In this document: positions 1 through 29,464 of the stretch, piece by piece | Numbering within the stretch: the stretch's first letter is position 1 | Layout: the number at the start of each line of letters is the position of its first letter | IMG/VR virus record: IMGVR_UViG_3300028638_000041 | Span: 1 to 29,464 of that record | Length of the DNA: 29,464 nt | DNA from: a virus | Taxonomy: Duplodnaviria > Caudoviricetes | Reading direction: 5' to 3' (one strand) | The notes under the pieces: model-generated | What the model was told of the DNA's origin: nothing | Database searches by the model: none | Seen by the model: only the letters and a program-made list of their open reading frames with translations | Translations under genes and position numbers: made by a program

Positions 1-479
1 ACCACATCCGTCGCCAGCGTGATCTCTGCGTCTTCCCAGTACTTAGCGTACAGCACTCCGCCCTGGACGTAGAACAACCACGGATATTCCTCCGTCACAA
101 AGTTAAACCGCCGCGTCGCATAATCCCGGTCCCAATACCCGTCAAACTCAATCGCCACCGCAGTCGCACTCAGAGCCACCGTCATTCTATCCACCCACGG
201 GATCTGATCATCATACGGCAGCGGCTTCGACTTTACCTGAGCCACCCCGTCATTGATCGCCAGCGCAAACGCCTCCGCCGGTTCAGCCGATGTATCCGTA
301 CGCTTCACCGTCACATCCACATCCGTCAGCTCCGCGCCCTCCTGGATCGTAAACACCTGGAACAGCTCATTGATAAATCCTCGGCTCAGATAAACCTTCA
401 TGGCAGGGTCGGCATTTTCAGCCGGCACCTGCCATTTCTTTTTTACCCGCTCAAGCAGCTCCGATGGTATCGCGCGCAT
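1..479 (-). CDS. Tail tip/baseplate-region protein, N-terminal part (runs off window; not in ORF track)
   Basis: Hand translation gives an open frame from ATG at 479 (TGATG overlap with the upstream stop): MRAIPSELLERVKKKWQVPAENADPAMKVYLSRGFINELFQVF... to the edge. Lies two genes after the tape measure. Confidence 0.75.
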   Translation of the reverse strand, partial: MRAIPSELLERVKKKWQVPAENADPAMKVYLSRGFINELFQVFTIQEGAELTDVDVTVKRTDTSAEPAEAFALAINDGVAQVKSKPLPYDDQIPWVDRMTVALSATAVAIEFDGYWDRDYATRRFNFVTEEYPWLFYVQGGVLYAKYWEDAEITLATDV

Positions 480-811
480 CAGACCACCGCCTCGATGCTG
501 AGGATAATAGATGTTTCAAAGAGTCCTTCTGCAGGTTTAATCCAATCCTTTTTATCAACGATGATGCCGTTATAATCTCCTGTTTCGTTATAAATCGATA
601 CAGTAGTTCCAGAAGCTTCAGCTGCATCAATGGTCTGTTTTCCAGCCGCATCCACAAATAAATCAATATTTAAGGTGTTTGATGCGCTTCCAATGATCTG
701 TATATGAAGTGATCCATCAAGCAGCTTATTCGTAATTCTTGTCACATTAGACTGAGGTGTGACGCGGATGAAGCGCGTTACCCTGGATCCATCAATATAT
801 AAACCCATCAT
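479..811 (-). CDS. Small tail protein following tape measure (distal-tail position)
   Basis: 110-aa ORF with GAGGTGA RBS, overlapping the TMP stop; function from gene position only. Confidence 0.6.
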   Translation of the reverse strand: MMGLYIDGSRVTRFIRVTPQSNVTRITNKLLDGSLHIQIIGSASNTLNIDLFVDAAGKQTIDAAEASGTTVSIYNETGDYNGIIVDKKDWIKPAEGLFETSIILSIEAVV

Positions 812-3033
812 CTACGTCTCACCTCAGTTCTTAACCAATTAATCATCTTATCTTCGATCGCAACATTAACAATTCCAATCAACTCATTTTTGTCATTAAC
901 TCCACGTACTACAATCGGATCAAATTTATGAAGCACAACACCAGATTGTCCAGATAGACCCACTCCAGCTATCGCCAAATTGTTCGATGTTCCAATTTTA
1001 AGATCCGCTTGGAGTTGGGTATTTAGACCATTCATAGCCGCATTTACTTGTTTTGCGCTTTTAGTAATCCCTATGGACATACCAGCGCCAAGTTGCGCTC
1101 CAACTTCTTTTTCAAACACCTTTGAAGGAGACTGAATACCAAAAAGCCTTTTTACGCTACTTAATGCACCGGATAATGCATCGCCCGCTGCGGAAGCAAT
1201 TGCCCCTCCTGCGCCTGCTATACCTTTCCCAATTCCCGCCATAATGTCCAGGCCAAGTTTACCCCAATTAATTTTAAGGATTGAGCTGCCGATGGTTGCA
1301 AGGATTTTCGGACCCGTTGTAAGCAGCGCAGGAAGTGATTTGGCTATTCCTGTGACCAATGCACCTATCAAATTTGCGGCCGAAGCTATAATCAATGGCA
1401 AATTGGCCATCAACGTTTCAATCAAGGTCGTGATAATCATCGGCGCCATGGCGACAATCTGAGGCAATGCATTTATCAAACCCTGAATCATTGCTGAAAT
1501 GAGTTTTACAGCTGACTCAACAATTTTAGGCGCGTTATTGAGCAATCCATCTACCAACGCCATGATCAACGTTAAAGCAACATCAATTAGCTGAGGTGAT
1601 GCTGTAGCAATGCCGTCAATCAGTGTTGTGAGTGCGTTAATTCCGGCATTGATCATCATTGGTCCATTGTCTTTAAGCATGCTCGAAAGCGATGCGATCA
1701 CAGTAAGTGCTACATCGACAAGCGCTGGCAGTATTTGAGGCACAGCATCAGCAAGCGCAGACGCAATCCCACCAATCACAGAAGCAACGACTGGAGCGGC
1801 AGTTATGGCCATAGATGAAACCTGACCAATGACCTCGTTGAGTCCTTTAGAAATCGACGTTCCAACAGATGACCAGTCACCGGTTGAAAATCCCGTATTC
1901 ACCGCTCTAAATATATCGAGGAATGAAGGTAGGAACTTCTGGCCAACACTTGTGGCCATGGACTCCATTTGCATCTGAGCAACGCGTAGCTGATTTGGAA
2001 ATGAGGTTTCAAGAGTTCTTCCAAAGTCGCCCTGGGCATCAGCTGTAGCCTGCATTAGATATTGATATCTAAGCTGCGTCTGCTCACCTTGAGTCATTGA
2101 TTTAAATGATTTTGTTATCCCTTGCGTGAGAGCATAAGCCTCAAGATTTGCCACCGACATATTAATGCCAAGCTGCTTCAGTGGCTCAGTTTCTCCAGAT
2201 ATTCCCGAACGGATCTTATTCCAGGCTTCATCATGATCAAGGTTATAAAATGATGACATATCACCAGTGAGCTGTACAAGCGATTCTGCCATTGATGCAG
2301 ACGCATCTTCGCTGACGCCGCTTGATTTAAGCATCGCGCCCATTGAGCCGACAAACTTGACTGCGTTAGTCTCAGATATGCCTGCGCTCTGAGCTACAGT
2401 CTTACTCCACGCCAAAACACTGTCAGATGTATTGTCAAATGTCTCCTTGACCACGTTCTGGGCTTCTGCAAGATCAGAAGCCTTCTCAGCAAGTTTAAAC
2501 GCACCAGTTACAGCTGCGGCAGATGCAGCGCCGACTGCAGCAATACTGACCGCTGCGGCTCTTGCTGTAGCACCACCAGCTGACTTTAATGCTGATCCCA
2601 TCTTCCCAAGCGCGCCATGGAATTTTGAAGCTTTATCTGAGGCGTCATTGGTTTCTTTTCCGAATTCATCTAAAGCGCGTGTTACCTGCTTTAATTCGTA
2701 CTCATTTTTATTAAGCGCTTCAGTTTCTCTGTTAATGCGGATCTGAAGTTCCTGTGCTGCTCTACTGTCAGCACCTTTTTCATCTGCAATTCGTTTGTAT
2801 TCGTTCTTTAGCGCTTCAACTTTTTTTCTTTGAAGATCCATTCTGCTATTGAGTGAGTCAATCCTCATCTGAAGACCTTCAGCAGTACTACCCCATTGAC
2901 CCATCCCAGCAGCTGCAGCTTTAAACCCAGAGTCAATAACTTTTATTTGGCGATTTAGTTCAGCAATACCACTCTTAAAATCAGTAGTATCCATTCCAAC
3001 CTTACCACTGATATTATTTTCGTTTTCTGCCAT
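808..3033 (-). CDS. Tail tape measure protein
   Basis: Long Ala/Gly-rich helical protein with N-terminal coiled coil and hydrophobic repeats. Follows the tail chaperone. ATG at 3033 has a GAGGTGA RBS. Confidence 0.95.
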   Translation of the reverse strand: MAENENNISGKVGMDTTDFKSGIAELNRQIKVIDSGFKAAAAGMGQWGSTAEGLQMRIDSLNSRMDLQRKKVEALKNEYKRIADEKGADSRAAQELQIRINRETEALNKNEYELKQVTRALDEFGKETNDASDKASKFHGALGKMGSALKSAGGATARAAAVSIAAVGAASAAAVTGAFKLAEKASDLAEAQNVVKETFDNTSDSVLAWSKTVAQSAGISETNAVKFVGSMGAMLKSSGVSEDASASMAESLVQLTGDMSSFYNLDHDEAWNKIRSGISGETEPLKQLGINMSVANLEAYALTQGITKSFKSMTQGEQTQLRYQYLMQATADAQGDFGRTLETSFPNQLRVAQMQMESMATSVGQKFLPSFLDIFRAVNTGFSTGDWSSVGTSISKGLNEVIGQVSSMAITAAPVVASVIGGIASALADAVPQILPALVDVALTVIASLSSMLKDNGPMMINAGINALTTLIDGIATASPQLIDVALTLIMALVDGLLNNAPKIVESAVKLISAMIQGLINALPQIVAMAPMIITTLIETLMANLPLIIASAANLIGALVTGIAKSLPALLTTGPKILATIGSSILKINWGKLGLDIMAGIGKGIAGAGGAIASAAGDALSGALSSVKRLFGIQSPSKVFEKEVGAQLGAGMSIGITKSAKQVNAAMNGLNTQLQADLKIGTSNNLAIAGVGLSGQSGVVLHKFDPIVVRGVNDKNELIGIVNVAIEDKMINWLRTEVRRR

Positions 3034-3048
3034 TAATCTCACCTCGCT

Positions 3049-3291
3049 TTAGAGCCATGATGGAGGCTTCGTCGCCCTGGTATAAACTTTTCCGTTTATG
3101 ATCCTCTTGTTCGGGTCAGGTTTGTTTCTATGTGATATAAACTCGATCAATGTATCGAGGTCAGTTTCATCAATATCTTTTAAACTCCACCCAAAATTGT
3201 CAACGCACACCCTATAAAGTTCCATAAAGATGTCATGCGCTTCTGTCTGTGTTTCATCGGGCGAGGTGGATGCGCCCGTTACGAGTTTTTT
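3049..3291 (-). CDS. Tail assembly chaperone -1 frameshift extension (gpGT-like C-terminal part)
   Basis: The -1 frame after slippery A AAA AAC (3291-3285) reads ...LVTGASTSPDETQTEAHDIFMELYRVCVDNFGWSLKDIDETDLDTLIEFI...PPSWL* (TAA 3051-3049) and fills the gap before the TMP. Confidence 0.85.
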   Translation of the reverse strand, partial: KKLVTGASTSPDETQTEAHDIFMELYRVCVDNFGWSLKDIDETDLDTLIEFISHRNKPDPNKRIINGKVYTRATKPPSWL

Positions 3292-3611
3292 GAAATAACG
3301 CCATAAACTCCACTGATGATCATGTTTACTGCAGCGTCAATTTCGTAATCTGTGTATTCCATTTCTAACTCTTCTGGTGTAAATGCCTTGCCAAATATTT
3401 CGCATACAAGCCATGATTTTCGATCTTTGAGTTGCATCAACTCGTCGAACATAACTGAAGCCTGATCGACATCAGTTGCGTCGAGCGTTTGGCCAAGTTG
3501 TCCAATTTTAAGCGCATCAGCTTGAATTTTAAGTGCTTGTCTGGATAGATATGATGTGATGCGGCCTGTAGTGTGTGTTTTATCTCCAACTTTAATGACG
3601 AGTACGTTCAA
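3279..3611 (-). CDS. Tail assembly chaperone (gpG-like)
   Basis: Between major tail and TMP; TTG start after GAGGAGG; ends ...ISKNS* at the slippery site. Confidence 0.88.
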   Translation of the reverse strand: MNVLVIKVGDKTHTTGRITSYLSRQALKIQADALKIGQLGQTLDATDVDQASVMFDELMQLKDRKSWLVCEIFGKAFTPEELEMEYTDYEIDAAVNMIISGVYGVISKNS

Positions 3612-3635
3612 ATGTTATGCCTCCTCATAATATTT

Positions 3636-3666
3636 AGAAAGAAAGGGCAGCGGTTAAGCTGCCCTT
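3636..3666 (-). terminator. Intrinsic terminator/attenuator after major tail gene
   Basis: AAGGGCAGC/GCTGCCCTT 9-bp stem followed by TCTTTCT on the minus strand. Confidence 0.7.
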
Positions 3667-3670
3667 GTCG

Positions 3671-4582
3671 TTACGCTGTAGTAAAATCGATGATCGTATT
3701 GTCAAGATGTTGACCGAAGACGTCCGTCACACGGCTGGCGATAATCGCATAATCGGTGGATGCCGATAGATTCTCTGATGGATTGATCGTGAGAATCTTC
3801 TTGGTCGCATCGAGGCTTTGTGCATTCGCGATGACAGCCAATGTTGTAGCGTTGATCAGCGTGACTGCATAAGCATCGATCGCATTATTGAACGTCAGAG
3901 TAAGATTTGCATCTACTGCAACTCCAGTAGCGCCATCAGCTGGCAAGCTGGATGATAACGCCAAAGCAGATGGTGAACCGGATGTATCAGGTGTCTGTAC
4001 CTGTCCAAACCATCCCGTTGGATCAAACGCCGCGTCAGCCGTATCACCAAAGATACGCTTAACCGACTTTTCTTCACCGCCGACGGTCCATTTCTTCGTC
4101 GTATTGACAGCGGTGAAAGTGAGTGGGTAATTCTTCACGTCGACATCATTGGACTGCGTGGCAGCTTCTTCTGTGCCACCGCTGAAAGTGCCTTTCAAAA
4201 ACCAGTAATAACGATAGCCATTCTTGCCCATACTGAACCTAAAGCCCAGAGCTACATCAGGCGGATTAGCGTCTCCTGTATCTATAACTCTGCCGCTTGC
4301 TGCATCATAGTGCTTTCCAAGAATCGTCGCCATAATGTCAGCAGGTATATTGGCTGACGTAATCTTAAGATCTGTCTTGCCTTCTGTGACGTAGTTATTC
4401 GCCGCTTTATTGTCGTAATAGGTCGTTTTGTTGTTGATCTCCGGCTCACCTGCGACATCCGCGACAGGGGCCAGATAAAACGGCGCGCCTACCGTATAGG
4501 CATCATCCGAATCAATTGTTACCAGCGCGCAGTAGACACTATCAACGCCAATAAATTCACCATACTTTTGATCCATTGTCAT
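3671..4582 (-). CDS. Major tail protein with C-terminal Ig-like domain
   Basis: phi13-like tail tube motifs (TYYDN, ALGFRF..GYRYYWFLKGTF) followed by an Ig-like segment (PADGATGVAVDANLTLTFN...VTDVFGQ..FTT). Confidence 0.92.
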   Translation of the reverse strand: MTMDQKYGEFIGVDSVYCALVTIDSDDAYTVGAPFYLAPVADVAGEPEINNKTTYYDNKAANNYVTEGKTDLKITSANIPADIMATILGKHYDAASGRVIDTGDANPPDVALGFRFSMGKNGYRYYWFLKGTFSGGTEEAATQSNDVDVKNYPLTFTAVNTTKKWTVGGEEKSVKRIFGDTADAAFDPTGWFGQVQTPDTSGSPSALALSSSLPADGATGVAVDANLTLTFNNAIDAYAVTLINATTLAVIANAQSLDATKKILTINPSENLSASTDYAIIASRVTDVFGQHLDNTIIDFTTA

Positions 4583-4935
4583 ACCTCCATTTCATAATAT
4601 CGATAATCCACTGTATATGCATAATGACCAGTCTCAGCATCAAACGGAAGGTCACGCCCGTCAACTCTAAGAAATCCAGAGGTTAGCATGACCGCTTTGA
4701 TGGCGTTATCTGCATTCTGCTTAATCTCCGGATCCCTGGAGTAAAGCGCCACCTGAACTCTCGCTGAAGATCCGGTCGGCCTGTTGTCAGCAAAACTTAT
4801 GCTGGGTTTGCCAATAATTTGATAGGTGATAAAAGTGTCTGGCAAAATCGCACCAGGTGCAAAGCTGCCTTGTTCACGTACGGTATAACCAAGTTGAGTA
4901 AGCGTCGAATAAATTATGCTGTAGATATTACTCAA
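4579..4935 (-). CDS. Tail completion/terminator protein
   Basis: Directly upstream of major tail; PDTFITY and VQVALYS motifs; likely TTG start at 4935. Confidence 0.75.
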   Translation of the reverse strand: MSNIYSIIYSTLTQLGYTVREQGSFAPGAILPDTFITYQIIGKPSISFADNRPTGSSARVQVALYSRDPEIKQNADNAIKAVMLTSGFLRVDGRDLPFDAETGHYAYTVDYRYYEMEV

Positions 4936-5359
4936 TCGGCACACCCCGCTTTTCTAAATGCTTTTTATAGATTTTTTTGGATTTCCTCCGCCACCATTCA
5001 AAAGCATTTCTTATACCAGGATCAGCTGGCATTCTTGGAGTACCATACTCAACAAATACGGCGTGCCAGCCAAGATAATCCTTATCTGAGTTAATACCGA
5101 CATCCGAATAGATGTAATTTCCATCTTGCTTAACCTCAGTTGCGTCTACTGATCGCATCACAGCACCACTGTTTTCATGTTCTTTTGCCCAGGAATCAAT
5201 ATCGTCTTTGATACCTTCTTTGATTTCCTCAATAGCGTCAGTGATGGCTTCATCCACTTTATTTCCAGCAACCTGTACTGCTTTTGCGTATTCATCAAGG
5301 CCTGATAATTCAAACCGAATGCTTTTAAGGTTTGATGGCGTAAGTAGTTTCGTTGCCAT
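4928..5359 (-). CDS. HK97 gp10-like tail component
   Basis: WHAVFVEYGTPRMPADP.IR.AF motif and position. Confidence 0.88.
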   Translation of the reverse strand: MATKLLTPSNLKSIRFELSGLDEYAKAVQVAGNKVDEAITDAIEEIKEGIKDDIDSWAKEHENSGAVMRSVDATEVKQDGNYIYSDVGINSDKDYLGWHAVFVEYGTPRMPADPGIRNAFEWWRRKSKKIYKKHLEKRGVPIE

Positions 5360-5700
5360 TATGCACTCACCACCCGCTGCACCTTAAGAATAAGATACTC
5401 ATTTCTCATCTCAACATTTTCAGGTGCATTGATGATTTCGTACTGTAGATTTGTATCGTCGTTGATTTTCAGTCGATCCTTAGCTGTGATAAGTGGGTCA
5501 TACCACATTGTCACAGTGCCGCCATCCAGTACGCCAACCGCTCCGGCTCGGAGCGACTCAGAGCCGTGAAATGCTTTAAAGCTACAAAAAGCAATATGAT
5601 CTACAGGCGTCCAGCTAATTTTTGGTGCACCGTTAATGATAGTCTCTACTCGACGCAAAACACGTACTGGCGTATTGAACTCAAGATTCGGTGCGTACAT
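5359..5700 (-). CDS. Head closure / head-tail adaptor protein
   Basis: Size and position; G...W and YEI...ENVEMRNEYL motifs. Confidence 0.82.
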   Translation of the reverse strand: MYAPNLEFNTPVRVLRRVETIINGAPKISWTPVDHIAFCSFKAFHGSESLRAGAVGVLDGGTVTMWYDPLITAKDRLKINDDTNLQYEIINAPENVEMRNEYLILKVQRVVSA

Positions 5701-5984
5701 CAGACCACCTCCGTAATGTACTCAGAGGTGTTGGCTAACTTATCCCGCATCTTCTCATAGATGCCTTTGTACCGATCTGCCTCAGTATTTCCAAGGCCAT
5801 AATTTGCTTTTACATAAACGAGAATGGCTTGTTTAATAAGCGGATCCGTTTCGTCAATGTTGATAATACCGCTTGTTTCAAGATCCAGTTTCGCTGTTGC
5901 AATAAGATCAGCAATTTCATCATCAAATGTAGTCATGCCTGATGATATTCTGAGGACTTTTTTAGCTGAATCAAGTAATGCCAC
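5700..5984 (-). CDS. Head-tail connector (gp6-like)
   Basis: K..LRI...FDDEI..LI..A..DL...G...DPLIKQAI..Y motif; GTG at 5984 follows the AGGAGGTGA RBS. Confidence 0.88.
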   Translation of the reverse strand: MALLDSAKKVLRISSGMTTFDDEIADLIATAKLDLETSGIINIDETDPLIKQAILVYVKANYGLGNTEADRYKGIYEKMRDKLANTSEYITEVV

Positions 5985-6001
5985 GGGGTTCACCTCCTAA
6001 G

Positions 6002-6025
6002 AGGCCCCCGCGTGAGCAGGGGCTT
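6002..6025 (-). terminator. GC-rich hairpin after post-capsid gene
   Basis: AGGCCCC/GGGGCTT stem; weak U-tract. Confidence 0.45.
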
Positions 6026-6028
6026 GCA

Positions 6029-6619
6029 TTAAACAATCAAATACGCATCAACGACTTTTTCGTTGAGTGCGCTATTGAGCTTGATTGTGTTGCTTTCAAC
6101 AGCCGTCGTGCTGAGCGTGACTGTTGGCGCAGTGCCTTCAATCGTATTGTCCAAATACGCAGCTAAAACGGTATTGTGCGCCAACTTAAATGGCATCCCT
6201 AATTTGTTGCCAAATCCAACAGAAACAGTGTCGGTTCCTGCATGCACTTCAACAGGGAGATTGATTTCTGTTACTGTCGCAAAAGCTTTATTTCCTTCAA
6301 CCGCCGTAGCACCATTAAGAGCAATTGTCTCCGAGATGGCTTCGCCAGCAATATTTGTACCTTCTATGACTACATCGCCTGTAATGCCAGACGCATTTCC
6401 TTTTACGATGAGGTTTCGTGGTACAGCTGGATTAGTGATATCTTCAGTAATTACTTGGGCTTCAGATGTCATGGCGGTAGCTGTAAGTACCGCTATGTTG
6501 CTCGTTGCGACAGCGTCAGCTGCTGCAACCTGAAAATGCGCAATAAAGCTTCGATCTAAAGATTTTCAGACAACGTCAGTTCTAATTTTCTGTCCCATTT
6601 TATGATTAAATGCTTGCAT
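6029..6619 (-). pseudogene. Post-capsid virion (decoration-like) protein, 196 codons, interrupted by an in-frame TGA at codon 18
   Basis: GGAGGT RBS plus ATG at 6619 gives MQAFNHKMGQKIRTDVV*KSLDRSFIAHFQVAAADAVA..., continuing in frame into the 6472-6029 ORF. TGA is at 6568-6566. Confidence 0.7.
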
Positions 6620-6649
6620 GCTTGTACCTCCCAGAGGATTTAATAGTTA

Positions 6650-6667
6650 GGGGCGGTTTCCCGCCCC
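6650..6667 (-). terminator. Hairpin after major capsid gene
   Basis: GGGGCGG-GAAA-CCGCCCC on the minus strand; weak U-tract, so possibly a leaky terminator or mRNA stabiliser. Confidence 0.6.
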
Positions 6668-6674
6668 GTTGTCA

Positions 6675-7889
6675 TTACGCGCCTTTCTTGACAATGATAA
6701 CGCCGTTCGGATCTAAAATTTTACCGTCAGCAATCAGAATCGCCTTATCAACCCATTGGTTAGTGTCGTGATCAAGCCATCTGTACATTGACATCTGCAT
6801 GTTTGAGTTAACTGCATAATCCGTTAGTTTACAGAATACGGCAACAACATCTCCAGTGGAGGCACTTTCGTAAGGTGCAATAACATCATCCTCAACAAGG
6901 ATGACTTCTCTGCCACCAAAGCGCTCCTGAGGACCGTCTGTAATGCCATAATTCGTACGTCCTATTGGTTGTCCATTGGCATCCGTCATGCCATCGATGT
7001 AACCTTCAAATGTACCTGAAGCCATGATAAAAGATCCACCTGCACGGTATGCCAGTGGAATCTTAGCGAACACTTTTTTCTTCCATCCATCCCACGCTAC
7101 AAAATCAGCGCTTGAAAGCGTGATGATATTTCCAGCCGGGATTCTACTATCCACTGTAACGCCTAAAGGCTGACCATCACCAGTCCCCTTAACGATCGCA
7201 ATATCAAACGCCTTAACAATCGCTTCGACAATAAGCGTAGTGATTGTTTCTTCAAAGCCTTCCAAAGTTGTGGTGTCTGCCAGAAGTGAAATAGCGACTT
7301 TACACTCAAGGCCATAGTAACTGAATGAAACCTTAGTATTGGCAGTGACCTTTTTACGATCGGATGGGGTTGTTTCAGAAATCCAAGTTGCAACCGGTTT
7401 GAGCGACAGAATTGGGAATTCTACGCCGCCTTTAACATTAAGCTTTCTAATGCGATTGAAAATCTGGCCATACGATTTCATTTGAGAAATAACTTCTCTC
7501 ATGATGGTTGTAGGCACTAAAGCGGAAGCTTCACTGACTGTTGTCTGAGCGTCCGTGTTCATAAACTTCGCATCCATAACGCCGGTCTTTGCAAAGTTCA
7601 TGAATGCTTTTCTGTATTCCAATGTGTTGAGTGGATTTTCATCAGCCTTTTCGGTGTTTCCAATGACCAATGGATCAGTTACGTTGTCAACGGAGGTTAT
7701 ACGACTTGACTGTTTTAGCGCATTGAGGTTCGCTTGCATTTTTGCAAAGTTTTCATAAGCTGTATCCAATTCCTGAATCTCTTTTTCTTTTGCCTTGAAA
7801 TCGTCCATGTTGCCTGCAGCGACAAGCTTTTCAGCTTCTGAGAGAAGTGCATTACGGAGTGCTAAGTATTCTTCACGATTTTTAAACAT
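6675..7889 (-). CDS. HK97-fold major capsid protein
   Basis: 404 aa with N-terminal coiled-coil delta domain, GTGDGQPLG and D.NGQPI motifs; follows the protease. Confidence 0.95.
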   Translation of the reverse strand: MFKNREEYLALRNALLSEAEKLVAAGNMDDFKAKEKEIQELDTAYENFAKMQANLNALKQSSRITSVDNVTDPLVIGNTEKADENPLNTLEYRKAFMNFAKTGVMDAKFMNTDAQTTVSEASALVPTTIMREVISQMKSYGQIFNRIRKLNVKGGVEFPILSLKPVATWISETTPSDRKKVTANTKVSFSYYGLECKVAISLLADTTTLEGFEETITTLIVEAIVKAFDIAIVKGTGDGQPLGVTVDSRIPAGNIITLSSADFVAWDGWKKKVFAKIPLAYRAGGSFIMASGTFEGYIDGMTDANGQPIGRTNYGITDGPQERFGGREVILVEDDVIAPYESASTGDVVAVFCKLTDYAVNSNMQMSMYRWLDHDTNQWVDKAILIADGKILDPNGVIIVKKGA

Positions 7890-8553
7890 TAGGTTCTCCT
7901 TTCATCCTGAGCAGGCTCAGCCTCGCTTCAGCATTCTTGATTTGTGGGTTTTGTTTTGATGCCCTCATTTTGGCAATAACCGCCTCGGGAATGAGGTTAC
8001 TGTGTATGCTGGCGACTAATTTCATGTCGTTATCAAACATGATTTCATCGACAAAGCCTTTTTCTTTGGCTTGTTGAGCCGTCATCCATGTTTCTTTGTT
8101 CATCATTTCCAAAAGTTCTGATTCATTAAGTCCAGACTTCAAACGATAGGCATTAGCTATGGAGGTGTTGTAGTTTTTCAGCACTTCACCCGCGTGATTC
8201 ATATCGCGGTAATCACCATATGCGACATTTGATACATTGTGGATCATGATTTGAGCAGTAGGAGCAATTTTAACTAAATTACCAGCCATCGCAACGACAG
8301 AAGCAGCGCTTGCCGCGATCCCGGTTATCGCTACTATGACTCTGCCTTTATAATTCTTCAGTGCCGTGTAAATCTCAGATCCAGCCCAAACTGAACCGCC
8401 TGTGCTTGAAATCTCAACCTCTACTTCTTCACCTTTGAGATCACCAAGTACCTTTGTCACCTCTCTCGGACTTGTTGCTTCAATGTCGAACCAATCGTAA
8501 ATCCACTTGTCATCGTTATCTACAATGACGCCTCTAATCTGAATTTTAGCTAT
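7882..8553 (-). CDS. ClpP-type prohead maturation protease (best RBS points to an ATA start)
   Basis: ISSTGGSV, GIAASAAS (catalytic Ser), MIHN, ETWMTAQQAKEKGFVDEI are ClpP-family motifs. Confidence 0.93.
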   Translation of the reverse strand: MAKIQIRGVIVDNDDKWIYDWFDIEATSPREVTKVLGDLKGEEVEVEISSTGGSVWAGSEIYTALKNYKGRVIVAITGIAASAASVVAMAGNLVKIAPTAQIMIHNVSNVAYGDYRDMNHAGEVLKNYNTSIANAYRLKSGLNESELLEMMNKETWMTAQQAKEKGFVDEIMFDNDMKLVASIHSNLIPEAVIAKMRASKQNPQIKNAEARLSLLRMKGEPNV

Positions 8554-9724
8554 TGTTCTCACCTCCCGCAGTTTCAATTAGCCCTGTGTCGAGACGTCTG
8601 ATCGGCTTGTCGCCGCCTTCGATTGGACCCATATTTAGAATTTCACGCCATTGATTCGGCGTCAGGGCACCTCTATCAACCATTTCTCTAAGTTCCAGCT
8701 TTGTTTTCATGGAAGCATGCTGCATATTTGCAGCTACAAAGATGATCTCATTTCCGAAGCCTCGTTCTTTCCTGGTGAATAGCTTTCTGGTGTATTCTCC
8801 GCCAAGCTGCATACCATCAGGTTCAATTTCGCTTTCATAATAGGCAATCCAGTCATCTTCAGCCCATTTGCTTTGAATGATCTTTTCGTTGGTGTTAAAA
8901 AAGTTCATAATTCGAATCTGCGTTTTATCCATCTGCTGTGCGTTCGGCACATAAGATTCAGGTTTCACCTGTTGGATGTCATATTTTGAATCGACACCTG
9001 CAGCTCCAGAGTTCTCAGATTCCATGGACATATAGCTATCAACAAAATCTTTAACGTGTTTCTTTATGTCTTCAGGTCGTGTTGTTGCATTAAATTTCAA
9101 AAGCCATTTAATAATATTGCTGCTTCGTATGGCTTTAACAATGCCCTGATCCGTCGTATTGACAATTTCCATCACTGGTTCAAGAACATCAATCGGAGGC
9201 TCACCAAAGATATCGTTGCTATTGAAGTCGCGTCTCAAGTGAATAATATCGCTATAGGAGAATGTCTTAATCTTTCCATTTGGCAGTGTAAATTTTATGA
9301 ATATGTCGCCATCATTTGAATATTTGACTTCTGCTGATGTACATGTAATTGGATAGATCTGCATCGGGTATTCATTCTCATCTCTAACGATCAGTGCAAA
9401 TGCGTTGCTATTAAGCATAAGCTGCGTCATCATCTTTTCTTGAAACAATTGTCCTGTCATATAAGGATTTGGTTCTTGGAGCAAAAATCGCATGTATGGC
9501 TCGGGGTTGATTTTAATACCATCAGTTGCTCTCCTGATGTGCTGCGGTTGTAGCTTGCCAATAGCTCTAACTTTTGGTCGTATACACGCCCGTATAATAT
9601 CAGACCTGTAGAGACTTCCGTTCCATGCATAAAACCCGTTGCCGCGCTCTGTCACCATCTGGATACGATGCGCTGTATTGACACTTGGATCAGCGTTCTT
9701 AAAAAACCAATTTAGTAATCCCAA
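8546..9724 (-). CDS. HK97-family portal protein
   Basis: PNPYMT, N.FA.I.R, DIIHLR, TPNQWRE..N..PIEGGD motifs; between TerL and protease. Confidence 0.95.
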   Translation of the reverse strand: MGLLNWFFKNADPSVNTAHRIQMVTERGNGFYAWNGSLYRSDIIRACIRPKVRAIGKLQPQHIRRATDGIKINPEPYMRFLLQEPNPYMTGQLFQEKMMTQLMLNSNAFALIVRDENEYPMQIYPITCTSAEVKYSNDGDIFIKFTLPNGKIKTFSYSDIIHLRRDFNSNDIFGEPPIDVLEPVMEIVNTTDQGIVKAIRSSNIIKWLLKFNATTRPEDIKKHVKDFVDSYMSMESENSGAAGVDSKYDIQQVKPESYVPNAQQMDKTQIRIMNFFNTNEKIIQSKWAEDDWIAYYESEIEPDGMQLGGEYTRKLFTRKERGFGNEIIFVAANMQHASMKTKLELREMVDRGALTPNQWREILNMGPIEGGDKPIRRLDTGLIETAGGENNS

Positions 9725-9742
9725 TTGCTCACCTCCTTGCCT

Positions 9743-11461
9743 TTAAAGGACGTTTTCATATTCTTGCTGCTTGTCTTGATAAATGACATAGGCATCTAAA
9801 AGTGCTGCGAGACCATCGATTCTTCTTGTCTGGTTTCGCCCCTTTATAGGCTGAATGTTATTGTTTTTATCAACATCAATCATAGTGTTGGATATACACC
9901 ACTTTGTTATTGGATTGTTATTATAGTTGACTAACTTGCTCCCTAAATCAGCGCCAAGACGCTTCATCGGGCTCGAAAGCGTCTTTTTACCCTGGATAAC
10001 TGGAATGATAATTTCCGATCCGAAGTTTGACTTCATTTCCTCGACCCAATACTTAGCTGACCAGCTGTCATAACCTACAAACGACATGTAGATATCAAGC
10101 TCGTTCTGGACCTCAATAAACCACTCGGTCACATATTTTGCATGAACACTATTACCTGGACAAACCCTGAGCAATCCTTGTTCGTGCCACAAATCGTAAG
10201 GTATTTTATCTTCTTTTGCCCTTCGTTCTAATAATTCTTCAGGCAACCAGTACATGTGCAGGCTATAGATCTTTGGATCATCAGGCACTTTGAAGATGAC
10301 GCATGCAGCCGTTAAATCAGTCGTGCTTGAAAGATCGACGCCACCGATGCCATACCTCGGTTTTAACTCCGCCACACTGAAGGTTTCAGTATTGTTGAGC
10401 TCTTCAAAAGTTAACCAAGCCTCTGTGCTTGTCTCCCTAATGTTGAATTCCTTGGTCAGCAGATTCTTAACCAGCATCGGATTAGCAAGTGCTCGTTTAA
10501 CCTTTGATGCAAGTGCTTCAAGATTTTTAATTGTTCCGAGACCAGGGTTTGCCTTTTTCCAGCAAGCTGGATCGGTCCATTCCTCACGCTTGTCCAGCTC
10601 GTAGATAAACGCTATGAACCGTTCGTCTTTGTATCCATTCTCGTCACTATAACCGTTTAAAACTCTGACAGCTTCTTCGTATTTCATGTCATAAATGTCT
10701 TCGCGTACTGTGCCCGCAGTTGAGGTGATATAGATAAGCGGCTGCTCGCGGGCGGTGACGCCGTCAGCGATGATGTCATAAAGCGTTTTTCCGTTTTTCC
10801 ACTGATGGATCTCGTCCATCAGCGCACCATGAACGTTAAGTCCGTCCAGTGTGTCAGAATCGCTTGCCAATGGTTTGAAAACTCCATCGTTAAATTCAGC
10901 GACAATCTCAGAGACAAGCGTTTTAATTCGTTTTCTAAGCGATGGCGATTTCCTAACCATACGCTTTGACTCTGACCAAATGATTTTAGCCTGGTCGCGC
11001 TTTGTGGCCAGCGCATAAACTTCTGGCCCTGGCTCGTTGTCCGCGAAGCCAAGATACAACCCAACGCCTGAAGATAACAGTGACTTGCCATTTTTCTTGC
11101 CTACGATCAGAACGGATTCTCTATATTTGCGATTTCCTTCAATATCAATAAAACCGAATACAGCCGCGAGGTGTGCTTTTTCCCAAAGTTCAAGAATGAC
11201 AGGCTTTCCGCCTTGCTTACCTTTTGAGTGCTTTAAGTAGTTTTCGAAAAATTCAATAATGTGATTTGCTCTGGCGTTTGAATAAAAAAACTCGTCCGGA
11301 TTTTGAATATCATGAACGAGTTTTTTATATAGGATTTTTATTTTTTCTGAAACAACTTCCCGTCCGCTTTCGATCTCCTGCCAGTATTCGAGGATCGGAT
11401 TATAATCCGAAGGATATTTAATCTTCCCGCGCGTTGATGAAGTCTTCATATCCGTCATCAT
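9743..11461 (-). CDS. terL: Terminase large subunit
   Basis: Walker A GKKNGKS, Walker B ALMDEIH, W.KANP.LG, GVDLS.T.DLTA, RIDG..A.LDA. Confidence 0.97.
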   Translation of the reverse strand: MMTDMKTSSTRGKIKYPSDYNPILEYWQEIESGREVVSEKIKILYKKLVHDIQNPDEFFYSNARANHIIEFFENYLKHSKGKQGGKPVILELWEKAHLAAVFGFIDIEGNRKYRESVLIVGKKNGKSLLSSGVGLYLGFADNEPGPEVYALATKRDQAKIIWSESKRMVRKSPSLRKRIKTLVSEIVAEFNDGVFKPLASDSDTLDGLNVHGALMDEIHQWKNGKTLYDIIADGVTAREQPLIYITSTAGTVREDIYDMKYEEAVRVLNGYSDENGYKDERFIAFIYELDKREEWTDPACWKKANPGLGTIKNLEALASKVKRALANPMLVKNLLTKEFNIRETSTEAWLTFEELNNTETFSVAELKPRYGIGGVDLSSTTDLTAACVIFKVPDDPKIYSLHMYWLPEELLERRAKEDKIPYDLWHEQGLLRVCPGNSVHAKYVTEWFIEVQNELDIYMSFVGYDSWSAKYWVEEMKSNFGSEIIIPVIQGKKTLSSPMKRLGADLGSKLVNYNNNPITKWCISNTMIDVDKNNNIQPIKGRNQTRRIDGLAALLDAYVIYQDKQQEYENVL

Positions 11462-11828
11462 CCTCTTTTGGTGCGGACTTCGGTATTAAATCAGTCAGCT
11501 GCTTCATCACTGACATATGGTTTTTGATCATGGTGTTATAAACTTCGACCTCAGGGCTTTTCTTTGTGCCCCATTGGTTTTCTCCGTTCTGATAGGTCGA
11601 AACACATCCACTAAAATTAATTTCATCCTGTAGATCTGACAACGTAATCACCATGAAGGCTGCATTTTCAATCAGGGATTTTACGGTTTTCAGGACTTCC
11701 GGATCGATATTGGCAAATGATTTTTGAAGTCTTCTCTGTTCGGTCTTAATTCTTTTTAGTTTTTTTTTCTTTAAATCCTTTTTTTTATCTTCTTCTATTT
11801 CTTGGTAATTTCGTGCATTATCTCCCAA
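11418..11828 (-). CDS. terS: Terminase small subunit (P27-like)
   Basis: Upstream of TerL; LIENAAFM...L..LQ..IN..G....YQNGENQWG.K motif; TTG start at 11828. Confidence 0.88.
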   Translation of the reverse strand: MGDNARNYQEIEEDKKKDLKKKKLKRIKTEQRRLQKSFANIDPEVLKTVKSLIENAAFMVITLSDLQDEINFSGCVSTYQNGENQWGTKKSPEVEVYNTMIKNHMSVMKQLTDLIPKSAPKEDDDGYEDFINARED

Positions 11829-11829
11829 A

Positions 11830-11930
11830 AACCACACCCCCTCATGCGCACGACCTGTGTATTACGTTATCCCCCACTCTCGGTCGGTCAGCCATTCACA
11901 CGGTATTGTTGAATAGGGGGGGCTATACTA
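11830..11930. promoter_or_regulatory. Putative cos/packaging region
   Basis: Non-coding gap between HNH and terS with C7 and G5 runs and GACCGACCG, the usual location of cos in HNH-TerS-TerL phages. Exact cut site not identifiable. Confidence 0.5.
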
Positions 11931-12246
11931 ATTTATCTACCTCAACCAGGTCACCATTTGCATCAAACATTAACCCTTCAGAAACAATGCCCAGGCCATT
12001 GCCAATATGTTCGGCATTGTGGCAGTCTTGGCAATCATACCTGAGCAGCTCATGATTTAGAGCTACGTTTGGATCACTTATATTATCTGGAGTCAAGTAC
12101 ACCTTATGATGCACTATCTTTCCGGGTGTGATCTTTCCACGTTTTAGACAACTCTCACACAGTCCATTTACAGACTTGATATAAGCAGCCCTGCACAGCT
12201 TCCACCTTTTACTATCATAGAAGGCTTTCGCAAAATCCTTAGCCAT
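11923..12246 (-). CDS. Terminase-associated HNH endonuclease
   Basis: FY.SKRW...R, GLCESC, VHHK, CQDCHNAEH. Confidence 0.93.
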   Translation of the reverse strand: MAKDFAKAFYDSKRWKLCRAAYIKSVNGLCESCLKRGKITPGKIVHHKVYLTPDNISDPNVALNHELLRYDCQDCHNAEHIGNGLGIVSEGLMFDANGDLVEVDKLV

Positions 12247-12503
12247 TACCTCACACCCTTCATACTGCGGTTGTTATATTCTGGCTTCCACCTAGACGAC
12301 AGCTGCCTATACTCTGACTCAGTAAGAATTCGCCTGGCTGCCTCTCTGAAGTAAGGATCCTTTGGCACTTTACCTTTGCAGATAAGTTTCACCAAAGAAT
12401 CACAACCTGATCTGTAGTTGAAATGTCCATGCTCTCCCCTGCCTTTTACGCATATGATCCAACCGTCATGAACCTTCTTGATGTCGAATTGATGTGGCTT
12501 CAA
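12246..12503 (-). CDS. Hypothetical protein, first ORF of the late operon
   Basis: TTG start at 12503 after AAAGGGGTGGAG; TAATG coupling to HNH. Confidence 0.7.
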   Translation of the reverse strand: MKPHQFDIKKVHDGWIICVKGRGEHGHFNYRSGCDSLVKLICKGKVPKDPYFREAARRILTESEYRQLSSRWKPEYNNRSMKGVR

Positions 12504-12508
12504 CTCTC

Positions 12509-12708
12509 CACCCCTTTCGCCAAATGGCGAGGCCGGTGATTGGCGCATGCGTCAAGTTGCACCGGCCTGTATTTCATCAAGTCTAAGGCCCAGGAGTCCA
12601 TCTAAGTATCAGCCGCGTCTTAGACTTTGATAGCATTATAATGGCCGCCTGGCGAAAGGAGGTGTTTTCGATCGCTGGCGGCCCGGAAGATTGTGTATAG
12701 TTTTTCAC
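12509..12708 (-). ncRNA. Structured 5' leader of the late transcript
   Basis: Four hairpins (12517-12530, 12530-12568, 12576-12631, 12643-12683) between the putative late promoter and the first late ORF. Confidence 0.5.
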
Positions 12709-12714
12709 AATTTG

Positions 12715-12758
12715 AGCATAGCACTATATTTAGTACCACGCACCCCCTAAATACCCTA
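12715..12758 (-). promoter_or_regulatory. Putative activator-dependent late promoter
   Basis: Extended -10 TGcTATGCT (12723-12715), no consensus -35, TAGGG direct repeats (12758-12754, 12749-12745) right after the late activator gene. Confidence 0.55.
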
Positions 12759-13181
12759 CAATTTGTGTTTGATGTCAAGACTAGCTGAAACCTTCTCAAT
12801 CCATTTGATACTATAACCAAGCTCTTCAGCTATCGCCTGTAAGGTTTTCCCTTCAACCAGTCTCTTATATGCCACCTGACTATGGAGACAATCACTCGAC
12901 CCAAGGATACAATCAATTGCCTCCTTAGCCTCTGCCTTATCAATGAGTATTTCCTCAAGAATAAGTAAGTCTTGCTCATTATCAATGTACTGATTTACAA
13001 GCCGTTCAAATGACATTTGAGTGGATCCTTTCGGACCCGTATCATATCTTTGAGCGCTTATTTCCTTTGGTCCGCCCATGAATTTTTTTAGCGTCTCATT
13101 TTGCCGCTTAAGCTCAGCTATCCTTGCTTCAATGATTGCAATTTCATCAAGTAGTTTTTTGTACGTCCTGTACGCTATCAT
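12756..13181 (-). CDS. Late transcription activator (RinA/ArpU-like, C-terminal sigma70 region-4-like HTH)
   Basis: Last early gene before packaging; EGKTLQAIAEELGYS..WI HTH. Confidence 0.8.
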   Translation of the reverse strand: MIAYRTYKKLLDEIAIIEARIAELKRQNETLKKFMGGPKEISAQRYDTGPKGSTQMSFERLVNQYIDNEQDLLILEEILIDKAEAKEAIDCILGSSDCLHSQVAYKRLVEGKTLQAIAEELGYSIKWIEKVSASLDIKHKL

Positions 13182-13476
13182 GGCCAACCCCCATCTTAAC
13201 GTCCAAAAGAATCCAACCCTTTACACTCCAACCGCGACCCATCAACTTGTCAACATGCGTCCGGATCGCCTCCGGTACATCCTCACCAGTTGCCTCTATC
13301 GTGCCAATACACACCTGGATCAGATCCAGCAGCTCACTGTTCAGCCGCTTGGCATCCCCATTCCCGACAATCATGTCGTGAAGTTCCTCGCAAACTTCTG
13401 TATACTCCTCAGACAGTTTCTTAAGATGTTTCCCCCATGTTTCACGCTTCCACAAGATCGGCATTGAGGCTTTCAT
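13147..13476 (-). CDS. MazG-like (all-alpha NTP pyrophosphohydrolase) protein
   Basis: KL.EE..EV.E...ELLDLIQ acidic motif; ATG 13476 after AAGGAGG. Confidence 0.55.
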   Translation of the reverse strand: MKASMPILWKRETWGKHLKKLSEEYTEVCEELHDMIVGNGDAKRLNSELLDLIQVCIGTIEATGEDVPEAIRTHVDKLMGRGWSVKGWILLDVKMGVGHDSVQDVQKTT

Positions 13477-13615
13477 TTGCAACCTCCTTGTCATGGCATT
13501 CGTTGCAAAGATAGATCTGCCGATAGTTATCATGCCACACACCAGCCTTAGACATAGGCTGTTTCTTGCAGATATCGCACGTTGGTGGGTACTTCAGATA
13601 AACATGCTGCATCAT
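13442..13615 (-). CDS. 57-aa CxxC/CxxC zinc-finger protein (not in ORF track)
   Basis: MMQHVYLKYPPTCDICKKQPMSKAGVWHDNYRQIYLCNECHDKEVANESLNADLVEA; ATGA overlap with the upstream stop and overlap with the next gene. Confidence 0.75.
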   Translation of the reverse strand: MMQHVYLKYPPTCDICKKQPMSKAGVWHDNYRQIYLCNECHDKEVANESLNADLVEA

Positions 13616-14430
13616 CCAAGATCAACTCCCATCAATTCGGCAGCCTTCTCAAATCCTTCAAGCCAGATGTTCAGTTCTTCCTGGCGCTGGCGCAGCTCCT
13701 GCTCGATCTTCATGCAATCAATTATGTTTAGAGCAAGTTTTTCATAATCCGCGACTTTATGCGAATAGGTGTCAAATATCGCATTATTTGATTTCAACTC
13801 AGTCATAACTTCAGGTTCAACGACATCAGTCACATTATTTTCAACTGTATCGACTGGCTCAACCGACTCAATAGGTGCGTCAGCTGTAACTGTCATGACC
13901 TCCGGATCCGGATGGCCTGCGGCAAGTGCCTCCTCAAACCGTTCCTCAGACACATCCTCGATTGGTTTAATCAATTTCGCACGCAATTTCTCGATATTTT
14001 CGGTTGCCTTCTGAATATTTTTATACTCATGTAAAGTAGGGACTCCAAGCTTATCAGCAAGACCGGTCATGCCGCCAATTGGACCATAAATAGTCTTTTC
14101 ATATTTCTTGAGCTTCTTAGACATCGCAGACCATGCCGGTACATGCTCTGTGATGCCAACTTCCTCCATGAAATTTTTAACCGCCTCTATAACTTCATTT
14201 GCATCATAAATTTTCGCCATTTCGTCATCATCCTTTTTCTTTAAATTTCGTACATTGATCAGCGATCCAATTTTCTTTCCGGACCCTTTACAGCTGCCGT
14301 AGCGCTTTTCTATTTCCTCTGGCGTCAGTTTGTAGGTTTTAACCTCATTACAATCGGCCAAATGCTTTGTTTCATACTCTGCTTCTCTCTCTAAATCTCG
14401 CCTCTCGAATTTAAAATTGTTGTATGTCAT
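13612..14430 (-). CDS. Hypothetical phage protein
   Basis: 272-aa ORF with GAGGTG RBS; acidic linker and C-terminal coiled coil. Confidence 0.8.
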   Translation of the reverse strand: MTYNNFKFERRDLEREAEYETKHLADCNEVKTYKLTPEEIEKRYGSCKGSGKKIGSLINVRNLKKKDDDEMAKIYDANEVIEAVKNFMEEVGITEHVPAWSAMSKKLKKYEKTIYGPIGGMTGLADKLGVPTLHEYKNIQKATENIEKLRAKLIKPIEDVSEERFEEALAAGHPDPEVMTVTADAPIESVEPVDTVENNVTDVVEPEVMTELKSNNAIFDTYSHKVADYEKLALNIIDCMKIEQELRQRQEELNIWLEGFEKAAELMGVDLG

Positions 14431-14442
14431 TCTGACACCTCT

Positions 14443-14877
14443 CTAAAATGGCACTTCGTCATCATCTTGATAGCTACCACTGAAATCGCCTGGATCATAC
14501 ATACCTTGATCCTGATCAGCTGCCGATTGTTGACTGCTCGCCTTCTCGATAAATTCAAGATGATTTGCAGTAATCTCTGTCGTATACCTGGTCTCACCAT
14601 CATTTGTCTTAAAGGACCCGGTTGTGATCTGTCCATCAATCGCAACCTTCTGACCTTTTCTAAGATACTGCGCTGCCACTTCTGCCGTTTTGCCCCAGAC
14701 ATTGACTCTGATGAAGTCAGCTGTTGAAATACCCTTCTGCTGATATTCAGCCTTTTTGTCTTTGCTCAGCTGCCGATCCACAGCCAGCGTGAAATTACAA
14801 ACTGCTCTTCCGGTTGATGCTACGTGTCTAAGTTCTGGATCCTTGGTCAATCTTCCGATCAGTACGACTTTATTCAT
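14443..14877 (-). CDS. ssb: Single-stranded DNA-binding protein
   Basis: MNKVVLIGRLTKDPELR, ADFI.V..WGKTAE, acidic DDDEVPF tail. Confidence 0.97.
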   Translation of the reverse strand: MNKVVLIGRLTKDPELRHVASTGRAVCNFTLAVDRQLSKDKKAEYQQKGISTADFIRVNVWGKTAEVAAQYLRKGQKVAIDGQITTGSFKTNDGETRYTTEITANHLEFIEKASSQQSAADQDQGMYDPGDFSGSYQDDDEVPF

Positions 14878-15742
14878 GCTCATTCTCCTTCTGGTTCGTC
14901 ATTGTGGGCTTATGCGCACCTAACTTTGTTGACACAATAGCTGGCCTACACCATTCTCTTTGAAACTTTCTCCAAGTTTGATCTACCTCGCCATTTTTAT
15001 CTCTATATAGCATTGCATATGGAACAAAACCAGCTTGAACCGTCTGTATCAGTCTTTTTTCGGCTTTTTCAAATGTATCTTGTGGATAGCCGATCAACAC
15101 ATAACAACTCATCGAGTGACTTTCGACAGTGAATCCTGCGTCTTGTAATGTCTTTCCCGCTTCAATAAGTGGTTCGTAATCATCAGGCGTATCATAAGCA
15201 AAATACATCCGCTTTGTTCCAACACTTTTAAGCAATTCTGCGTGCCACGGCTTCAAAATTTTAGCTTCAAGTCCACCAGTGAAAATTGGCTTTTCGGGCT
15301 GACTTTTTAGCATTTCAAATACTTTGCGAATGTGATCGTCCGAACAAGCAAGCAAATTATCATCTAAAACATTCCAACCTTCAACAATCGGAAGTTCTCG
15401 AAGCTGATAGCCCTCTCGCTTTGGCACAGAACAGAACCAATAACGATTTGGACAACCTCTGCTTGTAATCACATAACCCTTTTTTAGATATCGACCTGAT
15501 ACAAATTCTCCGCCTTTCTCATTCAATGCAGGCCCGCCTATCTTCACAGGAACACCGACAGACTCCCATTGACGCGCCAACCACTCTGATTTTGCCATGT
15601 CATAAGTGAACGCAACAGATATATGAACCTCATCTATTTCGGGCAATGTAAGCAGCGGCGGAACATCAAAGAATACTAAATCATCAACTGGTGTGGCTGC
15701 TGTTTTTCTTGGAAAAACTCTTGCGATCCTAATTTTTATCAC
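14870..15742 (-). CDS. Radical SAM-family protein with degenerate cluster motif (CxxxYxxC)
   Basis: TSRGCPNRYWFCSVP..EG, LDDNLLA, GGLEA, CYVLIGY..DT.E.AE.R resemble phage radical SAM proteins. Confidence 0.8.
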   Translation of the reverse strand: MIKIRIARVFPRKTAATPVDDLVFFDVPPLLTLPEIDEVHISVAFTYDMAKSEWLARQWESVGVPVKIGGPALNEKGGEFVSGRYLKKGYVITSRGCPNRYWFCSVPKREGYQLRELPIVEGWNVLDDNLLACSDDHIRKVFEMLKSQPEKPIFTGGLEAKILKPWHAELLKSVGTKRMYFAYDTPDDYEPLIEAGKTLQDAGFTVESHSMSCYVLIGYPQDTFEKAEKRLIQTVQAGFVPYAMLYRDKNGEVDQTWRKFQREWCRPAIVSTKLGAHKPTMTNQKENEHE

Positions 15743-15770
15743 CGCCTTTAATTCGGAATACCTTTCTTTT

Positions 15771-16088
15771 CTACTCTGTGGGCTTAGGCGAATTAACTTT
15801 CCTGATTACGTCAATCGTTTCATCTTCACAATTAAAATTCCAAACAATTTCCCACAGAGTGATGAAGTTGTCATTACAGCACCCAGAATAACTATTTCCA
15901 CAGCACCATTCTGTCTCATCCATTGCTTTCTGGATTTTGTCATAGTCTATACAATTTTCACATCCAATCCCGAAAGCACCAGATTCAAAGACAATTTTTC
16001 CGACTTCTCCATAAATAAAAGTGACTTCATCACCCCACATTATTTCTTTATTGTCGTCATAATATAAGCCAGTACCAAGCTCTTTCAT
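15771..16088 (-). CDS. YopX-like C-terminal domain protein
   Basis: TGL..D.KEI..GD.V...G.I.F..GAF pattern. Confidence 0.55.
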   Translation of the reverse strand: MKELGTGLYYDDNKEIMWGDEVTFIYGEVGKIVFESGAFGIGCENCIDYDKIQKAMDETEWCCGNSYSGCCNDNFITLWEIVWNFNCEDETIDVIRKVNSPKPTE

Positions 16089-16094
16089 CTATCT

Positions 16095-16310
16095 TCACCT
16101 CATATACTTTCTGTATGAATTCCACAATTTGATAGCTTCATCCATAGAACTCGTTCTGAATTTATTTCTTTCCCCGCATTTTTCGCAAAGCACAACATAT
16201 AGTCTATTTTCGCGATAGGATGTATAAGTTCTTCCACCACAAATGCAATTTCTCATTTTCTCGTCTTCCGATGTTTCTTTGCCCCTTGTAGGCCATTCGT
16301 CATAATTCAC
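16095..16310 (-). CDS. Lar-like (restriction alleviation) zinc-binding protein
   Basis: C.CGG...Y.V.C..CG.....S..EAIKLWN pattern. Confidence 0.6.
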   Translation of the reverse strand: MNYDEWPTRGKETSEDEKMRNCICGGRTYTSYRENRLYVVLCEKCGERNKFRTSSMDEAIKLWNSYRKYMR

Positions 16311-16330
16311 TGGTTCGCACTTCCTTTCTT

Positions 16331-16738
16331 CTACGAATCAAGCAGCTCAGGATCGTCATAGATATTGCCAACGACTTCCCTGGATGTCACTTGAAAACAA
16401 TCACCCAACAATTGATAAAAATCATCATCATATTGCAAGTCTCGTCTATCTAGCTTAACGTTCTTGCCCCACCAGGCAACTCTATGCTCATCCCAAAAGA
16501 CAATGTATAGCCCTGGCTTGTAATTGCCTGTGATTTTTACAATGTCACCTTCGAAAATCTTATAACCTTCAGAGTCCAGCAATCCAGTCCATTGGCCCAC
16601 AGTTTCAGGATCTACTGCTGTCATCGCAAATTCTTTGTACGGTTTAATAAATGTCTTACCTTTGGCGTCAATGATATGGCAGCCATTGACCCACTCACCT
16701 TTTGAAATTGACTTGCCTCTAAACTTAATTGGTCTCAT
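16331..16738 (-). CDS. YopX family protein
   Basis: MRPIKFRGK, VDPETVGQWTGL.D..G.KIFEGDIV, EVVGNIYDDPELL. Confidence 0.92.
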   Translation of the reverse strand: MRPIKFRGKSISKGEWVNGCHIIDAKGKTFIKPYKEFAMTAVDPETVGQWTGLLDSEGYKIFEGDIVKITGNYKPGLYIVFWDEHRVAWWGKNVKLDRRDLQYDDDFYQLLGDCFQVTSREVVGNIYDDPELLDS

Positions 16739-17099
16739 CCACAATCTCCTCCATTCCAAATACCTGTTGAAGCTGCTTAAGACTCAGCCGCCCAGATTTC
16801 TGCATCCTTTTTGCCAGACAATAGATCTGATTGTCCACAAACTCCACCGCTGCTGGATCGTCAAGCAGCTCAGTCACATCCGTCGAGATCCATAATCTAA
16901 AGCCTCGTGTCGACTCGATCTTAGATCCTTTAGCATTCAACCAGGCAGCCACGTCAGAAGTCCGCCGTAGCTCAATGTATTTTAGAAATATTGCCTCTGT
17001 AAAATTCACCGGCTCCCGGCTAAGCACACCTTTGAGCCTGTGGTAAAACTCGACCTGATCTTCTAATGATTTCAGTGTTACCTGATGCTTTCTTGCCAC
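16725..17099 (-). CDS. Hypothetical DNA-binding protein with a recombinase-domain-like motif
   Basis: DVAAWLNAKG....RG.RLW....V..LL resembles the serine-recombinase recombinase-domain helix motif; GTG start at 17099. Confidence 0.5.
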   Translation of the reverse strand: MARKHQVTLKSLEDQVEFYHRLKGVLSREPVNFTEAIFLKYIELRRTSDVAAWLNAKGSKIESTRGFRLWISTDVTELLDDPAAVEFVDNQIYCLAKRMQKSGRLSLKQLQQVFGMEEIVDETN

Positions 17100-17230
17100 C
17101 TTTTCACCGCCCTGAGGATGTCTTATCGTAATATTTTGGGAACTTCGCAAAACTGCCTCGAATCAACGTAATTTCAACCTTCAAACCACATTTGCATTTT
17201 CTGCGACATTCCCGCAGTCTCATTAAGACA

Positions 17231-17779
17231 CTATTTATAGCTAAAATTAAAAACAGCATCATCAATTGCGTCCTGCTCGATGCCAATGTAGACTAAAGTA
17301 ACCCTGGGTGTTGAATGATTAAGCAGTTTCTGTAGCGTCACGACGTCGCCTGTCTGCTTGTAGTAGTGATACCCAAAGGTTTTCCTCATGGTGTGTGTAC
17401 CGACGCTCTCAAGGCCAGCCAGACGCCCTGCACGATTGATTACCTCGTAAGCTCTGCGCCTGACGATGGGTTTATTCTTCCCCTGCCTGGACTTAATCAG
17501 ATAATCTTCAGGGCTCTTCCCGGCGCAGTACCGGTTGAGCTCCTTAGCCAGGATGCCGTTGATCCGAAAGCGCTTCGCTTTCTTAGTCTTCTTCTCCCTG
17601 ATATCAATGTGATCCCGGCCATACACATCCTTAACCTTCAGCTGAAGGATGTCGCTGATCCGGAGCCCGGAGTAGATGCCCATCAGAAACATGATCCGGT
17701 ACTTTTCATCCCACGCCCCAAGGATCTGCTCGACCTCATCAATCTTGGCTTTTAACTTAATTGGCTGCACTTTATTCAT
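17231..17779 (-). CDS. Second, short (182 aa) tyrosine recombinase, catalytic domain only
   Basis: GLRISD (R), EKKT.K (K), HTMRK (H-x-x-R), LNHS (H), TLVY (Y) all intact. Confidence 0.93.
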   Translation of the reverse strand: MNKVQPIKLKAKIDEVEQILGAWDEKYRIMFLMGIYSGLRISDILQLKVKDVYGRDHIDIREKKTKKAKRFRINGILAKELNRYCAGKSPEDYLIKSRQGKNKPIVRRRAYEVINRAGRLAGLESVGTHTMRKTFGYHYYKQTGDVVTLQKLLNHSTPRVTLVYIGIEQDAIDDAVFNFSYK

Positions 17780-18627
17780 AACTGACTCACCTTCCCCCGG
17801 CTCTTATTGCGTAGCACCGCATCCAGATCCGTTGGGTCACGCTCCGCATTGAAGTTGTGAAAGCCATTCTTTTTCACACCCTGGCCTTTGGCTGGCCTGT
17901 TGTCATAATTGCCCTCGATGATCTTTATGAAATTGTGTTGCGTCATGATCCAGTCAAAGTCCGCCTTCCATGTGCCCGTTCGATTAGTCAGGAAGTCCGA
18001 CTTCTCCACCCGATCAAGAAATGTCTGATAATCAATCACGTCACCTTTCAGATCCGCCCATCTGGCTTTCAACGTCCTTCGCCTTTTATCCGTCATACTT
18101 TTGATCTTAGGCAGCGATGGGCACCTCTCATGGAACAGATCAATCATTTTTTGATATGGCACCTCATCTTGTATTGGATTCGGATTCAGATTCGGATTGG
18201 ATTCGGATTGGATTGGATTGGATTCTCGGGTGCAAGTGATTTCATCTGATTTCAATTGATTTCCGTTGATATCAATTGAAATCAATTTGCTATTATGTGT
18301 TGGTGGGTCTGGATATTTCGACCGTCTTGCCCTCATTTGTTGATGATCTTCCCACTTGGTTAAGAATAGGTATGGCCGGCCATCATTTTCATACATGGCC
18401 ACAAGTCCAACTTCAACCAGCTTGCTCAAATACATGGAACAATCCTCCGTGCCGATGGTCTCATTTATCGGAAACAGCTTAGCTTTCAGCATCTGTGGCC
18501 TGGCGTCACACCGGCCAAAGTCGTCGCAATTGACAATCAAGCGGTAAAAGAAGATCTCTTCCATAGGCTCCAGCTTCGCAATGTCCTCACTGCTGCAGAT
18601 GCTCTCTTTTATGATTCTGTTTGGCAA
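17776..18627 (-). CDS. Phage replication initiator / replisome organiser
   Basis: MPNRIIKESI..S...L...EE.FFYRLIV.CDDFGR N-terminus, low-complexity linker, S.FL....WKADFDW......KI.EGNY C-terminus. Confidence 0.88.
   Translation of the reverse strand: MPNRIIKESICSSEDIAKLEPMEEIFFYRLIVNCDDFGRCDARPQMLKAKLFPINETIGTEDCSMYLSKLVEVGLVAMYENDGRPYLFLTKWEDHQQMRARRSKYPDPPTHNSKLISIDINGNQLKSDEITCTRESNPIQSESNPNLNPNPIQDEVPYQKMIDLFHERCPSLPKIKSMTDKRRRTLKARWADLKGDVIDYQTFLDRVEKSDFLTNRTGTWKADFDWIMTQHNFIKIIEGNYDNRPAKGQGVKKNGFHNFNAERDPTDLDAVLRNKSRGKVSQL
18174..18286. repeat. Putative replication origin inside the initiator gene: GGATT(C) microrepeats plus five 10-bp iterons
   Basis: GGATT-type tandem repeats 18174-18225; TGATTTCATC TGATTTCAAT TGATTTCCGT TGATATCAAT TGAAATCAAT at 18237-18286. 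Confidence 0.75.
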
Positions 18628-18649
18628 ACTTTGTTCACCTCCGTCCGCG

Positions 18650-18715
18650 TGTTATAATAACAGTGTTACATTTGATCTGAGTCTGTTTGGGTGGCCGCCC
18701 ATCAGGCTCTTTTTT
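18650..18715 (+). ncRNA. Candidate small antisense RNA (promoter plus terminator) just upstream of the initiator gene
   Basis: TGtTATAAT (18650-18658) followed by hairpin 18679-18709 and T6 on the plus strand. Confidence 0.5.
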
Positions 18716-18938
18716 CATTTGGCTCAAATAGCTTGCATGCATCAAAACCGCTGATTCTATCCGCTTTGACTCTCATCTGTGCTAAAGCCTTGTTTGTTTC
18801 ATTCTTCTCTATATCTCGACCTTCTTTAATGCCAGCCAACCGCCCTTGTTCAAAGCTGTCCTTGCTGCCGATCCGTGCGCCGGTCAAAACCGCTATGGCC
18901 AACATGGCCACCAAAATAATCATTCCGTACTCTTCCAT
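18702..18938 (-). CDS. Small membrane-anchored hypothetical protein
   Basis: N-terminal hydrophobic helix; AAGGAGG RBS before ATG 18938. Confidence 0.7.
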   Translation of the reverse strand: MEEYGMIILVAMLAIAVLTGARIGSKDSFEQGRLAGIKEGRDIEKNETNKALAQMRVKADRISGFDACKLFEPNEKRA

Positions 18939-19144
18939 TTGAAACCCTCCTTCAAGTCTTTTGCGCATTTTTTGCAGATATGAACGCCGTTACCGTTAGT
19001 CAGTGCGCATTGCTTGCAAATATGCCTGTCGCAAGTGATTGTGTATGGAGTAGTTGTTTCTCTGTGCCTGACAATTGCTCTAAACTTTGGCATGTCGCAG
19101 ACAAATTCAGCTAATCTTTTTTTGCAGATACTGCAAGCTTCCAC
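18920..19144 (-). CDS. Cys-rich zinc-finger hypothetical protein
   Basis: CSIC, CD, CD..IC..C, HIC..C; GTG 19144 after GGAGG. Confidence 0.7.
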   Translation of the reverse strand: MEACSICKKRLAEFVCDMPKFRAIVRHRETTTPYTITCDRHICKQCALTNGNGVHICKKCAKDLKEGFKWKSTE

Positions 19145-19311
19145 GCTTTTCGTCCCTCCACAAGAATCGTTTCGTACTCGTCCCGGTCTGAGGTTGAACA
19201 AGGTATGACGGTGATTTTCATGATATCGTCATCAAGCAGTATCACGACGCCCTCAGCATTTGGAAAACAGTCAACGATGGCATTTTTTATCTTTTTAATC
19301 TTATTTTTCAT
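19111..19311 (-). CDS. Hypothetical protein
   Basis: ATG 19311 after GGGAGGT; coupled to neighbours. Confidence 0.65.
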   Translation of the reverse strand: MKNKIKKIKNAIVDCFPNAEGVVILLDDDIMKITVIPCSTSDRDEYETILVEGRKAWKLAVSAKKD

Positions 19312-19412
19312 TCCTGAACCTCCCTGGCCATAGCCTTGAATTTCTGCCTGGTGTTTGACCATTCACGATTCTTCCAGAGCCACTTGATGCAACGAAGATA
19401 ATAACCAATCAT
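19308..19412 (-). CDS. 34-aa micro-ORF (not in ORF track)
   Basis: GGAGGT RBS; MIGYYLRCIKWLWKNREWSNTRQKFKAMAREVQE; ATGA overlap with the next gene. Confidence 0.7.
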   Translation of the reverse strand: MIGYYLRCIKWLWKNREWSNTRQKFKAMAREVQE

Positions 19413-19414
19413 GC

Positions 19415-19600
19415 TTACAACCTCCCAAATTCATAGTCATCAGCTGACCACTTAGCAATAAAGTGATCGGAGCCAATCAGAAGCGTGTGTGTCTTTCTGA
19501 CGTCCAGATCCTCGTCAATTTCTTTCATTTCAACATCAGCGATGTCCGATTGAATGAGATTTAAAGCAATCAGGGCTGTTTTTAACTCTCTCCTGGTCAT
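19415..19600 (-). CDS. Hypothetical protein
   Basis: GAGGAGG RBS, ATGA coupling. Confidence 0.65.
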   Translation of the reverse strand: MTRRELKTALIALNLIQSDIADVEMKEIDEDLDVRKTHTLLIGSDHFIAKWSADDYEFGRL

Positions 19601-19839
19601 ATCAGCTCATCCTCCTCGCCACTTGCGCACCACTCAGGCAAGACCTTGAATTTATATCCTTCTTTTTCAATCGTTTGTGTGCTGCTTCCAAGTCCTATAA
19701 AGACATGGCCATCAAGAAAAAACGCCCACATAAGTTGTTCCGCTAATGATAAATTGCTCTTTCGTCGCACTCTGATTTTATCCATATCATCAAAGAATCT
19801 GGTTCTGCTAAAGATGTACTTTCGCCCTGGTTCAAACAT
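19597..19839 (-). CDS. Hypothetical protein
   Basis: ATG 19839 after GGGAGG; TGATG coupling. Confidence 0.65.
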   Translation of the reverse strand: MFEPGRKYIFSRTRFFDDMDKIRVRRKSNLSLAEQLMWAFFLDGHVFIGLGSSTQTIEKEGYKFKVLPEWCASGEEDELI

Positions 19840-20045
19840 CAGAACCGCCTCCCGATAGAACATCCGATTGATTCGAGTGTCGCAGTTATCCTATTTGCCT
19901 CGGCCACAAGTTTGTCGAATGGAGTTTCGGGCTTGTTAGGTTGATTTTTTAAGCTCACTAGGTATATTCTCGCTGGGTTTATTTTCGATAGCTTTTCATC
20001 GCTTAATTTTGTGTATTTTACCTTACGACCTTTTCTTGTCCTCAT
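19839..20045 (-). CDS. Basic hypothetical protein
   Basis: GGAGGT RBS, coupled. Confidence 0.65.
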   Translation of the reverse strand: MRTRKGRKVKYTKLSDEKLSKINPARIYLVSLKNQPNKPETPFDKLVAEANRITATLESIGCSIGRRF

Positions 20046-20119
20046 ACCCTACCTCCAAGCTTCCGGCACGCAGCGCACGTATTTGGATGCCGCCATGGAC
20101 ATTCCTTGCAATCACACAT
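20042..20119 (-). CDS. 25-aa Cys-rich micropeptide (not in ORF track)
   Basis: GGAGGT RBS; MCDCKECPWRHPNTCAACRKLGGRV; overlaps the upstream stop and downstream start. Confidence 0.65.
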   Translation of the reverse strand: MCDCKECPWRHPNTCAACRKLGGRV

Positions 20120-20301
20120 CAGAAATACCTCCACTTCACCATCATCAGGCCAAACATGACGCACATTGTCAGAAACGCTATAGCCATAGCTGATCCGCAC
20201 ATCGGTCCAAAATTATCAACGACTTTGATCACTGCATAACCGCCGCCCATAATGGCCAGCACGACCGCGGAAGCTATCAATAAAAACTGAATTGTGATCA
20301 T
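20119..20301 (-). CDS. Small two-helix membrane protein
   Basis: Two hydrophobic segments in 60 aa. Confidence 0.7.
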   Translation of the reverse strand: MITIQFLLIASAVVLAIMGGGYAVIKVVDNFGPMCGSAMAIAFLTMCVMFGLMMVKWRYF

Positions 20302-20531
20302 TCACTTTCACGCCCTGTCAGTTTGTTCTGAATTTCATTAATTGTATTATTCAACCCTTGCCAGTACTCCGCATTACTAGGAGCGTTTGGATATCTAAGT
20401 GTTCCAGCTGGGTTTCTTTCATTACTTAGCTCATTCCATGCATCAAGCTCTTTTTTTCTATATTGTGTGGTCAACATCAAATACATTCTGAGATCCATTG
20501 CTTGTTCTTCTGTCAGTTTAATTTCAATCAT
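20298..20531 (-). CDS. Hypothetical protein
   Basis: AAGGAGGG RBS. Confidence 0.7.
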   Translation of the reverse strand: MIEIKLTEEQAMDLRMYLMLTTQYRKKELDAWNELSNERNPAGTLRYPNAPSNAEYWQGLNNTINEIQNKLTGRESE

Positions 20532-20552
20532 TTTTAGCCCTCCTTAACACAT

Positions 20553-20580
20553 GTGCTATATTCGTGCTATCGCGTGCTAT
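20553..20580. repeat. Three phased GTGCTAT heptamers
   Basis: GTGCTAT at 20553, 20564 and 20574 in a short intergenic gap. Confidence 0.6.
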
Positions 20581-20927
20581 CCAATCACCCGCATCAGCTG
20601 CGTCACTTCCTCATCGGATAGTGTCGCAAGGTCCTGCTCTCCATCCTCATCGGTCGCGATCTTGACGATGATGCAGTCACCGGCGATGAAGTCCGCCCCG
20701 TAGCTTCGGTGCATATGCGTAGACGCCCTCTCGTTGTGCGGCAACCTCATGTTCTTGCCTTCCTCATTGACGATCAGCTGATAATCAAACGGCAGCCTGA
20801 TCCTTGGGCTGATCGTCTCAATAAATCCACCTACCTGTGCCTGGAGCCATCCAAGGATAGATCCGTTATTCTCCTGCGGCGCCACAGTATTCACGCTGCC
20901 ATCAGCGCCAATTTTAATCGCATACAT
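20577..20927 (-). CDS. DUF3846-like hypothetical protein
   Basis: LQAQVGGFIE, IVNEEGK...LP.N, DFIAGD..I pattern. Confidence 0.7.
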   Translation of the reverse strand: MYAIKIGADGSVNTVAPQENNGSILGWLQAQVGGFIETISPRIRLPFDYQLIVNEEGKNMRLPHNERASTHMHRSYGADFIAGDCIIVKIATDEDGEQDLATLSDEEVTQLMRVIG

Positions 20928-21111
20928 CCGGATCAAGCTCCTCTCTGTCGTCATTGCATGAATCCAGATATTCTTCCAGCCACTCTTCTTTAACTCTGTA
21001 GATCTTGCCGCCGACCTTCTTGGATCTGATCCGTCCGGTCCTTAAAAGCTCGTAAACTGTGCTTTTGCCAATCATTAAGCGCTCTTGTATGTCATAAGCA
21101 GTCAGTAACAT
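20914..21111 (-). CDS. Excisionase-like winged-HTH protein
   Basis: LLT..D..E.L.IGKSTVYELLR.G.I...KVG...YRV; AAGGAGG RBS before ATG 21111. Confidence 0.85.
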   Translation of the reverse strand: MLLTAYDIQERLMIGKSTVYELLRTGRIRSKKVGGKIYRVKEEWLEEYLDSCNDDREELDPDVCD

Positions 21112-21179
21112 GTTGCATCCTCCTTTTTTCGACAGTATTCGAAGTTTTGCCGATGGTTTCAAAATGGTATGGTTGAGGT

Positions 21180-21460
21180 GAAGGGGCGTTATATGAGGTG
21201 AATTGATGAATTCAATAAAAAATGCTTTATCCGATGAAATGCTTGATATCGAATGTCCTGAATGTGGTCACGAATTTGAAATTGAATTGTCTCAGGATGG
21301 CTCTATCGTTACATGCCCACAATGCGAATCAGATTTCAATTTCAAGGTCAGCGGCCTGGATGAAATTGAAAACAAAGTCGATGACTTGATTGACGATTTT
21401 ACTGACTCGCTGGAAAAGCAACTCAAGAAAATATTCAAGTAACTGAAATTACGCCCCTTC
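21180..21460. repeat. Inverted repeats GAAGGGGCGT(T/A)AT flanking the counter-oriented gene
   Basis: Left 21180-21192 GAAGGGGCGTTAT; right 21448-21460 reverse complement GAAGGGGCGTAAT. Confidence 0.6.
21206..21442 (+). CDS. Small acidic zinc-ribbon protein, opposite orientation to the early operon
   Basis: CPECG...CPQC; GAGGTG RBS; upstream extended -10 TGgTATGGT (21165-21173). Confidence 0.8.
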   Translation: MNSIKNALSDEMLDIECPECGHEFEIELSQDGSIVTCPQCESDFNFKVSGLDEIENKVDDLIDDFTDSLEKQLKKIFK

Positions 21461-21652
21461 GCTATTTGTTATGGTTGTCTGGAAATCAAAATATTTACGA
21501 ATGTTATCCGTTAACTCGATTTTGAAAACTTCAACTGCTTGTTCTGCTGAAGTATAAAAACCTTCTGAAATTTGAGATTCAATTCGATTTTGAAGCTTGT
21601 CGATTTCATTTTGTTTCATCAATAATTTGACTGTTACTGTTGATCTAGCCAT
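21449..21652 (-). CDS. Hypothetical protein
   Basis: AGGAGG RBS; ends ...SEGA* inside the right inverted repeat. Confidence 0.7.
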   Translation of the reverse strand: MARSTVTVKLLMKQNEIDKLQNRIESQISEGFYTSAEQAVEVFKIELTDNIRKYFDFQTTITNSEGA

Positions 21653-21674
21653 TCACTTCATCCTCCTAATTTTT

Positions 21675-22244
21675 CTACTCATCTTCCCCCACATACCTCT
21701 GAAACAACCGCCCAATAAACTCCGCCCGCTCCTTCTCATTCGTCGCCGAATAAAATTCATCCAGGTGCCCATGATCCGTCAGCCAGCGGTCAATCTTCTT
21801 AATGCACTTGTCCGGATTGTATTTGTAATTCGTCCTGCCATAGCCGTCGTACCGGTCATCCGTCTCCGCAAAACCCTCATCAAGCATCACCCGGTATGGC
21901 ACAGACAGCTTCGACTTCGCCTGGCAGATCCCAACAATCCTGAGCAGTTTCCCAAGCACCTTCGGCCCAATCGACACCTGATACTTCAGCCCCAGATCCG
22001 TCAGCGACACAAACCCATACTTACTCTCCGTGACCCGGTGCCTGGCAATCTCCAGTTCCAGCTGCTTCTTCTGCTCCAGCTTCGCCTGCTCCAGCTCGAT
22101 CTGATTCGCCCTCGACAGCTGAAGTGCTTCCGCAGCGTTCGCGTTCGCCTCCTGGACGATCTTGGACACAATCTGCATGTTGAGCGCGCTCAACTGCTCG
22201 ACCGTCAGGCTGTTGAGGTTGATGGTTGCTAGTTCGTTACTCAT
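21675..22244 (-). CDS. Antirepressor-like DNA-binding protein
   Basis: Coiled coil followed by SLTDLG......GPK.L.KLL...GI; typical position after cro. Confidence 0.5.
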   Translation of the reverse strand: MSNELATINLNSLTVEQLSALNMQIVSKIVQEANANAAEALQLSRANQIELEQAKLEQKKQLELEIARHRVTESKYGFVSLTDLGLKYQVSIGPKVLGKLLRIVGICQAKSKLSVPYRVMLDEGFAETDDRYDGYGRTNYKYNPDKCIKKIDRWLTDHGHLDEFYSATNEKERAEFIGRLFQRYVGEDE

Positions 22245-23145
22245 CACGAATCACCTCATAATCACTCTCCATAATGTTCATCACGACATCATAATCCGGA
22301 AGCATCTCATTCATCTCATCCACCCACCTCTGAACCGCGCCGATGGTCTCAGCAACATTCTTCATCACCACCGGTTCTTTCTTGACCAAGCTCATGTATG
22401 GCGCGAATTTGATTGGGGCAAGCTCCAGAGCAATGAACCTTTCGATCTTGCTCGACAGTCCGGCGACTTCTTTCATCATTAGGAATTCTCCGCGAATAGA
22501 ATTGCGCTCCTTGGTTAGGCTTTCAACTTCTCGCTTCATGAACTCGTACTTAGTGGCATCCGACTCGTAAAGATTTGCTTTGCGTTCATAAAGGTTTTTT
22601 TGCTCTTCGATATGCTTGATCTGTTCTTCAAGCTCTTTCGCCTTGGCTTCCATTTCAGCCAGGCGTCGCTTGGATGAAAAGTAGTCCACCGGCGTAGTCT
22701 GTTTTTCGACTACCTTTTCGACCACTTTTTCAATGACTACAGGGCCATGTTTCATAAAATCTTCAAGCTCTTTTTCAAGGCGTTTCTTTTCTGCGATGAC
22801 CGCCTTTAATTCTCTGGTGGTCATGCCCTCGATTGGATTGGATTCGATGAAGTCTTGGCGCTGGTCTTCGGGAATATCCAGAAGGGCGAATACTTTTGAT
22901 TGAGTCAAATGTTGATACGTATCAACATTTTGAAATTCAGATGCCACTTTCATAAATTTATTAGCTGTAAATCTTGAAAATTCAACCTTCTCTTCTAACC
23001 ACGGCAGCCATTCGCCGTGCGGCAACATTTCTTTGGCTTCAATTAATCGTTTCCCAATCTCAACAATGTTTTGGGCTGTTTGTTGCTTATAAATCAATAT
23101 TTCAGATGTGAGTTTTGTGATTTTATTAATATCAATTTCGTTCAT
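22237..23145 (-). CDS. DUF3102-like protein
   Basis: EIG.RL.EAK..LPHGEW..WL...V.FS...A..FM.VA and MTTREL motifs, followed by a coiled coil. Confidence 0.85.
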   Translation of the reverse strand: MNEIDINKITKLTSEILIYKQQTAQNIVEIGKRLIEAKEMLPHGEWLPWLEEKVEFSRFTANKFMKVASEFQNVDTYQHLTQSKVFALLDIPEDQRQDFIESNPIEGMTTRELKAVIAEKKRLEKELEDFMKHGPVVIEKVVEKVVEKQTTPVDYFSSKRRLAEMEAKAKELEEQIKHIEEQKNLYERKANLYESDATKYEFMKREVESLTKERNSIRGEFLMMKEVAGLSSKIERFIALELAPIKFAPYMSLVKKEPVVMKNVAETIGAVQRWVDEMNEMLPDYDVVMNIMESDYEVIRDE

Positions 23146-23404
23146 CTTCGCCCTCCATTGTGTCTATAAAATAATCAATAACATTTGTTGATCTACCAAG
23201 AATTAGCCAATCTAATGAGACGCCTAGGTGATCTGCAATTCTGCATAACTTTATTATTTCCAATCGAAATGTTCCTTTTTGAACATCTTCCAACACTGAC
23301 TCTGGTTCGCTTATAATCTCAGACAATGTTGAAATATCTATTTTCAAAACACGTGTTGCTTTAAAAATTCGTTCTCCAATTTTTTCATCGGTTATCTGAA
23401 TCAT
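23132..23404 (-). CDS. XRE-family HTH protein
   Basis: IGERI...R, IADHLGVSLDWLILG. Confidence 0.85.
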   Translation of the reverse strand: MIQITDEKIGERIFKATRVLKIDISTLSEIISEPESVLEDVQKGTFRLEIIKLCRIADHLGVSLDWLILGRSTNVIDYFIDTMEGEDERN

Positions 23405-23632
23405 TTAAACCTCCACCAAATCGTCCATTTTGGAAAGTTCGTCTGCAAAAAAAATATTCTCAATTTTCAGGCCAAAATGATTTGCTATCTTTTTTGCTTC
23501 AATTAATGAAAATTTAGTATGGCCAGTTTCTTTTTTGTAGTATGCAGATTCCGTTTCAAGACCTAGTAAATTACACATTTCAGTTACAGAAATACCATTA
23601 TCTTTTCTGTATCTTCTTAATGAATCATACAC
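23405..23632 (-). CDS. Cro-like XRE repressor
   Basis: LRRYRK..GIS..EM..LLG.....YYKKE.G...FSL.EAK.IA..F....E.IFF; divergent from CI. Confidence 0.9.
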   Translation of the reverse strand: MYDSLRRYRKDNGISVTEMCNLLGLETESAYYKKETGHTKFSLIEAKKIANHFGLKIENIFFADELSKMDDLVEV

Positions 23633-23661
23633 ATAAACACCTCCTTTCGCTTTCGAAAACC

Positions 23662-23767
23662 GTCCATTTTGGACAATTTAATTGTATATTCCATTTTGGA
23701 AAGTGTCAATACTTTATTTCCTTTTCGGAAAATATATATTTCAAAATTTCCAATTCGGAAGTATAAT
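23662..23767. promoter_or_regulatory. Lysis/lysogeny switch: divergent promoters and TTCC-N5-GGAA-like operators
   Basis: Leftward TTGACA (23709-23704)-17 bp-TACAAT (23686-23681); rightward TTTCAA (23739-23744)-17 bp-TATAAT (23762-23767). Operators at 23662, 23689, 23718 and 23748. Confidence 0.85.
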
Positions 23768-23782
23768 GATGCTGAGGTGGTA

Positions 23783-24112
23783 ATGATGCCAATGAAGTTC
23801 AGGCTAAGGGAACTTAGAGAAGAATTTGGATTAACTCAAAAACAGGTTGGCGTCCTGATTGGTGTTAAAGATTCAGCTATTTCGAAGTATGAGCGAATGG
23901 AGCAGCAGCCAGATTATGAATCACTTATCAAGCTTGCTGATTATTTTGATGTTTCACTTGATTATCTTCTCGGAAGAACTGATGAAAGGGACAAAAATGC
24001 ATCATACACCTTAGCTGCACATAGAGTGAACGGGTATGACAAGCCACTTAGTGAAGATGAGAAAAAAATGGTGGAGTCTATCATAGAAACGTACAGAAAA
24101 GCAAAAAAATAA
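23783..24112 (+). CDS. CI/ImmR-like XRE repressor
   Basis: RLRELRE..GLTQ..V...IGV..SAISKYE....PD...L..LADYFDVSLDYLLGR; no S24 peptidase domain; ImmA nearby. Confidence 0.92.
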   Translation: MMPMKFRLRELREEFGLTQKQVGVLIGVKDSAISKYERMEQQPDYESLIKLADYFDVSLDYLLGRTDERDKNASYTLAAHRVNGYDKPLSEDEKKMVESIIETYRKAKK

Positions 24113-24130
24113 GCGAGCTACCATGCTCGC
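24113..24130 (+). terminator. Hairpin after repressor
   Basis: GCGAGC/GCTCGC stem followed by an AT-rich tract. Confidence 0.5.
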
Positions 24131-24214
24131 CTAATTTTTAATATATAGATACATAATTTTCTATTTTTACAATCATATATAAACAATTATTACAAAATTC
24201 AAAGGAGGACAATT

Positions 24215-25276
24215 ATGGAATTCCAAGATGCTATGAAAAAATTAAGCGAACGTGTTATCAAGTACAAAGATCAGATTACAACTGAGGAAGCAACCAAAAC
24301 AGCACTGATAATGCCTTTTTTCGATACCCTTGGATTCGATACTAGAAATCCTTTTGAGTTTGTTCCGGAATTCACTGCAGATGTTGGCCTTAAAAAAGGT
24401 GAAAAGGTTGATTATGCAATTTTGATTGAAGATAAGCCAGTTGTTTTGATAGAAGCGAAATCTTGCACAGAAATGTTAGATAAACACGACTCACAATTGA
24501 TTAGATATTTTCATACCACTCAAGCCAAAATCGCGATACTAACAAACGGCGTTATTTACAAATTTTTTACAGATCTCGAAGAAACAAATAAAATGGATCT
24601 TAAACCATTTTTGGAAATTGATCTTAGTTCACTCAAAGACAGTGAAATAGCGGAGCTTAAAAAATTTTTCAAATCAAATTTTGATGTTGCGAACATTTTA
24701 TCAACAGCAGAAGAATTAAAATATTTAAGCGCGATTAAACGTCAATTCATTTCACAAATTGAACAACCAAGTGAGCAATTTATTGATTATTTTCTTAGTA
24801 CTACATACGAAGGTAAAAAAACAAAGTCTATTAAGGATAAATTCACTCCGATTGTAAAAAAGGCTGTCTTAGAAGTAATTAATGACACTGTGAGAAATAA
24901 ATTAGAATCGGTTTTATCATCAAAAGAAAAAAGCGAAAGTATCATACCAGTTAAAGAGGTTGTCGAAGAATTACCATTGATAGTCACAACTGAAGAAGAG
25001 ACTATGGCGTATTATATAGTTAAATCGATATGCGCTGAGTTCATAAACCCAGACAGAGTAAGCTATAAAGATACAACAAATTATTTTAATATCATTATAG
25101 ACTCGAAAGTGACCAAATGGATTACTCGTCTGTACTTAAATTCAAGAGCAAAATATATCTCATTCCCATCTAGCTCACCAGATCTTAGAGAAGACAAAAT
25201 TCTTATTGAAAAAATCGAAGACATTTACCTATATAGAATAAGAATAGCTGAGGAAATAAAAAAATATCTAGATTAG
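24215..25276 (+). CDS. HsdR_N-like (type I restriction R N-terminal, PD-(D/E)xK) nuclease domain protein
   Basis: TEEATK.ALI.PF...LG, VPEF.AD, KVDYAI, IEAK, QL.RYF, ILTNG..Y.FF.D. Confidence 0.85.
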   Translation: MEFQDAMKKLSERVIKYKDQITTEEATKTALIMPFFDTLGFDTRNPFEFVPEFTADVGLKKGEKVDYAILIEDKPVVLIEAKSCTEMLDKHDSQLIRYFHTTQAKIAILTNGVIYKFFTDLEETNKMDLKPFLEIDLSSLKDSEIAELKKFFKSNFDVANILSTAEELKYLSAIKRQFISQIEQPSEQFIDYFLSTTYEGKKTKSIKDKFTPIVKKAVLEVINDTVRNKLESVLSSKEKSESIIPVKEVVEELPLIVTTEEETMAYYIVKSICAEFINPDRVSYKDTTNYFNIIIDSKVTKWITRLYLNSRAKYISFPSSSPDLREDKILIEKIEDIYLYRIRIAEEIKKYLD

Positions 25277-25292
25277 ACTTCAAGAGGTTGCT

Positions 25293-25781
25293 ATGACCAA
25301 ATACGAACAAATCATTGATGATTACGAAAATCATAATATTAATCTGTACGAACAGCCAAGTGAAAATTTTCCAAACGATGTTAGCGCTCTTTATTATGAG
25401 GACAAAGATTGTCGTTTTGTAGTATATAACTGCGATATCGACGATGTTGCAGAGAAAAATTGTATTTTAGCTGAGGAACTTGGTCACTATCGCACTTCAT
25501 CAGGAGACCTTCTCTTTAATGAACTTCAGATAAATGTGATGAAGCAAGAAGAGACTGCGCGACGTTGGGCAGATGAATATCTTATTTCACCACATGAAAT
25601 TGCTGATGCTATTAACAAAGGTTGCATGTGTGTGGAAGATCTGGTAGATCACTTTTGTATATCGCACGAATATCTTCATCAAGCTATAGATCGTTACATT
25701 TGTCGTTATGGAATATATTTTGAGATTGATGTTACAACCATGCTATGTTTCAAACCTTTAGGATTGTTAAAACTCATATGA
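25293..25781 (+). CDS. immA: ImmA/IrrE-family metalloprotease (anti-repressor)
   Basis: LAEELGHY.T..G and KQE..ARRWA...LI motifs. Confidence 0.88.
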   Translation: MTKYEQIIDDYENHNINLYEQPSENFPNDVSALYYEDKDCRFVVYNCDIDDVAEKNCILAEELGHYRTSSGDLLFNELQINVMKQEETARRWADEYLISPHEIADAINKGCMCVEDLVDHFCISHEYLHQAIDRYICRYGIYFEIDVTTMLCFKPLGLLKLI

Positions 25782-25873
25782 AAGGCAGCGAAAAAATAAG
25801 CCCCTTAGGTTTTAATAATTACAATTGGGTATTAAAAGTACTAGTTGTAAATTATTGAAAAGGAGGAACAAGC

Positions 25874-26527
25874 ATGAAAAAAAGTTTATCAATCCTATTT
25901 GCACTAGTTCTTTTGTTAACAGGTTGCGGAGGAAATGCCGAACCAACAGCTACCGATTCATCACAGCCAGCAGTCCAAACTGAGCAGCCGGCACCACCCA
26001 CTCCATCAGAAACTGCAACACCAAATCAATCCGAAAATTCAGCATCAGACGACTCTGAAATTGGCGTTTCCCAAGATGTCGAATTTGGAACATTTACAGT
26101 CATTAAGAAAATGAAAGGTATTGATAAAACAATCAGTTCAGGACCATTCGAAGTTACAGTCCACGCAATACAAATTGGTGTTGCTGAACCTAACGAAACA
26201 TATAAGCCAATGTTTGATGAAAAAGATAAGGTTTCAGTTGTAACAATCGAAATGACGGTTGAAAATAAAAGCGATAAGACAAATTCATTTTATCCGGATC
26301 AGGGGACCATTGTGACAAATACTAAAACTCAAGCCTCGGCAAATATTTGGTTCAGTGATTCAGTCGGAGGCGACTTCATTGGTGAAGTCGTAAAAAAAGG
26401 CAACGTTATTTTTTTAATAGATGATGATCCTCAAAATATTAGTTTAATTAAATATGTAATTGGTGGTCCATTCGATGGCGATTTTAATAGCATCGGAGAA
26501 GATATTACATTCGAACTAAGCTTTTAG
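25874..26527 (+). CDS. Lipoprotein (DUF4352-like fold), candidate superinfection exclusion protein
   Basis: MKK signal peptide with LTGC lipobox, Pro/Ser/Thr-rich linker, V.N.S...FYPDQ...GEV.K.G.V.F domain. Confidence 0.8.
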   Translation: MKKSLSILFALVLLLTGCGGNAEPTATDSSQPAVQTEQPAPPTPSETATPNQSENSASDDSEIGVSQDVEFGTFTVIKKMKGIDKTISSGPFEVTVHAIQIGVAEPNETYKPMFDEKDKVSVVTIEMTVENKSDKTNSFYPDQGTIVTNTKTQASANIWFSDSVGGDFIGEVVKKGNVIFLIDDDPQNISLIKYVIGGPFDGDFNSIGEDITFELSF

Positions 26528-26533
26528 TTGCAT

Positions 26534-26572
26534 AAAAAGTGCGCCATACTGTTGAAATTGCAGTATGGCGCA
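26534..26572. terminator. Strong hairpin terminator after the lipoprotein gene (U-tract on minus strand)
   Basis: TGCGCCATACTG/CAGTATGGCGCA 12-bp stem with AAAAA on its left. Confidence 0.75.
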
Positions 26573-26654
26573 TAACGTTTGAGCAGTTGAACTGAACTTC
26601 AGGGATGCATTGAATCAATACCTTATATCAACATTTCCATTTATCAATCTCAGT

Positions 26655-26722
26655 AATATCACTTTTTAGGATTTTTGATATTAACACTGCAATAAATATC
26701 ACTTTTCTTTGATTTTGATATT
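26655..26722. repeat. Two 28-bp palindromic sites AATATCA-N14-TGATATT, 40 bp apart
   Basis: 26655-26682 and 26695-26722. Confidence 0.75.
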
Positions 26723-26767
26723 TTCTTATGAGACTCTAACTATGTATTTTGCATAGAATGCTATTTA

Positions 26768-26830
26768 AAAGGCCATCAGATCCAGATTGTGAACGAGCTG
26801 GACTTCTGGGACGCGTTGAATGATGTTTAG
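26768..26830 (+). pseudogene. Possible BRCT-domain C-terminal remnant
   Basis: KGHQIQIVNELDFWDALNDV* with no start codon or RBS; GC-richer than its flanks. Confidence 0.4.
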
Positions 26831-26949
26831 TTTAGTAATTTAGCTTTTGAACACAAATTATAACATAGCCTCTTGACTACCATGTTTGACCAACATAGGT
26901 TAATTCTATGGTATAATCAATTAAACTTAATTGGAGGCTTGATCTATTA

Positions 26950-27762
26950 ATGAATATTTGGATTGAACATAATCAAAATCTTATAGATTTCATTTCAAAA
27001 CTAATGACAATATTAGCCGTTGGATTTGCAGCAATTCAAGCTTCGTTATTAAAGAGAGATTTTGAGGTAAAAAACAGAAGGGCAAGTATTGAAAAAGCAG
27101 TTGAATTGTCAAAATTTTATGCTGATGAAATTTTAAATGATATTGCATATATTTTTTACGTATACAAAATGACTAACTTGGATCAAATATGCAATAGAAT
27201 CGACTCAGAATTAATCCACTTATTTGATATTCAGGAACTTAGTGATTTGCTTAGCAAAAAAGATATCGATGAATATAATAATAAATTCAAATCAATACAA
27301 CCAGAACTTCTTATTGTTGCTTATTCAAATATTTACTCAATTGAACAAGGGTTATCATTTAATATCTTCGAAGAGTATCAATCTGCAAACCCAAATGCCA
27401 AACGACAAATCGCAAATAAAATGACTGTTAACTTTAATAATATCAAAGGTAGATTAATGAATAATTTGGAATATTTTGCTATGAGTTTTAATGATGGCGT
27501 TGCAGATGAAGCAACCGTTTACCAATCTTTACATCAGTCTTTCATAAAAATTGCAAAACTTTTATATATTGATATTGCGACAATCAACAAATCAGAGTGT
27601 GACAAATACTATACTCATTTAATTGATATGTTTAACAGATGGCATTCAATCTACCTTGAAAATTACAGAGAAGAATGCCTCAAAGAATCGGAACTCCGAG
27701 ATAGAATAAATGAACTTAAGAGTAATAAGACTGAAATATCAAAAAGAAGAAAAAGGCGATGA
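26950..27762 (+). CDS. AT-rich membrane-anchored hypothetical protein (DUF4760-like), moron/cargo gene
   Basis: Own extended -10 TGgTATAAT (26909-26917) and GGAGG RBS; N-terminal TM helix; N.LEYFAM.F..GVADE..VYQSLHQ.F motif. Confidence 0.75.
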   Translation: MNIWIEHNQNLIDFISKLMTILAVGFAAIQASLLKRDFEVKNRRASIEKAVELSKFYADEILNDIAYIFYVYKMTNLDQICNRIDSELIHLFDIQELSDLLSKKDIDEYNNKFKSIQPELLIVAYSNIYSIEQGLSFNIFEEYQSANPNAKRQIANKMTVNFNNIKGRLMNNLEYFAMSFNDGVADEATVYQSLHQSFIKIAKLLYIDIATINKSECDKYYTHLIDMFNRWHSIYLENYREECLKESELRDRINELKSNKTEISKRRKRR

Positions 27763-27778
27763 TCACCATCGCCTTTTT
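27751..27778. terminator. Bidirectional intrinsic terminator
   Basis: AAAAAGGCGATG-atcac-CATCGCCTTTTT. Confidence 0.85.
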
Positions 27779-27785
27779 ATATCAT

Positions 27786-27872
27786 CTATTTTTGTTTTGA
27801 ATCTTTATTAGTTCCTTTAGTATCTTTTGATTTAGGAGTAATGTCAATATAATCACAGAATTGGCCCCACAT
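27786..27872 (-). CDS. 28-aa peptide convergent with the cargo gene (not in ORF track)
   Basis: AAAGGAGGGG RBS; MWGQFCDYIDITPKSKDTKGTNKDSKQK*; ends just before the bidirectional terminator. Confidence 0.65.
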   Translation of the reverse strand: MWGQFCDYIDITPKSKDTKGTNKDSKQK

Positions 27873-28142
27873 ATTAACCCCTCCTTTTTTTAGAATGGCA
27901 CCATAAGTACGTTATTCTTTACTTAAGTATTACCCATTTAAATATCAAATATGCTAATAGTCTAACACACTTGGCAAATAAGTCAATTATAAAAAGAATG
28001 CTTATGAAATATCTTTAATTGATTTTGTTTCTATTTATATTCTATCACATTGTGTCAAGTACTATATATTGTTAAAAATTAGTATTTACGCCCTATATAC
28101 CGTTTTTCAAATTAATACACATTGCGAAACGAGGTGAACATC

Positions 28143-29261
28143 ATGCGTGGCTCCATTGTAAAAAAAGGCAAGAAGTATTACATCGTCTTGGATCTCGACC
28201 GTGAACCTGGTGAAAAGCGCAATCAGAAATGGATCTCCGGCTTTGATCGGCGTAAGGATGCAGAAGACGCGCTGCCTGGTGTCCTGATTGAATATCAGAA
28301 TGGATTCTTACAGTCTTCGGACCCAAAGATCACCGTAAAAAAGTATCTGACAGACTGGATCGACGCTCATGAAGACAAGCTGGCCAAGAGCACAGCTAAA
28401 AGTTATCGCGAGACCATCAATAACTATCTGATCCCAAACATCGGATCAATCAAGCTACGTAATCTTGCGCCAGCTTCGATCCAGAAGCTCTACAAACATC
28501 TCCTGAAAGACCTTAGCCCTACAACCGTCCTTTACGTCCACCGGATCCTGAAAGGCGCTCTAAAGCAAGCAGTGTTCCTGAAACTCATACCTTATAACCC
28601 AGCTGATGCAGTTAAGCCGCCAAGAAAAGCAGACCCCAAGGACAACACATTAAAAATTGATGATGTCCCAAAGATTCTTGAGGCGCTGACAGAGCCACTA
28701 TATACTTGTGTGCTTATAGCGCTCACAACAGGCCTCAGACGCGGAGAAATATGCGCGCTGACTTGGGATATGATTGACACTAAAAGCGCGCGAATCTACG
28801 TCAGCGAATCCGTCAGGGATATAAAAGGCGAGCTGGTAATAACCAAAACTAAAACAGGAAAAGGCCGGACCGTCGTCATGATGAACGAACTTGTTCGGCA
28901 CCTGGAGAAGATCCAGCGGCAGCAGAAAGAAGACCGGCTCTTCTTCGGCGCTGAATACAAAACTGATTCAAATTATGTCGTCAGATGGGAAGATGGCCGC
29001 CGCGTGAAGCCGGACTATATCTCTTCAGCATTTCACAACGCCATGATCAAGCTTGGTTTTGCGGAGGTCAGATTTCACGACCTCAGACACACCCACGCGA
29101 CTATGCTGCTGGTCTCAGGTACCAACCCAAAGATCGTCCAGGAACGCCTTGGCCATGCCTCAATAACCACGACGCTCAATACTTATTCCCACGTCATTCC
29201 GGACATGCAGTCTGAGTCCGTTAGCAAGCTGGAGCATGATCTGTTTAAGAAGGTTAAGTAG
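28143..29261 (+). CDS. int: Prophage tyrosine integrase with N-terminal arm-binding domain
   Basis: MRGSIVKKG..YYIV arm-binding domain, SAM-like domain, GLRRGE, HDLRHTHAT, LGH, TYSH. Confidence 0.97.
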   Translation: MRGSIVKKGKKYYIVLDLDREPGEKRNQKWISGFDRRKDAEDALPGVLIEYQNGFLQSSDPKITVKKYLTDWIDAHEDKLAKSTAKSYRETINNYLIPNIGSIKLRNLAPASIQKLYKHLLKDLSPTTVLYVHRILKGALKQAVFLKLIPYNPADAVKPPRKADPKDNTLKIDDVPKILEALTEPLYTCVLIALTTGLRRGEICALTWDMIDTKSARIYVSESVRDIKGELVITKTKTGKGRTVVMMNELVRHLEKIQRQQKEDRLFFGAEYKTDSNYVVRWEDGRRVKPDYISSAFHNAMIKLGFAEVRFHDLRHTHATMLLVSGTNPKIVQERLGHASITTTLNTYSHVIPDMQSESVSKLEHDLFKKVK

Positions 29262-29293
29262 TATTTTTTAGTCCGTTAGAAGCGCGTTAGAAG
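29215..29293. promoter_or_regulatory. Putative integrase arm-type binding repeats
   Basis: AGTCCGTTAG at 29215 and 29270; CGTTAGAAG at 29274 and 29285, between int and the tRNA. Confidence 0.55.
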
Positions 29294-29311
29294 ATTACTA
29301 TAATATGTAAA

Positions 29312-29350
29312 TAAAATGAACCGCTTCATTCGCTGAAGCGGTTCATTTTA
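29312..29350. terminator. Bidirectional terminator between int and tRNA
   Basis: Perfect 17-bp stem TAAAATGAACCGCTTCA/TGAAGCGGTTCATTTTA. Confidence 0.85.
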
Positions 29351-29362
29351 CTGAGTTTTGAA

Positions 29363-29438
29363 TGGAGCCGGTGATGGGACTCGAACCCGCAACCTACTGA
29401 TTACAAGTCAGTTGCTCTGCCAATTGAGCTACACCGGC
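29363..29438 (-). tRNA. tRNA-Thr(UGU); probable integration target
   Basis: GCCGGTGTAGCTCAATTGGCAGAGCAACTGACTTGTAATCAGTAGGTTGCGGGTTCGAGTCCCATCACCGGCTCCA, 76 nt, TGT anticodon, encoded CCA. Confidence 0.97.
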
Positions 29439-29443
29439 AAATA

Positions 29444-29464
29444 TGGCGACCTGGAAGGGACTCG
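29444..29464 (-). tRNA. 3' end of the next host tRNA, probably tRNA-Asp (truncated by the window)
   Basis: CGAGTCCCTTCCAGGTCGCCA: T-arm, acceptor strand, G discriminator and CCA. Anticodon not visible. Confidence 0.7.

Follow-up and report, generated by a model that had tools for sequence, protein, structure and literature searches.

A structured late-operon leader of a temperate phage carries one anti-Shine-Dalgarno loop with complements in cis and at the cro ribosome-binding site

In the 5′ untranslated region (UTR) of the MS2 maturation gene, an upstream complement is held in a metastable hairpin and later pairs with the Shine-Dalgarno (SD) sequence, which leaves a short translation window (PMC4615214). 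The small RNA StxS is derived from the leader of the late promoter PR′ of lambdoid Stx phages, where it ends at tR′, binds Hfq and is described as acting in lysogeny (PMC7547250), and the sar RNA of P22 and the OOP RNA of lambda block the translation or the stability of the mRNA of a lysis–lysogeny regulator (PMC12197685). For phages related to the one considered here, the late promoter is described as lying directly after the activator gene and the activator as belonging to the early transcript from the cI–cro promoter, and the control so described runs one way, starting at the cI–cro promoter and reaching the late operon by way of the Ltr activator (PMC3753634).

The window, the whole stretch of 29,464 nucleotides analysed here (IMG/VR record IMGVR_UViG_3300028638_000041), is by gene content a temperate siphophage-type genome with a Firmicutes-like host, in which integrase, repressor, cro-position genes and replication genes are followed by leftward late genes, and its closest annotated terminases are those of Terrisporobacter, Caldibacillus and Bacillus phages, at 65–71% identity. 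A structured leader with four hairpins (12504–12708, minus strand) sits between the putative late activator gene (12756–13187) and ORF85, a gene of 85 codons whose TTG start lies at 12503. The original prediction of a hairpin-rich leader with an internal complement of the ribosome-binding site (RBS) proved correct in coordinates and sequences (anti-SD 12650–12664, RBS arm 12509–12522), and it had missed a longer complement of the loop, the RBS of cro. What is new here is this complementarity of the same loop to the cro RBS, perfect over 16 nt. The features are as follows.

12756–13187, minus strand: putative late activator gene, at the position of Ltr/RinA; matches PHROG 36 (transcriptional regulator, E 4e-10) and PHROG 248 (activator, E 2e-4)
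12715–12723, minus strand: extended -10-like motif of the late promoter inferred from sequence, with the start inferred near 12708
12643–12683, minus strand: P1 hairpin (−20.6 kcal/mol); core of 7 bp, inner stem of 4 bp and a loop of 16 nt with the anti-SD
12650–12667, minus strand: anti-SD seed; 12650–12664 is predicted to pair in cis, and 12652–12667 complements the cro RBS
12574–12632, minus strand: H2, long hairpin; three both-sided changes; a tetraloop replaces the interior in leaders L001, L034 and L035
12531–12567, minus strand: H3 hairpin; invariant 8-bp stem, conserved 4×1 internal loop, four differing interiors, two both-sided changes
12517–12530, minus strand: H4, small hairpin, weakened in L001, that contains the cis target's 5′ half
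12509–12522, minus strand: cis target, RBS arm of ORF85; in the long-range helix of the predicted fold
12246–12503, minus strand: ORF85, first late gene, TTG start; close homologues mostly 85–86 aa
11923–12246, minus strand: HNH endonuclease gene, precedes terS; PHROG 119, E 1e-17
23635–23650, minus strand: trans target; RBS of the cro-position gene, complementary to the P1 loop at all 16 nt and forming with it the window's longest long-range inverted repeat
23405–23632, minus strand: cro-position HTH gene (Pfam HTH_3); heads the leftward early operon and diverges from the repressor gene

The leader resembles that of MS2 in cis and StxS, P4 CI, sar and OOP in trans; it lacks features by which each of these is defined and belongs with none of them. 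As in the levivirus leader, an upstream complement held first in a local hairpin is predicted to pair with the SD across several hairpins (PMC4615214). MS2, however, is an RNA phage for which the same source describes covariation in the long-distance helix and experimental proof (PMC4615214), whereas the pairing here is a prediction for the late leader of a DNA phage that shows no both-sided change in the cis helix among six leaders, has a second, distant target and gives no Rfam match. Like StxS, the start of the late transcript is complementary to phage mRNA and to an mRNA in trans, with binding predicted here; unlike StxS as described, the leader has no terminator, follows the position of a RinA-type activator and has the phage's own early switch gene as its predicted target (PMC7547250). 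An intrinsic terminator of the StxS type is absent after the late promoter, as judged by U runs in 12500–12760 and terminator calling in the leader; the same region contains no run of four or more U, which left the antitermination element of the original prediction without a footing. The P4 CI RNA (seqA/seqC) and IsrK of Gifsy-1 are, like this one, leader RNAs with two complementary partners, and theirs controls phage development; P4 CI is described as pairing within its own leader region and causing termination (PMC4825925), whereas the partners here are two RBSs, one of them 11 kb away, and the sequence and structure of the P4 CI/C4 antisense RNA family are lacking, with no Rfam match. The block of a lysis–lysogeny regulator mRNA proposed here in trans is like that by sar and OOP, which are described as having their own promoters (PMC12197685), whereas the seed here is a loop in a distant mRNA leader with a 16-nt complement. 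A ligand-sensing riboswitch or attenuator does not fit, as the interiors of H2 and H3 are freely swapped and there is no terminator. The consensus of HDV-like ribozymes has P1.1-forming G residues right after the 3′ strand of its P1 and a nested P3/L3; such a ribozyme does not fit the invariant A-U-U that follows P1 in all six leaders, and there is no Rfam match.

The putative activator of the window had no NCBIfam match; in L031 and L034, the gene found in its place scores above the TIGR01636 cut-off for RinA. The stop of ORF85 overlaps the start of the HNH gene, which is likely to be translationally coupled to it. Homologues of ORF85 were found in 198 cluster representatives (E ≤ 0.001). An ATG at 12548 was rejected as the start, as homologues begin at the TTG. 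No family match was found for ORF85 in Pfam, PHROG or NCBIfam, and a comparison with annotated phages gave just four weak haloarchaeal virus records. Its structure model (pLDDT 84.9) consists of three strands followed by three helices and had no viral structure match below E 0.1, with a best solved-chain Z of 3.9 and a best atlas value of 0.82. Profile matches occurred in 7 of 401 and 0 of 401 genomes of two samples, and the DNA upstream of eight genomic matches, read by eye, contained no such leader; the homologue L033 also comes without such a leader, which was counted against a double use of the loop. Distant homologues near position 1501 of L098, L099, L101 and L102 lie in Clostridia-class genomes, in settings that appear chromosomal and non-late. 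Elsewhere in the window, a second, short (182 aa) integrase-family gene directly follows the replication initiator (17231–17779), the lysogeny-side cargo (24215–27762) comprises an HSDR_N-type endonuclease, a metalloprotease and two genes without known function, and a tRNA with a UGU anticodon (29366–29438) adjoins the integrase and is a likely attachment site.

Searches with ORF85 and with patterns provided five further distinct full leaders (L001, L034, L035, L032 and L031), which with the window make six (L036 duplicates L031, and L037 is the window again); run contigs added two partial leaders. All six contain P1, in which the stem core and the anti-SD core of the loop are invariant, as well as the H3 stem and a hairpin of the H2 type; H4 is intact in five, and the loop bases next to the anti-SD core vary. 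The cassette stays constant while its flanks change, with a RinA-family activator in L031 and L034, a different protein in the window, and terminases beside the homologous leaders that are 23–32% identical to that of the window. Covariation, which the original prediction had named as a check, was found in the local hairpins and not in the long-range cis helix of the six leaders: in the three leaders with full-length H2 and H3, five of 40 pairs changed on both sides, all via L031, which amounts to one lineage's worth of evidence. Given hairpins that are kept amid changing flanks and the compensatory pairs, the leader is very likely a structured RNA under selection. A TGn–-10-like motif, read by eye, lies upstream of P1 in five of the six leaders, and the anti-SD is therefore likely to be transcribed; one 168-nt RNA-run contig covers 12440–12607, with P1 outside its span. 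The plus-strand TATAAT suggested as an antisense promoter is present but was not called as one; by eye it is exact in two of the six leaders and in none accompanied by TG or a properly spaced -35. An open reading frame on the plus strand behind a perfect SD was rejected, as no start codon follows.

We regard the element as a real, uncatalogued structured leader. The Rfam comparison named in the original prediction returned no Rfam 15 covariance-model match for the leader at E ≤ 1, the leaders of L031 and L035 had none at E ≤ 5, and annotated phages had no DNA match to the leader region or to the cro region. Patterns run against IMG/VR returned 24 stretches with one homologue (cis pair), four with one homologue (3′ half of P1), 54 with three homologues and the P1-like L086 (P1), and 65 with two homologues (H3–H4), and the remaining matches were judged unrelated on inspection; a P1 model gave eight weak matches (19–22 bits) in 151 genomes. 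In the literature, judged by titles and abstract openings in a mostly open-access collection, no paper was found on this element or on late RNA acting on cro. In L086 (682–730), the tRNA-Met of a phage tRNA array is directly followed by a hairpin like P1, which shares the anti-SD core of the loop, has a covarying stem and finds no strong partner within its 7-kb stretch. Strong hairpins with anti-SD-like loops also occur near position 2001 of nine unrelated viral contigs (L043, L046, L051, L055, L065, L071, L075, L080 and L083), where the best downstream duplexes reach just −9 to −17 kcal/mol. The L031 leader carries about 150 nt of extra hairpins after P1 and, between H4 and the SD (about 2400–2470), a tRNA-like insertion with an acceptor-like stem and a T-arm-like hairpin, seen by eye and not called by ARAGORN or Rfam. 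The 4×1 internal loop kept beside the invariant stem of H3 (12531–12567) is a candidate protein or RNase III site, and autoregulation by ORF85 is conceivable.

The anti-SD and the SD are complementary over 14 bp, and the minimum free energy structure of 12490–12730 contains the long-range helix (−78.4 kcal/mol, z −2.87; none of 200 shuffles as stable). When the RBS (−20 to −5) of each of 46 gene starts of the window was compared with any 18-mer up to 250 nt upstream, the best duplex was −25.2 kcal/mol for ORF85 and −15.1 or weaker for the other 45. Nested folding gave −75.9 for the long-range state, −72.8 with the P1 core forced and −66.1 with P1 formed and the SD held open. The hairpins that had been proposed to be mutually exclusive with the long-range helix are strictly so as regards the inner 4 bp of P1 and H4, whereas the 7-bp P1 core uses other bases; as the core and the long-range helix share no bases, a pseudoknotted intermediate is possible. 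Co-transcriptional folding, approximated by equilibrium, pseudoknot-free folds of growing prefixes and not by kinetics, gave P1, H2, H3 and H4 for as long as the transcript stopped short of the RBS, and the long-range form once the RBS was included. Of the two-state gating of the first late gene, a conserved structured leader whose anti-SD can cover the RBS was upheld, and a reversible switch, for which no trigger was identified, was not. The cro mRNA was rejected as a trigger opening the cis lock, since on cofolding it does not free the SD of ORF85 (unpaired 0.01 alone and 0.03 in the dimer).

Conservation of the pairing in cis, which had also been expected, is strong in four of the six leaders, with duplex energies of about −25.1 kcal/mol in the window, −25.1 in L034, −22.1 in L035 and −22.0 in L001, but weak in L032 (−15.7) and lost in L031 (−8.7), where an insertion separates H4 from a different SD. 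Contigs from two of four runs keep both cis partners around a replaced 114-nt interior. Nested folding favours the cis helix in three of the six leaders, all of one P1 haplotype, and in L035 a stronger P1 leaves the loop free, with a cis pairing probability of 0.03. A cis lock is plausible and not universal.

The antisense RNA sar, like OOP, arises from the strand opposite its target. The cro RBS, found by scanning both strands with the anti-SD, is a partner as strong as the cis one and lies 11 kb away. It stands behind a cro promoter that matches 11 of 12 positions (23709–23681), and its 16-mer is the longest complement of any part of the leader. Under three nulls that keep the SD-complementary core (20,000 draws each), a 16-nt complement arises by chance with p of 0.0007, 0.0003 and 0.00085, and the energy of the loop–cro duplex was reached by one of 200 shuffled flanks. 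The 16-mer itself occurs in none of 151 Clostridia-class genomes and in 18 stretches among all IMG/VR contigs, and the DNA examined around these stretches contained no P1-type hairpin. Twelve of the 16 bp lie in the open P1 loop, and all 16 become available when the inner stem opens; the free loop forms a duplex of −18.6 with the cro RBS versus −10.7 with the cis RBS, and P1 alone cofolds with the cro UTR at −36.5 versus −27.6 apart, a predicted gain of about 9 kcal/mol. Three points were counted against a double use of the loop: nested folds of the full leader retain the cis helix in the presence of cro RNA, inverted repeats of at least 16 nt occur somewhere in three of six phage genomes scanned, and any anti-SD pairs with strong SDs. 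Since the full leader keeps the cis helix, action in trans would call for a free loop, whether on RNA still being made, in a form trapped kinetically or on a fragment that might be cleaved off at H2/H3. The cro 5′ UTR has a small hairpin overlapping the target site, and three copies of an operator-like near-palindrome lie in the surroundings of the cro promoter and at the gene's end (23420–23720).

We had predicted that the cro RBS would change along with the loop, and neither of the two near-complete relatives whose loops differ, G788 and G789, bore this out. In G788, the top RBS for its own loop belongs to an HTH_26 gene of the immunity region; the complement is perfect over 14 nt and tracks the letter changed in the loop (p 0.002–0.015), with an ordinary duplex energy (matched 70 times in 200). 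In G789, it belongs to an excisionase-like gene directly after cro, through 11 nt that follow the extra C, an 11-mer that is not significant (p 0.16–0.51). When loops alone were ranked, the own loop put a switch-region HTH gene first in all three near-complete phages versus one of 12 cross pairs (Fisher 0.033 with the window left out), random loops did so in 47, 68 and 40 of 400, and the two relatives taken together have a chance probability of about 0.017, the category of switch-region HTH gene having been defined after the relatives' top sites were seen. Each of the three tested loops has its best energy in its own genome among seven records, and the loop-only energies are unexceptional (92, 169 and 53 of 300 random loops as good). 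The record of G790 comes without its early region. This comparison gives modest support. G789 also has, within its early region, a perfect inverted repeat of 18 nt whose arms are 3 kb apart (L175, 3318 and 6302).

The cassette, its hairpins and both complements are established by sequence and comparison; the leader is likely a brake on the first late gene, and through it late RNA may also weaken early control. The reading that we favour, at a probability of about 40%, is that one anti-SD loop may have two uses, as a delayed cis lock on ORF85 and the HNH gene and in the repression of the early regulator. During transcription, P1, H2, H3 and H4 are predicted to fold locally, with the ORF85 RBS emerging free and the loop exposed. 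The RNA would then refold into the long-range helix and close the ORF85 RBS. Under such a lock, each transcript would allow ORF85 and the HNH gene coupled to it to be translated for a brief period, in the manner of the MS2 maturation leader; one reason for throttling ORF85 may be to restrict the coupled nuclease. In trans, the loop of a P1 that is unengaged or cut out could bind the cro RBS and lower Cro synthesis; with the late activator made from the early operon, as it is in related phages, this would amount to late-to-early feedback. A tentative extension, with the odds somewhat against it, makes P1 a trans antisense seed for late-to-early RNA feedback in temperate Firmicutes-type phages, whose loop would be retuned (to cro, a second HTH repressor or an excisionase-like gene) upon exchange of the immunity module and which would at the same time lock the first late gene in cis.

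Three other explanations have to be set against the double use. It is rather unlikely that delayed long-range anti-SD pairing in cis merely throttles ORF85 and the HNH gene, the cro match being chance or a relic of an inverted RBS copy: P1 and the core of its loop show no variation in L031 and L032, whose cis target is lost or weak, the 16-mer is unlikely by chance, and the free loop prefers the cro RBS (−18.6) over the cis RBS (−10.7), even if the cis helix dominates at equilibrium in the presence of cro RNA, the pairing is kept in four of the six full leaders and two partial ones, the targets in relatives are not cro, and no terminator exists for a small RNA. A leader whose hairpins serve to protect or process the late mRNA or to bind a protein, with SD complements that are by-products of inverted duplications in a hairpin-rich stretch, would agree with compensatory changes that all lie in local hairpins and never in the anti-SD helix, with the free exchange of interiors and extra hairpins, and with the P1-like hairpin of L086, which sits in a tRNA array without a strong partner in 7 kb; this is unlikely, since two separate long complements would both be idle and the anti-SD core of the loop is invariant while neighbouring bases vary. 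That P1 is an antisense seed against early regulator mRNAs, perhaps also against strong SDs of the host, with the cis pairing incidental, seems quite improbable. The cis complement reaches 6 bp past the SD and is kept in most leaders, and in the window cis pairing would sequester the loop; yet L031 has lost its cis target and the best site of its loop is an early gene, and the stronger P1 of L035 leaves the loop free (cis pairing probability 0.03).

Even if just the cis lock holds, the leader would be an uncatalogued structured element resembling the MS2 timer in a DNA phage. Three natural loop/target pairs exist and are open to allele-swap comparison. If the favoured reading of two uses is true, one seed in an mRNA leader would serve a cis and a trans target, and binding of the loop to the cro RBS would add an RNA-made return signal to a control that otherwise runs one way.
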